This document shows, one piece after another, positions 1 to 64,000 of a stretch of 64,000 bases of DNA; within the stretch, counting starts at the first letter, position 1, and every line of letters begins with the position of its first letter. Under the pieces are notes generated by a model. It did not search any database. It saw only the letters and a program-made list of their open reading frames with translations, and had not been told where the DNA came from. The stretch is from assembly GCA_051599415.1 (NCBI GenBank), contig AP039701.1:186001-250000 (forward strand). The letters are read 5' to 3'. The translations under genes were made by a program, and so were the position numbers. The stretch is from Savitreella phatthalungensis. Taxonomy: Eukaryota.

Positions 1-345
1 TTGACCACTTGCTACTCAAAGGGATGTGGTTTCCTTTGACTAACAAGGCCTATTGTCCTCGAGATCCTCTTTCAACTCTCTTGGTTTGTGCTTATGTGTG
101 GCACAGACCCGCGTGATGAGGCTTGACTCTTTGACGAAACCAATCCTCGTGCACGTGCTCCTTCGTGTACTCTGCAAGCGGATGCAGGGGAACTTTGGAT
201 GAAAAAGGGAGGATAATCGAATGGGGGAAGACGGGTGAAAGAGGAAAGGGAAAAGGGAGGAAAAGAGAGAGTGAAAAAGGGAAAAGCGGGAGAGGGCGGA
301 AGGATGGAACGAAAATCAGGATTTGATGGGCGCGGGGCATCCTCT

Positions 346-354
346 CTTTATATA
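346..354 (-). promoter_or_regulatory. Possible TATA box for a leftward transcript leaving the window
   Basis: Minus-strand TATATAAAG followed by a pyrimidine-rich leader (about 200-310). Confidence 0.3.
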
Positions 355-1146
355 CTGCTCACATGAAAAATTTTCTTTTCGCAATAATGGCTTGTCAGGA
401 GTTCAACAGATCTAGCAATCTGAGTCGGGCCATAGTTTGAAAGGCCACGTCATGGAAACCAAAATACTCTCACTGCTTCCAGCCGGTGTGAATCTCCTGA
501 TGAAATTCTGGACACGCAAATGAAAATCATTGGCTAATGATCATCCCTCCGCCGCTGAGATAGCAAGTTTGTTCCTTCACAGATACGCGTTCTGGTTTAT
601 CAGTATGCTCACCCATACAGATTGATTTGCTGCTTGTCTGCCAGCCACAGATTGAAGATTTGCGCATGTGGTCGATTTCGTGCGCGCTTATCCGAATCGC
701 TTTGTATATCATTTGACCGATCTGAGCTAAGCTGGGACAGGCAGGAAGACGCGATAAATTCAGTTTGATAAGATACACGCGTTCTGATCGTGCCTCTGGA
801 CGCGTGATCGTCGACGTGCACGAGGATGTATGCATGGTAGAGGATGGTATCTGGACGGGTGTGGGATGGAAGCGATTGCAATCTTCACGCTGCACGCGGG
901 CGTTTCAGTCTTACCCACACGATCACAGTCACGCCCAAACAGTAAAAGACGAGGCAATGCAGCGTCATGCTTTTGTATAGGAGGATAGCATCTTTTTTCT
1001 TTTTCAAAGCTCCCGAGTGTCTTGCACTTGCTCGGTTGAGCTAGGCCTGATTATGGTACATCGTACGTGACGTGAAGGTGACGTGGCTTAGAATCGCATG
1101 ACTGACTTTTCTCTTCCATGTGAGCCTGAACGGTCTAGGTCATCGC

Positions 1147-3663
1147 CTAGCTGACTTCTGCACCTTCTGCCTCAATCTCTGGTTCTGCACCATCACCATT
1201 GACAATTGGCACCTTCTTCGAGGCTGCGACTGGCTCGGGCTGAGTTGCGCCCTTGACCTCGCCCTCGACGTCGATCAGATTCTCTGCTGCAGGAGCCTGG
1301 AGACGGTGTGCGAGACGTTCGCGGTTATTCTTCTTGAGGTCTGTTCGCCATAGGTCGAGAACACCGTCAATCCGCTTTGGTACGTAGGTTCGTGCGAATA
1401 GTCCGGCTTCCGGGAATCGCTGGGTCTTGACGAGTGAGTCAAGACATGCATCTGCATCGCCAAGGGACAGGTTCGACACGAACGCGATGTTGTGCTGACC
1501 GGCATCGTCTGAGAGCTTGGCGAGCTGCTTGAGACCGTCCGTGCTGCCTGTGGATGAATGAAGGAGGAGCAATGAGCCGAGATCCTTTGCCTCTGTGTAT
1601 GACTCTTCTGCGAGTGCAAAGTTCCAGGCAGCAAGGGCGGCATCGCCGAGCGCCCGCCACTTGATGTCTGATGACGCCGTCTTGGCGATTTCGTGAGCTT
1701 TATCAAGTAGTTCAAGCGACAATGCCAACTCGAACTTGTGCTCGACATCCGGCGTCACATCGAGTGCCATCTCTCGCAGACCTTGACCCTCGAGGAATCT
1801 GGCGACCTTGCTGCGCTGATCTGCCGGGATTGTCTCGAGAATTGTAGCTGCCTCATCGTAGTCGCCTCTGATGATCATCGTCTGGTATTCGATCACTGTC
1901 AGAGCTAGTGCGTACGAAGAGATGTTGAGATCCTTGTCTGCAAGGTAGATGCGACCGTCGCGTGGAATGTAACCAAGCAGGTACATGCCGCTGTCGAAGT
2001 GGCTGACTGGGTAAGTCTGGTCACCAACGAGGTAGTTGAGGCGGTTGCCCTTGTTGGTGTAGATGAAGCAGTCGCCAACCCAGCGGCCTGTGGCGACGCC
2101 TTCACCGATCGTTGCGATCACGTCGAACGCCTCCTCGACACCAGACTCGTCCTCGTCCTCGAAGCCATTCTCGACTGCCGTATCAAATGCAGCTCTGTCG
2201 AAGCGAAGCACGTAGAAAGCATCATCTGTAATGATGGCCATCAGATCACCAGCCTCTGACCAAGCGATGGACGTGGTACCACCAACATCGATCCTGCGGA
2301 CGAGTCGACCTGTGGCCCAGTCGTATAGGCTCACCCAGTCACTGCCACGCACACCGAGCAATTGACCGCCGAAGATGGTGTCTGTGACGAAGGTGGGTTC
2401 CACCAATCCCGGCCGTTCCTTGAATTGTTTGAAGACCTTGATAGCGCCGGATGATTCACGAATGGCGTACTCATTCGAGTCGATGGACCAGGCAAAGTCT
2501 GTGGCGGCGCCGAATGAGCGATTGCGCCAGGCGAGCGCTGTGTAGATCGTGTATTCGCCATCACCGCAGACGGCGACGAAGCGTCCATTGGGGGAGTGCT
2601 CGAGTGCCGTTGGGTAGACTTCTGTCGAGCCGAGATCCTTGCTCTGCAGTGTCAGCCGCTCGCCGTCCTTTGCATCCGAGTTGGCCTTCAGCACAGCAGA
2701 CTGCACCTCGTTTCCGCGTGCCCAGATGACTTTGCCCTGATTGTCCATCGAGATGGCAGGCTGCTCGCGACCCATCTTGATCACGACGCTGCCCTCATCG
2801 AAACCCATGCACAGCTCATTCCTGCCCCTGATAGCACTGCAGCACCACGCGCGCTCAAGGCCATAAGATAGGGTGGTCTCGAGTCTGTATGTTCCGCTGT
2901 TCCAGACCTTGACTGTGCCGTCCTCTGACCCTGAAATGATCACAGGGATCTCAGGGTGGAAGATGGCGAAGGAGACGTTGGATGTATGACCCTCGAGCAC
3001 CTGTACGCATGCCTTCGTCTGGTAGTCCCAGATCTTGACAAGCTTGTCGTCGCCGGTGGTGATCATGTATGGCTTGTCGCTGCCTGGATAGTAGTCGACG
3101 AAATTGACGCCCTTCTCGTGTGCATCGAGCGTAAAGTTTGGTCGTGCGGATCCGAGTGACCACGTCTTGACCGTCTTGTCGAGACAGGATGAAGCGAATG
3201 TGTTGGTGTCCTTTGGATTGATCGCAATAGACATGATGTAGTGAGCATGGCCCTCATAGGTACGCTGAAGCTTCCAGTTGTTGTCAAAGTCCCACAGTCT
3301 GACTGTCATGTCGTCTGATCCAGAGAGGACAAGAGGCAGTGTCGGGTGAACGCACAGGCATCGAATGTAGTCTGGGTGAGCCTCGAACTGCTTTATCTTC
3401 TCCCCTGTGTTGAAATTGTAGCACCGGAGCATGAAATCGTCACTACCACAGACGAACCACGACTTGCGAGCAATGAACTTGCATGCTCGGATCGGAACAT
3501 CTGTGACTTCGAATGTCTTGATGATTGTGGATGTTTGGTAGTTGTATAGCGATACCTGTCCATTATACATCGATGTGATGAGCCATGGTTCTGTCGGATG
3601 AAAATCGATTGCCTTGACGCGATCACTCCGAGCCAGATGTGTCCGCTTGATGTCGAGCTTCAT
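1147..3663 (-). CDS. SEC27: Coatomer subunit beta' (COPB2)
   Basis: 838-aa intronless ORF; N-terminal 'RSDRVKAIDFHPTEPW', WD40 repeats ('EAHPDYIR', 'GHTSNVSFA'), 'HSPNGRFVAVCGDGEY' and a C-terminal solenoid typical of beta'-COP. Confidence 0.97.
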   Translation of the reverse strand: MKLDIKRTHLARSDRVKAIDFHPTEPWLITSMYNGQVSLYNYQTSTIIKTFEVTDVPIRACKFIARKSWFVCGSDDFMLRCYNFNTGEKIKQFEAHPDYIRCLCVHPTLPLVLSGSDDMTVRLWDFDNNWKLQRTYEGHAHYIMSIAINPKDTNTFASSCLDKTVKTWSLGSARPNFTLDAHEKGVNFVDYYPGSDKPYMITTGDDKLVKIWDYQTKACVQVLEGHTSNVSFAIFHPEIPVIISGSEDGTVKVWNSGTYRLETTLSYGLERAWCCSAIRGRNELCMGFDEGSVVIKMGREQPAISMDNQGKVIWARGNEVQSAVLKANSDAKDGERLTLQSKDLGSTEVYPTALEHSPNGRFVAVCGDGEYTIYTALAWRNRSFGAATDFAWSIDSNEYAIRESSGAIKVFKQFKERPGLVEPTFVTDTIFGGQLLGVRGSDWVSLYDWATGRLVRRIDVGGTTSIAWSEAGDLMAIITDDAFYVLRFDRAAFDTAVENGFEDEDESGVEEAFDVIATIGEGVATGRWVGDCFIYTNKGNRLNYLVGDQTYPVSHFDSGMYLLGYIPRDGRIYLADKDLNISSYALALTVIEYQTMIIRGDYDEAATILETIPADQRSKVARFLEGQGLREMALDVTPDVEHKFELALSLELLDKAHEIAKTASSDIKWRALGDAALAAWNFALAEESYTEAKDLGSLLLLHSSTGSTDGLKQLAKLSDDAGQHNIAFVSNLSLGDADACLDSLVKTQRFPEAGLFARTYVPKRIDGVLDLWRTDLKKNNRERLAHRLQAPAAENLIDVEGEVKGATQPEPVAASKKVPIVNGDGAEPEIEAEGAEVS

Positions 3664-4320
3664 GACGAAAACAGGACGCAGCGTCTATGCAAACACCAGC
3701 TAGCGGGTAAGACGAGGAATAGAGCCTCTCTGATGAACTTGATGATCCGTTATGAGCCTTGGAGCTAAATTCGACTCTGTGCTTCTGAGCCAGAGGTGAT
3801 GTGTTCAGTGTTGACCTTATCGAGTCGTTTGAACGCGATTGTCCCGTGTTCTGCTATGCAGTAGTGTGAAGTATGGGTACTATGCAGTGCTCCACGTCGC
3901 CTTGCCGTACTTTCGAAACGGGTACCAATACAGTACAGCGAAGCAGAGCACAGCACAGCACAGCACACTCTGTATATGATGAATTGAAACACCCGGGTGT
4001 TCTACAAATTCGAAATTCCTTCCTGGACACCACCATAATTCCATAAATATCAATGCAACATACTGCCATGCATTCAGGTCATCATCACACATCAAGTGAG
4101 AACGTACAGTCTATGCAGTATGTTCGGGGCTCATCATTGTGACAATCGTCATTCGCGTTCATGCACACTCGATACGGCTGCGGGCTGACCTGCACAGTCG
4201 CAAGTATTAGTATAAGCGTACTGCTGACTGCTCCATGTCGTCTTCCGATTGACTGATTAACTTGTATTTGAACATGGCATTTCTGTCTATAGTGCATCCG
4301 ATTGTATCGTGTGCCATTAC

Positions 4321-5425
4321 CTAGATCAGGTCACGCCTGGTGAACTCGTCCAACATGAATGCGCCGAGCTTGGCTGGTGAGTCTGAGACGATGACGCCGG
4401 CTGCGCGAAGAGCCTCCTGCTTGCCCTTGGCTGTTCCCGTGCCACCGGAAGTGATGGCTCCTGCGTGTCCCATACGACGGCCAGGAGGTGCTGTGACACC
4501 GGCGATGAAGCTGACAACGGGCTTCGTTGTACCGCTGGCCTTGATCAATGCAGCTGCGTCCTCTTCTGCAGATCCACCCTAGAGAGAAGTTAGTTTTCAG
4601 GCTCCAATCGGTCAGACGCGCGGAAGATCTTACGATTTCACCGATGAGAATGATTCCCTCCGTCTCGGCATCGTTGAGGAACAGGTTCAATGCGTCGATA
4701 AAGTTGGTGCCGGAGAAAGGGTCGCCGCCGATACCAATCACGAGAGATTGTCCAAGTCCGACGTTGGTGGTCTGGTTGACAGCCTCGTATGTCAGCGTGC
4801 CTACACGAGTCAGTACACTTTTCTTTCATGATGGCGCGAGTTTTGTCGCGGGCAGCATACCTGAGCGAGAAACAATGCCGATCTTGCCGCGCTTGTGGAT
4901 GTGAGATGGCATGATGCCAATCTTGCACTGGTCGGGTGCAATGATGCCGGGGCAGTTAGGTCCGACGAGTCTAGTCTTTGTCTGCGTCTTGAGAGCCTGT
5001 GTGACGCGGACCATGTCGTGCTGGGGAATGCCCTCAGTGATGCAGACGACGAGGGGAACTTCTGCCTCAATCGCCTCGAGCACAGCGCCTGCAGCCACAG
5101 GCGGTGGCACAAAGATTGCAGACGCATCCGCCTTTGTCTTGTCCATGGCATCGCGAATTGTAGCGAAGACTGGGAGGCCGAGGTGTTCCTGACCTGCCTT
5201 TTTTGGGTTCGTTCCGCCTACGACCTTTGTACCGTACTCGAGCGCCTGCTGTGCATGGAACGTTCCCTGCTTTCCCGTGAAGCCCTGGTAAAGCACCTTT
5301 GTATTGCCATTGATGCGAAGGTTGTTGAGGGTTTGAGAGTATGGCGAAGCCTCCTTTGCTGCGGCTGCGGAGCGAGTGGTGGAGAACGACCTGCCCGCGA
5401 GTTTTGTTGCAGCACTGCGCATCAT
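4321..5425 (-). CDS. LSC1: Succinyl-CoA ligase alpha subunit, mitochondrial (3 exons: 5425-4861, 4800-4634, 4578-4321)
   Basis: [28 protein letters not shown] and RRMGHAGA motifs. Introns 4801-4860 (GTATGC..CTGAC..TAG) and 4579-4633 (GTAAGA..CTAAC..TAG) restore SRSG|TLTYE and GEI|GGSAEE. Confidence 0.96.
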
Positions 5426-5715
5426 CTTGGAAGTGCAAAGATGAGAGAATCAGATGGCGATAGTGCTGTTATTTGCCTGTCTTCGGGTCAGGGAAAGACT
5501 CAAGGAGGATCAAAAGGGTTAGTGTCGTTGACGGAGAGTCGCAGAGAATTCCGAATCACAGTGTCGGAGTGATGGAGAGATGGAAAGGCAGATGATTGTG
5601 GATGAGATGGGATGGGATGGGATGCGTGGATGGGTGGGCCCGGGAGGATAGATTCAGTGCATATGCGTGCGTGAATTGGAACGGGTGCTGTACTGTACGT
5701 GGGTTTTCCTGTCTG

Positions 5716-5765
5716 TGGGTGAGTGGTTGATTGAGTGAGTGGGTGAGTGAGTGAGTGAGTGAGTT
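5716..5765. repeat. (TGAG)n / (CTCA)n simple repeat upstream of LSC1
   Basis: Directly visible gagtgagtgggtgagtgagtgagtgagtgag. Confidence 0.75.
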
Positions 5766-6585
5766 AAGAAAGTGCCTTGAGTGATTGAGTGGGTCAGTTA
5801 GCCAGATCATTAACAATTGTTTATCTGGTTTCACAGTCTGGAAGTACAGCGGAATAGAGAACTTAATCTGAATATAGTGGAGAGCTTTGATTGAATTTCC
5901 AACCTCCAGCCAATTCAATTCCAGATGCGTATTCCCTTGAGTCTCGCCAGTGGAGTGGATGCACAACAAAATTGTTCACCGTTGGCAGAACCAGAATTAG
6001 CCAGACCCAGCCAGACTGGACCAGGCTTACTACACACTTGAACTCCCGCTCGGTCTGTCTCTGGCCAGGTCGTCTTTCTCTTTCACCCGAACGACTTTAC
6101 TACCTCCGGCGCAGTGCGCTTTGGCCAGCTGAGACGGGCACAAGCTTGACATGAATTGGACACATTAAACTTTTTGGAGTTTGACTCTGGAGCAGTTCAC
6201 AGGTCGGTGCGTAGTTTTCTTCAAGCCAGACCGTGTAAATTGTCTGAATCGAGCAAGACACCTTACCCGTGCTTTGCCGGTAGCTTGCTCGAAGTACTGT
6301 ACGCATCAAGAACGAGCGCTGTATGCAATGGCAGCAAACATACCATCAAATCCTGTCAAATCCCGCTACTCCAGCGGAGAGAGTGCTCGACCACGCAGCA
6401 CAAGAGGTGAGTTGGCTTGGGTTCGGCTTTCGTGCGGTCAATTCTAGACGGACAAGTGGATTTCCGGATCTATTGCTCCCGCGCTCTTCTTGCTTCCTGA
6501 CACTCGGCTTATCGTTTATCTGTGCATACATGGACGCGATCATCAAATTTCTGATACATGTACTGATATTTACTTCGATATCACG

Positions 6586-6628
6586 ATCAATCAGTCAATC
6601 ATTCAATCAATCAATCATTCAATCAATC
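6586..6628. repeat. (TCAA)n imperfect tetranucleotide repeat
   Basis: atcaatcagtcaatcattcaatcaatcaatcattcaatcaatca. Confidence 0.75.
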
Positions 6629-6750
6629 ACGTAGAGTTTACCGCACCTGATTCTCGACTCACTACGACAAACTGCTTGAGAACAACCAAGACGGGTTAAT
6701 CTTCTTGTTATTGGCAGACAATTCTCTATACACATTGGCTGCACCTCAAC

Positions 6751-7160
6751 ATGAACAGAGCGAGGATTCCACGTGGACCAAGACCTGTGCCTGGAGTCAC
6801 TCCTCCAGCACCACAGCCAAATCTGCAGCGCAAGCTGGACAGACTTCAAGCAGTCAGGCCGCCGATTGATCCAAAGAAGTACAAGAAAGCGGAACGAAGG
6901 TGAATAGATCTTTCCTGTCGCTCGAACTACTGACTGACCTCTTCAGCGTTGTTGGACTCATCGTCGGCATTCCGTTCGTCATTGTCACAAGCTGGATTCT
7001 GTACAAACGAGGTACATTGCTTCTCTATTTGTTCCACTGTTTCAAGTACTGATAATGCATAGTGGTGCTTGGCGAAGAACAGAGAATAGCGCCGCAAGCT
7101 GCGTCAAAGTCAGTGACAGTGACTGACTCCATTGCCACGCCACAGTCGAAGCCCAGGTGA
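6751..7160 (+). CDS. Small single-TM protein, 103 aa (exons 6751-6899, 6947-7011, 7063-7160); not in ORF track
   Basis: Introns 6900-6946 (GTGAAT..CTGAC..CAG) and 7012-7062 (GTACAT..CTGAT..TAG) splice in frame to MNRARIPRGPRPV...YKKAERSVVGLIVGIPFVIVTSWILYKRVVLGEEQR...PQSKPR*. Confidence 0.8.
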
Positions 7161-7436
7161 TCTCAATGAGACGTTGTGGTTTGCGGTGGTACGAAGATTG
7201 GCCGCCCTTGGGTCCTGCATTCTGTTACTCATCATCTTCTGGTCGATAAATCTTTCCAATTTAGACAAGGCGCCACTCCAAATTTGTTCCAGGTCGAGAA
7301 AGGCATGTGCAATTTGGTCATGCATGATAATGACACACACGCACATGTACACGTACGCATGCACGCTATTACGCAACACCTCAGCAGATTACAATAGCAA
7401 GCAAAACCACAGCTACATGCAAGCGCCACCTACACC

Positions 7437-8369
7437 ATGGTCGCTATTCATGTCTCCTATAAGGGTCAATCACACCGATATGATCTGTCAAAGGCGGATG
7501 CGAGTGTCGATGCGCTCCGACGAACCATAGCTGAGAATTTGCGCCTCAATCCGGGCTTACAAAAGCTCATTATAAAGGGCAGATTGCTCACGGATGATGC
7601 TCAGCTTCTCACCGATGGCACCAAAGTCCTGCTCTTTGGCTCATCAGAGTCAGCTGTAGATGGGTTGCGCACTGAAGAAGCTCGACAGGCAGCTGTCGCG
7701 AAGCGTAGGGCGGCTGGCGCAAGCCTCGTACCGAAAGCGCGTCCCGTCAGCTCAAGACCTTCACAGGACGATATGAAATACACCTTTCTACGTATCTCTC
7801 CGCTTCCTCATCTGCCACAGGCAGACCGCTCCGATACATTTCTCAAAAAGCTGGCCGCAGATCCAAGTATTCGCAAGGTGATGCGTCGCCACAAGTACGT
7901 TGTCGGCCACCTGACTGAACTCGACCCACGCCTCTATACTTCCCATGATGGAAAAATACTGGGTCTCAATAAGAATGGCGGCCAGGAGATCTTGCTCAGG
8001 CTACGGACAGACTCGCTTGACGGATGGCGTGACTACAAAACCGTGCGCAAAACACTCATTCACGAGCTCTGCCACAACGAGCACGGCGAACACGACTCGA
8101 ACTTCTGGGCGCTCTTTCGTCTACTGAGTGGCGAAGTCGAAGTTGCAGAAGGTGGGCACACGGTGGCTCAGCAAGGCGATCTTGAACGATACATTCCTCA
8201 AGATTCTGCATTTGCGCCAGGCAATGTGGAAGCATCCAGCTGGTCGGGCGGAACTCGCAGACTCGGCGGCAATGTATCGAGCCAATCTGACAGCGATGTG
8301 TCAGATGCCCGCGAACGAGCAACACGAGCAGCCGAAGCACGCCGGTCCGAGCAGCAGCAGCAGCATTGA
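7437..8369 (+). CDS. Ubiquitin-like + WLM domain metalloprotease (Wss1/Wss2-like)
   Basis: N-terminal UBL-like 'LQKLIIKGRLL'; WLM motifs 'VGHLTELDP', 'ILGLNKNGGQEILLRLRTD'; HExxH 'HELCHNEHGEHD'. Confidence 0.92.
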   Translation: MVAIHVSYKGQSHRYDLSKADASVDALRRTIAENLRLNPGLQKLIIKGRLLTDDAQLLTDGTKVLLFGSSESAVDGLRTEEARQAAVAKRRAAGASLVPKARPVSSRPSQDDMKYTFLRISPLPHLPQADRSDTFLKKLAADPSIRKVMRRHKYVVGHLTELDPRLYTSHDGKILGLNKNGGQEILLRLRTDSLDGWRDYKTVRKTLIHELCHNEHGEHDSNFWALFRLLSGEVEVAEGGHTVAQQGDLERYIPQDSAFAPGNVEASSWSGGTRRLGGNVSSQSDSDVSDARERATRAAEARRSEQQQQH

Positions 8370-8509
8370 GAAAAGATCTGCAATACCGAGCAAGGATCGT
8401 GCATGTGTGAGCCTCCCGTGCTCGCGAAAGGTGTTCTATTATCAATCTAAGAGGCAAGCGCCTGCGCCTGCGCAAAGAGACATAAAGTATCACCCACTTG
8501 CAACTCAGC

Positions 8510-9646
8510 TCAGATCCACGCACTGGCTTGTGTTCTGCGTGGACGTGGAGACGAAACACCGCCCGAGAAATACTTGCGGCCGGGTGACAAGACGTCACCT
8601 GTGTACGAAGGCAGCGGCCATGAGATTCGACGCTTCAATTCTGTAGCGCCGCCAACGCCCGGGCGGCTTCTGCAAGCCTGGTATCCCCGATCAACGACTT
8701 CCGGGTCCGAGTGCGCACGCTGGCGGGCTGTGGATCCTCCTGTCACGTTCGGCGCCCATGGCACCGGCGTCCCTCTACCAGGCGCATGTGCCGTCTTTCT
8801 CTCCGAGCCACGACGGTATTGGAATCTTCCAAACAGGTCGTACGCGCGCGAACGGCTTTTGGGCCTGCCAATCATGTCCGAGGAAGCGACCCGCCGGGCG
8901 AATCGATTTGTAAGTGGAGCGACCCAATCTGCAGCTTCTGCTTCCTCATCGACAGCCGGCGCGCCAACGCTGGAAGTACCATTAGGACGTCCTTCACCGC
9001 TACTGGAGTCATCGTCCGTGTCGGAGAAACTGGATGCCAGAGAAGGTGTGAAGTCTCCAGAAAACGGAGGATGATTAATGCTCGACCGCTCTGCACTAGT
9101 GAGCGCGCTTCGCAACGATGACCAGGATGACTTGCGCTTCAGGAGGAAAAAGTTCGAAATCGTTTGCTTCGCTTGGACGATAAACCACCCTGGTCCGTGC
9201 TGTTCCTCCCTCGCAGTGGGCTGTATGTCCTGCTTGCTTGCTGGCTGCTCGGTGAGAGAAACATCGTGCCCTTGGTCGTATCCATTATGAGGACGATCTC
9301 CTGGTGGGGACTTCAGAGCATCGACTGCCGGATCGCAAGTCGAGAGTGCCTCGCCGAATGTAAGGCTCTCGGCGATTGTCACGGCTGCCATTGTTGTGTC
9401 GCGCGTGCTCGTGCGCGAACTCTCCTTGGAGTGGCAATTATCATCGAGGCTGTCGAACATGATGTCAGCGAACTCAAATCCGGCATGAATGCCGGCCGAG
9501 AACTCATGACGACTGTCAGCCACCATCACGATTTCGCCTGCTTGGCCGACCTGGCGCGTTCGAGTCCGGACACGCGTGCGCATATGCATGGACTCTTGCA
9601 GCCATGGTGGTCCGCCTTCTTCGAACATGGCTAACGGCATCGTCAT
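8510..9646 (-). CDS. Hypothetical protein, Ser/Arg/Pro-rich, probably disordered; 5' end uncertain
   Basis: 378-aa ATG ORF convergent with the WLM gene; no recognisable domain. Confidence 0.5.
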   Translation of the reverse strand: MTMPLAMFEEGGPPWLQESMHMRTRVRTRTRQVGQAGEIVMVADSRHEFSAGIHAGFEFADIMFDSLDDNCHSKESSRTSTRDTTMAAVTIAESLTFGEALSTCDPAVDALKSPPGDRPHNGYDQGHDVSLTEQPASKQDIQPTAREEQHGPGWFIVQAKQTISNFFLLKRKSSWSSLRSALTSAERSSINHPPFSGDFTPSLASSFSDTDDDSSSGEGRPNGTSSVGAPAVDEEAEAADWVAPLTNRFARRVASSDMIGRPKSRSRAYDLFGRFQYRRGSERKTAHAPGRGTPVPWAPNVTGGSTARQRAHSDPEVVDRGYQACRSRPGVGGATELKRRISWPLPSYTGDVLSPGRKYFSGGVSSPRPRRTQASAWI

Positions 9647-11505
9647 TGACGGAATTCAAGGACACCTGTAGGAAAGTGCTTAAGTCGGGTGTGCTCACCT
9701 CTATCGAAGAAATCGGCGACTGTCTGAATCAAGTCAGGATCGAGTGGTCCTTCACCTACTTCTATATGCCTGACCATTCCCCACCACATTGTTGGCGGAC
9801 GTGGGGACCTCAGTTGTCTGGTCTCGTCTCTGACACTCATGACCTCATGAACGTTCTCGTTCGCGCTCTTACCCATTTTCGCCTGCTTTTGCCCCAACCC
9901 GCATCCATTCAATCTGCGACCCGCAAGCCCTGCAAAAAACGCACGCGCTGCATTCTCACGGCTCTTCGAAAGTCCATCTTTCCCCTACTTCCGCGCCGCG
10001 GACTTGGATGGAACATCGAGAGTGTCGGCATGGCATCCACCGCACAACGTGGATCCAGTCGGTGTGGATAGCACGTCGGTATGCGTGTCCAAATATCGTA
10101 TCACTCCCTCTTGTCACATGTCCACAACACCTGATCAGGCCTACTCTCTATGGCGAAAAGGCATGAGGACGCGTGAAGCGTGCCACATCGCTCTCTTTCT
10201 GTATTCCAGATCAACTTGATGCTCAATCAATCTATCTACTTCCATTCCCTCAGCACGTTGACCCCCCCTGACTCCTGTCGACCCACCGCTCCCCGACTCC
10301 CATACTCTGTCGTCTGCAATGAGGTGGTCGATCTGCCTCGACCCAAGCTCTTCGAAATGCGTCTGCGCCTTAGTTCCCTAGCTCGCGAAGAACTGTGTCT
10401 TGATCACCCTCCGCCTTTCATCTTTCATATGTCCGATCTCTGCGATCTGAGCATGTGTCGTCGCTTATCGGGAGGCCTTTGGTCATCGATCGCCCCCCAT
10501 CTCCCGAAGTCCATGCATGCAGACCGGCCGTTTCCTGCAGTCTGGCCTTTGCTCAACTTCCTACCTCACCGTCAATGTGAAACGCCTGCTACATTCCCCG
10601 TGGTCACGCCCGTCGCCGCCACACCCGCACACTTCCGAACATTCTCGCACTACAAGAAGGGCTGTCCTCCCCTCTCACTCCGACAATACTCCATCACCCA
10701 GCCAAAACAACAGCGCTATCGACTCTGTCGATGAGATCTCATGGATTTGCATTGCTTATATCGGTGACGCTGGCGCATGCGTGTGCAGGGGCGACAGTGG
10801 AGATCGCCGCCTGCAGCAAAGTGGAAATACGCTGAGAGGGCGATCGTCGGTAAGGCGATGGTCTCCCAGAATTTTTTTTCACAAAAGGTCGTGTTGCCAG
10901 GCTGTCGGCAAGGTTCCTGTCATGAGCAGCATCGAGGCTCCAATGCCTGACATGCGAAACATTGAATCCATGACGTGAGACGCCGTGATTGCCGCGTGGA
11001 CTTAATCCACGACAATCTTCACCTGGCGTGAGCCCCTTCAGAGGTGATAGATACGACTGGGTTTTCAGTGCGCCACGTCGATCACCTCGGAAGATAGGCG
11101 AAGGTGTGCCCAGAAGATTGTCGTGGATGAAGTCCTCGCAGCAGGTCACGGTGATTGGTCATCGCCAGGTCATGGATTCTATGTTTCGCCTGCCGGGCGT
11201 CGGAGCTCAGGTGCTGCTCATGACAGGAACCTTGCCAATGGCCTGGCAACACGACCTATGTCAGTAAGTTATGTGCGACCTTCCCCTTCCCTACGATAGT
11301 CTACTGTGACCACGACACCATACAGTGGCGAAGGTGTACTTGGTGTGATAGTGTTACGTATGAATGATAGCGCATCTGCCAACATCAAGGGAGCAATCAG
11401 AGGTTACGCAGGACCACAGAGAGAAACAAAAAAGGTCATCTAGAATTGTGTGGCGAGCTAAAGTGCTTGGCACGTGATAGTATACAGAGGTTTAGGAGAA
11501 AGCAA

Positions 11506-14163
11506 TCATCCGAGGAAGCCGAGTAGTTCGGAGATGTAGGACTGGGCGTTGAGCATGAATGGGTTGAGGATGTGGAAAGCGCACATCCATGCGAGTGGGA
11601 CGATGGCGACGATCGAGTTGATCTTGTAGGCGTCTGGGACGGCGAATCTGAGGATGAGGATGATTGCGAGGAAGAATGAGGTTGCGGTGTAGACAATTCT
11701 GTACTTCTTGAAGATCGCAGGAGCTTCTTCCAGGAGTGCTCTTGCCTCGAGCGACTTCGCAGTCGATCCCCAAGACATCTTGCGGTCAAAGAGGTGCTGA
11801 ACGAGAGCTCGTGACACGTGCATCGACACACCCTGGAAGAACAGGATCGGGAGCCAGAAGTGGCGTAGGGAGTCGCCAAAGGCGGCCTTGATGGTGGTCT
11901 CTCTGAGACGCCACTGGGCGAAGGGGACGACGATCAGGTCTCGGAGTCCGAAGATGACGGAGGTGGCGATGATGATGTTGAATTGGTCGATGAAGGCTCT
12001 GTCGAGCGACGTTCTGAACCAGCCAAACAGGAAGTAGCTGACGATGCAGTACACCCACGACGCACCAATCAGCCAGTACGTCCACATGTAGAACAAGCTC
12101 GACATCTTGGCCGCCAGTGGCACTCTTGGCGACCAAACGAACGCCTTGATGACCTCGCCGAAAGGACCCTTCTTGAACCAGAGTCTGAACGGGTTGAACA
12201 TGAGCTCGGAGCATCCCCAGGCGTACTTTGTCCATCGTGCGATCTCGTCGTAGACAGTCAGGGAGACGCCCTCCTCGAATTCGTCGCGATGGTAAGTTGC
12301 CATACGAGTTGAGTATCCTGCGACTTGGCAGCGGAGAGCGACCTCGAAGTCTTCCGATACGTGGTCTTCCGACCACCATTCGAGCGAGCCGTCTGTGCGT
12401 GTCCGCGCCACTTCCTCGATCGCCGACCATCGGAGGAAGGCGTTGTGGCCGAGGAAGGGGCAAAGGTCGCCACCTGCAACGTTGTATCGAATTCCAAAGA
12501 AAACACGACGGATGAAGAAGGCCATGCCGAGTTCCCAGTAGTCGTTGCCGAGGAGGAGGGCGTCGCCGATATGCTGGATGATTGCGAGGTCAGGCGAGTC
12601 ACGCATCTCCAGAACGGCGTTCAGGATACAGTCAACAGGCACACGCGTGTCGCAGTCGATGATCAGGACAATGTCGCCCATGCCAAGGTCGCCCGCGCAC
12701 CAATCAACGTTACCACGCTCTTCGAGAATCTGACGACGGGCCTCCTCGTAGTCCTCCAAGTTGCCTTCACTGGTTCTGATCTCCTTGTACCTGTTCTCGA
12801 TGTCGAGTCCGAGCTGGACGCCGTGGTTCAGGTTTGATGCCTTCTTGAACAGACCCGTACGCTGGAAGCCATCCTTGCCGTGAGGCCGACGGGCGGTCCA
12901 CGAGACATTGTTGACACGCCAGTACTCCTCCCAAATCTTGCGCTGCTCAGGACTTCTAAGCTGACCACCGTCGTCGCAGATCATCAGATTGGCTGTGCCG
13001 CCCTGTGCTTCGTATGTGGCGATGGCGGCGCGGCATGATTGGACAGTTGGGTCAATGACATCCCACAGCTTCTCCTTGTACACAGGACACTTGATTGTGA
13101 CGTGCGGCAGATCTTTCCGACGGATTGTCGTGGTCGGCTTCGTGTGGGAGTAGTACTTGGAGTTACGGTGCATCTGCGCGATCGGACCAAGGAGCTGGAG
13201 TGCTGCGCAAACAATCTGGTTCATGAAGAATGCTGTGAGCATGACGACGAGCGGGATGTAGAGCAGATAGAGTAGGTGCATGTAGTCTGCGCTCTGCATG
13301 ACCTCTGTGATGACGCTTCGAACGATGGTACCCACCATCAGACCCATGACAACGAATGTAAGACCGACTGTAGCCGGCCACATGAGCATCGTTGGACGGT
13401 CTTCGGGAGCATTTGATCCCGTAAGCTCACCATTCTCGAGACGCTGCTCCTCATCGTCCTGAAGCTCGTATTCTTCAACCTTGACCTCCTTTGCATCGCC
13501 GTAGACGCTCTGAGAGATAAGCTTGTCCTTCTCGTTGAACACAAGCTGGTTGATTTTCTTCTCCCAACTAGTAACGTAATCGATCAAATCGAGCGCCTCG
13601 TCGTTCCACAGGACTGCGCCGCCAATCTCACGCACGAAGCAGATTCCGGATCTTTGCATGACGTCGTATGACGGGAATGGAAGAAGATTGTCGACAAGCT
13701 TGTTGATCTTGCCGTCAAGGACGACGCTCGTAGCGATTGGAGGTGAGCTGTCGATGAGAGTGCGTGTGGCTTCGGTGACGAGGATCATGCAGCCGTCGCA
13801 ATTGAGACCACGAGCGATGTGCTCGAGCGTGGTCTTGTCCTCGCCCTCTGGCCGGGACACGTAGACATTGTCGGATGAGCGGACTGTGAGGAGCTGGAGG
13901 TCTTCGTCTTCCTCATCAATGTCGAACCACTCGTTGCCCTCGGCAATCTCAAACAGATGCTCGAGCAGGAGATCTGCCTCGTCGATGTCGCGAAACCAGT
14001 TTGACGGGTCGTCAGCGCTCAGGAGACCTTCTTTCTCGTCCATGTACGCCATCGAGTGGGAGATGGCATTCTTCTGGTGGGTAGCCTGCGCCTGCGCAGC
14101 GTCCGGCGAAACGTACTCCGTCGCCGCCTTTCGCGCCTTCCCGAACACGCTCTTCAGACCCAT
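11506..14163 (-). CDS. GT2 processive glycosyltransferase / polysaccharide-synthase-like, paralog A (885 aa)
   Basis: 2 TMs, then PHVTIKCPVYKE, CDDG, FKKASNLN, IDCD (DxD), FLGHNAFLRW, VSEDF, EIARW (QxxRW position), followed by several C-terminal TMs. Confidence 0.9.
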   Translation of the reverse strand: MGLKSVFGKARKAATEYVSPDAAQAQATHQKNAISHSMAYMDEKEGLLSADDPSNWFRDIDEADLLLEHLFEIAEGNEWFDIDEEDEDLQLLTVRSSDNVYVSRPEGEDKTTLEHIARGLNCDGCMILVTEATRTLIDSSPPIATSVVLDGKINKLVDNLLPFPSYDVMQRSGICFVREIGGAVLWNDEALDLIDYVTSWEKKINQLVFNEKDKLISQSVYGDAKEVKVEEYELQDDEEQRLENGELTGSNAPEDRPTMLMWPATVGLTFVVMGLMVGTIVRSVITEVMQSADYMHLLYLLYIPLVVMLTAFFMNQIVCAALQLLGPIAQMHRNSKYYSHTKPTTTIRRKDLPHVTIKCPVYKEKLWDVIDPTVQSCRAAIATYEAQGGTANLMICDDGGQLRSPEQRKIWEEYWRVNNVSWTARRPHGKDGFQRTGLFKKASNLNHGVQLGLDIENRYKEIRTSEGNLEDYEEARRQILEERGNVDWCAGDLGMGDIVLIIDCDTRVPVDCILNAVLEMRDSPDLAIIQHIGDALLLGNDYWELGMAFFIRRVFFGIRYNVAGGDLCPFLGHNAFLRWSAIEEVARTRTDGSLEWWSEDHVSEDFEVALRCQVAGYSTRMATYHRDEFEEGVSLTVYDEIARWTKYAWGCSELMFNPFRLWFKKGPFGEVIKAFVWSPRVPLAAKMSSLFYMWTYWLIGASWVYCIVSYFLFGWFRTSLDRAFIDQFNIIIATSVIFGLRDLIVVPFAQWRLRETTIKAAFGDSLRHFWLPILFFQGVSMHVSRALVQHLFDRKMSWGSTAKSLEARALLEEAPAIFKKYRIVYTATSFFLAIILILRFAVPDAYKINSIVAIVPLAWMCAFHILNPFMLNAQSYISELLGFLG

Positions 14164-15653
14164 GATCTGGCGATCTGACGAGCTAGCTTGCTATCAAGAG
14201 AGGCAAAGAATGATTTTTCTTTCAAGATGGACAGCGATGCGTCGTGTCGACAGGAGTGATTCGGTGTTTTGTCAGGATGCGTGACGATACTGCTAAGTCA
14301 ATGGTCTCAGATGACTTCTCACTCTCCTTCTCTCTTCCTCGACCTGGATGTCACTCTGAAAGTTTAACACTGACTCGGTGAGCCGTGCGTGGATTACAGG
14401 CAAATGCAAAGGGGCATAGCTGTGACCGGCTGGATATCGGACTATAGAGAAATGAAGCGATGTGAAGGCAACGGGAGAGGAAGGCTTCCTTAACCTGGGC
14501 TGCGAGAGTATTCATCTCTCTGAGTCCGAGCTCACGTCAAGCATGTTACCGAGCGAGCTAAGAACTCGATGTGAGACAGGCTGAAGCGAGAGACATCTGC
14601 AAGACAATCGGTACAAAGGGAATCGTAAAAGGTGGTTGTGGCTTTTCTGCTCGATTGAGGGGCCCAGGGCAAGAAGGATGAAGCCATCCTGTTATTTCTT
14701 GGATGTTGTCGGAGATGAGTCAGTAGCTGTCCCCCCTTGGATATTCTGCTGAAGATGTCTACTTTACGATATCCTTTGTGTAGAGCTGGACACTGCTGGA
14801 TATTATCGAAAGAGTGTCTCAAAATAGAATCCAATGTTTAAATTAGGCAGAAAGTCTTAATTGGATTGGTGGCGTATCATGAGCAGTTATACTCAATCGA
14901 GTGACGGTCCTGCACCCGTAAGAGGAGCATCTCCGTGCGCGAGTATCCATGCAGGCAGCCGTGCGCCAGAGCATGCGTGCGTTGACAGGAGATCCGAGGT
15001 CGATCGTCACAATCGGTCCTGATAGTCTGTGGGTCTGGCTGGACCTAGATACGTGTACCAAACTCTCAGATCGATTCCCGTCAGCCACGTCCAGGCTAGC
15101 GGAAGCGGGAGCGGCAGCTCGACCGCGGTTTACGATATCCACGAGAGCGAGCGAGATGATATGCTTACCCAAGCTGTAGATCTCAATTTCTCGAGACCAG
15201 GTTAACGGGCCCTTTGCAGAAATCTCACGTCACGTCCGCTGCACGACTCGAACTTCCATTAATCCGATGCGTGTTGACGCATGCGATGGTCTCGGAGATT
15301 AAGGACCGTGAAGCAGCAATGACGACAGTGTAGATAGGGACAATGAGTCCGCAGGCAGGAGATAACGTTGTCGACAGCTTCTCAATGCTACATTCTTGGG
15401 AAAGGGAGTTGGGATCACGCTTCTTCACGTGCGACTGGAAAGTGTTGGGTAGAACGTCCCCGACCTATCTATGAAAACATGCACAGGACATTATATAGGA
15501 AATTGTGGCGAAGAATAACATGATGATAGTGCTTCGTGGATGTCTCGCTGTACATTGGAAGGTAGATAGATATGGCTATTGTTACAGATAAAGAGTCTAT
15601 ATGGGTGGTCGTTTCGTGAATGAGAAAGAAGCGGAGAAGAAGGCATAGACATT

Positions 15654-18395
15654 TCAGACACGCCTGTACTGGTAGGTGTCCCTGTCTCCGAGGGCAGAGA
15701 GCTTTGCGATACGCTGCTTGAGGGCAGAGAGCTTTGCTGCGAAGAAGTCTGTGACTTGCTGAGCGTTGTGCTTGAAGTCTCCCGTCCACTCGCTCGCATA
15801 CGAGTTCGGGTTCAGGGCGAATGGCATGATGCCGGAGAAGACCATGAGGATGACGAGCGGTCCGTTCGACGTCACGCCCCAGATGTGCCACTTCCACGGA
15901 GCAAAGGCGAGACCCACTTGGAATGCCGTGAGGATGACGATGATGAAGTACATGCCTTTGAACTGCTTCCAAATTTTCGGTACTTCTGTGGCGAAAGTAC
16001 CGTGCTCGAGTGATTTGGCCGTAGCTCCCCATTCCATGTTGATTGAGCACATGTGGGCGACAAGAGCGAAAGACAGATGGAATGACAAACCTCCGAGAAA
16101 GATGACCAACAGGAGTGACCATTTCCAGTTATCGTAGAGCAACGGGAACAGCGAACCTTCCTTTGCTCGTGCACGCACAACCGCATTGCTCGCAGGACCG
16201 AAGACTGTGAAGACGAGCACCACAGACACGAAAACATCCCAGCCGAGTGAGTAGAACCTGTAGGAAGTCGTAAGCAGCCAAAGTCCCCATCCTGTTGCGA
16301 ATACGTTGACGATCAGAAGAGGCCAGAGAGCGATAGCGTAATAGGTGCCGATGTAGAAAATCATGGTAATTTTACTGAATGAGTTCAGATCAGATTTGAG
16401 GAACGTTCTGAAGATGGTCGTGAAAGGTCCCTTCTTGAACCAGTCCTTGAATGGGTTGAAGACAAGCTCTGAGCAGCCGTAAGCATACTTCGACCAACGA
16501 TTGAGCTCGTCATAGACTGTGAGCGATACACCTTCCTTGAAACCCTTGTCCGAGTATGTGGCGTAACGAGAAATGTAGCCGAGTCCTTGCAGCTTGAGCG
16601 ACATCTCGAAGTCTTCAGACACGTGCGATTCTGACCACCACTTCCAACGGCCGTCAAGTTCGTCCACGTGCGCAACACGCTGGAGTGCGCCCCATCGGAG
16701 GAATGCGTTGTGACCGACAAATGCAGCGGTATCGCCAGCAGCGGTTGCATATCGGAGGGAGAAGTAAATACAGCGTGTGAAGTAGGAGATTGCGTTCTCC
16801 CAGAAGTCCCAGGACACCTGCATCACACCAGAGTCGTGCTGAAGGATTGCGACTCTAGGAGCGTGGGTGAATTCGGAAGCTGCGTCGAGGAAGCAGTCCT
16901 CGGGCACGCGCGTGTCGGAATCGACGAGCAGGATAAGCTCGCCGATTCGGATATTGCCCTGTGCCCAGGCCTCATGTCCGGACTCTCGACGGTAGTCGGA
17001 AAGCACGTCCTCGAGACACTGCTTGTACGCAGCCTGCTCGTCGTCGTCACTCCAGTCGTCCTGACGACGCTGAACCTGCTCCAGTCGGTCTTCCACGAGC
17101 ATCGAGATGTGCATGGCAAAGTTCATGTTAGATGCCTTCTTGAATTTGCCGGCACGGACGAAACCGTTGTGGTTGTGGCCAGGACGAGCTACCCATCCAA
17201 TTTGGTTCTGGGCATAGTACGCCTGTCTGACACGTCGCTCTTCCTCGGAAATGAGCTGCATACCGTCATCGTTGACAAAGATGGTCGCTGTGCCTCCCTG
17301 CTTTTCATATGTCGAGATTGCCACCTTGAGTGACTCGACGGTCGGAATGATGACGTCTCTGAGATCCTCCTTATAGACTGGGCACTGGATCGTGATATGT
17401 GGCAGATCCTGAGTAATGCGGATCGGTGGCTTGCAGGAGTAGTGGCGCGAGTTCTCGTACATGTGGCCGATGGGACCGATCACGTTGAGAACTGCGACCA
17501 CAACCATCAGCGAGAAGAATCCAGTTGTGATGAATTGCACAGGCAGATATAAAAGCACCGCAAATCGCCACCACGTTTTCGTGTAGAGCGATCCGTAGAC
17601 AATCTGCCTCAGAGAAAGCATAAGGACGATGAAGTTAAGGAGAATGGCCATCATGACCATAAATGGCAGAATTAGCTGCACTGGTCTTTCTACGTCGAGA
17701 TTCGGAACTGCAACCTCGGATTCGAGATCGAGCGACTCGATCGTGTAAAGCTCGTGACCCTTCTTTTCGTCCATTGTGTGCGTCTGACCCTTCCACATAC
17801 GGTTGACGAGCTGCTCCTCGATCTGACGAGCGTACGGAATCAGCTTCTTGGCATCATCCGCCCAAACGAGCAAGTACCCGCGATCCCGGACGAAACATGC
17901 ATATTGGTGCTTCTTGATGTATGGCATCGAGCTGAGAGTATCAATGACCTGAACATGCAGATCTGCGCCGAGACGTACATTCTCGACAAATCTCGGCAGA
18001 TTTTCGATGAATTGTGCTACCAGCTCGGAACAGACTGAAATGACAGCCTCTGGCGAGACCACCTTGGCGACCTCGGCGTACAAGGAATCGTCGCCCTGAG
18101 CGGGAGGGAAGCATGCGTAGTCGAGGTGCGATCGGATGGCGACAAGAGAAGTCTGCTCGTCCCAGCACTCGAACCACTCATTGTCGTCGCATGTCATGTA
18201 GAGAAATTTGAGCATCTCCTGAGTTTTTTCACTCCATGCTGGCGAGAAGAGCTCCTCGAGACGGCCATTGACGGCAACTTTGAGAAGTCGCTCTTTCTCT
18301 TCGACGGTCATTGATTCGAGCGGAAGCTCTGTTGTCGGGCCACCCGGCGCAGGTGCGGCCGCTGCAGCCTTTGATTTGCGGAACAAGCGCGACAT
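15654..18395 (-). CDS. GT2 processive glycosyltransferase / polysaccharide-synthase-like, paralog B (913 aa)
   Basis: PHITIQCPVYKE, NDDG, FKKASNMN, VDSD, FVGHNAFLRW, VSEDF, ELNRW; multi-TM. Confidence 0.9.
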   Translation of the reverse strand: MSRLFRKSKAAAAAPAPGGPTTELPLESMTVEEKERLLKVAVNGRLEELFSPAWSEKTQEMLKFLYMTCDDNEWFECWDEQTSLVAIRSHLDYACFPPAQGDDSLYAEVAKVVSPEAVISVCSELVAQFIENLPRFVENVRLGADLHVQVIDTLSSMPYIKKHQYACFVRDRGYLLVWADDAKKLIPYARQIEEQLVNRMWKGQTHTMDEKKGHELYTIESLDLESEVAVPNLDVERPVQLILPFMVMMAILLNFIVLMLSLRQIVYGSLYTKTWWRFAVLLYLPVQFITTGFFSLMVVVAVLNVIGPIGHMYENSRHYSCKPPIRITQDLPHITIQCPVYKEDLRDVIIPTVESLKVAISTYEKQGGTATIFVNDDGMQLISEEERRVRQAYYAQNQIGWVARPGHNHNGFVRAGKFKKASNMNFAMHISMLVEDRLEQVQRRQDDWSDDDEQAAYKQCLEDVLSDYRRESGHEAWAQGNIRIGELILLVDSDTRVPEDCFLDAASEFTHAPRVAILQHDSGVMQVSWDFWENAISYFTRCIYFSLRYATAAGDTAAFVGHNAFLRWGALQRVAHVDELDGRWKWWSESHVSEDFEMSLKLQGLGYISRYATYSDKGFKEGVSLTVYDELNRWSKYAYGCSELVFNPFKDWFKKGPFTTIFRTFLKSDLNSFSKITMIFYIGTYYAIALWPLLIVNVFATGWGLWLLTTSYRFYSLGWDVFVSVVLVFTVFGPASNAVVRARAKEGSLFPLLYDNWKWSLLLVIFLGGLSFHLSFALVAHMCSINMEWGATAKSLEHGTFATEVPKIWKQFKGMYFIIVILTAFQVGLAFAPWKWHIWGVTSNGPLVILMVFSGIMPFALNPNSYASEWTGDFKHNAQQVTDFFAAKLSALKQRIAKLSALGDRDTYQYRRV

Positions 18396-19969
18396 GTTGA
18401 TGCGCGTGTCCCTGTCGAGCTTGTCTCAAGCTGAAGTATGGATAGATGAGGAGACGAGGCGACCTCAAGGTCGTGATGTGTCGAGCGTGTAGGACACAGA
18501 GAGAGAGAGAGTGACGAAGAAGAAGGTTGTGTCTGGAGGTGAGGATATGAGATTCTTCGAAAGCCCTTCGAGAGGGAAGTCGAAGGTAGTGTATATCCTG
18601 ACTGGTGAATTGATCGAGTGAGTGATCGAACAAGGGTTCACAGGCCGGGCGGGTACATTCGATTAGCCAGCTTGTATGGGAGCTTGTGACCCTTAGTCTT
18701 AATACGGGCCCACGAGAACCTGAGAATGATGTCTCTGGTTCGTAAGCGTCTACGTCTACGTAGGAGTGAAAGGGTAAGCTAAGGTGAGGTAAAAGCAAGG
18801 CAATGCAGTAGAGCCGTGCGAGGGCTTGTCAATGTGTTCGAGCTCCTTCTGGTTTGATTGTCTGAGACAGTAAGCGGGAACATCTTTCGTCAATGGATGA
18901 ATGTACGGTTGACTGATTGTAGCTCTGAAGCTAAAGTTATTGCTGAGGCTTGTTCCTCGGTAGATCTTCCACTTGGCTCACTCCCACCCAGCTCTACCAT
19001 GATAAGTGGGTAAGAAGGAGAGCGGGCGCTTGCATGATTCTGGCGCCACTTCGGCCCGTGCAAGTAAGGCAAGATTTTGAGTAAGAGAAGCAGGAGATAC
19101 GCCACGTTTGACTCAGTTCCAGATCTAGCCTGATTGTTCAAAATGGTCAAAGCAGTCTATTCAATCTGACCACAGACAAGAAATTTTTGTTTCAAATATA
19201 AGACCTGGGAGAAGATCCAATTGAGATTGTGCGTACGTGCGTGCATGCATGGATGGCGTATGAATAGATAAAATCGTTTTTGACAGTTGGATTTTTCATT
19301 CAGAGTGCAAATCTTAGCGACTGTATCTAGGAAAGGCTAGATACGCTAGTGTTTCATCTTGTTTCATCTTGTTTCGAATTGTTTCAGAGTGGCGCGTGGC
19401 TTTGTGAGGCGCAATGTCTTAAAATAGGAGATCCACTCACTCCTCCACTCACTTACACCCCGACTCACTCGCTCATCCATGGGAGACAGAATGACAAAGG
19501 AGTATTTGCTTGAACAGTATACCAAATCACACTTACCAGGTACACTTAGAATGGGCATTCACATAACCGAGTGAAGCGAGACTTGTCTCTGATTGTTACT
19601 CTCCTTGACCTCTTCCACCAGAGACGCAATCTATAGGCAATATTCAGAACATAATCTAAACTGATCTGTGGTCACAGTCAGTGAATAGAACAGAAGAGTA
19701 GTCTGCTATCAACGTCCGAGCTTCCTGACGACGTATGCTCTGACATACTTCACCGACATCTCGAGCTCTCACTTTTGCAATCACTCTCTCAAACAGACAG
19801 ACATCCAGAAGATATCTTCAACGCAGGACCTTGACCTCATCACTCCAAGGGGAGTTTAATCGGAAACGCTTTTGTGCGCTCTACTATCTCAAGACAACCA
19901 CCTCTCCGAAGGCAGGCTTCATCTGCGATACCAGATCGCTCTTCACTGTAGCAACACACTAGTTGCGCC

Positions 19970-21418
19970 ATGGAGTCGACGCGCATTTCTATCGACTCGA
20001 GTGATTCCTACGACGAGTCCCCACGAGATTTTCACGCACCACTCGTCATGTCTACCGTCCGTCGCGCATCATACTCTACAGAACCGGTGCGGACGCGCCG
20101 GAGAAAGTCTGCGCACAACCCTTTTGCCGTCACAAAGGGCGAACGTACAGTAAATAAGACTGGACTACGGATCCGTCGAAACGAAGGCTGGGGTCGGGTG
20201 ACTGAAAAATGGTGGCTAAACGCAAAGGCCACGCGGGAGGACAGGATTGGATATTGGCTCGTTTGGGCTGGTGTAGCACTTGGTTTCCTGTGTGCGTGCG
20301 GTTTCGCTGTCTGGGGCTACTTTGACGGATTCCAGCCGCCCACGTGCACGTTCATCAAGGAGAACTTCAACTACGAGGGCATCGATGGCAACACCTGGCG
20401 TCACGAGGTCTCCAGCGGAGGTTGGCACCAGGGTGGCTTCGAGTGGAACACAGACTCGTCCGAGAACTCATTCATCAAGAATGGTCAGCTCCACATTCGA
20501 CCTACGCTTACAAAGTCCTACCCGGATGGCACCAACATCAACCTGACGACCGACGGTGGTTGCACAGACCCATACTACTGGTGTTCCATGTCCCAGAACT
20601 CGACCAATCACACGAGTATCAACCCCGTACAATCTGCAAAGATTTCAACCAAGATGAACATGACATTTGGCACTGTCGAGGTGCGTGCAAAGATGCCAAA
20701 GGGCGACTGGATCTGGGCTGCCATCTCGCTCAACCCAGCAGACACCTACTACGGCGTCTACCCCGCAAACGGTCAACTCGTGTTGGCTCAGACGCGTGGC
20801 AACAAGCGCGGCTACCCGCAAGGTGGTCGAGAGCGCGTGGACTCCTTCCTTCAGGTCGGTCTCGATGCCCAGCAAGGTCTTTCGCGCTCGTACGGTTCCC
20901 AGATGATCCGAAAGTTTGACGACTACTCTGACGGATTCCACACGTTCGGCATTCAGTGGAACCGATGGTCGATCCGTACTTACATCGACGACCCTACCAA
21001 CACGGTGATGCTGGTTGAGCCGTGGAAGATGCAGGGATACTTTGTGGGACTACACCTGGACCAGTGGGTGTATTGGCCAGGCGCATACGACAACTTGGCC
21101 ACCAGCTACCCTGACATGTCTGCCCCGTTCAACCGCGACTTCTACCTCACCCTCCAGGTCGGTGTCGGTGGCATGAACGGCATCTTCGATGTCGATCAGC
21201 CCTGGACACTCACCAACGGCAGAGACTACGCCCTCAACCAATTCGCCCAAAACATCCAAAACAACACAGCCAACTGGCCAGAAGGAGACGACAGAGACCT
21301 CATCATCGATTCAGTCACCATGCGAAAGCAGTGTCACGTCACACCCTACAAGAAGCACCCGTCTAAGGGCGGTCTCGGTTACCAGGGAAGCTTGCTCTCT
21401 GGTCTCGGGATCTGGTAG
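19970..21418 (+). CDS. GH16 beta-glucanase/GNBP-like type II membrane protein, catalytically degenerate (482 aa)
   Basis: N-terminal tail and one TM ('YWLVWAGVALGFLCACGFAVWGY'), 'GGWHQGGFE', 'INPVQSAKI', 'VRAKMPKGDWIW', 'FHTFGIQW', 'APFNRDFYLTLQVGVGG'; the ExDxxE site reads QLVLAQ. Confidence 0.88.
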   Translation: MESTRISIDSSDSYDESPRDFHAPLVMSTVRRASYSTEPVRTRRRKSAHNPFAVTKGERTVNKTGLRIRRNEGWGRVTEKWWLNAKATREDRIGYWLVWAGVALGFLCACGFAVWGYFDGFQPPTCTFIKENFNYEGIDGNTWRHEVSSGGWHQGGFEWNTDSSENSFIKNGQLHIRPTLTKSYPDGTNINLTTDGGCTDPYYWCSMSQNSTNHTSINPVQSAKISTKMNMTFGTVEVRAKMPKGDWIWAAISLNPADTYYGVYPANGQLVLAQTRGNKRGYPQGGRERVDSFLQVGLDAQQGLSRSYGSQMIRKFDDYSDGFHTFGIQWNRWSIRTYIDDPTNTVMLVEPWKMQGYFVGLHLDQWVYWPGAYDNLATSYPDMSAPFNRDFYLTLQVGVGGMNGIFDVDQPWTLTNGRDYALNQFAQNIQNNTANWPEGDDRDLIIDSVTMRKQCHVTPYKKHPSKGGLGYQGSLLSGLGIW

Positions 21419-21635
21419 TATTTCATCCATCCATACATTAAGAACTTCAGAGCGAATGGCGTATCTGTACACACATAAAATCAACCACCTGTCGCGTGGC
21501 GTGGCGAGGACACTCTGTTTTCGACCGCAATCGAATGGGGTCTTGTCTTTGTATGTGAAATAGAACAATTGATCTATATAGTGTACAATGAATCGTCAAC
21601 GTTGTGAGGGAAAACGCGAGTGTGTGTCTCTCTTT

Positions 21636-24365
21636 TTAGAGGTGGAACTCTGAGAGGAAGGACTGCGGGTTGAGGATGATTGGTGCTGCGATGTGACAAC
21701 CTAGCATCCAGGCGATTGGTAGAACGACTGTGAGTTCCCTGATCTGCCACTGTGAGGGGACGGCGAAGGCGACGATGACGAGACCTAGGGCGAGCGTGAC
21801 CCAGACGGCGTAGTAGTACTTGAACCTGCGCCAGATCATCGGCAGCTCGCGGAAGAAGTGTGATTGTTCGAGCGTCTTGGCAGTGGCACCCCACCTGATC
21901 GGGATCTCGAACAGGTGGCAGATGAGTGGGACGGTGATGTGCATGGAGAGTCCGCCGAAGAAGACTGCGAGCAGGGTGATGTACTTCATGTTCTCGAACA
22001 GCGCCACAAACAGGTTGCCTCGACCTGTGCGGAAGCGGAAGATGGCGTTGATCACGGGCGTGAAGACGTTGAAGACGACGAGCGTCGACAGCAGAATCGA
22101 GAATGCCGACTGGTACAGGTTCGTGATGTTGACGTTGTACCAGCCGATCAGGAAGTAGTTGATCACCGCCAGCGGCCACCACGAAGCGATGGCGTAGTAT
22201 GTGCCCATGTACGCGAGCATCGTCAGCTTCGAGAAGCCACGAATCGTGCGTGTGCGCAGGAAGGCGCGGAAAAGTGGTGTGAACGGACCACGGATCACCC
22301 AGAAACGGAGTGGGTGGAACATGAGCTCAGACACGCCGTACGCGTACTTCTGCCAACGTGAGATCTCATCGTACACGGTAAGGGAAACGCCTTCCTTGAA
22401 TGCGCCGTTGCTGTAGGATGCCATGCGGACGAGGTAGCCGAGGTTCTGGAGTTTCAGGGAGAGTTCGAAATCTTCAGAGACGTGGCGTTCTGACCAGTAC
22501 TTGGTGGAGCCTTCCTCTTCCCAGGCCAGTTCCTGGACGGCTGACCAGCGGAGGAAAGCGTTGTGGCCGACGAATGGAGCGACGTCGCCGTTCGCGCAAG
22601 CCCACATCATCGAGCTTGTCACGAATCGGGTGAAGTGAGCCATCGTGTCTTCCCAAAAGTTGTTGACGACCTGGAAAGCGTCGTTGCTGTGCTGGAGGAT
22701 TGCGAGTTCGGGCGAGATGTGGAATTCGGTGGCGGCGTCGAGGAAACAGTCGTTCGGGACACGCGTGTCGGCGTCAACCAGGAGAATCAGGTCACCGACA
22801 CGGCAGTTGCCATCAGCTTCCGCTCCAGCGCTCTCCGCCAGCGTCTCGCGCAGGCACCGATCGTACTCCTGCAATTCGAGCACGTCCGACCAGCCTTCCG
22901 TGCGCTGAACCTGCTCGAGCTTCATTTCGATGCGGTTGGCAAAGTCGAGTGCGTAGTTCATGTTTGAGGCCTTCTTGAACTTACCGGCACGCACGAAACC
23001 GTCCTTGCCGTCCGGAGGACGTGCGATGTAGCCGATACCGTGCATCTTGTAGTATGCAAGACGCTTCTGGCGCTCCGACATTGGCAGCAGCTGCAGACCG
23101 TCCTCACAAACGAGAATCGAAGCTGTTCCGCCTTGTAGCTCGTAGGTGCGAATGGCCTCGCTGATTGACTCGAATGTGTGCGACAGCACCTTCTCGAGGT
23201 CCTCCTTGTAGACAGGGCATTGGATCGTGATGTGTGGGAGCTCGGATGACTGCTTGATCACCGGTGCAACGCCAGAGTAGTACTTGGAGTTTGTGTTGAG
23301 CTGAGAGATCGGTCCGAAGAGCTGGAAGATGAGTGATGCGATGAGGTATGCGAAGAAAGAAGAGAAGAAGAACAGAAGCGGGAAGTAGAGAACGATACCG
23401 ATGGCGATGTAGTTGCCCTCCGCACGAATCTGTTTCACCACCTCGTGAATCTCATTACCGAAGAAGACAGCAAGGGCAAGGAGGGCGACGGCGACAATCA
23501 TGGCCTGCACGAAAGGCTCCTTGCGCTCGACCTCCATCGCGCCCTCGAGATCGACGATAGTCACGTGTGCTGCAGACACGGCCTTCTCCTTCTCGTTCTG
23601 AAGAGCATTCTTGCTCCGCTTCTTGCTCGACCAGACCAAGTTGACCATCTTCTTCTCTAGCTCCTCGGCGAACGGCACGAGCGTCGCCGCGTCGTCTGAC
23701 CACACAAGCATGCTGCCTGTCTCAACGATCAGGGCGGCAAACTGGTGACGACGGAGGGAATGCACGTCCGCATAGCTCTGGAGCACCTGAATCTGTGTCG
23801 AAGAGTCGAGCGGAATCTGGCGGACTGTGGGCAGAACGTGCTTGAGCAGAGTCGTAGTGATCTTGTTGGTCATCTGCATGATGACCTGGCACTGAAGGTG
23901 GCCGGCAATGTCGACGAGACTGATTCCCTCATCATCCTGAACTGCCTCCTCTGGCGATGGTGCTGTCAGATAAGGAATGAGTGAAAGTTCTTCCTGTGAC
24001 TGGGCGTACGAGTCCGAGCCCTGGGCGCGCAATGCTACCTTGACTTCGCTGTCTTGAGCGAGCTTGAACCAGCCATTGTTGCGGCATCGCTTGTACAAGT
24101 GACGCAGCATCAGCTGGTTCTGGTACGATTGCTCCCAGCGCTTTTCGCCGAAATCAAAGATGGAGCTCGGGCGAGAGCTGTCAACTTCGCTCGGAGCGTT
24201 CGAGCGCAGAAATCCGTGGATCATCTCATTCTGAGCAGCACTGAGGTCGGAAGGCACGGGAGGAACGAGTCCAGATGGCGTGCCATTGGTCGTCGACGAT
24301 GCATCAGGTGAGTCTTGCGGGTTCGGCGTCAGCTTCTTGAAGCCCACCTTGTTGAGAAAGCCCAT
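21636..24365 (-). CDS. GT2 processive glycosyltransferase / polysaccharide-synthase-like, paralog C (909 aa from the first ATG)
   Basis: The ORF-track start at 24431 is TTG; the first ATG is at 24365 (MGFLNK). PHITIQCPVYKE, CEDG, FKKASNMN, VDAD, FVGHNAFLRW, VSEDF, EISRW; multi-TM. Confidence 0.9.
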   Translation of the reverse strand: MGFLNKVGFKKLTPNPQDSPDASSTTNGTPSGLVPPVPSDLSAAQNEMIHGFLRSNAPSEVDSSRPSSIFDFGEKRWEQSYQNQLMLRHLYKRCRNNGWFKLAQDSEVKVALRAQGSDSYAQSQEELSLIPYLTAPSPEEAVQDDEGISLVDIAGHLQCQVIMQMTNKITTTLLKHVLPTVRQIPLDSSTQIQVLQSYADVHSLRRHQFAALIVETGSMLVWSDDAATLVPFAEELEKKMVNLVWSSKKRSKNALQNEKEKAVSAAHVTIVDLEGAMEVERKEPFVQAMIVAVALLALAVFFGNEIHEVVKQIRAEGNYIAIGIVLYFPLLFFFSSFFAYLIASLIFQLFGPISQLNTNSKYYSGVAPVIKQSSELPHITIQCPVYKEDLEKVLSHTFESISEAIRTYELQGGTASILVCEDGLQLLPMSERQKRLAYYKMHGIGYIARPPDGKDGFVRAGKFKKASNMNYALDFANRIEMKLEQVQRTEGWSDVLELQEYDRCLRETLAESAGAEADGNCRVGDLILLVDADTRVPNDCFLDAATEFHISPELAILQHSNDAFQVVNNFWEDTMAHFTRFVTSSMMWACANGDVAPFVGHNAFLRWSAVQELAWEEEGSTKYWSERHVSEDFELSLKLQNLGYLVRMASYSNGAFKEGVSLTVYDEISRWQKYAYGVSELMFHPLRFWVIRGPFTPLFRAFLRTRTIRGFSKLTMLAYMGTYYAIASWWPLAVINYFLIGWYNVNITNLYQSAFSILLSTLVVFNVFTPVINAIFRFRTGRGNLFVALFENMKYITLLAVFFGGLSMHITVPLICHLFEIPIRWGATAKTLEQSHFFRELPMIWRRFKYYYAVWVTLALGLVIVAFAVPSQWQIRELTVVLPIAWMLGCHIAAPIILNPQSFLSEFHL

Positions 24366-24813
24366 GGCGTCGAGGCGTGAGCAGGACGAGATGGTGTCCT
24401 GTCTTGTCGATAGAGGTGGTGTCTTGTACAATGGAGGTGTGTCGATGTCGGTCGTGGATGTCGAGTCACGAGCGGTATGGACAAGGCAGGGGCTTTAGGA
24501 AGGACGAGTGGCAGGTAGATGAGTGATCAATTTCTCCCTCTTGCACGATCGCGCTCTCTATGCAAGTCCTGGGAAATCGATCTGGGTGTACCACAAATAA
24601 GGGTATGTGCGCCGTTGGAAAGAGTTACCTGAAGGTAGATGAGAGTAAGTGAGGTTTAGCGTCATAGAGCCGAGTACCGGCTGTCATTCTGAACCCCTTG
24701 GCTATCCTTGTTACGGTTTTATGTCTTAAAAAAGTAGCGCGCGCGTGCGTACCCGAGGATGCGCATTTTGCACTTGCGTCTGTGCCGTCCCGTGAAAGAG
24801 AGCTGTGCGGCTC

Positions 24814-24834
24814 TGTACTGTACTGTACTGTACT
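24814..24834. repeat. (TGTAC)4 pentanucleotide repeat
   Basis: tgtactgtactgtactgtact. Confidence 0.7.
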
Positions 24835-25553
24835 CACTCGTCGATGTGGCTTCAAGTGAGTCAAACTGAAATGTCGAGCAAGAGAACCGTGCTCAAGGGA
24901 GCGTTGTCTGAAAGGGTTTCAGTGGTAAACGAGGATTCAGCTGGTGTTTGAGCTTGGTTAGAATATGATTCAGTTTTGGCAGGGTGGCTGCATTAGAAGC
25001 GCCACCTGATCAAATTCCCACAAAGGCAATCAATTCGATTTCTTCTTTTAACTCAACTTTGAATCATCTCTCATTGACACTAAAGTAGCACATCACCGGG
25101 TCAGACAGGGGCGCTCAGGCAGTGTAGTAATATGACAGCAATCACATCGCAGTTTACCTCTTGTCAATGTTGATCTGGTACACTTCAAGCGAGGATCTTT
25201 GTCTTTTTCCATGGCAGAACACCATTTGTCGGTCGGTCTCTACAGGGTTATTTGCGAAATCTGTCAGAGTCTAGATCTGAATCATTGCAGATTCTGTTGA
25301 GAAGAGAATGACAATCCAAGCACAATGATTGCTCTGACACGACACGACGATCTATCTCGCATCAGACCTTCGTGCTCGGGAAGTGTCTCATTAGAGGGAT
25401 AAGAAGTATTGATGTAATTCAAAGAAAGGCTGATAAGGATAAGAAGGAAGAGTAAGTTGAATAGAGATTGCGTGATTCGTGGGTCGAGATTGTTGAAGAG
25501 TGATAGATGGAATGAATATGATCATTCTCTCTGGTCCCATAGATTTGTTTCAA

Positions 25554-25622
25554 TCTCCTCCTCCTTCTCCTCCTCCTCCTCCTTCTTCTTCTTCTCCTTC
25601 TTCGAACTCGTTCTTCTCCTCC
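25554..25622. repeat. CT-rich (CTC/CTT)n tract in the GT2-C/GH16 intergenic region
   Basis: ctcctcctccttctcctcctcctcctccttcttcttcttctccttc. Confidence 0.75.
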
Positions 25623-26697
25623 TAAACCTACGTGCGTATGAATGAAGATTGATAGAAATTGATTCACATGCGAGATTGATCGACATTTTAAGCGATTTAC
25701 CGATTTGTAACGGTCACAAATATGATTTCGGACATTTTTATCAGAATCTGGTTTCACAGGATCGATCAAATTCATATACCATCACTTAAACTTTTAATTG
25801 ATCTCCTTGCAAATCTTATGTCGAATTTTCAGCCACAGTGTCAGAAACTGCTTCCCGAGAAAGAGATGATCAAATTGAAGATTTTGAATTACAGCAAGAA
25901 GCAGCAGCAGCAGCAGTAGCAGCCGACAGGTGGATGTGGTATGATGTACCTCGATTTTATTCATTCATTCATGCATGCAAGCCACTCTCTGGCGTCAGCT
26001 CAATCGATCAAATTCCCAAAAGAGAAAGAAAGGTAGAAACGACTGTAAGAAAGTGGAAAAAGTAAATTTAAATTCATGTAATAGAGACTAGATTGTCTGT
26101 CAAAGTGAAGCCTTCAATTTAGGTAGAACTCCTGGCTGCTGTTGAGTTACCCGCATATCCATGGGCAGTTACAAACCAAGCCCTTCAGCGCTCTGTGACT
26201 TTGACCTCCCCGACGAACGAGAACGCATCACAATGTAAGACAAATTGCTCAGCCAAACGATGCGGCAGCCCGCCCAGCTGATAGTTTTTGTCTATCAAGT
26301 TCTCACTGTGGTCAGACCGGTCTTACAATGGTCCATCATATCGGCTACAGTAGCGTCTGATATGATTCCTTCTTGTCTTAGCCGATCACGCTTTACTTTA
26401 CAGCACAGTCTCATGCGCGTCCGTGCTTGACTTGAGGCATCCTTCATGTCTCATTGAAAAGAGTTTGATCGCGCTCGCTTCCTATCAAGAATAGCCCTTG
26501 TGCAGGAGCAGCGAGCACTTGCTTGTCTGTGTAGAGATCCTCGATCACAACTTCCTCCTACCTTTTACATCCCTGTAGTTCCTTCATCAGAACGCAGACG
26601 CCCAACGACAAGACACTTCACGACATCAGACACTTCTTCTCATCCACCTACACACATAAGACTCTCTTAGCATTCCTATTCATACAGTAACTACACA

Positions 26698-28125
26698 ATG
26701 TCCTCGCCAGGCACATCGTCGCCAACGATGACGCCGCAGAGCCCGAACGTTCGGACTTCTCGCAATCTCGGTCTACACAAGTCAGGCTCTGGCTTCTTCT
26801 CGGTAGGATCAGGCAGCACTCGACCTGGTTCATTTTACAACGGCGCCAGCTCTCGCGCTAGCTCGTTCATCCTCAACACATCCGCCTACACACGTCCGTT
26901 CAAGTCTCGGAGAATTGACACGGTGAATGAGAAGGCATGGCTGCAGAAGCGGCATTCTGGTTGGAGAAAAGCCGGTACCATCATTCCCTTGATTGGTCTT
27001 TTCTTTTTCCTCGTCATCATCGGTCTCATGGCCTACACGGGATGGCACTCCTATGACACAGAGAAGTTCTGCCCGTATTGGGAGGACGACTTTTCGTCTG
27101 GTCAGCTTGACAGCAACGTGTGGTCGCACGAGGTGCAGCTTGGTGGATTTGGAACAGGTGAATTCGAGCAGACTACCACTTTCTCAAACAATTCTTACAT
27201 TGAGAATGGCAAACTCGTGATCATGCCAACAGTCTCGTGGTACAACGGATTTGACAATTACACGCTCAATCTGACGAGCTCAGGTGAATGCACGAGCGTG
27301 TATGACTCCGATTGCGCTGCGCTCAACAACGCTACCTCAGGCTCGATTCTTCCGCCGGTCCAGTCTGCACGTTTGAACACGCGCAAGGGCGCCAATATCC
27401 GCTATGGAAAGGTGGAGGTGACTGCTCGTCTGCCTGTCGGCGACTGGCTCTGGCCGGCGATCTGGATGATGCCTACAAAGAGCGTCTACGGAGGATGGCC
27501 AATGTCTGGCGAGATTGACATCATGGAGTCTCGCGGAAACGGTCACAACTATTACACTGTCGATGGTGGCAACCCAGGCGTCGACATGAAGCTCAAGCAC
27601 TATCCTGCGGGCAACAATGCCGTGGGCTCGACGCTACACTGGGGCGCCGACTCGAGCAGCAACAAGTTTTACAAGACAACGAACGGCTGGCACTACCCAT
27701 CCAACATCAACGGTCTCACGGACGGCTTCCACACCTACGGTATGGAATGGACACCTCGTGGCATCCGCATGTTTGTCGACCACGAGCTTACGCAGATTGT
27801 GTACTTCAAATTCCCCGACTCTGGCTTCTGGAACTGGGGAGAATTTGCGTCCAACATCATCAACCCGTGGTTCGGCGGAACGAAGGCGACTCCGTTCGAC
27901 CAGGAATTCTACCTAATTCTGAACGTCGCTGTCGGTGGCACCAACGGCTACTTTGCCGACAACGTCGACACAAAGCCATGGACCAACGGTCTCACTCGCG
28001 ACCAGGCCATGACCCAATTCCTACGGGCAAAGGAACGCTGGCTACCGACCTGGGGAGAAGGCACGAAGCGTGCTCTCGTCGTCGACAAGGTCAAGATGTA
28101 CAAGCCATGCAACATGATGAAGTAG
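26698..28125 (+). CDS. GH16 endo-beta-1,3-glucanase/GNBP-like type II membrane protein, catalytic motif intact (475 aa)
   Basis: Ser-rich N-terminal tail, one TM ('IIPLIGLFFFLVIIGLMAY'), 'GGFGTGEFE', 'PPVQSARL', 'GDWLWPAIWMMP', 'WPMSGEIDIMESRGN', 'PFDQEFYLILNVAVGGTNGYF'. Confidence 0.93.
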   Translation: MSSPGTSSPTMTPQSPNVRTSRNLGLHKSGSGFFSVGSGSTRPGSFYNGASSRASSFILNTSAYTRPFKSRRIDTVNEKAWLQKRHSGWRKAGTIIPLIGLFFFLVIIGLMAYTGWHSYDTEKFCPYWEDDFSSGQLDSNVWSHEVQLGGFGTGEFEQTTTFSNNSYIENGKLVIMPTVSWYNGFDNYTLNLTSSGECTSVYDSDCAALNNATSGSILPPVQSARLNTRKGANIRYGKVEVTARLPVGDWLWPAIWMMPTKSVYGGWPMSGEIDIMESRGNGHNYYTVDGGNPGVDMKLKHYPAGNNAVGSTLHWGADSSSNKFYKTTNGWHYPSNINGLTDGFHTYGMEWTPRGIRMFVDHELTQIVYFKFPDSGFWNWGEFASNIINPWFGGTKATPFDQEFYLILNVAVGGTNGYFADNVDTKPWTNGLTRDQAMTQFLRAKERWLPTWGEGTKRALVVDKVKMYKPCNMMK

Positions 28126-28598
28126 ACATTGTCGAGCATGTCGTCAGAACCACTGACGACCTCGACTGAGTTCTCTGTACACTATAGTAGCGGTCTGCCA
28201 ATACACGCCGCACACGTCTCCAGGTGGGCTGTGGGAGGGAGACATATTAGATTGCACGTACGCACACGTGAAGAAATACATAAATTTTGACTTCTCAATA
28301 TTGAGCATCACCCAAAATTATGCATTGCATTGAGCAACTATCCGAATCTGTACCCAGGTGTTCGGTCGCAGTTGATCAGATCAAACAAGTGCTTGCATCC
28401 ATGGAAGGGATTTTGTGAATTCATGCATCAATTCCCCCAAAACCGGATCTTCCCAATCTCGCGCGATATTCTCCGTTGCAACGAGCGGTTCTTGCATTCG
28501 TATCAATCGGCCATCACGCACATAGAAGGCTATTAGTCGATCGACACCTGCAGATTGTATCAGAAAGCTCGCTTTCATATCTTAGATTCTCGAAAGAC

Positions 28599-29243
28599 AT
28601 GGTTTCTGCCGATGACTCCCGCCTGCTCGTGCTCACCCGTCACGGTGAGTCGGAGTGGAACAAGCTGAACCTGTTCACCGGCTGGAAGGACCCTGATCTG
28701 ACCCAGAAGGGTGTTCAGGAGGCTGAAAAGGCTGGTGTTCGATTGCAGAAGAAGGACTTGGGCAAGTTTGACATTGCATTCACGTCTGACCTGCAGCGTG
28801 CTCAGAAGACGTGTGCGCTGATCCTGAAGGGGATCGGCCAGGAGGACCTCCAGACCATCCGAAACCAGGCCCTGAACGAGCGTGACTACGGTGCCCTCTC
28901 GGGCCTGAACAAGGACGACGCGCGGGAGAAGTGGGGCGAGGAGCAAGTGCACATCTGGCGGAGATCTTACGACATCCCACCGCCAGAGGGTGAATCCCTC
29001 AAGATGACCGCAGAGCGCGTTCTCCCTTACTGGGAGAAGGAGATCAAGCCACGCGTCGTCAAGGGCGACAAGGTCTTCATCGCAGCACACGGAAACTCCA
29101 TGCGCGCACTCATCATGGAGCTAGAGGGACTCTCAGGCGAAGAAATCGTCTCAAGAGAACTAGCCACCGGCGTACCCATCGTCTACAAGCTCGACAAGGA
29201 CGGCAACTACGTATCCAAGGAGATTCTCGACTACGACGCCTGA
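28599..29243 (+). CDS. GPM1: Cofactor-dependent phosphoglycerate mutase
   Basis: [30 protein letters not shown] and AAHGNS motifs; first ATG at 28599. Confidence 0.96.
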
Positions 29244-29443
29244 AAATCGGGATCTCCCATCACATAGCTAATACAATCACTTGTTGATACTATCGTCGTG
29301 ATCGGACTACACTGATGAGAGTTCACACCGCGGAACGCTTGAAGTGTCGACGTCGTCATTGAAAACTAGTGGCAATGGTTGTTCAAAGCGTATGCTCTCT
29401 GTCGTACATCTCTAGCAGGTGTGTTGGGCCGACCAAGAGGTAT

Positions 29444-29590
29444 TCAGCCATTGCATGCAGAATACGACCTGCCGTAACACTCAAACAAGCATACAGTGCT
29501 GCTGCAGTCGCAAGTATTACAGTCTTCCTTGCCAGCGACTGCAGTGACGAGCACCGTTGCGGCGAGCACGATTGCCTTCCAGATGTCCAT
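29444..29590 (-). CDS. Tiny secreted cysteine-rich peptide 1 (48 aa); below the ORF-track cutoff
   Basis: MDIWKAIVLAATVLVTAVAG-KEDCNTCDCSSTVCLFECYGRSYSACNG*: signal-peptide-like N-terminus plus 6 Cys with the same spacing as its neighbour; TATATA about 55 nt upstream. Confidence 0.75.
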   Translation of the reverse strand: MDIWKAIVLAATVLVTAVAGKEDCNTCDCSSTVCLFECYGRSYSACNG

Positions 29591-29911
29591 CTTCTTCTGC
29601 TTGTGTGTGTTGAATATTGGTGAGTCATGCCGGACGACTCTCTGTATATATGACCGACAAATGCAGGCGAGGTCGGAGCTCGGCCTTCAGTCGCCGCTCC
29701 GAGGCACGTAATCTACCTCCTATCCCAGCGATCTGCGACACCGTGCATAATCAGTGCTACAAAATCACGCACAAGCAATTAGACGATCACCTCTCACCTC
29801 CAATTACCACGCATTTCGGCGGTGATCAGTCAACGCACGTTGTGTTGCACGGGATTGATTGATTGTTTTTGAGTGCGCGTGAGCTGTCGGGAGTGCTAGC
29901 ACTCACTTTTG

Positions 29912-30106
29912 TTACCTTCCTGTAGGATTCGGGTGGATGGTGCCCTGGTTGCGACGGAGCTCGCAAGTGTCGTCATCGCCGCCGAAGCACGCATTCAGGC
30001 AAGACTGAGAGCTGCAGCTGCAAGAACTACAGTCCTCCGCAGCAGCAACCGTTTGAACCTGAGCGATGATTGTTGTAAGAGCCACCGCAAAGATTGACCA
30101 CTTCAT
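29912..30106 (-). CDS. Tiny secreted cysteine-rich peptide 2 (64 aa)
   Basis: MKWSIFAVALTTIIAQVQTVAA-AEDCSSCSCSSQSCLNACFGGDDDTCELRRNQGTIHPNPTGR*; TATAAAA on the minus strand at about 30165-30171. Confidence 0.78.
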   Translation of the reverse strand: MKWSIFAVALTTIIAQVQTVAAAEDCSSCSCSSQSCLNACFGGDDDTCELRRNQGTIHPNPTGR

Positions 30107-31634
30107 GTTGCTGGTTGTGTTTTCGAGATTCGGTTGACAGTTGTGACTCAGCACGTCAATCGCCTTTTATATCTTTCAACACCAGCCATACTCAGCAAGA
30201 GCTCCACCCCATGTAGATACACTAGTTATGTAAGCATAGATCCATGTGGCAATTACATGCCGAATACGTCAATCGAGGGGGAGCTTTAGTGTGTTCTCGA
30301 ATGACGATCGCTAATAGCATCTTGACCGATCCTCGGGGGTGATGACCCGTCTGCGACACAAACGATACATTCTCATCTCAGATTCAAAGAGATTTCGACT
30401 CGAGGCGCAGCGAGCTATCAACCGTCTGGCGACAGCATCCCGATCGATCGCCGAGATGTCCGCTCGGGTTTTACTTGAATTCCGAAACGTGGCAATGCGT
30501 GCCTTTGTATGCGGTTTGTCATTTGGTGGCGCAAGGGCTCTTTCGACATAATCGATTCACTAGGTCATTGAGGTTCACGAGGCAAACTAATGCTTTATTA
30601 AAGCTGCGACCTAGGCTGATGGCAGTCAAAATGGTCATCTCGGCTGAGATCTTGCCTATGAACACGATGGCTGTATTGATATCGATGTAAACGCGTTCAT
30701 GATCAACCCATTGAAACATCTTCGTACAGCCGCACGACCTAGACAAAGAGTATGTCAGGCAATCTCGCAGATCGGACATCACAAAAAGCCAGGAGCTATC
30801 AAGACGCGGAGAATTCTGTCGGTGAAAGGTTTGAACCCCTGCACAATGCCAGATGTTTGCCCAGTAGGATGCTGGGTGGTTGAGGCAATGGTGGAGTTTA
30901 TCTCAAGCTGGGTATACAGCCTGAGGATGTGTTAATTTACACGTGATGTCGATGCGGTTATTCGAGCGGTCGATCGGGATGAAATTTCACGTTTCAAGTT
31001 CAATCGTATTTGACTAAATGATTGTCATGAGAGAAGAGAAGAAGAAGAAGAGAGAGAGGGAAATCTGGATCAGGTTGAAGATGGGGGGTGAAATTGGAGA
31101 CTTCAATTAATTTAGCTTCTGTTGAAACTGTTTGAAGGTCTGATTCCTGCATTAATTGCATATGATGATTGAACATATGATCCATCGGGGTCAAACCCAA
31201 CGACGTCATCGCCGAAAAAGTGCTACAGTATCTATTTCATGAATCTACAGCGAATTTACTCAAACTTCAGACAGGTCAAAACAAGTGAACAAGCTTCAAA
31301 TGCAGTATAGTACACTACACAGTATAGTAGCAGTACAATACTCCCAAGAGCCAGAGCACCAAAGGCAGCTAGGCAAAAGAGTAAAATACGCGACAACCAA
31401 ATCCCTCCAAATGTCAACGTCCTTAGATCCACATACGTACTCTGACTTCACCAACTCACATTCATAGTCTATACTCATCATAACCTCCACTACACTGCTC
31501 TATCCATTCCACCACATCCTCTGTGCACAACGCAACTCTGCAAACCCCATACAACCAATTCTCGAGCTGAAGCATCACTCAAGAATTTACTAGCGCATCC
31601 ACACTCACTCTGCTGGCACTTACCTAGAGCTGAG

Positions 31635-33809
31635 ATGCCCTTCAACACGGCCTCCGTGGCCGCAAACACCACACCACTTTTTCTCAAGACCTTCCTACAA
31701 CATTTCCTGGACAAGCCAGACGCAAATTCACCCAGGCATCAACTCGCCTATGACGAAGCGCTCGTCCTCGTTCGTCGATTCCTCGAGTATGGATCTCGTC
31801 ACACCATCGAGCAAGTTCAGGCATTCACAGCCAACAAGATTCCAACACCATCGTGGGTTTCGAAGACAGAGGTTGCTATTCCGCAGAAAAACCTTGATGA
31901 AGCAGCCGCACACATCAAGACTGACATGGGCGAGTACGGGGCAAAAATCTTTGGTGGCACAAAGTGGTGGCAGTACCGTCTGGAAGCGCTTCACTGTGAA
32001 TGGATCGAGATGAAGAAGGATCAGAGGAAACGTGAGCTCGCCACAGATCACTCGACTGATCGTGTCATTCTCTACATTCACGGTGGCGCTTACTACTTTG
32101 GCTCTGTCGACGAGCATCGCTATCAGATCCAACGTCACGCCAGAAAGCTCGGTGGTCGTGCTCTGGCTGTCAATTACCGCCTTGCTCCACAGTTCCCGTG
32201 TCCTTGCGGCCTGCAGGACAACCTTGCAGCTTACCTATACCTTCTGGAATCGCACAAGCCGGAGAACATCATCATCTCGGGTGATTCAGCCGGTGGCGGT
32301 ATGACGGCAGCCCTGCTCTGCCTCCTGCGTGATCAGAACATACCGCTTCCTGCAGCTGGTGTCATGATCAGTCCCTGGGTCGACTTGACCCACGGATTTC
32401 CTTCGATCCTAGGCGACTCAGCTGGAGATTACATCCCCTCACACGGCTTTCAACACAAGCCCAGTATGCTCTGGCCACCTCCGACCGCGACAGACATTGC
32501 TGCGGCCCAGGGAGCTGAGGTCGGAGCAAGTAGCACACACGACGACGACGACGACGACGCCTCTGTTGGGACAGACTCTGAAGCTGAAAACGCAGACGTT
32601 GTTGACAACCAGACACAGCGCCTTGGCTTCAGTGTCGAGACGCCATCGAACCCGGCGGCCACCCAGGAACTCTCAGACAGGCTGAAGAAAATCAGTATGC
32701 TGGACGAGCACACCAACGAGGCGCAGATCATGGTCGACGGCAAGCTCGTCACGATTGAGGACCAAATCCAGATATATGCCACAAACCGACAGCTGCACCA
32801 TCGCTACGTCTCTCCTGTTGCGGGTGGCTCTCTTGGTGGACTTTGCCCTGTGCTCATCATGGCAGGTGGCAGCGAATTGCTCCGTGATGAGATTATCTAC
32901 CTCGCTCACAAGGCTGCAGATCCAAAGCGATACCCTTCTGCCGAGCTCTTCCTCAAGCTAGACCCGAATGAGCAAGCCAAGCTGGACAAATACCCACCAA
33001 CTCAGGTTCATCTGCAGGTATATGACGATTGTTGTCACGTCACCCCCACCATCGCTATGTGTAGACCCGCCAAGTACATGTACAGATCGATTGCGAACTT
33101 CTCGCTGTGGGCGCTCGCACGCAAGTCAAAGGCGCAGCAAGACTCGATCATTCAATTCCTTCGGGACGCCAATCTGTTCTACGAAGCTGCCGATCCATCA
33201 GACGACGAGGGTTCTGATGTTGCTGATCAGGCGCACGAGGCGGCTCAACACCCTCGTACCGCGCGTTCCCACTCGGCCGCATCCAGTCCCGCTGGACCTG
33301 TCGTGACGGTGAGTGGCATCGAGCCGCTCTACACGGACAACATGATCCGAGAGCGAGTGACGATCCGTGGCGTCATTCGACCGATGGAAGATGTCTCGCA
33401 GATCGAGTGCTTGAACTTGGACCGCAACAGTATCGCCGTAATCAAGCCTGGTCCCGTTCAGCGCTTCATGGAGGCGAGACGACAACACGACAAGAAGTAC
33501 CGGAAGCGCAAGGCACAGATCCAGCGTCGTCGTGCTCGCGAGTACGCCCGTGCAAAGAGCGAAGGCTTCAAGCTCGGCGACTTTGGTCAGGATCACCCGC
33601 CGCCGACAGCCATCGCCGGCCGTGCCGACTTTGAGGATGCCGTCAAGCTCAACAAGCAGACAAAGGGCAAATCCGGCGGTCTCATCAACAACCTCTTCTC
33701 GTTCGTGTCATCACGCAGGGACAAGGACAAGATCAATCTGCGCGAAGATGACGAGAAGGTCCAAGCGACTGCTAAAGACTCGCAGACTGCTCCAAACATC
33801 TCTGCCTAA
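31635..33809 (+). CDS. Alpha/beta hydrolase (hormone-sensitive lipase-like esterase)
   Basis: HGGAY oxyanion motif, YRLAPQ, GDSAGG nucleophile elbow, SPWVD, ELLRDE. Confidence 0.9.
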   Translation: MPFNTASVAANTTPLFLKTFLQHFLDKPDANSPRHQLAYDEALVLVRRFLEYGSRHTIEQVQAFTANKIPTPSWVSKTEVAIPQKNLDEAAAHIKTDMGEYGAKIFGGTKWWQYRLEALHCEWIEMKKDQRKRELATDHSTDRVILYIHGGAYYFGSVDEHRYQIQRHARKLGGRALAVNYRLAPQFPCPCGLQDNLAAYLYLLESHKPENIIISGDSAGGGMTAALLCLLRDQNIPLPAAGVMISPWVDLTHGFPSILGDSAGDYIPSHGFQHKPSMLWPPPTATDIAAAQGAEVGASSTHDDDDDDASVGTDSEAENADVVDNQTQRLGFSVETPSNPAATQELSDRLKKISMLDEHTNEAQIMVDGKLVTIEDQIQIYATNRQLHHRYVSPVAGGSLGGLCPVLIMAGGSELLRDEIIYLAHKAADPKRYPSAELFLKLDPNEQAKLDKYPPTQVHLQVYDDCCHVTPTIAMCRPAKYMYRSIANFSLWALARKSKAQQDSIIQFLRDANLFYEAADPSDDEGSDVADQAHEAAQHPRTARSHSAASSPAGPVVTVSGIEPLYTDNMIRERVTIRGVIRPMEDVSQIECLNLDRNSIAVIKPGPVQRFMEARRQHDKKYRKRKAQIQRRRAREYARAKSEGFKLGDFGQDHPPPTAIAGRADFEDAVKLNKQTKGKSGGLINNLFSFVSSRRDKDKINLREDDEKVQATAKDSQTAPNISA

Positions 33810-33902
33810 TTTACGGGCCTCACGAGATGTCCCTTTCCTCATTATCGAAGTCATTATCATAGCTATCATAATCTAATGTCTACAGTGGTGCTCGTTGTGA
33901 TC

Positions 33903-34559
<657 letters not shown>

Positions 34560-35032
34560 CTATCGCTAGGATTGTTATGATGATTGGCTGTGCCTGTGAC
34601 GTCGTTGAGTTGATGGAGATGCCTGAGATCCGGCAGCCCGAGTGCAGTGCTTCTGGATCCTGTTCAGGCTTGGCTTATCGGCATCCTTCTCGTATCGAGT
34701 CTAATCTGCCCTGAATGAATTCAGTAGTGTACATATCCGAGTAAGTAAGCAATCATTGCAAGCAATGAGTCTAACGCAGTTTAACAGCCACGGCAGTGAC
34801 ACCACTCACTACGACAACATCAACATCATCATCATCATACTCTACAAAGTGCTTCTTCCATCTCTTAACGCATCTCAGCTACGGTTCACTCGCCTACAGA
34901 CATCCACCAGGAGCGCTCAGCTTCTTTGCGCACATCTACGGCATAACATCAACCTTCTAGACGTCATAGCGCACCGGCGTCCATTGCATCGTGTGAGGAG
35001 CTTATAGATCATTGACGAACGCATACATCATC

Positions 35033-37648
35033 ATGAGTGGTCACGGGCGAGGAGAATCATCAAGGGGAACATCATCCAATCGACTCGAGCTTCCTGATGA
35101 GCAAGACACTGCTGGCGGCAAAATCTGGGACTACAGAGATCCAGATGTCATGACACTCACGGCAAACGCTCGTGCTTCTCCCCAACTACACAGGGAGAGC
35201 ATCGCTCGCCCAACAGCAGCAGGACCCGTCTTTGCTGCATCTACAGAATCGCGCCTCCAGTTGCAGGATGACGACAGCATCGCTTCCCCTGGTAGACCAG
35301 ACAGCCGAGCGAGTGATCGAAGACGTAATCCACTCTCCCGCAACGGATCGCGCCAGAACATTCCACAATCACAGCGCGACCAGCATCCATACCAGTCCAG
35401 TCAGCGTCGGAATCTCTCTACTGACAGCATCGACAGCGATGCATTGCTTGACCATCGATTCGTCTCCCAGTCGTTACCTCGGGCATCCTTCATGCAGCCT
35501 CGAGCCTCCGTCTCCAATAAAGGCAGTCACAGTCAGCGACGGCGCAGCAGTAAGCCCACACGCGGTGGCGGTACGGGCGGCCGACCTCGCAAGAGTACAC
35601 TGAGCAAAACGCGCGAGGAGAACTCCGACGATTCCTCGGGCCTCGACACCGATGACGGCGTCGCAGGCGACGAACGAACATCTCTCCTCCCGCATCGCCG
35701 TCCGCGCAAATCATCCTCTCAGCTATTCGACCTTCAAAACAGCGCCCGTCGGCAGTCACGCCGTGAAGGCAAGAACGCCGCGGGTTCCGGCGCGAGCTCC
35801 AGCTCATCTGAGCCCGGATCCCCTCGGTCCATGAGAAACCCCAATTTCCCGCCCTCCATCCCTTCCTCATTTGGCTCACGGCGAGGCAGTCGTCTGGACG
35901 GTGCAGACCTCGGACTCGCTCGTCAGCAGGCCGTCGCACCCATCTCAGAGAGCATGACCGGCAAGGATGCCGCGGGCGAGACACTTCGAGTCAACATGGC
36001 AAAGCGCGTCATGCAATATGCGCGGAAGGATAGCAGCCGTGGAACACCTTCAGGCAACAACCCCGGCTCTCAGGACGGTACAGTCGACCTCGCTGCGCTT
36101 CCAGCCGTCGTCGCCACCTCCCCACCACGCGAATTCCTTTCGAGCCCCGACCGCGACGCCACTCTTCTGACGGACGAAGAAGACGAAGATGGCACAGACA
36201 ACCTAGGACGGACACGGCTGCAATCGAAGGCAGAAGCCGACGTCTGCTTCCCGACAGCGGCAGATTACAAGGAGCAAGGTCACATCGACTTCGACATGCT
36301 TCAGGAATGGGCACGTGAGCAGATCGAGCAGAAGGAAGGTGGTCGAGACTCGATCGTCGAGTGGCGTCATCGAAAGCTGTCTGAGCCGATGCTTGTCAAC
36401 GGCAAATACCGCAACCGTGGCGGCTGGTCAGCATACAAGGATCGTCCAGAAGGCGGCGACCTCCCGAGCGGCGAGGACAATCGTCCTTTCCGATTCACGT
36501 TCTTCACAGACCAACTCCCTTCAACCATCCACTCGCCGACACTTTACGAGCTCCCACAGGAAGACGAGTCCTTCCAAGAGCTCTTCAGCTCTGGAAACAC
36601 TTGGTGGCTGGACGTCAACAGCCCATCAGAGACCGAGATGAAAATTCTCAGCGAGGCGTTCGGTATCCACCCGCTCACAACGGAAGACATCTCGATGGAG
36701 GAACAGCGAGAGAAAGTCGAGCTCTTCCGCCACTACTATTTGGTCTCTTTCCGATCCTTTCAGCAAGATCCCGAAAGCGACGACTACCTCGAGCCTGTGA
36801 ATATGTACATCATCGTCTTCCGATCAGGAATCATGACTTTCCACTTCGGCCAGACACCCCACCCAGCAAACGTCCGCCGTCGGATTCGCCAGCTGAAGGA
36901 CTTCATCAGTGTGAGTGCGGACTGGATCAGCTATGCGCTGATCGACGACATCGTTGACGCATTCTCGCCACTCATCCATCGAATCGAGTACGAGGTCGAC
37001 ACGATCGATGAGAACGTGCTTGGGATCGATATCGAGCAAGCGAGCTCCCACCACGGCGGCGGTCGCGATGACCTCTCTCTTCCAGGCGAGAAGGATCATC
37101 GACCGGCGTCCATTAAGGCCGGCTCTACCACGACAATGGCCAACAGGACGAACGACGATGACGAGCAGGCGAACATGCTCCGACGGATCGGCTCGTGCCG
37201 GAAGAAGGTGATGGGTCTCCTTCGCCTTCTTGGCTCGAAGGCTGACGTGATCAAGGGCTTTGCGAAACGATGCAACGAGCAATGGGACGTAGCGCCTCGG
37301 TCGGAGATCGGTCTCTACCTAGGCGACATCCAAGACCACATCGTCACCATGGTCCAGAACCTCAACCACTACGAGAAAATCCTCTCGCGCACGCACTCCA
37401 ACTACCTCGCACAAATCTCAATCGCCATGACCAGAGTCAACAACGACACCAACGACGTCCTCTCACGACTAACAGTCCTAGGAACCATGCTCATCCCAAT
37501 GAACCTCGTCACTGGTCTCTGGGGAATGAACGTGCCTGTTCCAGGCCAGGAGTCCGAAGGATTGCATTGGTTCTTCAGCATCTTGGGATGTATGGCTGTA
37601 TTTTTCGTCCTGATCTACTTCTTAGGTCGCCGGTCAGGTGTTGTGTAG
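35033..37648 (+). CDS. CorA-family Mg2+ transporter (Alr1/Mnr2 type)
   Basis: Long disordered N-terminus, 'WWLDV', 'FGIHPLTTEDI', 'REKVELF', 'LGDIQDH', GMN signature ('GLWGMNV') and 2 C-terminal TMs; first ATG at 35033. Confidence 0.95.
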   Translation: MSGHGRGESSRGTSSNRLELPDEQDTAGGKIWDYRDPDVMTLTANARASPQLHRESIARPTAAGPVFAASTESRLQLQDDDSIASPGRPDSRASDRRRNPLSRNGSRQNIPQSQRDQHPYQSSQRRNLSTDSIDSDALLDHRFVSQSLPRASFMQPRASVSNKGSHSQRRRSSKPTRGGGTGGRPRKSTLSKTREENSDDSSGLDTDDGVAGDERTSLLPHRRPRKSSSQLFDLQNSARRQSRREGKNAAGSGASSSSSEPGSPRSMRNPNFPPSIPSSFGSRRGSRLDGADLGLARQQAVAPISESMTGKDAAGETLRVNMAKRVMQYARKDSSRGTPSGNNPGSQDGTVDLAALPAVVATSPPREFLSSPDRDATLLTDEEDEDGTDNLGRTRLQSKAEADVCFPTAADYKEQGHIDFDMLQEWAREQIEQKEGGRDSIVEWRHRKLSEPMLVNGKYRNRGGWSAYKDRPEGGDLPSGEDNRPFRFTFFTDQLPSTIHSPTLYELPQEDESFQELFSSGNTWWLDVNSPSETEMKILSEAFGIHPLTTEDISMEEQREKVELFRHYYLVSFRSFQQDPESDDYLEPVNMYIIVFRSGIMTFHFGQTPHPANVRRRIRQLKDFISVSADWISYALIDDIVDAFSPLIHRIEYEVDTIDENVLGIDIEQASSHHGGGRDDLSLPGEKDHRPASIKAGSTTTMANRTNDDDEQANMLRRIGSCRKKVMGLLRLLGSKADVIKGFAKRCNEQWDVAPRSEIGLYLGDIQDHIVTMVQNLNHYEKILSRTHSNYLAQISIAMTRVNNDTNDVLSRLTVLGTMLIPMNLVTGLWGMNVPVPGQESEGLHWFFSILGCMAVFFVLIYFLGRRSGVV

Positions 37649-37659
37649 ATATTCTATCC

Positions 37660-39666
37660 TCATTTGCCCCCACCACTGCTACTGCTGCTCATCAGCTGAG
37701 ATACCACCCACGGTACACTCATCCCCCTCAAGTCCGTGTACATCTGCCCAACACCGACAAACACGACAGGTGCGCCTGTAGCGTGGACCATGGAGACGAG
37801 CGTGCCCACTAGGTCTCCGACGGTATCGATTTTGGAGATGATGAATCCGTCGAGGTCTCGAGATGGACCTAGTGCGTTATTGAAATGCCTAGCTTGAGCG
37901 ACACTGTCGGTGCCAACGAGTGCTTCGGCCACCTGCCAAATGCGATCGATGCCACCGTCCCCGGCATTCACAGTACCGACAAACCTCTCCAACCCCTGCA
38001 TCAACCTAGCGTCGTTGTGCCGTCGTCCTGCAGTGTCAATCAGCACGACGTCGAAACCTTGCTTTGCAGCGTACGCGATCGCATCGTTGGCAATCGATGC
38101 AGGGTCCTTGCCGTACCCTTTCTCGAACAGTTGGATGTGGGCTTGGGCGGCTGGGTTGTTGGTGGCGATGAAGGCTGTGAGACGGGTGACGTGGACTCTC
38201 AGCTGCTCGACCGCGCCACTCCTGAAAGTGTCGCAAGCACACACTAGCACGCGCAGGTTGTTGCCTAGGAGCCAGTACGCAACTTTCGCCAAATTCGTCG
38301 ACTTCCCAACACCGTTCACGCCCACAAACGAGATGGTGAATGGCCGTTGGCGCTTGGCGGTACGAACGCGAGAGATCTCGCTCAGCAGGTCGTGTGAGGA
38401 CTGTGGCGTCAAGATGCGGGTGAGTGCTGAGGCGACCGCGGACTCAACGAGCTTCGAAGTCCGCTCGAACGTGCCGCACTTCTGGCCGACAAGCGAGTCC
38501 CTGACGGTGTCGCAGATCCGCGTGCATGGCTCGTTCGCCACGTTCTTCGACAGTAGGTGCTGGCGCATCTTCTCACACGCCGGTCCGAGGTCTTCCGCCG
38601 TCAGGGTCTTGCCGGAGACGAGGGAGGAGAAGAATGAGAATGCCCCGCGTGATTGTTTGGATTTGTCCTTTTCCGCATCGTCGTCTAGTAGGAGTGCCTC
38701 AAGATCCTTGATGATCTTTTGGCCGTCTGCCGTCTCTTCCATCGCGTCCTTGCCCACAAAGTCGTCTAGGTTGATATCGTGCGCGTTGTCGTCCGGGTTA
38801 GTGTCATGGGCGGCGCCAGCGCCTGCGCTCGAGAAATCCAGCACATCGTTTCCAGTGTCGTCGACACTCCCATCGGCGTTCCATCGACGCTGCGTCTTGC
38901 CACCCTTCCTTACCACTCCAACACCGCCCTCGTCATCCGACGATGCAACGCTCGCGGGCGTTGCCCTGCCAGAACCACTCCGCCGCAGAGCAGCGTTCGC
39001 CACCGTTCGTCGTCCTCCGGCAACACGAGCGGCAGCACCAGCGCCACTCGCGAATTTTGCGACCGGCGGCGTGGCCGAGCGTCCAGGCGAAGACGATGCC
39101 AAGGGATCTGATTTCTCGACTGCTGGAGTGCCCGCCGGCGAGCGTGGAGTAAGGGCTGGTGACTTTGCTGATGGCGTGCCGTTCGGTGGCTTTGAGGTGG
39201 TGTGGTTGTTGGTCGATTGCTCAGTGCGCTCGAGCTCGGCGAGACGCTGGTCAAAGTAGTGCTCGAATTTGCACCTGACGACGATCTGCGGCAAGTCTGC
39301 AGGAGGGGAAGTCTCTTTCGATGCAGAACGAAGGTCATCACCGCAAAGCCGCGTCAGTAACCGCTTCATATTCGACAACAACTCCTCCACAAAGTTCAGC
39401 CGCAAGAGTGACTGGTATACCACGACGAACAGCAGTCCACCAAGATCGTTCGAGGTCGTGAATCGGACGGTGTAGCTCCCGCGAGAATAGGCACCGACAT
39501 CGGAGTTGCCCGAACCAGAAGAGGAAGAGGCAGATGAGCCTAGGATGACATCAGAGATGAGACCGTTAACGATCGATGGAGAGACAGGTTGCTGATTTGC
39601 CGCGCTAAGCTGCTTCTGCCATAGGACGATTCCACCTGCAGTGACAATCGTGCAGAGATCAAGCAT
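37660..39666 (-). CDS. SRP101: Signal recognition particle receptor alpha subunit
   Basis: N-terminal SRX region ('GGIVLW', 'VVVYQSLL'); GTPase motifs GVNGVGKSTN, DTFRSGAVEQL, DTAGR, SKID. Confidence 0.96.
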   Translation of the reverse strand: MLDLCTIVTAGGIVLWQKQLSAANQQPVSPSIVNGLISDVILGSSASSSSGSGNSDVGAYSRGSYTVRFTTSNDLGGLLFVVVYQSLLRLNFVEELLSNMKRLLTRLCGDDLRSASKETSPPADLPQIVVRCKFEHYFDQRLAELERTEQSTNNHTTSKPPNGTPSAKSPALTPRSPAGTPAVEKSDPLASSSPGRSATPPVAKFASGAGAAARVAGGRRTVANAALRRSGSGRATPASVASSDDEGGVGVVRKGGKTQRRWNADGSVDDTGNDVLDFSSAGAGAAHDTNPDDNAHDINLDDFVGKDAMEETADGQKIIKDLEALLLDDDAEKDKSKQSRGAFSFFSSLVSGKTLTAEDLGPACEKMRQHLLSKNVANEPCTRICDTVRDSLVGQKCGTFERTSKLVESAVASALTRILTPQSSHDLLSEISRVRTAKRQRPFTISFVGVNGVGKSTNLAKVAYWLLGNNLRVLVCACDTFRSGAVEQLRVHVTRLTAFIATNNPAAQAHIQLFEKGYGKDPASIANDAIAYAAKQGFDVVLIDTAGRRHNDARLMQGLERFVGTVNAGDGGIDRIWQVAEALVGTDSVAQARHFNNALGPSRDLDGFIISKIDTVGDLVGTLVSMVHATGAPVVFVGVGQMYTDLRGMSVPWVVSQLMSSSSSGGGK

Positions 39667-39987
39667 CCTCTAGACAGAAACCCACACAGCTACACAACCG
39701 ACAGGAAGAGTATGAGTGGACAATGCGAGGGGTTAGTCTTGTAGATGTGAATCTACGTGGGCGGGTTGACGTGCGTGTGTGTGTGAATGTGTGGATATGA
39801 GTGAATGAAAGCATTCTGTTCTTTCCAGATGCACAATAACATCGAAGACTCACTCTATCCAAGCGCTCTCTCTCACTCGCATCTCTGCGTCACAGCTATA
39901 GAGTACTTCAAGGCGAGTCTGGTGCAATCATTGTCGTCTTGGGGGTAGATACATGTACATTGAATCTCTCTTCTGCGCTCCTCGAGT

Positions 39988-40437
39988 CTAGTTCCGAACG
40001 GCGCCAGACTTTTCCAGCACGTCCTTTGCCTCGTTGATCTTCGAAGCAACGAAAGGGGAGCCTCCTCTGTCTGGGTGGTTGAGAATCATAATCTTCCGAT
40101 GTGCGTCCTTGAGCTTCTTGCTTGTGACTGACGATCGTTCACTGCACGGTCAGTAACTGGAGAGTGGTGGGAGTAGAAAATGCTTACGGTAGACCGAGGA
40201 TGAGTGACGCTTCATGGCGATCCATCTTGCTCTGGAAACCTCCCTTGTAGAACTGCTTCAAAGCACCACCGCCCTTCTGAATCGTGTACTTCTGCCATGC
40301 CCGGATACCAATCTTGCCAACAGTTGCTGCAGCTGCAACCCCGAGTCCTGCAGCGATGATAGAAGCCTAGAAAGACCGACGTCAGTCAAGAGCCATAGAG
40401 AATGATAGAGCGACTGCTTCAGATGAAGACATACCAT
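39988..40437 (-). CDS. PAM18: Mitochondrial import motor J-protein Pam18/Tim14, 111 aa (exons 40437-40435, 40366-40188, 40141-39988); not in ORF track
   Basis: Spliced product [18 protein letters not shown]...[64 protein letters not shown]; introns 40367-40434 and 40142-40187 are canonical GT-AG with CTGAC. Confidence 0.93.
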
Positions 40438-40646
40438 CGAATGAGAGCTTGAAATTGCTTGCGCCGGGACCTGCTGCTGCTGCTGCTGATGAGGATGATG
40501 AATGAGTGAATGAATGTGCTTGGAAGAACTTCTGACTTTTCTCGATGATTGACTTGATCAGAATATCCACACAAACTTATTTAAACACTTCTTTAGACAC
40601 ACTACCACCTACAACCGCCGCTGGTCTGCCTGGCTTCTCCTGCTGC

Positions 40647-41321
40647 ATGTCTCGAGGTGGTGGAGGGAAGCACGCTCTAGACCTACAGCGTGAACAACTG
40701 GCGGCTCTGTCAGCTGGCTCTTCGACAGCCGGCCCGACTGTGATTCCTACGAGTGCAGATGTAGCTCGACGTGAGCTGGCTGCGCGAGAACGCAGGCTTG
40801 GGTCGCCGCCCAGGGAGATCATGTCAGGGAGCACGGCTGCTGCTTCTGGTGCTGGATCAGGCGAGTTCCACGTCTACCGCCACTCCCGACGTCGCGAGAT
40901 CGCCAGAGAACACGAGCACGAGCTAGAGCGACGTCGTGACGACGACCGGAGACAGTATGCGGAGGCGAAGCGGAAAAGAGAGGAGGAGGATCAAGCTAGG
41001 CTCCAGCGTAACAGGCGCAGGAGGAACAAGATCAAGCTGGCGAAGATAGGTCCACCTTCGCCTGCTGATAATACACATCAGCAAAACACAGAGACAAATG
41101 AAGCAGAGACTGATGTCGAGGCATCTGCTGAACCGGACACAGAGACTCAGGCAAAGGTCCCAGATTCGGACAAGTCGAAAGGGCCAGGTCTGACAGCACT
41201 GGACAAACTGCGGCTCGCAAGCCAAGCATCGAGGCTCGAGCCTGTGTATAATGTAAATTCAGAAGAGCAGGATGATGACACCGGAGGCAATCTGCATATT
41301 GTGGACGACGACGACGATTGA
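40647..41321 (+). CDS. PRKRIP1-like (DUF1168) spliceosomal protein
   Basis: 'PPREI...SGAGSGEFHVYRHSRRRE' followed by a charged coiled coil; likely start MSRGGGG at 40647. Confidence 0.85.
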   Translation: MSRGGGGKHALDLQREQLAALSAGSSTAGPTVIPTSADVARRELAARERRLGSPPREIMSGSTAAASGAGSGEFHVYRHSRRREIAREHEHELERRRDDDRRQYAEAKRKREEEDQARLQRNRRRRNKIKLAKIGPPSPADNTHQQNTETNEAETDVEASAEPDTETQAKVPDSDKSKGPGLTALDKLRLASQASRLEPVYNVNSEEQDDDTGGNLHIVDDDDD

Positions 41322-41421
41322 CGACTGATGATGTACAAACAGCTAGCGTAATATTACCCATGTGTCATATGCATTGTTCTCTGATTGTATCCTCAGTATT
41401 GGATGCGTCGAGTCCTTTCAT

Positions 41422-42381
41422 CTACAGGTCGTTCTTTGCCCAGTCGTTGTCGAGGGAGACTTTCTCGCCTGGTTTGAAGGCTGGCATTCCGAGGTAGGGA
41501 CATCCTGAACACCTGAATGCGTCTCCGAGGTAGCAATTACCACAGGACGAGACTGCGTTCTTAGCTGACATGGATGCTGTGAAATCGACTTCCGCGAGAT
41601 CGTCCTCGCCTAGAAGCACTCGCGATCGTGTTGCTTCCTGCGACCTCAACTCCTCTTCCTCGAGCTCACGCAGACCACACGTACAGTTCTTGCACGCCTT
41701 TCGCCGCTTGCCCTTCTCTGGCGCACACTCTGCAGGCTGTACGATCACAGGTTTCGCCAGATCGGAGGCCTCTAGAAGCGATTCCTCGTCGATACGTGAG
41801 GCTGTTCCTGTCGCAAGCGCCGCGCGCAGCTTGGCTGCTTTGTCGGACGCATTCTTCCGCTTTCGTAGGGGAACGGCGCCGCCAGCTGCCGATGGCGTGG
41901 AAGCCGTGCCTTCGGGCCGGGTAAGGATCATCCCGTCTGCGCCGGCGTTGACTGCAAACCCTGCAATCAGCGCATCGCCGCGCAAGTTTCCCTGTGGACC
42001 AGCAGGGATGTGCACGCTCCTGCCGGGCTTCAGCGCAGCAAATAGCTTCGGTAGCAGCGTCGACAGCTGAGCAATCACACGATCGTCGCTCGCTGCAAGC
42101 ACAATGTTGTCGTAGTGATCCACAGGGAGCTGGACAATCTCAAGTACGAGACGATCGAGCATCTGCAGATCCGGCCGCTGTGGGAAACTTGTGAGGATCT
42201 GCGTCAGTTGTGCCTCGTCCGCTGCAAGGGACGGTGGTGCGAGCAGAAGGTTGAAGTACTGCGCTGCAGCGACGGTCGGTTTCAGTGCTGCAGTCGCAGT
42301 GGCTCTTGTAGAGCTTGCGCTGGGGCTTGAAGTATACGTGTCGAGGTCATCGGACATATCAATGCTGACCGATGGTGCCAT
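41422..42381 (-). CDS. DRE2: Fe-S cluster assembly protein Dre2/anamorsin
   Basis: [13 protein letters not shown] and [29 protein letters not shown] motifs. Confidence 0.96.
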
Positions 42382-42857
42382 GATGTTTTGAGGTGAAGAG
42401 ATTAGTGTCGCCGCGTTCAGAACTTGAATCCCTCCTGAACTCTCAGATTGTCCCGATGAGATCGAGCGCTGAATTGACTGACTCAGGCAGGGCGCTGCTC
42501 TTGAATGATGTAGGATGATCTCTGGTGATGTAGTGACGGTGTATTTTAAAGTCTTTGTTGCTGACTGATGATGCCCTGCAGTGGTTTTTTACCTTTACTG
42601 TTAGTGTTACTGATGCTGATGCTGATGCTGAGTGAGCGAATGAGAGTTCTGACAAATTCCGCTTATCCGATCAAGATAACATAAAAAACCAGATCACGTG
42701 ACCTCATACACAAACACGAACTGACATCATCCTCCAAGTCAACATCCTCGTACAGACCACACATATCACAACTCCACGTAACATACCCTCTTTCCAGAGT
42801 CAGCAAGTCAGATCTGTATTTATATCAAGGTCCAGACACAAGCTATTTGATCAATAC

Positions 42858-44399
42858 ATGCCCCTAGAGGCTCGCAATCACAGAAGCCCTGGTCATGATG
42901 AAGAATCTACGCCACTCCTGAATAACCGCACACGCTCCTCTACATCTAGGCATTCACAAGCCAAGTTTGTAGAGTTTGACGGAGAAGATGATCCTGAAAA
43001 CCCTCTAAATTGGACAATCCGCAAGAAAGTCATCACAACCGTTCTCTTTGCCCTCACCACACTGGGTTGTACATTTACCTCCTCCGTTTTCAGCTCAGCA
43101 CACGAGAGTGTAGCTCATCAATTCGGTATCACACCATTCGTGGCTTCTCTTGGAACAAGTCTGTATGTGCTCGCGTACGCTTTTGGGCCACTCGTATTTG
43201 CTCCAGCATCTGAGTTCCTCGGGCGGAAAGCTCCCCTGCTGACGGGCTATGGCCTGTTTGCGCTGAGTCAGATCATCGTCGCCACTGCACAGCATCCAGC
43301 AGCAATCTTTGTTGGGAGAGCTCTGGGAGGATACTTTTCTTCAGCTCCACTCGGTATCATGTCCGGAGCTATGGCAGACATCTGGCCTGTTGAGACGCGT
43401 GGTGCGGCGATCGCAATCTTTGCAGCGACCAACTTCATCGGTCCCGGTGCAGCGCTGCCTGTCGGCAGTTTGATCGTCAGCAAGTACGATTGGCACATGA
43501 TTGAGTGGCTTGTCTTTGCGTATGCCGCGAGCATGACCATTATAGACTGGCTCTTCCTGCCCGAGACCATGGCAGACGTCATTCTCAAGCGCAAGGCTCA
43601 AAAGCTACGCAAGCAACCTGGTACTGATCAGACTCAAATCGCAAAGATTGAGGAGAAAGAATTCACAGTGGGTTATGTCACGAGAACATACCTCTCTCGC
43701 CCCTCGGTCATGCTTGCTACCGATCCAATCATTCAATGCTTCTCCTTCTTTTCAGCCTTCACCTTTGGCATTCTATATTTATCTTTCGTGGCATTTCCGC
43801 TCGACTTCAAGCAGGAACGCGGCTGGAGTCAATTGCAAGCATCTCTGCCAAACATTGCAATCATCATTGGCGTTCTAATCGGACTCATCATTGCTCTTCT
43901 CTGGCAGCCGAGATACAACAAGGCAGTACGAGAAAATGACGGCAAGCCGGTCCCGGAGATGCGCCTGCCTCTGCTTGTCACGGGCGCAGCGCTTTTCCCA
44001 ATCGGACTTCTCACTTTTGCCATGGCTGCACCCGAAAGTGTGCCGTGGCAAGTGACTGTGCTAGGCATTGTCCTCGTTGGCGCTAGTATCTACCTTGTCT
44101 TCTACCCCTCCCTCAGCTACCTGGTCGATACCTTCCAAAGCATGACCGCTAGTGCTGTGGCGGCGAATACGGTGATTCGCTCGACCTTTGGCGCTGCTCT
44201 ACCACTCATCGGGCAGAAGCTTTTTGCCGCTGTCGGGATTAAAACAGGAATGCTCATCCTGGCTGGTGTAGCACTGATTCTACTCCCACTTGCCCTTCTC
44301 TTTCTCCGGTACGGTGAACGTATCCGACATAAATCGAAATTCGCTCCGACTAACGACAAGTCTCACGATGACCAAGACGACGATAATGACGACGACTAG
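42858..44399 (+). CDS. MFS transporter, DHA1 drug:H+ antiporter family
   Basis: 'DDPENPLNW', 'GPLVFAPASEFLGRK', 'PET', 'PEMRL'; about 12 TMs. Confidence 0.93.
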   Translation: MPLEARNHRSPGHDEESTPLLNNRTRSSTSRHSQAKFVEFDGEDDPENPLNWTIRKKVITTVLFALTTLGCTFTSSVFSSAHESVAHQFGITPFVASLGTSLYVLAYAFGPLVFAPASEFLGRKAPLLTGYGLFALSQIIVATAQHPAAIFVGRALGGYFSSAPLGIMSGAMADIWPVETRGAAIAIFAATNFIGPGAALPVGSLIVSKYDWHMIEWLVFAYAASMTIIDWLFLPETMADVILKRKAQKLRKQPGTDQTQIAKIEEKEFTVGYVTRTYLSRPSVMLATDPIIQCFSFFSAFTFGILYLSFVAFPLDFKQERGWSQLQASLPNIAIIIGVLIGLIIALLWQPRYNKAVRENDGKPVPEMRLPLLVTGAALFPIGLLTFAMAAPESVPWQVTVLGIVLVGASIYLVFYPSLSYLVDTFQSMTASAVAANTVIRSTFGAALPLIGQKLFAAVGIKTGMLILAGVALILLPLALLFLRYGERIRHKSKFAPTNDKSHDDQDDDNDDD

Positions 44400-44674
44400 T
44401 TTGCCCCCAATCACGCTTTGCTCTTTCATATGTACAGTCACCATGCTCATAGTCATAGTCCTTCCAACCATCCTTGACACTACAATCATGAAGACCATCA
44501 TCCATTTCACCCTGTGCATTTGCGGAAATTCATGTCTCTAGCTAAATGACCTCATATGCATCCCACCTTTCCCCACACTATCCCGTCAAATTTTCTAAAC
44601 TCTTTACTCCATGCTGGAAATGCAAAGTACAAGACCACGAGCAGTCGGCCAGTCTACCGACCAAGTCAGACAAC

Positions 44675-45718
44675 ATGAGCAAAGTCCTCATCACTGGCGC
44701 AGCGGGCTTTCTCGGGAGAGAGCTTGCGCGATTCCTGCTATCCCAGGAGACCTCGCTCGATATCGCTCAGGTCGGCCTGACAGATGTGTGTGATGCTCCT
44801 CCAGAGCTCTCTGACCTCGACGCCCGTGCCTCCTTCCACAAAGCCAACATTGTGGAATCCCCGGAACTGCTAGATGACCTCATTACCCCCGAGACAGATA
44901 TCGTTTACATTCTGCACGGTATCATGTCCTCGCAATCAGAAGCAGACTTCGACCTTGGCTTCGCTGTCAACGTGACCTCTGTCCTCGCTGTCCTCAACAA
45001 GATCCGTGCATGTTCATCCGAGCGAGTGGATCGCGGAGAACAGCTGTGCAAGGTGGTTTTGACGAGCTCGGTGGCGGTGTTTGGTGGAGTGAGCGTACTG
45101 CCGGAGGTTGGCCCATCAGAGCTGAATGCTGCGACGCCAGAGTCATCTTACGGCACTGCGAAACTGACCTGCGAGCTCTGGATTCAAGACTTCTCTCGTC
45201 GGCGGTATCTGAACGGAATCGCGGTCAGAGTGCCAACGGTGACGATCAGGCCAGGGAAGCCGACAGGGGCGGCATCGAGCTATGTGTCTGGTGTGCTCAG
45301 GGAGCCGCTCCAGGGGCTGGCCAGTGTATGTCCTGTGAGTCCGGAGACGAAGGCGTGGGTATGCTCGCCGCGGGTCGTCATTCGGAACCTGGCACACGCA
45401 ATCCGTGTCCTAGAACGCCCTGAAACACACCTTCCCAAATACTCACGCACGCTCAACCTCCCGGGCACGACCATTTCCGTTACAGAACAGCTAGAAGCCC
45501 TCAGCGCAGTCGAGCCATCAGCCAGGAGTCTTGTCACCTTCTCCAATGACAAGGCAGTGCAGAACATCGTGGACACTTGGGCAACCAAGGTAGATTGTCG
45601 TCTGGCGGATTCTCTTGGATTCGAGCCTGCAGATCCACTCGATCGCACGCTTGCAGACTTCATCGCCACACTCCCGCAACGGAGTACGGAAACCTTAACT
45701 TCCCGCCACGCCGCCTAG
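44675..45718 (+). CDS. NAD-dependent epimerase/dehydratase, extended SDR (DenD/D-erythronate dehydrogenase-like)
   Basis: TGAAGFLG, 'SEADFDLG', TSSVAVFG, SYGTAK (YxxxK), 'IRPGKPTGAASS', 'REPL'; likely start MSKVLITG at 44675. Confidence 0.88.
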   Translation: MSKVLITGAAGFLGRELARFLLSQETSLDIAQVGLTDVCDAPPELSDLDARASFHKANIVESPELLDDLITPETDIVYILHGIMSSQSEADFDLGFAVNVTSVLAVLNKIRACSSERVDRGEQLCKVVLTSSVAVFGGVSVLPEVGPSELNAATPESSYGTAKLTCELWIQDFSRRRYLNGIAVRVPTVTIRPGKPTGAASSYVSGVLREPLQGLASVCPVSPETKAWVCSPRVVIRNLAHAIRVLERPETHLPKYSRTLNLPGTTISVTEQLEALSAVEPSARSLVTFSNDKAVQNIVDTWATKVDCRLADSLGFEPADPLDRTLADFIATLPQRSTETLTSRHAA

Positions 45719-45788
45719 ATAACGACAGATAATATTAATGTCAAAGGTCTCTTACATGATATGTATGCGGGTATAGTGATGTCTCGAT

Positions 45789-46601
45789 TCAATCAAAGCC
45801 AAGTCTGTGGATGGTGGTCTCGTCCTTGCAGGCATCGAGTCCTGCGGGACTCGAGAGCTTGTCCCACCAGGTGAAGAGGAATGTCTCGCAGATGAGCTTG
45901 AACCAGGGCGTGTATGTGAGGTTGTCTGGGTTGTGAGCAAACATGTCGCGGAGCTCTGCCTGGGACACCCACCGCGTGTCCCTGACCTCGTTCGGGTTGA
46001 TGTCGGTGTTCGGTCTGCCGTGCGGGTGCTGGAGGAAGAGGATGTAGTCAATCTCGTGCTCGCCCCAGACGCCATCGCTCGGTGCGACGTAGTGAATCCT
46101 CGTGAGGTACGTCATCCCCGCCACCGGTGCATCAGACGCAGCAATACCAAGCTCGTGCGCCACCTTCCGCTGCGCAGCGCGCTTCACACCGAGCACCGAA
46201 GACGCAAGGTCCCCTGACACTCCTTGCTCCTCAGGACAAGCGAGCGGATGGGAGCAGCATGTGTTTGTCCACATATCCGGGAACGTGATCTTCTCGCTAG
46301 CCCGCTGCTGTAGCAGCAGATTCCCAGCACCGTCAAACAAGAAGAGCGAGAAGGCACGATGCAGCAATCCCTTCTCGATGTTGCTCATCAGGTGGCAGTC
46401 CTTCTTGCTAGCTGTCCCAGTCACACCGTCATCCCGGTCAAGCACAATGCAAACTTCCTCCATCAATCGAATCTGCTCAGCATCGTATGTTGCGGAAGTC
46501 AGATCCGTCGTGTCAAGGGACAGCCCGCCGGCAGATGTGGAAGAGTTGGTCACCGATTGGCCTTGAGCCTGAGTCTGGGTCTGTGTTTGCGCAGTCGTCA
46601 T
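45789..46601 (-). CDS. IDI1: Isopentenyl-diphosphate delta-isomerase
   Basis: LLHRAFSLFLF, QQRASEKITFP, TNTCCSHPL, WGEHEIDYIL. Confidence 0.97.
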   Translation of the reverse strand: MTTAQTQTQTQAQGQSVTNSSTSAGGLSLDTTDLTSATYDAEQIRLMEEVCIVLDRDDGVTGTASKKDCHLMSNIEKGLLHRAFSLFLFDGAGNLLLQQRASEKITFPDMWTNTCCSHPLACPEEQGVSGDLASSVLGVKRAAQRKVAHELGIAASDAPVAGMTYLTRIHYVAPSDGVWGEHEIDYILFLQHPHGRPNTDINPNEVRDTRWVSQAELRDMFAHNPDNLTYTPWFKLICETFLFTWWDKLSSPAGLDACKDETTIHRLGFD

Positions 46602-47072
46602 CGCGAGAGCGTAAGAAGAAGCTTCAACGGCGTGATGCGCTTGAAAGAGCGTGGATTACTGGCCTTTTGAGGCAAGGGGACCCTCCAAAGGATCTTCCGG
46701 AGAGGTATGGTATACCAGGGTAACCTGACAGAGCTTCCCCATATATGCAATATTGAGTATCGATATTGATATCAATTAAATTTTCTCCTGCTTCGTGGAC
46801 GCGTTCTAGACAAACTTTAAATATTGTATTCTCCTAACGCGTCGACCATCACATACGACGGCCAACAGAGGAAGTCGGGTTCAAGACCCTTGGCTGAGCA
46901 GTAGCAAGAGTCTGCATCTCCAATCAGTCACAGCTGACCTGAAGCTCTCTGCTAGTTGGCTAGTTCGTGATTCGTCAGGAGGGCTGTTGAATTTGTGCTG
47001 TCATTATCTATCATGTCTTGCCACCTGCCTGCGTGTTTCCCTGCCTGTGCTTGTTCTTCGAAGTCTACAGTG

Positions 47073-47720
47073 CTAGTCATCATCAGTGCCATGGCTATCA
47101 GTCTCCTGATCATCAGCATCGAGTTCTGCCTGCAATGGACTTTCCCGCGATTCCAGCTCGTCCATGTCTTCCAGCTGCTGCCTGGTCAGCATTGGCGGTA
47201 AAGCCATCTCGAAGACTCTCGGCTGAGTCAGGAGCATATCGATGTAGGTGTCCATATACTCGAGGGTGTAGCCCTCGCCAGCACGGACGCGGAGCTTCCG
47301 ATAATCCGTCATGAGTGGCTCGAGCGTTAGGTAGACTTCCTTCTCGGGGAATGTCAGTCGGATCACAAACGCCGCGAGAGCACGCAGGTACTTGAACGTC
47401 TCGTCTTGTAAGTACGCCAGAAGGATCTCCCGCGCCGGAAACAACTGCAGGAATTTTAACGCCAGGCAGACAAACTCTGTCGGTTTGTTGCGCGAAGCTC
47501 CATGTGAACCGCCCACGCAGTCGAGCGCAACTGCCCTGTCGAGTATCGTCGCTGCGTCCAGGCCAAAGCACTGGTCTCGGTAGTAAAGCGAATCGAGTAT
47601 ACGTTCCCGGACAATCTTCTCAATCAAGAAAGCCGGATTCTTTCCATGAACCAGTGCATCTGCATCCTCCTGACCACGCGCTCGGAAGAAGGGCTCAATT
47701 GGACGCTTCTCAGTCGCCAT
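47073..47720 (-). CDS. PRP38: Pre-mRNA splicing factor Prp38
   Basis: 'HGKNPAFLIEKIVRERI', 'FKYLRALAAF', 'LEPLMTDYRKLR'. Confidence 0.95.
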   Translation of the reverse strand: MATEKRPIEPFFRARGQEDADALVHGKNPAFLIEKIVRERILDSLYYRDQCFGLDAATILDRAVALDCVGGSHGASRNKPTEFVCLALKFLQLFPAREILLAYLQDETFKYLRALAAFVIRLTFPEKEVYLTLEPLMTDYRKLRVRAGEGYTLEYMDTYIDMLLTQPRVFEMALPPMLTRQQLEDMDELESRESPLQAELDADDQETDSHGTDDD

Positions 47721-48017
47721 ACCGTCAGCTAGACATCATGACTCACCCAATCGAAGATGCGGTCCTGCTGCTTGGCTGCGCTTTGATGCTTCGTGATCTT
47801 CGGTGAGCTGTACTGCTAATAGATCGATCTTCGTTGGATAGCTTGAGACCCTCTGCAACAGTGGATTTGGTGGAGCCGGTTACTCATTAAACCTGGCTCA
47901 CATACACACGAAAGAAGGCACCACGACCTCATATATCGCGTTCAAAGGACGAGCAAAGGCACGCTCTCTGTCAACAGCAATCGTCCTCATGCTTGCAGAA
48001 CAGAATACCACTGACCT

Positions 48018-48614
48018 ATGACGGCGGGTGAAGCAGATGAGCCTCTGCTTATTCGCGTGGCTTTGAGCACCAACATCAATAAGACCGTCACGCGAATCGA
48101 AGGCGCACTCGCCCACGGACGCGTTGCCCAACTCGAAGGGGCGAGTAAGGCGATCTCGAAGACTATCACAATCGCAGAAATCGTCAAGCGAAATGTTCCC
48201 AACGTCCAGCAGACCAATACGTTGGAGCGATCTATCATCAACGACAGAAGTGAAACAACAATGAGCAGTGGTAAGTCACGTGTCAAGATGGACGGGATGT
48301 CGTCTGTGGCAGTGAATCTGCCGGTATCGCCACATGAGCAAGGTGAAGGGGAGCGCAATTCTGAAGAAGGACATCCGCTTACACTTTCCGAAGAAGACGA
48401 CAGCTTCCGCGTTCCCCCGCAGCGGGTACGGCAAAGCCCCGGTGATGACGATGATCCAGCCGTTAGGAGGACCGTGCCACACGGCATGAGCAAGCACCGA
48501 TCATTCCAACCCCTTCTAAAAATCGAACTCGCACCAGCAAGCATATCAAATGAAGATGCCATGGATGCAGGGACAAGGGTCATCATCGAAGACTCCTCCA
48601 CAACACGAAGCTGA
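48018..48614 (+). CDS. Alba-like nucleic-acid-binding protein (Rpp25/Alba-type)
   Basis: 'LEGASKAISKTITIAEIVKR' matches the Alba G-x-A-I-x-K-x-I-x-x-A-E-I-x-K-R core; the C-terminus is low-complexity. Confidence 0.7.
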   Translation: MTAGEADEPLLIRVALSTNINKTVTRIEGALAHGRVAQLEGASKAISKTITIAEIVKRNVPNVQQTNTLERSIINDRSETTMSSGKSRVKMDGMSSVAVNLPVSPHEQGEGERNSEEGHPLTLSEEDDSFRVPPQRVRQSPGDDDDPAVRRTVPHGMSKHRSFQPLLKIELAPASISNEDAMDAGTRVIIEDSSTTRS

Positions 48615-48830
48615 TTGAAAACGGAATTTGAATAGAGAACAGATTCCATGCTTGCTTACTACCTTCAAACAAGACATGACTAAGCGCGCAGCGACATTGA
48701 TCCTGAGACACGTCGATCTTGAGAAGAGATTGTCCAGGTCGACGACAAAACCCGTCTGTCGTTTATTTGACTGATGTGATTATAGCGCTGAACGCCAGGT
48801 GCTGCGCATACTTAGACACAGCACCAAAGA

Positions 48831-48866
48831 GACTCGAGCTGGATTCGAGCTAGACTCGAGCTAGAC
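48831..48866. repeat. Short 11-nt tandem repeat x3
   Basis: gactcgagctg gattcgagcta gactcgagcta gac. Confidence 0.6.
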
Positions 48867-50211
48867 CGCAGCTGCATGAGTCTGTATGGCTGTTGAGCTT
48901 CGCTTTGCTTTGGCTTGCTTGGTTGGGTGCTTGCTGGTGGAGGAAGACGAGCTCTTGGGGGAGTCACAATCTGAGAAGAGTGAAGATGAGGGGCTTATTG
49001 CTGCGCTTCAGTCAATTGCAATACTTCGCCACAAGAAGTTTAAATTTTGAACTTTCAACAAATGCTTCTCAAAAGTGAATTATTCCGCTTCAAACCTCGC
49101 CAGGCAGGAGTAAAGGTACTGACTGAGGTTGAGGATACCTTCCAACGCCACTGCCGCCATCGATCCTCTCTTGTTCCCTGCCCGCATAGCAGCGGCCATC
49201 CTATACTCTACCATACAGGCAATGACGTTCAATCATCAGCTTCTACTCACACGTACTCCGACCGCTTCGACCGCAAAGTGATCACCGTTGGAAATACTCC
49301 GGAGTGTTCATCAAATAGGCGTTTGCCATCATATTCATGTCAACATGTGAGTAGTACGGCGCTACGGCTATTATGCGTGCTTAGCTCTCGTCCCTCAGCT
49401 ACCAAGTTCCCCTCACGAGCACGTTGTCCTGTCCTCTGGATCACAGCACCGAGCTCGATCTGGAACGCGACCATCTGAGGCTTAGTCTACATCAACGTGC
49501 GCATACGAGTCTATTCACTCGCACACCAGGCTTTCTACGGGAACACATCCATGGGCAGACAAGCCAGTAGAGTCCATCACATACTCGTGCGTGGCTCAGC
49601 CGGCAACGTTCAGCGATGTGCTTTCAGCGACACTGGTTGGTCGTGTCGATATCCTTGAGAACATCGTTCACCTTCACTGAAAGTGTTCCCATACCACTGA
49701 ACCATGCGCAGTGCAGCACAGCCGCCAACGCCATTGTCGCTATCTACGAACGCACACATTGGCTGAATTAGCCTGCGTGCCTGAGTTTCCATTCATACCC
49801 GCGGGTAAATGCACATCGCTCAGGCTACTCCACGCGCATCATACCGCGAAGCTTATTCCCCGAGGACCATGTAGTCCTGCGGAGACTCCAAAGTCCGGTG
49901 TGCTTGCGTCAAGCCTACGAGGCTCCGCTTGACGATCTTCTCGTGCTTCACATTCCGAGCCTCGTAGATTAACATTTCCCGGTGTGTTGTCATCGTACAG
50001 CTCTTACTGATGAGGGCGCAGGCTTTGGAGCATCGTCGCCTATGTTGACCCGCTCCAAGAATAGCATCACGAGCGTCATGCCGAAGCCTAACGGCGACAA
50101 CAAGGACAGGACGATATATAAAGACTCACGCCTAGCACCTTGTACGAGTTCACTAAGACATTCGCTGGACGCAGCCACCACGACAGCATCTACATTGAGG
50201 ACCCCATTGCA

Positions 50212-51825
50212 ATGCACAGCTTCCTCCTCGTGACTGCTTCGGCAGTCCTTGCAGCTTCTGCTGGAACTTTGCCTGAGCTCGAAAAGCGTCAGGCTCCACC
50301 ACTCTTTGCCTCTGGAGGCGAAACTACACTAGCACAGCGTGCAACCTTCCTCTGCCCAGCCGGCATCGATGGCGCTTTGCCGCTGAACACGACTCACGAG
50401 TTCGGCCTGCGTTTCTGCAGCAACGTTGACAGATGGTCTCCGAACGATCTGTTCTCCTCCCAACCCCTCCTGAACGTCGGCTCACGCAACTACCGTGGCG
50501 CAGCTGCTCAATGCGCACCTCGTTGTGCGTCGTTCCCTCAGTGCGAGACCTTCTCGATCACCTCGATTGGCACACCAACCAACTCGTCTTTCAACTGCAA
50601 CCTCTACAACAGGACAACAATTTTCCGTGGCAACACCACGGGCGGTCTGTTCTACGCTCGTCAACGCAATCAGACAATCCCACAGCCATCCACTGTCACT
50701 CAGGTCCGCACGACCTGCCCCGTTGCACCGACGACTAACGCCGGCGTTGCTCCTGGTCTTTCCACGATTCGGAACCCAACTGCAACGCTGACGCAGTTCC
50801 CAGTTGTCGTCGTCATCCAGTCTCGTACTGTGACGGTGACCGCGGCAACGCAGACCATCACACGAACGACCACGATCGGCAACGCCGGAGCTGCACCGAC
50901 TGTGATCCAGTCTGCGGCACCGATCAACGTCTTTATTGGCCAGACTGGCCCAATCCAGGTCACCCAGATTGTCAACAATATCGTCACTGTGATTGTGGTG
51001 ATTGTCAACGGTGATCTTTCTCGCCCTACCACGACCTCGACTGTCCAGGCTGCTCCATCGGCAACCAACTCCTTCACACGCCCTGCCAACAGCGTGACGG
51101 AGTTCCAGTCTGTGCGACGACCCGCATTCGCCTTCATTCTGTCATTCGCGTCGAACGTGCAGCGCTGGTCTGCTGACCGATTGACGTCGTCGACCCCAAT
51201 CGCCGACTCGACCTATGCAGCAGCTGCACGGGAGTGCTCTGCACGATGTGACCAGGCTGCCAACTGCCAGGCCTTCTCTGTTGCACCCACCACCGCCGGC
51301 GGCTCGACCTTCAACTGCAACCAGTACGACGTCGCCCAGGTCGCCAACGGTAACACCAACGGCGGCCTCTTCTACGCCCGCACAGAGAACCGTGCCTCCC
51401 AAGCAGGCGGCAACCCGCAATGTCTCGGTGCCGTGACGCCCGTGAACTCTGGGACGACGACGTTCTTTAGGGAGTTCTGCGCCCAGAACTCTCGCTACAG
51501 CCCTGCTGTGCTGATTTCGGGAACTGTGGTGACAGGGTCACGCGAAGGTTCGGCTGAACCGATCGTTGGGGCAGTCAGGACCTGTGCTGCCAACTGCGCG
51601 AACGCACTGCCGCAGAATACCTGCAGGACTTTCTCAGTCACCTACACGGACGGTCCGAACGTCGTCGCCGCCATCGACGGCATCCCGCAACCAATCAACT
51701 TCAACTGCAACCTCTACAGAAACGACCCGGCAACAGGAGACGTCCCAACGATCAACGCACAGACTAACGGCGGCGCATTCTACAGGCGTCTGATTGCATC
51801 CAACGCCACCATGACCGCCAGGTAG
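50212..51825 (+). CDS. Secreted protein with three Cys-containing PAN/apple-like repeats and a Thr/Val-rich linker
   Basis: Signal peptide MHSFLLVTASAVLAASA, Kex2-like LEKR|Q, and three repeats of C-x3-C..C-x2-FS..FNCN-x-Y..GG-x-FY-x-R; TATATAAA at about 50115. Confidence 0.85.
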   Translation: MHSFLLVTASAVLAASAGTLPELEKRQAPPLFASGGETTLAQRATFLCPAGIDGALPLNTTHEFGLRFCSNVDRWSPNDLFSSQPLLNVGSRNYRGAAAQCAPRCASFPQCETFSITSIGTPTNSSFNCNLYNRTTIFRGNTTGGLFYARQRNQTIPQPSTVTQVRTTCPVAPTTNAGVAPGLSTIRNPTATLTQFPVVVVIQSRTVTVTAATQTITRTTTIGNAGAAPTVIQSAAPINVFIGQTGPIQVTQIVNNIVTVIVVIVNGDLSRPTTTSTVQAAPSATNSFTRPANSVTEFQSVRRPAFAFILSFASNVQRWSADRLTSSTPIADSTYAAAARECSARCDQAANCQAFSVAPTTAGGSTFNCNQYDVAQVANGNTNGGLFYARTENRASQAGGNPQCLGAVTPVNSGTTTFFREFCAQNSRYSPAVLISGTVVTGSREGSAEPIVGAVRTCAANCANALPQNTCRTFSVTYTDGPNVVAAIDGIPQPINFNCNLYRNDPATGDVPTINAQTNGGAFYRRLIASNATMTAR

Positions 51826-52022
51826 CCTTTGGATCAAATGAGATGGTAGAATACCGTAACCTCCTAAGCTATAGTCAATACACCTAATCACGAACACAGA
51901 TTGGATCGAGTTTTTTTGATCAAAGGTAAAAGGATTTTGGTATGTGATGATTGTGGTGATGATGATGATGGGACAAACGAACATTTAGGAGGGAATTGTG
52001 TGTGTAAGTTGGGAGAAGGAAT

Positions 52023-52922
52023 CTACTTTGGTGGGTTGTAGACGATCTTTCTGGTCTTGATAGGTGCCCACTTGAATCGCTTTATCCAGATTGAGAGTCC
52101 GAATAGGATAGTGAGGAGGGTGACTGCCTGGAATCCCATCTTCTTTCGCTCGTCGTGCTCTGGCTCTGCGGCCCACTGGAGGAAGGAGACGACGTCCTTG
52201 GCCATCTGGGAGGTGGTAGCGGGCGTGCCGTCATCGTACTCGACAAGGCCATCGTACAGGACACGTGCCATGGCGATACCGGTGCCGGGGAAGTACGGGT
52301 TGAAGTTCATGCCCTCGGCCAGGTGGAGGCCTGCAGGAGGGTCGACGTAGCCCGTGATGAGTGAGAAGATGTAGTCTGCGCCACCGTGGCGTGCCTTTGT
52401 GATGAGGGACAGGTCCGGGGGCAGTGCGCCAGCGTTGCCAGCGCGCGCAGCCTCGTCGTTCGGGTAAGGCCGTGGCATGTAGTCAGACAGCTTTCCAGGC
52501 CTCTGGAACGTCTCGCCGTTGTCGTCAGGACCATCCTCGTACTCGACCTCCTCGCACATCGCCTTTGCCTCGTCCACCGTGTGTGTCACACCCACCAGGT
52601 TACGCCAGGCGATCCGGTCGAGCGAGTGGCATGCAGAACACACCTCACGGTATACCTGGTACCCGCGACGGAGCGACTGGTGGTCGTACGTCGACAGCAT
52701 CCCATCCTGAGGCCACGGGTAGTGGGGTGAGTGCAGACCGACCTCCGCTGGTGAGTTTGCAGACACAGAAGGCATCCCGTACACGTACGTGTACGTGCCG
52801 GCAGTCGCGAGCGACGCAAGCGTTGCTGCCGCAAGGCCAGCGTTCGAAGATGCTGCCTTCGACGCCGAAGAAGCAAATGAGCGACGCATCGCCCCTGCCA
52901 CCTTCGGTACGCGAGCGAACAT
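52023..52922 (-). CDS. CYT1: Cytochrome c1, mitochondrial
   Basis: 'RRGYQVYREVCSACH' (CxxCH), 'PPDLSLI', 'AKDVVSFL..AAEPEHDERK', C-terminal TM. Confidence 0.98.
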   Translation of the reverse strand: MFARVPKVAGAMRRSFASSASKAASSNAGLAAATLASLATAGTYTYVYGMPSVSANSPAEVGLHSPHYPWPQDGMLSTYDHQSLRRGYQVYREVCSACHSLDRIAWRNLVGVTHTVDEAKAMCEEVEYEDGPDDNGETFQRPGKLSDYMPRPYPNDEAARAGNAGALPPDLSLITKARHGGADYIFSLITGYVDPPAGLHLAEGMNFNPYFPGTGIAMARVLYDGLVEYDDGTPATTSQMAKDVVSFLQWAAEPEHDERKKMGFQAVTLLTILFGLSIWIKRFKWAPIKTRKIVYNPPK

Positions 52923-53465
52923 GGTGTTTAGAGAATAGATAAAAAAGAGAAAAGGGGGTGAGTCGTCAGCTGAAGAGCAGGTGCACGGTAGACTGAAGAC
53001 TCTCTTCAGAGAGAGAGAGTGTGTAGAGAGAGAGTAGAGGTGATTGTGGGCTGCTGACTACTGACTGAGGAGTGCTGACTGCTGACCCATGTCGGAGAGT
53101 GTTCGACGGGGGGGAATTACCATCGCGACCTGTGCCGAAGCAGCAGCAGTAGCAGCAGGAGTACAATTGGTAGCAGTAGCAAACAATACAAAAATTGAAA
53201 AAAAAATCAAATAGAAAATGTGCTGACCATTTGAATGATTCTTATTTGTCGATACCACCAACATTCAATGTTTGTATAATTCGTTAGGGATGAGGTATAG
53301 TATTCAGATGAATTGAACACTATATTATTATATCTCAGCGTAAGCACATTCTAATAGCAATATACACGTGCTGAGCCTCATCCCTTTTGAATATACACGT
53401 GCACGAGGGTGCAGACACTCACGTGGAGAGGGTGAGAGACATGGTCACCTCTCTTCCTGTACAAC

Positions 53466-53508
<43 letters not shown>

Positions 53509-53555
53509 CGACGATGATGACGATGATGATGACGATGATGATGACGATGATGATG
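53466..53555. repeat. (GAT/GAC)n trinucleotide microsatellite, about 30 units, in the eEF2 3' region
   Basis: Directly visible atgatgatg...gacgatgatg run. Confidence 0.95.
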
Positions 53556-53633
53556 GAAAGAATCTGATTCAATGTATGGATGATTGTTGGTGAACGTCTT
53601 TTCTCCTTTCGACTGGACTGGACTAAGACTGGT

Positions 53634-56174
53634 CTACAGACGGTCGTGGTAGTTACTGACGTAGGCGTTGAGGTCAGTGACTGGTGCGAGACCCTTGCGC
53701 TGACGGATTGCCTTGACGACTTCTGCCGTCTTTCCGGTGGTCTCGAAGACGCCTGTGCCGGTCATCAGCTGCCAGTGGTCAAAGATCATCTGCGGGAAGG
53801 CCTGTCCGCCGGTGGCCTGTCTGAGCTCGGAGGTGAAACCGAAGGACTCGTTGACGGGCAGGTAGGCCTTGACGTTGAAGAGCGGGGTGCCGACACGCTG
53901 CTCCTCGGAGAAGACGGTACCACGCTTCTTGTTCAGGACGGAGTAGATGCCACCGATCGCGCTCTCGGGACACTGGATCTCGACCAGGAACATCGGCTCC
54001 TGCAGTCCAGGCTCGGCGTACAGCATCGATGCGTAGCACACACGACGGCACGTCGGGATGATCTGACCACCACCACGGTGGATGGCATCGGCGTGGAGGA
54101 CGACGTCGAGGATGTTGTAACGGATACCACGCATGTTCTCCTCGCACACGGGACCTTCCTTGGTCACCCACTGGAAGGCGGCAACGCAGGAGTCCTTGAT
54201 TTCGTTCAGGTAGGCAACGGCCTTGGTCTGGTCAACCATGAGGTTAGGTCCAGCCGTGTCAGGTCCGAAGCACCAGATCTTACGGGCGTCGGTGATGTCC
54301 CACTCGTGCTCGTCAGCAAGGATACGTGCGCGCGCCTTGAAATCGTCACGCGGCGAGACCTTGCCGCTCTCGATGTCCTTCGACAGCTCCTCCGTGATTG
54401 GCTCGGCAGTCATGAAGATACGGTTGTGCTTGTTCGGGGACTTGGACAGGGCCTGCTGGCTCGACTTGCCCGTGACAGTCTCACGGTATGAGACGACCGG
54501 CTCGGAGATCTTCAGCGGCACCTGAGCGTGGTCGTGCTCGAGGTCGTTCAGGCAGATCTCGAGGTGGAGCTCACCTGTTCCGGCGACAATGTGCTCACCA
54601 GACTCGTTTGTCATTGTCAGCACACATGGGTCAGACTTGGACAGACGCTTGAGACCTTCGACGAGCTTGGGCAGGTCCTGGGCGTTCTTGACCTCGACGG
54701 CGACCTGGACGACAGGCGACACGGAGAACTTCATGACCTTGAGGTTGTGGGCAGTCTCGGAGGTCGTGAGGGTTCCAGACTTGAGCAGGAACTGGTCGAC
54801 ACCGACAAGACCAATGGTGTTACCGGCAGGGCAGTCGTCGATCTGCTCGACACCACGGCCCATCATCAGCACGGTACGCTGGATAGCCTTGATGAACAGG
54901 TCGGACTTGGAGCCAGGCTGGTAGTTGGGGCCCTGAATACGGACCTTGAGGCCAGAGCGGACGGTTCCGGAAAAGACACGGCCGAAGGCGTAGAAACGTC
55001 CCTTGTCGGAGGTCGGCACCATCTTGGAAACGTACAGCATCAGAGGAGCCTTAGGGTCGCAGTTGGCGATACCGACGGCGCACTCATCGTCCTGAGGACC
55101 CTCGTACAGGGTCTCGACACGGTACTTCTGTGCGGTCAGGGGCGATGGGAGGTGGAGGACGACCATCTCGAGGAGTGCGTCTGCGGCTGGGAGGAAGTTG
55201 CGCATGACGACCTTGAGGAGCTGCTTGCCCTCGAGCTCAAGCTCTTCACCCTTGAGCTTGATCTCGAGCTTCTCGAGCAGCGTTGGGATCTCGTCCTTCT
55301 TGAAGTTCATGATGGCGGCGAAGATGCGGAAGATTGGGTCAAGGACGAACATGCTGAAGGCACGCTCGAGCGGCTTGCCGTCGGCGTCAGTTGCAGACTT
55401 TGACCACTTCTTGGTCTTTGGGTTGAAGAAGTTGTCACCCCACAGACGCTCCATCATCTTCTTCTTGTCAACACCGAACTTCTTGGCGTACTTGACGGCA
55501 AACTGGCGGATGGTGAAGCACCAGCCGTGGAGACCGGAACCGAAGGCGACGGTTCCCTTCTCCGGGTAGACCTGGCAGTCGCCGAGCTTCTCGTCGTTGT
55601 AGGTGGCAATGACGACGTTGACGGACTCGACTGTGCGGAGGAAGGTCTGGTAGAGGTCCTCCTTGGTGATCTGAAGCTCGAGCAAGGCACGGTCGACCTT
55701 GTTAACGCAGCAGACTGGGCGGATACGCTCGGAAAGTGCCTGACGGAGGACGGTCTCAGTCTGGACACAGACACCTTCAATGCAGTCGACAACGACGAGA
55801 GCACCGTCGGTGACACGGAGGGCGGCAGTGACCTCAGATGAAAAGTCGACGTGACCTGGGGAGTCAATCAGGTTGACGAGGAAGTCGCGTCCGTCGGTCT
55901 TCTGGGGAATGTCTGCCACATCCTCCTCGGACATGGGTGCGTAGAGGGAGATGGCGGTAGACTTGATTGTGATACCACGCTCCTGCTCGTCAGGACGTGA
56001 GTCCATGTAACGGTCATCTCCTGCACGCTTTGCAGCAATAATACCTGCACGGGAGACGAGGGAGTCTGTGAGTGTAGATTTTCCGTGGTCGACGTGTGCA
56101 ATGACGGAAATGTTGCGAATGTTGGACGCCTTGTCCATCAAGGCGCGGATCTCATCGACGGTGAAGTTGACCAT
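53634..56174 (-). CDS. EFT2: Translation elongation factor 2
   Basis: [26 protein letters not shown], diphthamide loop [14 protein letters not shown]. Confidence 0.99.
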
Positions 56175-56208
56175 GGCTGACGGATGAAGTGTCTGTCGGC
56201 TTGAAGGT

Positions 56209-56517
56209 CTAGTGAAAAAAGGATTTTTTTAAAAAAAGGGGGAGTTGGAGTTAATGAGCCGTCGAGCTGAAGATTGAGTTGTAGGAATCAAGTGTTGTTG
56301 AAAGAGGATGGGAGTGAGTGGTGAGGATGTGTGTGTAAGGCGAGAGGAGAGGGTGAGTGATGCGAGGTAGAGAGAGAGAGTGTGTGTGTGTGTGTGTGTA
56401 GAGGGGAGAATAGGTTGAGAGAGGTGTGTGGGTGTGCGTATGGGTGTGCAGGTGGGTGTGCGTGTCAGCTTGGTCGACCGGTAGAGCGATGGGAGAGAGA
56501 AGGGAGAGAAGGGAGAG

Positions 56518-56562
<45 letters not shown>

Positions 56563-56932
56563 GATGGGATCTGGCGACTGGCGAATGGGTAATGTGGGTG
56601 GGTGTGCGTGTAGGAGAGTGCTGTGAATGAGTGAGTGAGAAGCTGAGAGGAAGGTCTGTCTGTGTGAGTGTGTGTGAGAGTGTGTGAGAGAGATGATGAG
56701 AGTGAGAGCCAGAGTGGACCTGAGATGCTGCTGCTGCTGCTGCTCTTGCTGCTCTTGCTTCTCCCGCTGATTCTGCTGTTGCTGCAATTGTGGATGTGAG
56801 AGTGGTTGGCTGCGTGCGTGTGCTAACTGAAGGCTAACTCTCTCACTCTCACTCACTCACTCACACTCACTCTCACTCACTCTCTCTGTCTGGATGTCAG
56901 TCTCTGCGGAGTGGGAAGTTGACTGGGCATAC
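56209..56932 (-). other. Probable 5'UTR intron of eEF2 (724 nt)
   Basis: Minus strand: CAG|GTATGC donor at 56932; CATTAAC branch-like site, polypyrimidine tract and CACTAG acceptor at 56209, 34 nt before the ATG. Confidence 0.55.
56370..56888. repeat. Compound microsatellites (GA)n, (GT)n, (CTG)n, (TCAC)n
   Basis: Directly visible, e.g. 56522-56560 (GA)n, 56726-56750 (CTG)n, 56838-56886 (CTCA)n. Confidence 0.9.
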
Positions 56933-57565
56933 CTGACTGAGGATGGAATCAGTGCGGGTGCAGTATGCTTGGAGATGCATGTTCGATCGATTGCTGCCGG
57001 TCAATCCATGGATCTTCCCACTTTGACACTCCACAGCTACAATAGTTCAATCTTTGTCACCTTCAACCTGTATGGGATTGGAGTGAAATTACACCTGTGT
57101 GGCATCCAACAAGTGAATTGTGATTTACTTCGGCACTGCTCAGTATGAAACTTCATGCTGATCAATCGGGATGCTTTTGACTGAATTAGAATAGAGAAAC
57201 ACTTTATCCAAGAATTTACGAAATGTAAAAGACGAAAAATTTATCTTCTAATTCTGGTGATGTACCTGAAATTTCAGATTCATTTGCAAAAAGGCAGTCG
57301 CACATTTGGACTGTGGCTGATTGAAAGAGTTCTCTACATGCGCTACTGTTGTGGCGCTGTGCGAATTCCGAGTCACGTGTAATCAGTACTTCTCATGCTT
57401 GTGCACGTGTAAGGACGTCCTGATTGATCCTCCGTCCATCTATGGATCACACAGCTCAAGGCACAGTTCAGTACAGTCACTCTTTCGGGGAGCTCTTCCT
57501 GCTGCTGCTATCACTCTGCCACGACTACTTGTCTGAAGGACAGCCTCCTTTTTCTCACTCCCACA

Positions 57566-58120
57566 ATGCGTGACCTCAAACACCACGAGCAGAAGCTGCT
57601 CAAGAAGGACGACCTCTACACCTACAAATCTGAAAACAATCACCGCGACGTCGCTGTCCTTCGGCGGTACCATGTCCAGGATCGCGAGGACTACTTCCGG
57701 TACAATAAGGTGAGTGGTCAACTCCGCCATATCGCTCACCGTCTCTCGCTCCTGCCTGCGGACGATCCGTTTCGGCGGCGTGTGGAGCGGTTGATGCTTG
57801 AGAAGGTGCAGCACGTGGGGTTGATTCCCGAGGCTTCGCGGTTGTCTGAGGTGGAGAACAAGGTGAACGTGTCTGCGTTCTGCCGGAGGAGGCTACCGAT
57901 CGTGATGTGCAGGCTCAAGATGTGCGAGGGTGTCGCTCAGGCCGTCACGTATGTCGAGCAGGGCCAGGTCAGGGTAGGTCCTGACATTGTGACTGATCCG
58001 GCGTATCTGGTGACAAGGTCGCTGGAGGATTTCGTCACTTGGGTAGACGCATCCAAGATCAAGAGAACCATCGCCAAGTACAATGACAAGCTGGACGACT
58101 ACGATCTCATGCAGCTCTAG
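57566..58120 (+). CDS. IMP3: U3 snoRNP protein Imp3
   Basis: '[14 protein letters not shown]', 'VSAFCRRRL', S4 domain '[28 protein letters not shown]'. Confidence 0.97.
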
Positions 58121-58273
58121 GGACGACAGAAATCTCTCAACAACTCATGATACCACTCCCTTTATGCTCACGATATCGCACACTTGTATACACATTGCTA
58201 AATATTCTCATCATGCTAAATCTCATGGTCTGTCAAATCTTTCTCCTTTCCTGGCGGACAGCTGTGGCGGAAT

Positions 58274-60079
58274 CTACACTCGTTTGGGCACTGCCTGCTG
58301 TAAGGCAGCTCGGAAGGGTTTGGCCAAGTACTGCGTGGTGAGGATCATGTTTGGCCTCTTTCTCTGGGCTATTTTGAAAGATTCGTCTTTCTGCTTTCGT
58401 GGAGTTACACGTGTATCGGCCTGAATGTCACCTAGGACGCCTAGCCAAGCGCCGAATCCTCCGTCTGCAGCACCAGGTTCACTGCTGTCGCCACCTTTAA
58501 GAATGGCGTCCAGCCGACGCATCGACTCGGCATCCTTCTCTCGCATGTACCGCGCATACCCTGAAAGCTCCTCCCGCACCTTCTCGCTCAGTTCTGTCGG
58601 CACCTTCGACAGCAGTGTCTTCAGATCGACTGCAGGCTCGCCAACGTATGCCTTTAGACAATGGTGGTACCACTCCGTATAGCCTTGTCTGAGTTTCGGG
58701 CTCTTTGCGAGCAGCTGGTTTGTGAATCGGATGAAGCTGGACTCGTGGCGGACGATGAGCTGGACAAATTCGGCTGCATTCGCTCGACGGCTCGACACCT
58801 CAATCAGATCAGTGAGGAAGTTCTGCATGTCGTATATGCCGGCTGGTAGATCAACGGCACTGTGTACTTCTGCGATGATCGGGAAGAAGAAGTCGAGGAA
58901 TGAGCGGATGGCGTTTGGTAATGCGTCATCCTCACTCAGAATTCGGATGAGTTCCATGCGATCACGTCGGCTGAGCTGCAACTCTAGTAGCTTCAGCAGC
59001 TGCGTGTGCTCCTGCTCATCGACCTCCGTTGTGTCGATAATAGCACACACGATGCTGATGCCCTCAGTCAGACTGCGGTCACGCAGCTTTTGCTGCTGTT
59101 CCCGACTTGCTTCGTACACATACTTCTCAATCTGTTCCCGATGCCTCAACTCGATCTTGCTGTCCTTCTCCAGCTCCTTGATGCCCTTCTCGAACTTCGC
59201 CTGGTCACTGCCGAGGATGGAGGAGATGAGTGACTGGAGCAGACTCGATCTTGAGAACATGGGTTTGGCAAGGAAGACTTTGATGAGACCCTGGACCATT
59301 GAGGTTGCGTACGGTATCTTACACGTCTGGCGAATTGTCCAGTATGGCAGCTTCTCGTGCACACGGGACAGGATCGACAGGGTGTCTTCGCTGTCTGGCG
59401 ACTCGACAAAGATGAAGTGGAGGATGGCGGCGAGTGTGATGCGGACGTACATGGTTGCCGCCCAGGCATCTCCTTTCCACTCGTCGAATGGTGTCGACTT
59501 CTCAAGCAGCTCAAGCCCGTCCTTGAGTGCGTCCTTGTGGACGACATCTGCTCGCCACCGCAGCCACGCCGCCCGAAGCTCTTCAGCCGAATAGTCGCTC
59601 ATCCTTGAACCCTTCCCACCCTCAATCTTGTCTTGGCCTGCAAGCTTCTCAGACGGTGTCACCTTGCCAAAGATACCGCGAGACACGTTGCTGATGAAAA
59701 CGGAACACGCCATTCCCAGCACCTTCCGCTTCGATACTTTACCTTTGTCATACGAGTCCGAGAGACAGCTAGCAGCCATGCGCTCGAGAATACTTTGGAC
59801 CTGGTTTCCCCAGAATGAGGAGTCGGACTTGACGGCACTGAAGCCGGGAAGCGTGTCTGTCAGGACATAGTGTCGTACACAGTATTCGAGGATCGGCGAC
59901 TTGTCTTCTCCTGGAAAGTCTGGGTTCTCCACAAACGGCGGACCGAGCGCAGCGATTCTGCCGGGGATCTTGAGCGACGTGAACTCGAGACTCGCCTCGT
60001 ATAGACACAGATACTCAAACAAGGCAGCCTGAAGCTCGTCATCTGCAACCTCGAGCGTCTCTGCTGCCACCTGACTCAT
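58274..60079 (-). CDS. PX-associated (PXB)/DUF3818-like protein (Ypr097w/Lec1-related)
   Basis: 'ALGPPF...SPILEY..LPG..FW..SDSYDKG..SKRK' N-terminal block and 'LPYWTIRQ..SLLQ' C-terminal block recalled from fungal PX-associated proteins; first ATG at 60079. Confidence 0.65.
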   Translation of the reverse strand: MSQVAAETLEVADDELQAALFEYLCLYEASLEFTSLKIPGRIAALGPPFVENPDFPGEDKSPILEYCVRHYVLTDTLPGFSAVKSDSSFWGNQVQSILERMAASCLSDSYDKGKVSKRKVLGMACSVFISNVSRGIFGKVTPSEKLAGQDKIEGGKGSRMSDYSAEELRAAWLRWRADVVHKDALKDGLELLEKSTPFDEWKGDAWAATMYVRITLAAILHFIFVESPDSEDTLSILSRVHEKLPYWTIRQTCKIPYATSMVQGLIKVFLAKPMFSRSSLLQSLISSILGSDQAKFEKGIKELEKDSKIELRHREQIEKYVYEASREQQQKLRDRSLTEGISIVCAIIDTTEVDEQEHTQLLKLLELQLSRRDRMELIRILSEDDALPNAIRSFLDFFFPIIAEVHSAVDLPAGIYDMQNFLTDLIEVSSRRANAAEFVQLIVRHESSFIRFTNQLLAKSPKLRQGYTEWYHHCLKAYVGEPAVDLKTLLSKVPTELSEKVREELSGYARYMREKDAESMRRLDAILKGGDSSEPGAADGGFGAWLGVLGDIQADTRVTPRKQKDESFKIAQRKRPNMILTTQYLAKPFRAALQQAVPKRV

Positions 60080-60447
60080 CCTGACCTGCACACAAGACCA
60101 ATACTGTGCTTTGATCCTCTTGAATTCTTCCTCACCTAGACAGACTGCGCGGATAAATAGTGACCTGCGCTGATGCCAAGCCTTACTACCTCACCTACTT
60201 ATACGATTTTCAAATGCTGTGCTTGTCAAGACGCCTTCTGCGTCATTCAGACAGAAAGATTGATCAACCCTCGCACAAATGATATTGTGGCACACACATC
60301 CGCTAGTCGATGTATGGTGGTGGCGGTGAGCACGTGTGAACAGCCTCGAAGATGCAGAAGATACATACAAGTACACGCTACCGTGAGTCAAGTGTACAGT
60401 TTCTCTCTTGCTCGCATTGACAACTGTCACCGCATTTCTCGCAAGCG

Positions 60448-61116
60448 ATGTCCGCATCATCAAGCTCGACCAAGACAGACTTCTTGAAGGTCTGCATCGA
60501 CCAGCAGATCCTCAAGTTTGGCAGCTTCACACTCAAATCTGGCAGACAGTCTCCCTACTTCTTCAACGCTGGCCTTTTCAACACGGGCAGACTATGCTCG
60601 TCTCTATGCTCTGCGTACGCGCAGACAATTCTCTCATCCGATGTCGAGTTTGACGTCTTGTTTGGACCGGCGTACAAGGGCATCCCACTGGCTGCTGTGA
60701 CTGCGGTGAAGCTTGCTGAGAGTGGGGACGATCGCTTTGCGTCGCTGGGCTACTGCTTCAATCGGAAGGAGGCGAAGGCCCACGGTGAGGGCGGCAGCTT
60801 GGTGGGTAGCTCGATGAAGGGTAAGCGTGTGCTGGTGATCGACGATGTCATGACTGCTGGCACGGCGATGCGCGAAGCCATTGCCATCATCGAGCGCGAA
60901 GGCGGTACCTTGGCCGGCGTCGTCGTCGCTCTAGATCGACAGGAGAAGGCCACCGACTCAGACCTCTCCACCGTCAAGCTTGTAGAGCAGGAATACAACA
61001 TCAGGGTCCAAGCCATCGTCAGACTTGAGGACATCATCGACTTCTCCAGGGAGAGACTCTCAGAAGACGACACAAAGCGCATGGAGGAGTACCGCAGCCA
61101 GTATGGTACAGTCTAG
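60448..61116 (+). CDS. URA5: Orotate phosphoribosyltransferase
   Basis: FTLKSGRQSPYFFNAG, FGPAYKGIP, FNRKEAKAHGEGG, VIDDVMTAGTA. Confidence 0.98.
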   Translation: MSASSSSTKTDFLKVCIDQQILKFGSFTLKSGRQSPYFFNAGLFNTGRLCSSLCSAYAQTILSSDVEFDVLFGPAYKGIPLAAVTAVKLAESGDDRFASLGYCFNRKEAKAHGEGGSLVGSSMKGKRVLVIDDVMTAGTAMREAIAIIEREGGTLAGVVVALDRQEKATDSDLSTVKLVEQEYNIRVQAIVRLEDIIDFSRERLSEDDTKRMEEYRSQYGTV

Positions 61117-61211
61117 ATTGTCATATGGGGTTATAGATCATTTAATGCATGTCATGAATACGTTTCGGGTCGTAAGTGCTGGTATCGTTTCTGGGTCCAT
61201 GGGAGGAACAG

Positions 61212-61919
61212 CTATCGAAAGATGCTGCGCTTGGTGTGTGAGGGTTTCCTGTGCTTGCGCACTGGCTGGAAGTCAGCCACAGAGGCTGCTCGATGGTCTG
61301 CCGGGTGTGCCGGCAGGAGTTCTTCCATATGGATACCTGAGCTTCGACCGAGCTTCTCTCTCTGCAGGCGCTCTTGCCTAGCCGCTTCTCTCGCCACTCG
61401 CATGTTGCGCCGTAAAGCCTGCGAGCTCGCGTACTGGTCACCCCATAGCCTGTCGCACGCTTCTGTCAGACGGGCAAGGGACTCGTGCTCACGCTGGACC
61501 TGTGCCAGCTTCGACGTCTGCGCCTCCAGCTTCGCGAGCGGGTGTTCGTCTTCTTCATCGACCACTTCGGATGCCCGAGGGTATTGCTCGCGCGCGCCTG
61601 AGACAACGTCGTAGCGGGCTTGCTCGGGGTTGGTCTTGATGCGGATCTCGGCCGCACAGGCAGGACATTTGAGGAGGAACTCGACCGCCGGCACCGTCAG
61701 CGTGTTTGCGGGAGCGACTTTGTTCTTGATTGCGTTGAAGCGCGTCCCGCGACCGATCGACCGGTCACACCCGCCACAGACCACGCCGTACGGCATCGCG
61801 AACCGGACTGTGGATCCATCGCGCAAGGGAGCCCGTCTGCCGGCGATGCGGTTCAGATTACCCTTGCCGGGGCCAGCAGGGTCATAGTCAGGCGGATAGT
61901 ATCGGTTGAAGCCCTGCAT
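61212..61919 (-). CDS. CWC16/Yju2 family splicing factor (Saf4/CCDC130 type)
   Basis: 'MQGFNRYYPPDYDP', 'VRFAMP', CxxC..RFNA..CxxC, 'IKTNP..YDVVSGA'. Confidence 0.9.
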   Translation of the reverse strand: MQGFNRYYPPDYDPAGPGKGNLNRIAGRRAPLRDGSTVRFAMPYGVVCGGCDRSIGRGTRFNAIKNKVAPANTLTVPAVEFLLKCPACAAEIRIKTNPEQARYDVVSGAREQYPRASEVVDEEDEHPLAKLEAQTSKLAQVQREHESLARLTEACDRLWGDQYASSQALRRNMRVAREAARQERLQREKLGRSSGIHMEELLPAHPADHRAASVADFQPVRKHRKPSHTKRSIFR

Positions 61920-62128
61920 GAGGATGCGCTGCGCTCTGCGAAGACCTCACTGCATGGACAGGCCTGTGGACTCCAGGCATCACATCAAGACGAGAGACTG
62001 TCCGCTAGCTCTCCACACTTTGTAGCGCGTAGCACAAAGCGTTCACACAATATACGAATACAGAATTAATGTCACGATTGCATGCATGGTTGAGGTCGAG
62101 AGTGGCAAAACTCGCATAGAATCACCAG

Positions 62129-63022
62129 CTACTTCCAGCGCGGCTTCGCACCAGATCCTGCAGGGCTTTTGAATGTTACGAGACTAGCCGCAGCGCGCGA
62201 CCCCTGTTTTATAGGTGAGCTCGGTGTCGCAGGCGCAACGGGTCTTCTAGAAGCAGGGATTGCGGAATGCCGGAGGGCGCGCTGTGGCGTGGGCATCGGT
62301 CGCGTGGACAGGCACATCGAAGGTTCCTTGAACTGCGCACTCGGCGTCAGGCTCCTCGAAGGTGTGAGAAGGGGCCTTTTAATGGGACTCTTGCTGTTGA
62401 GGGACAGCTCGCTCAGGGCTTGACGTAATTCGAGCGAGCTACGTCTTGCCGGCGAGCCTTTCGGATTATCCGGAGGTAAACGAGAGAGCACGCGTTTCGA
62501 CAGCGCTGAAGCGTAGTCGACACGCAGGTCACGCGACTCCCGCTCTAAAGCCTTCAGACGAGGAGCAATCTCGCTCAAGTGCTCTGCCACCATGGACTCC
62601 ATCGTGCTGTCATACTCAATCTCGTGGTGTATCGAAGAGGTGTGTAAGGTTTTCCTGCAGGCCGGATTACTGGCTACCGCGGGTTGGTCAGCCATCGAAG
62701 CCATACCACTGCTCGTGCCGGCGTGACCGCGAGATTTCGTCTGCCAAGTCGCCGACGAGGCGAGCCGGCTGTTCAGGGATCGCTCAGGAGCGTCAACAGC
62801 CTTGATAGTGAAGAGAACGTCTAGAACAACTCGCATCTGACGCTGGACGTTTGCATGGGAGAGCAGCAAAGCAGCTGGCATCCGAGAGAAGCTTTCACAG
62901 CTGAAGGCGAAGCACGGACTTGTGGCTAGGATATGCTCAACCTCGGTGAACAGTGCCTGCAGACGGCGATCGAGTGACGTTGCAGAGGCAGGTAGAGCTG
63001 TACGCTCTTTTGAGTCCTGCAT
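62129..63022 (-). CDS. Hypothetical protein: helical/coiled-coil N-half, basic Ser/Pro-rich tail; start uncertain
   Basis: Long ORF (about 297 aa from the ATG at 63022), ends AKPRWK*, contains SAIP. Confidence 0.55.
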   Translation of the reverse strand: MQDSKERTALPASATSLDRRLQALFTEVEHILATSPCFAFSCESFSRMPAALLLSHANVQRQMRVVLDVLFTIKAVDAPERSLNSRLASSATWQTKSRGHAGTSSGMASMADQPAVASNPACRKTLHTSSIHHEIEYDSTMESMVAEHLSEIAPRLKALERESRDLRVDYASALSKRVLSRLPPDNPKGSPARRSSLELRQALSELSLNSKSPIKRPLLTPSRSLTPSAQFKEPSMCLSTRPMPTPQRALRHSAIPASRRPVAPATPSSPIKQGSRAAASLVTFKSPAGSGAKPRWK

Positions 63023-63884
63023 TGGCGCCCTATCATCGTAAAGGGCGTTGTCTTTTGCGGCCTCATCATAACAACACAGCACAATGGTCACGATACAACG
63101 ACGATGTCTCAAGTTCAAGCACGTGGAGCTGAACAGAGGTCACAGGTCACGCATGAGAGGACAGTATGTTGTGAGCATCCTGAGACTGATGAATGGAACT
63201 GTCTTGTTGTGCCCAGATGGCGGTGTATCCTGGAGAAGCTGACTCTCGGTGTACATCAAGGTTCAGCTAAAGCTCACGTGCGGGGGACTGACCGGCCGAA
63301 GCCTCAGACACTGATTTCTGACAAAGGCTCCTGACTCTTAGTACTGACATTGAGCCCATAGCTGTATCGGGACATTAATCATCAAGGACGTGTAGCCCGA
63401 GGTGAACAGTGGAGATTGCCGGTGGTTACCGCCGTTTTCTGGAGATTTTGTTGATCAACCTGCCCTGGTTCATTCAAACTTTAGCCGGACAAGGTTGAAG
63501 CTTGAGCCGCTGTCAACTTACATCGTCTGAAGATGATACACTGCAGAAGGTCAACATTGCAAGCCAATTTGTTCTATGAAGAACTGTGGTAGTACTGCTA
63601 TTCCTGAGAATGCTCCAGCTGGTTAGGAGGCTTCAGTATCCCAACTCGAACAATCACTTTTTACTCGGCAACCGGCGTCTGGTACGGAATTTGAGGGCGT
63701 TTCGCTTTAGCCGTCTGAGTTAAGGCTGGCTCGTGCTGCTGTTTATCGCTAATTAGGTCAGGTTTTACTAATAGGTCCGCGGCCTACATCATCGGTGGCC
63801 AATTGAGAGGATCACCAGAGGGCCTTCTCGATGCATCTGACCAAGGAATCCTTGAGTAAGCTACACAAGACGAAGTACAAAAGT

Positions 63885-63891
63885 CTATAAA
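63885..63891 (+). promoter_or_regulatory. Possible TATA box for a gene beyond the right edge
   Basis: TATAAAT followed by a C/A-rich leader like those preceding other genes in this window. Confidence 0.3.
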
Positions 63892-64000
63892 TTCCACACT
63901 TCCACCGTTCTGTCACGACATTCACCTGACCTGTCATCTGTCAAATCTCAACGCACGAGGTCAATCTATCTAATACAAAGCATACACGCCCATCACAGCT

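Follow-up and report, generated by a model that had tools for sequence, protein, structure and literature searches.

GH16-1, a gene in a 64,000-nucleotide stretch of contig AP039701.1 of Savitreella phatthalungensis (hereafter the window), encodes a membrane-anchored GH16 protein that has lost the catalytic residues of its family. We consider it slightly more likely than not that GH16-1 is an ancient pseudo-enzyme, maintained by selection, and that it acts as a non-catalytic subunit, anchored in the membrane, of a GT2 system for polysaccharide synthesis. This reading is preferred because the catalytic triad is gone in all 11 clade members found, because the fold, cysteines, transmembrane segment and tail are conserved, and because the gene is linked to GT2 genes and to an active GH16 gene. 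In this lineage of plant-surface yeasts, the dead GH16 most likely acts as a non-catalytic helper in making a cell-surface polysaccharide.

A GH16 gene without catalytic residues

The gene and the parts of it that are discussed below are as follows:

19970..21418, + strand: GH16-1, open reading frame of 482 aa, a catalytically dead (judged by its sequence) single-pass, predicted type II, membrane GH16
20099..20218, + strand: conserved basic juxtamembrane tail (residues 44-83), predicted to be cytosolic, a candidate synthase-docking segment
20255..20311, + strand: single transmembrane segment (residues 96-114), with one hydropathy peak in 11/11 clade members and an AF2 helix at 89-120
20714..20728, + strand: WAAIS in place of WPAIW, from BLASTP against GH16-2; the cleft role is taken from the mapping to ULam111 W98/W102
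20774..20791, + strand: dead motif QLVLAQ (residues 269-274, with Q269, V271 and Q274) in place of ExDxxE

The codons at 20774-20791 (CAA CTC GTG TTG GCT CAG) read QLVLAQ. BLASTP against GH16-2, the paralog in the same window, gave 32% identity over 408 columns (E 5e-55), with the motifs aligned without gaps. The first-pass annotation had placed QLVLAQ opposite EIDIME of GH16-2 and WAAIS opposite WPAIW, and both changes are borne out by this alignment. Mapped through GH16-2 onto ULam111 (5wut), E272, D274 and E277 fall on the catalytic residues E118, D120 and E123, as given in the available part of PMC5595797. In WAAIS, the first stacking Trp (W249) is retained, and the second has become S253, a position that is non-aromatic in 11/11 clade members. 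GH16-1 belongs to the GH16 fold family, with a PF00722 match of 31.4 bits against a cut-off of 22, and none of the three acids of ExDxxE is kept in any clade member (0/11). A Kre6-type identity was rejected, as PF03935 does not match GH16-1 and the single PF03935 match of the genome lies on another contig (C14).

A conserved clade of dead GH16 proteins

The homolog search yielded 36 matches among 3,806 candidates, of which ten reached E <= 1e-134 and the next ones fell to 1e-61. These ten orthologs, one of them from Taphrina deformans, are 47-54% identical to GH16-1 and form a clade of 11 with it. Q269 and Q274 are invariant throughout the clade (11/11), and the position of the Asp is occupied by V, I or T, also in 11/11. 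The first-pass annotation had proposed a pseudo-enzyme rather than decay and had suggested an alignment of orthologs as a check. All ten orthologs found carry Q-x-[V/I/T]-x-x-Q and none retains Glu, so that its proposal stands. As 11/11 clade proteins share Q at both Glu positions, chance and sequencing error are excluded for the GH16-1 motif; a sequencing artefact would also have to recur as the same substitutions across a clade at about 50% identity. Across 306 aligned rows, E-D-E occurs in 249 and Q-[V/I/T]-Q in 17, and these 17 comprise 16 rows of the dead clade or its cluster members and one cockroach protein. The latter, a GH16-like protein (P0247), reads QITIVQ, the same double Glu-to-Gln state as in the fungal dead clade, presumably by convergence.

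Across the 11 sequences, the luminal domain has 95 invariant columns out of 330, and its four cysteines are all invariant. Invariance is rare among the luminal Gln (4/20), and both motif Gln are among the conserved ones. In matched pairs, the dead clade shows 53-67% identity versus 65-75% for the active paralogs, which means that the dead proteins evolve faster, but within bounds. Codon adaptation, which is a proxy only for expression, is 0.556 for GH16-1 (seventh among the genes of the window, 22 in all, three of which formed the reference set) and 0.506 for GH16-2, and codon bias is strong in the GH16-1 luminal domain (CAI 0.613). The five genes of the module described below (11506-28125) rank 4, 5, 7, 8 and 10 of 22, above most of their housekeeping neighbours, which hints at strong expression.

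We saw the dead clade only among Taphrinales-like sequences, and by its nearest named relatives the lineage belongs to Taphrinales. None of the 18 loci that a metagenome scan obtained from 165 pattern matches showed Q..Q: 16 read ExDxxE, the alignment of L036 could not be read and L038 had no row. A viral scan gave 0/12, and the ESM Atlas returned only a generic ascomycete GH16 cluster (0.97).

Loss of catalysis has been surveyed in subfamily GH16_4, in which about 9% of members, from Metazoa and Fungi, are affected (Viborg et al. 2019, PMC6827312, available text). A dead fungal GH16 is thus unsurprising in itself. GH16-1 is a putative member of this subfamily, going by the names of its homologs ('beta-1,3-glucan-binding', fungal and metazoan). 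It shares with the non-catalytic GH16_4 members the laminarinase-derived jelly-roll, the position of the beta-bulge motif and the lost catalytic residues (PMC6827312). However, the losses described in the available text of that survey are non-monophyletic and come with no fungal function, whereas the GH16-1 clade is supported at 100/99, is anchored by a transmembrane segment and is linked to GT2 genes. In the openly accessible literature that was searched, we found no case of a membrane GH16 that is dead, conserved and a fixed part of a cluster of GT2 genes. Fungal non-catalytic GH16_4-like proteins, until now a survey statistic, thereby gain a concrete and testable setting: a dead/active pair beside three synthases, in two module copies.

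The fold is conserved, the cleft is not

The AF2 model of GH16-1 is a jelly-roll (pLDDT 78), with laminarinase 4bow as the top Foldseek match (E 2e-18). Net positive charge precedes the transmembrane segment in 11/11 clade members, and five N-glycosylation sequons and four cysteines follow it in GH16-1. From these features and the presence of a single transmembrane segment, a type II topology is predicted. The same single-pass, tail-in arrangement, resembling that of Ghs2 and Sbg1, is predicted for 11/11. The tail is itself conserved: 15 of its 58 columns (residues 38-95) are invariant in the 11 sequences, compared with 0/37 in the far N-terminus.

The substrate cleft has fared differently. 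Of 96 columns that are >=90% conserved in 107 ExDxxE relatives (those of <700 aa among P0042-P0158), the dead clade keeps 55, is mixed at 20 and has lost 21. Among the lost columns are those corresponding to R71, W102 and H137 of ULam111 (H137 was located by motif rather than from the printed alignment). These three are replaced in 11/11, whereas W98 is kept and W113 has become Y or F. In GH16-2 numbering, R225 is changed to K/T, W256 to a non-aromatic residue, H314 to Q/V/S/A and N409 to Q/H in 11/11, and W267 to Y/F. The residue set of a laminarinase-type binder (equivalents of R71, W98, W102, W113 and H137) is therefore incomplete. As judged from these alignments, the fold of GH16-1 is kept and its cleft is not. 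The earlier statement that the flanking GH16 blocks are intact thus holds for the fold, but not for the substrate-cleft residues, which are largely replaced. Because these residues were replaced in addition to the triad, canonical laminarinase-style binding cannot be assumed. The cleft floor may still contact something, since both motif Gln are invariant when only 4/20 luminal Gln are.

This evidence bears on the reading that GH16-1 is a membrane-anchored lectin whose remodelled cleft binds a glycan and guides, senses or masks the polymer. Replacement of Glu by Gln keeps size and hydrogen bonding, the invariance of both Gln would be accounted for, W249 is kept and W267 is replaced by Y/F, the cockroach protein shows the same state, and non-catalytic binding proteins are described for GH16_4 in the available part of PMC6827312. 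Nevertheless, the equivalents of R225, W256, H314 and N409 are replaced in 11/11, and a masking role would be more expected of a secreted protein than of one that spans the membrane once. The insect proteins betaGRP/GNBP3 resemble GH16-1 by sequence in their inactive glucanase-like GH16 domain. However, they are soluble, and their glucan-binding part is an N-terminal domain some 100 aa long (PMC7915573, available text), whereas GH16-1 is single-pass, with a basic tail and no such domain. The domain in question, CBM39 (PF15886), which is the glucan binder in betaGRP according to the same source, has no match in GH16-1 and is present on the animal matches P0029 and P0032. With the cleft lost and the N-terminal glucan-binding domain absent, the analogy to betaGRP is weakened, and we consider a lectin unlikely, though the best of the alternatives. 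The first-pass annotation had read GH16-1 as a glucan-binding guide, scaffold, sensor or masking protein; the scaffold for a synthase is the option that we favour, and glucan binding by analogy to betaGRP has lost ground.

A module of three GT2 genes and two GH16 genes

The window is gene-dense and fungal, with housekeeping genes that include those for a COP coatomer subunit, EF-2 and cytochrome c1. GH16-1 lies in a module of five genes in the order GT2a(-), GT2b(-), GH16-1(+), GT2c(-), GH16-2(+). Its other members are:

11506..14163, - strand: GT2a, DUF7928 and GT2 processive synthase-like protein of 885 aa (PF13632 and PF25550)
15654..18395, - strand: GT2b, DUF7928 and GT2 synthase-like protein of 913 aa, head-to-head with GH16-1 (Pfam, AF2)
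21636..24431, - strand: GT2c, DUF7928 and GT2 synthase-like protein, first ATG at 24365, head-to-head with GH16-2 (open reading frame, Pfam)
26698..28125, + strand: GH16-2, paralog of 475 aa with an intact EIDIME at 27511-27528 and the same single-pass architecture (open reading frame)

All three GT2 proteins combine DUF7928 with PF13632 and have DDG, DxD and xED motifs, and ExxRW instead of QxxRW. They thus show the features of processive GT2 enzymes (D, DxD, xED and a QxxRW-type motif with a transmembrane channel), the BcsA-like fold having been checked for GT2b: its AF2 model has a pTM of 0.80, and its best Foldseek match is the bacterial cellulose synthase BcsA (E 9e-15). With NCBIfam, the matches obtained were to MdoH, for GT2a and GT2b, and all lay below threshold, and a PDB sequence search with GT2b gave no meaningful match. 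The polymer is probably a beta-glucan. The mixed-linkage glucan synthase TFT1 of A. fumigatus is a fungal GT2, as are the module proteins, and was compared by description (bioRxiv 10.64898/2026.09.17.752320). The criterion for TFT1-type synthases is 70-96% identity to AfTFT1. GH16 and Taphrina are both at 0 mentions in the portion of the text available. For the DUF7928 GT2s themselves, no function or product was found in the openly accessible literature that was searched. The repeat families listed for 14100-28400 consist of paralog similarity and short matches, with no shared promoter element among them.

Linkage of GT2 and GH16 genes in other genomes

Outside this genome, linkage was read from contig sizes that are equal to the base pair, rather than from the DNA directly. 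By this measure, 14 of the 22 contigs listed for the 10 clusters of dead-clade orthologs have the same length as the contig of a GT2b or active-GH16 ortholog. All 10 dead-ortholog contigs of at least 8.6 kb are matched, and the eight without a match measure no more than about 8.5 kb. Counted per cluster, the link to GT2b occurs in 7/10, that to the active GH16 in 5/10 and either in 8/10. In Protomyces, a contig size of 579,512 is common to a dead GH16 of the type found on C12 (see below), a GT2 and an active GH16. The first-pass annotation had paired GH16-1 with its active paralog and tied it to synthases, and the recurrence of this linkage elsewhere, as well as a second module in the same genome, is in agreement with that.

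The pairing extends further than the dead clade. A GH16 and a GT2 gene have consecutive locus tags in Saitoella, several Lipomyces and Pezizomycotina pairs lie on contigs of equal size in bp, and 2 of the 18 metagenome loci (L028 and L029) contain a match to the GT2 N-terminus head-to-head with an active GH16. This recurrence beyond Taphrinales indicates that the GT2-GH16 pair is old and wide. DUF7928-GT2 and membrane GH16 genes thus appear, from these sequence data (P0061/P0317, P0125/P0324, P0151/P0358, L028 and L029), to be a widespread ascomycete gene pair. The DUF7928-GT2 family is large (2,283 matches among 7,998 scored candidates), and its members often share contigs with a membrane GH16 across Ascomycota.

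A second module and the origin of the dead copies

A search of the genome identified six GH16 matches, and GT2 matches in six genes. The three GT2 genes outside the window lie on contig C12 at 83-105 kb, in a diverged copy of the module (83200-106330). There, an active GH16 (EIDILE) is head-to-head with one GT2, and a dead GH16 (RIDIAQ), with Arg at the nucleophile site, lies between the other two. Frame shifts in the C12 GT2 genes coincide with intron-like GT..AG sequence, whereas the GT2 genes of the window are uninterrupted open reading frames.

The pairing of GT2 genes between the modules is based on FastTree and on summed tblastn scores. In the tree, each window GT2 pairs with a C12 GT2, with supports of 92 (GT2a with C12-88k, under a long-branch warning), 100 and 98. 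By summed tblastn, the best match of each window GT2 is its proposed C12 partner, but for C12-88k the scores with GT2c (533) and GT2a (526) are nearly the same. This region was pieced together from parts, and a single base is absent where two of them join. In a GH16 tree of 30 rows taken from 72, the two active clades are sisters (100/99) and the dead clade is well supported (100/99). Support for uniting the two dead clades is 90/78, and 88/77, which is not starred, once the cleft columns are removed. The sequences make a single origin of the dead copies likely. The simplest reading is that an ancestral five-gene module already contained a dead copy and was duplicated later. A recent local tandem origin from the GH16-2 clade was rejected by the AU test (p-AU 0.001).

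Other GH16 proteins in the data show partial loss of the motif. P0012 (ELSIFE) and P0160 (ELVMAS) lie on contigs equal in length to those of the DUF7928-GT2s P0326 and P0422, respectively, and the tree places them close to the dead clades, although this placement is weakly supported. Going by their motifs, they are possibly intermediate states of motif loss. In S. phatthalungensis itself, contig C5 carries two membrane GH16 paralogs about 14 kb apart (665018-666262, + strand, and 679889-681109, - strand), which have intact motifs (EIDLIE and EIDIFE), are sisters in the tree and have no GT2 match nearby.

The joint retention of dead and active genes raises the question of whether GH16-1 is a regulator or heterodimer partner of GH16-2, acting as a chaperone, an allosteric partner or a competitor for a docking site. 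Dead and active orthologs are on contigs of equal size in bp in 5/10 clusters, two of these contigs (4425 and 4514 bp) are too short for a GT2 in between, and both module copies retain one dead and one active gene. Also, catalytically dead Ghs2 is described as a dominant negative in the available part of bioRxiv 10.64898/2026.02.18.706439. However, GT2b is linked to the dead gene no less often (7/10 clusters), and in both modules it is a GT2, not the active GH16, that is head-to-head with the dead gene. We therefore judge such a partnership to be a little less plausible still than a lectin.

That GH16-1 retains a non-canonical catalysis through other residues is very improbable: invariant polar residues that are specific to the clade (N255, D291, D341 and N344) could be invoked for it, but the nucleophile, the helper Asp, the acid/base and the His are all lost, and in the C12 copy the nucleophile position is occupied by Arg. 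Least credible of all is that GH16-1 is a duplicate in decay, a redundant one, or a product of faulty sequencing. It does evolve faster than its active paralog, but 11 sequences at ~50% identity have full-length open frames with the same substitutions, invariant Cys and fold residues and, in GH16-1, a luminal CAI of 0.613.

GH16-1 as a candidate synthase subunit

We return to the reading of GH16-1 as a synthase subunit. With the tail in the cytosol and the jelly-roll outside or in the lumen, the tail and transmembrane segment would dock on a GT2, of which GT2b is the likeliest by gene position. There, GH16-1 would help the GT2 to fold, traffic or stay active, as Sbg1 and Ghs2 do for the Bgs synthases of S. 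pombe. The dead jelly-roll, placed over the exit pore, could be a spacer or a protein-contact domain. The chain leaving a synthase capped by GH16-1 would be neither cut nor transferred there, and GT2c would be paired with the active GH16-2.

The closest precedent is in S. pombe, where Ghs2 docks with Bgs3 and Sbg1 with Bgs1 via the transmembrane segment and N-tail (bioRxiv 10.64898/2026.02.18.706439, available text). According to the same source, catalytically dead Ghs2-E419A still supports Bgs3 localization, and a tail and transmembrane construct without GH16 does not rescue ghs2-2, catalysis being required. Ghs2 and GH16-1 are alike in that they are single-pass, with an N-terminal tail and an outer GH16, and Sbg1 is a non-catalytic partner. 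Unlike GH16-1, Ghs2 is Kre6-type and needs ExDxxE, Sbg1 has no GH16, and the synthase, as the available text describes it, is a GT48 and not a GT2. If the docking model is true, the synthase-plus-GH16 principle of the S. pombe GT48 system would apply to GT2 as well, and GH16-1 would be a natural example in which the GH16 is a pseudo-enzyme.

A more distant comparison is offered by KORRIGAN, a GH9 protein, and by CTL1, a chitinase-like GH19 protein that is not known to be active or to be single-pass. In Arabidopsis, KORRIGAN and CTL1/POM1 represent an active glucanase and a hydrolase-like glucan-interacting protein that serve a GT2 synthase (PMC7256069, available text). Their genes are unclustered, however, and belong to other families, which makes this an analogy only.

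We predicted a complex of GT2b (40-878) with GH16-1 (38-130), which scored 0.51, compared with 0.00 for the best control; the verdict is weak, and our alignments did not enter the prediction. At least 43% of contacts recur between runs, and the partner pLDDT is at least 48. Of the solved pairs, 51/78 reached the mark, as did 2/108 mismatched pairs. With a score of <=0.60, it was reached by only 5/78 solved pairs but by all four passing mismatches of 180, which means that this band is more often wrong than right. In addition, 7/44 blindly drawn neighbours pass, and the score does not discriminate between paralogs. Resemblance to solved complexes of a synthase with its anchor, such as BcsA with BcsB, may also account for part of it. 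The prediction would accordingly shift the odds for the subunit model only a little. Docking by itself also leaves the invariance of both Gln unexplained, which speaks against a role in docking only.

A bolder and doubtful extension is that Taphrinales possess a five-gene system in which three GT2s have interchangeable GH16 caps. The active cap would cut or branch the chain and the dead cap, docked in the same manner, would release it uncut, the choice of cap would set the length and branching of a surface glucan, and DUF7928-GT2 with GH16 would be a general synthase-modifier module. Which wall components of Taphrina are perceived by plants is an open question (PMC12152203, available text). 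The window itself encodes a further protein (50140-51825, + strand) that is Thr-rich, probably secreted and contains PAN/apple-like cysteine repeats (PF00024, E 4e-08), and its sequence makes it a possible surface adhesin or lectin.
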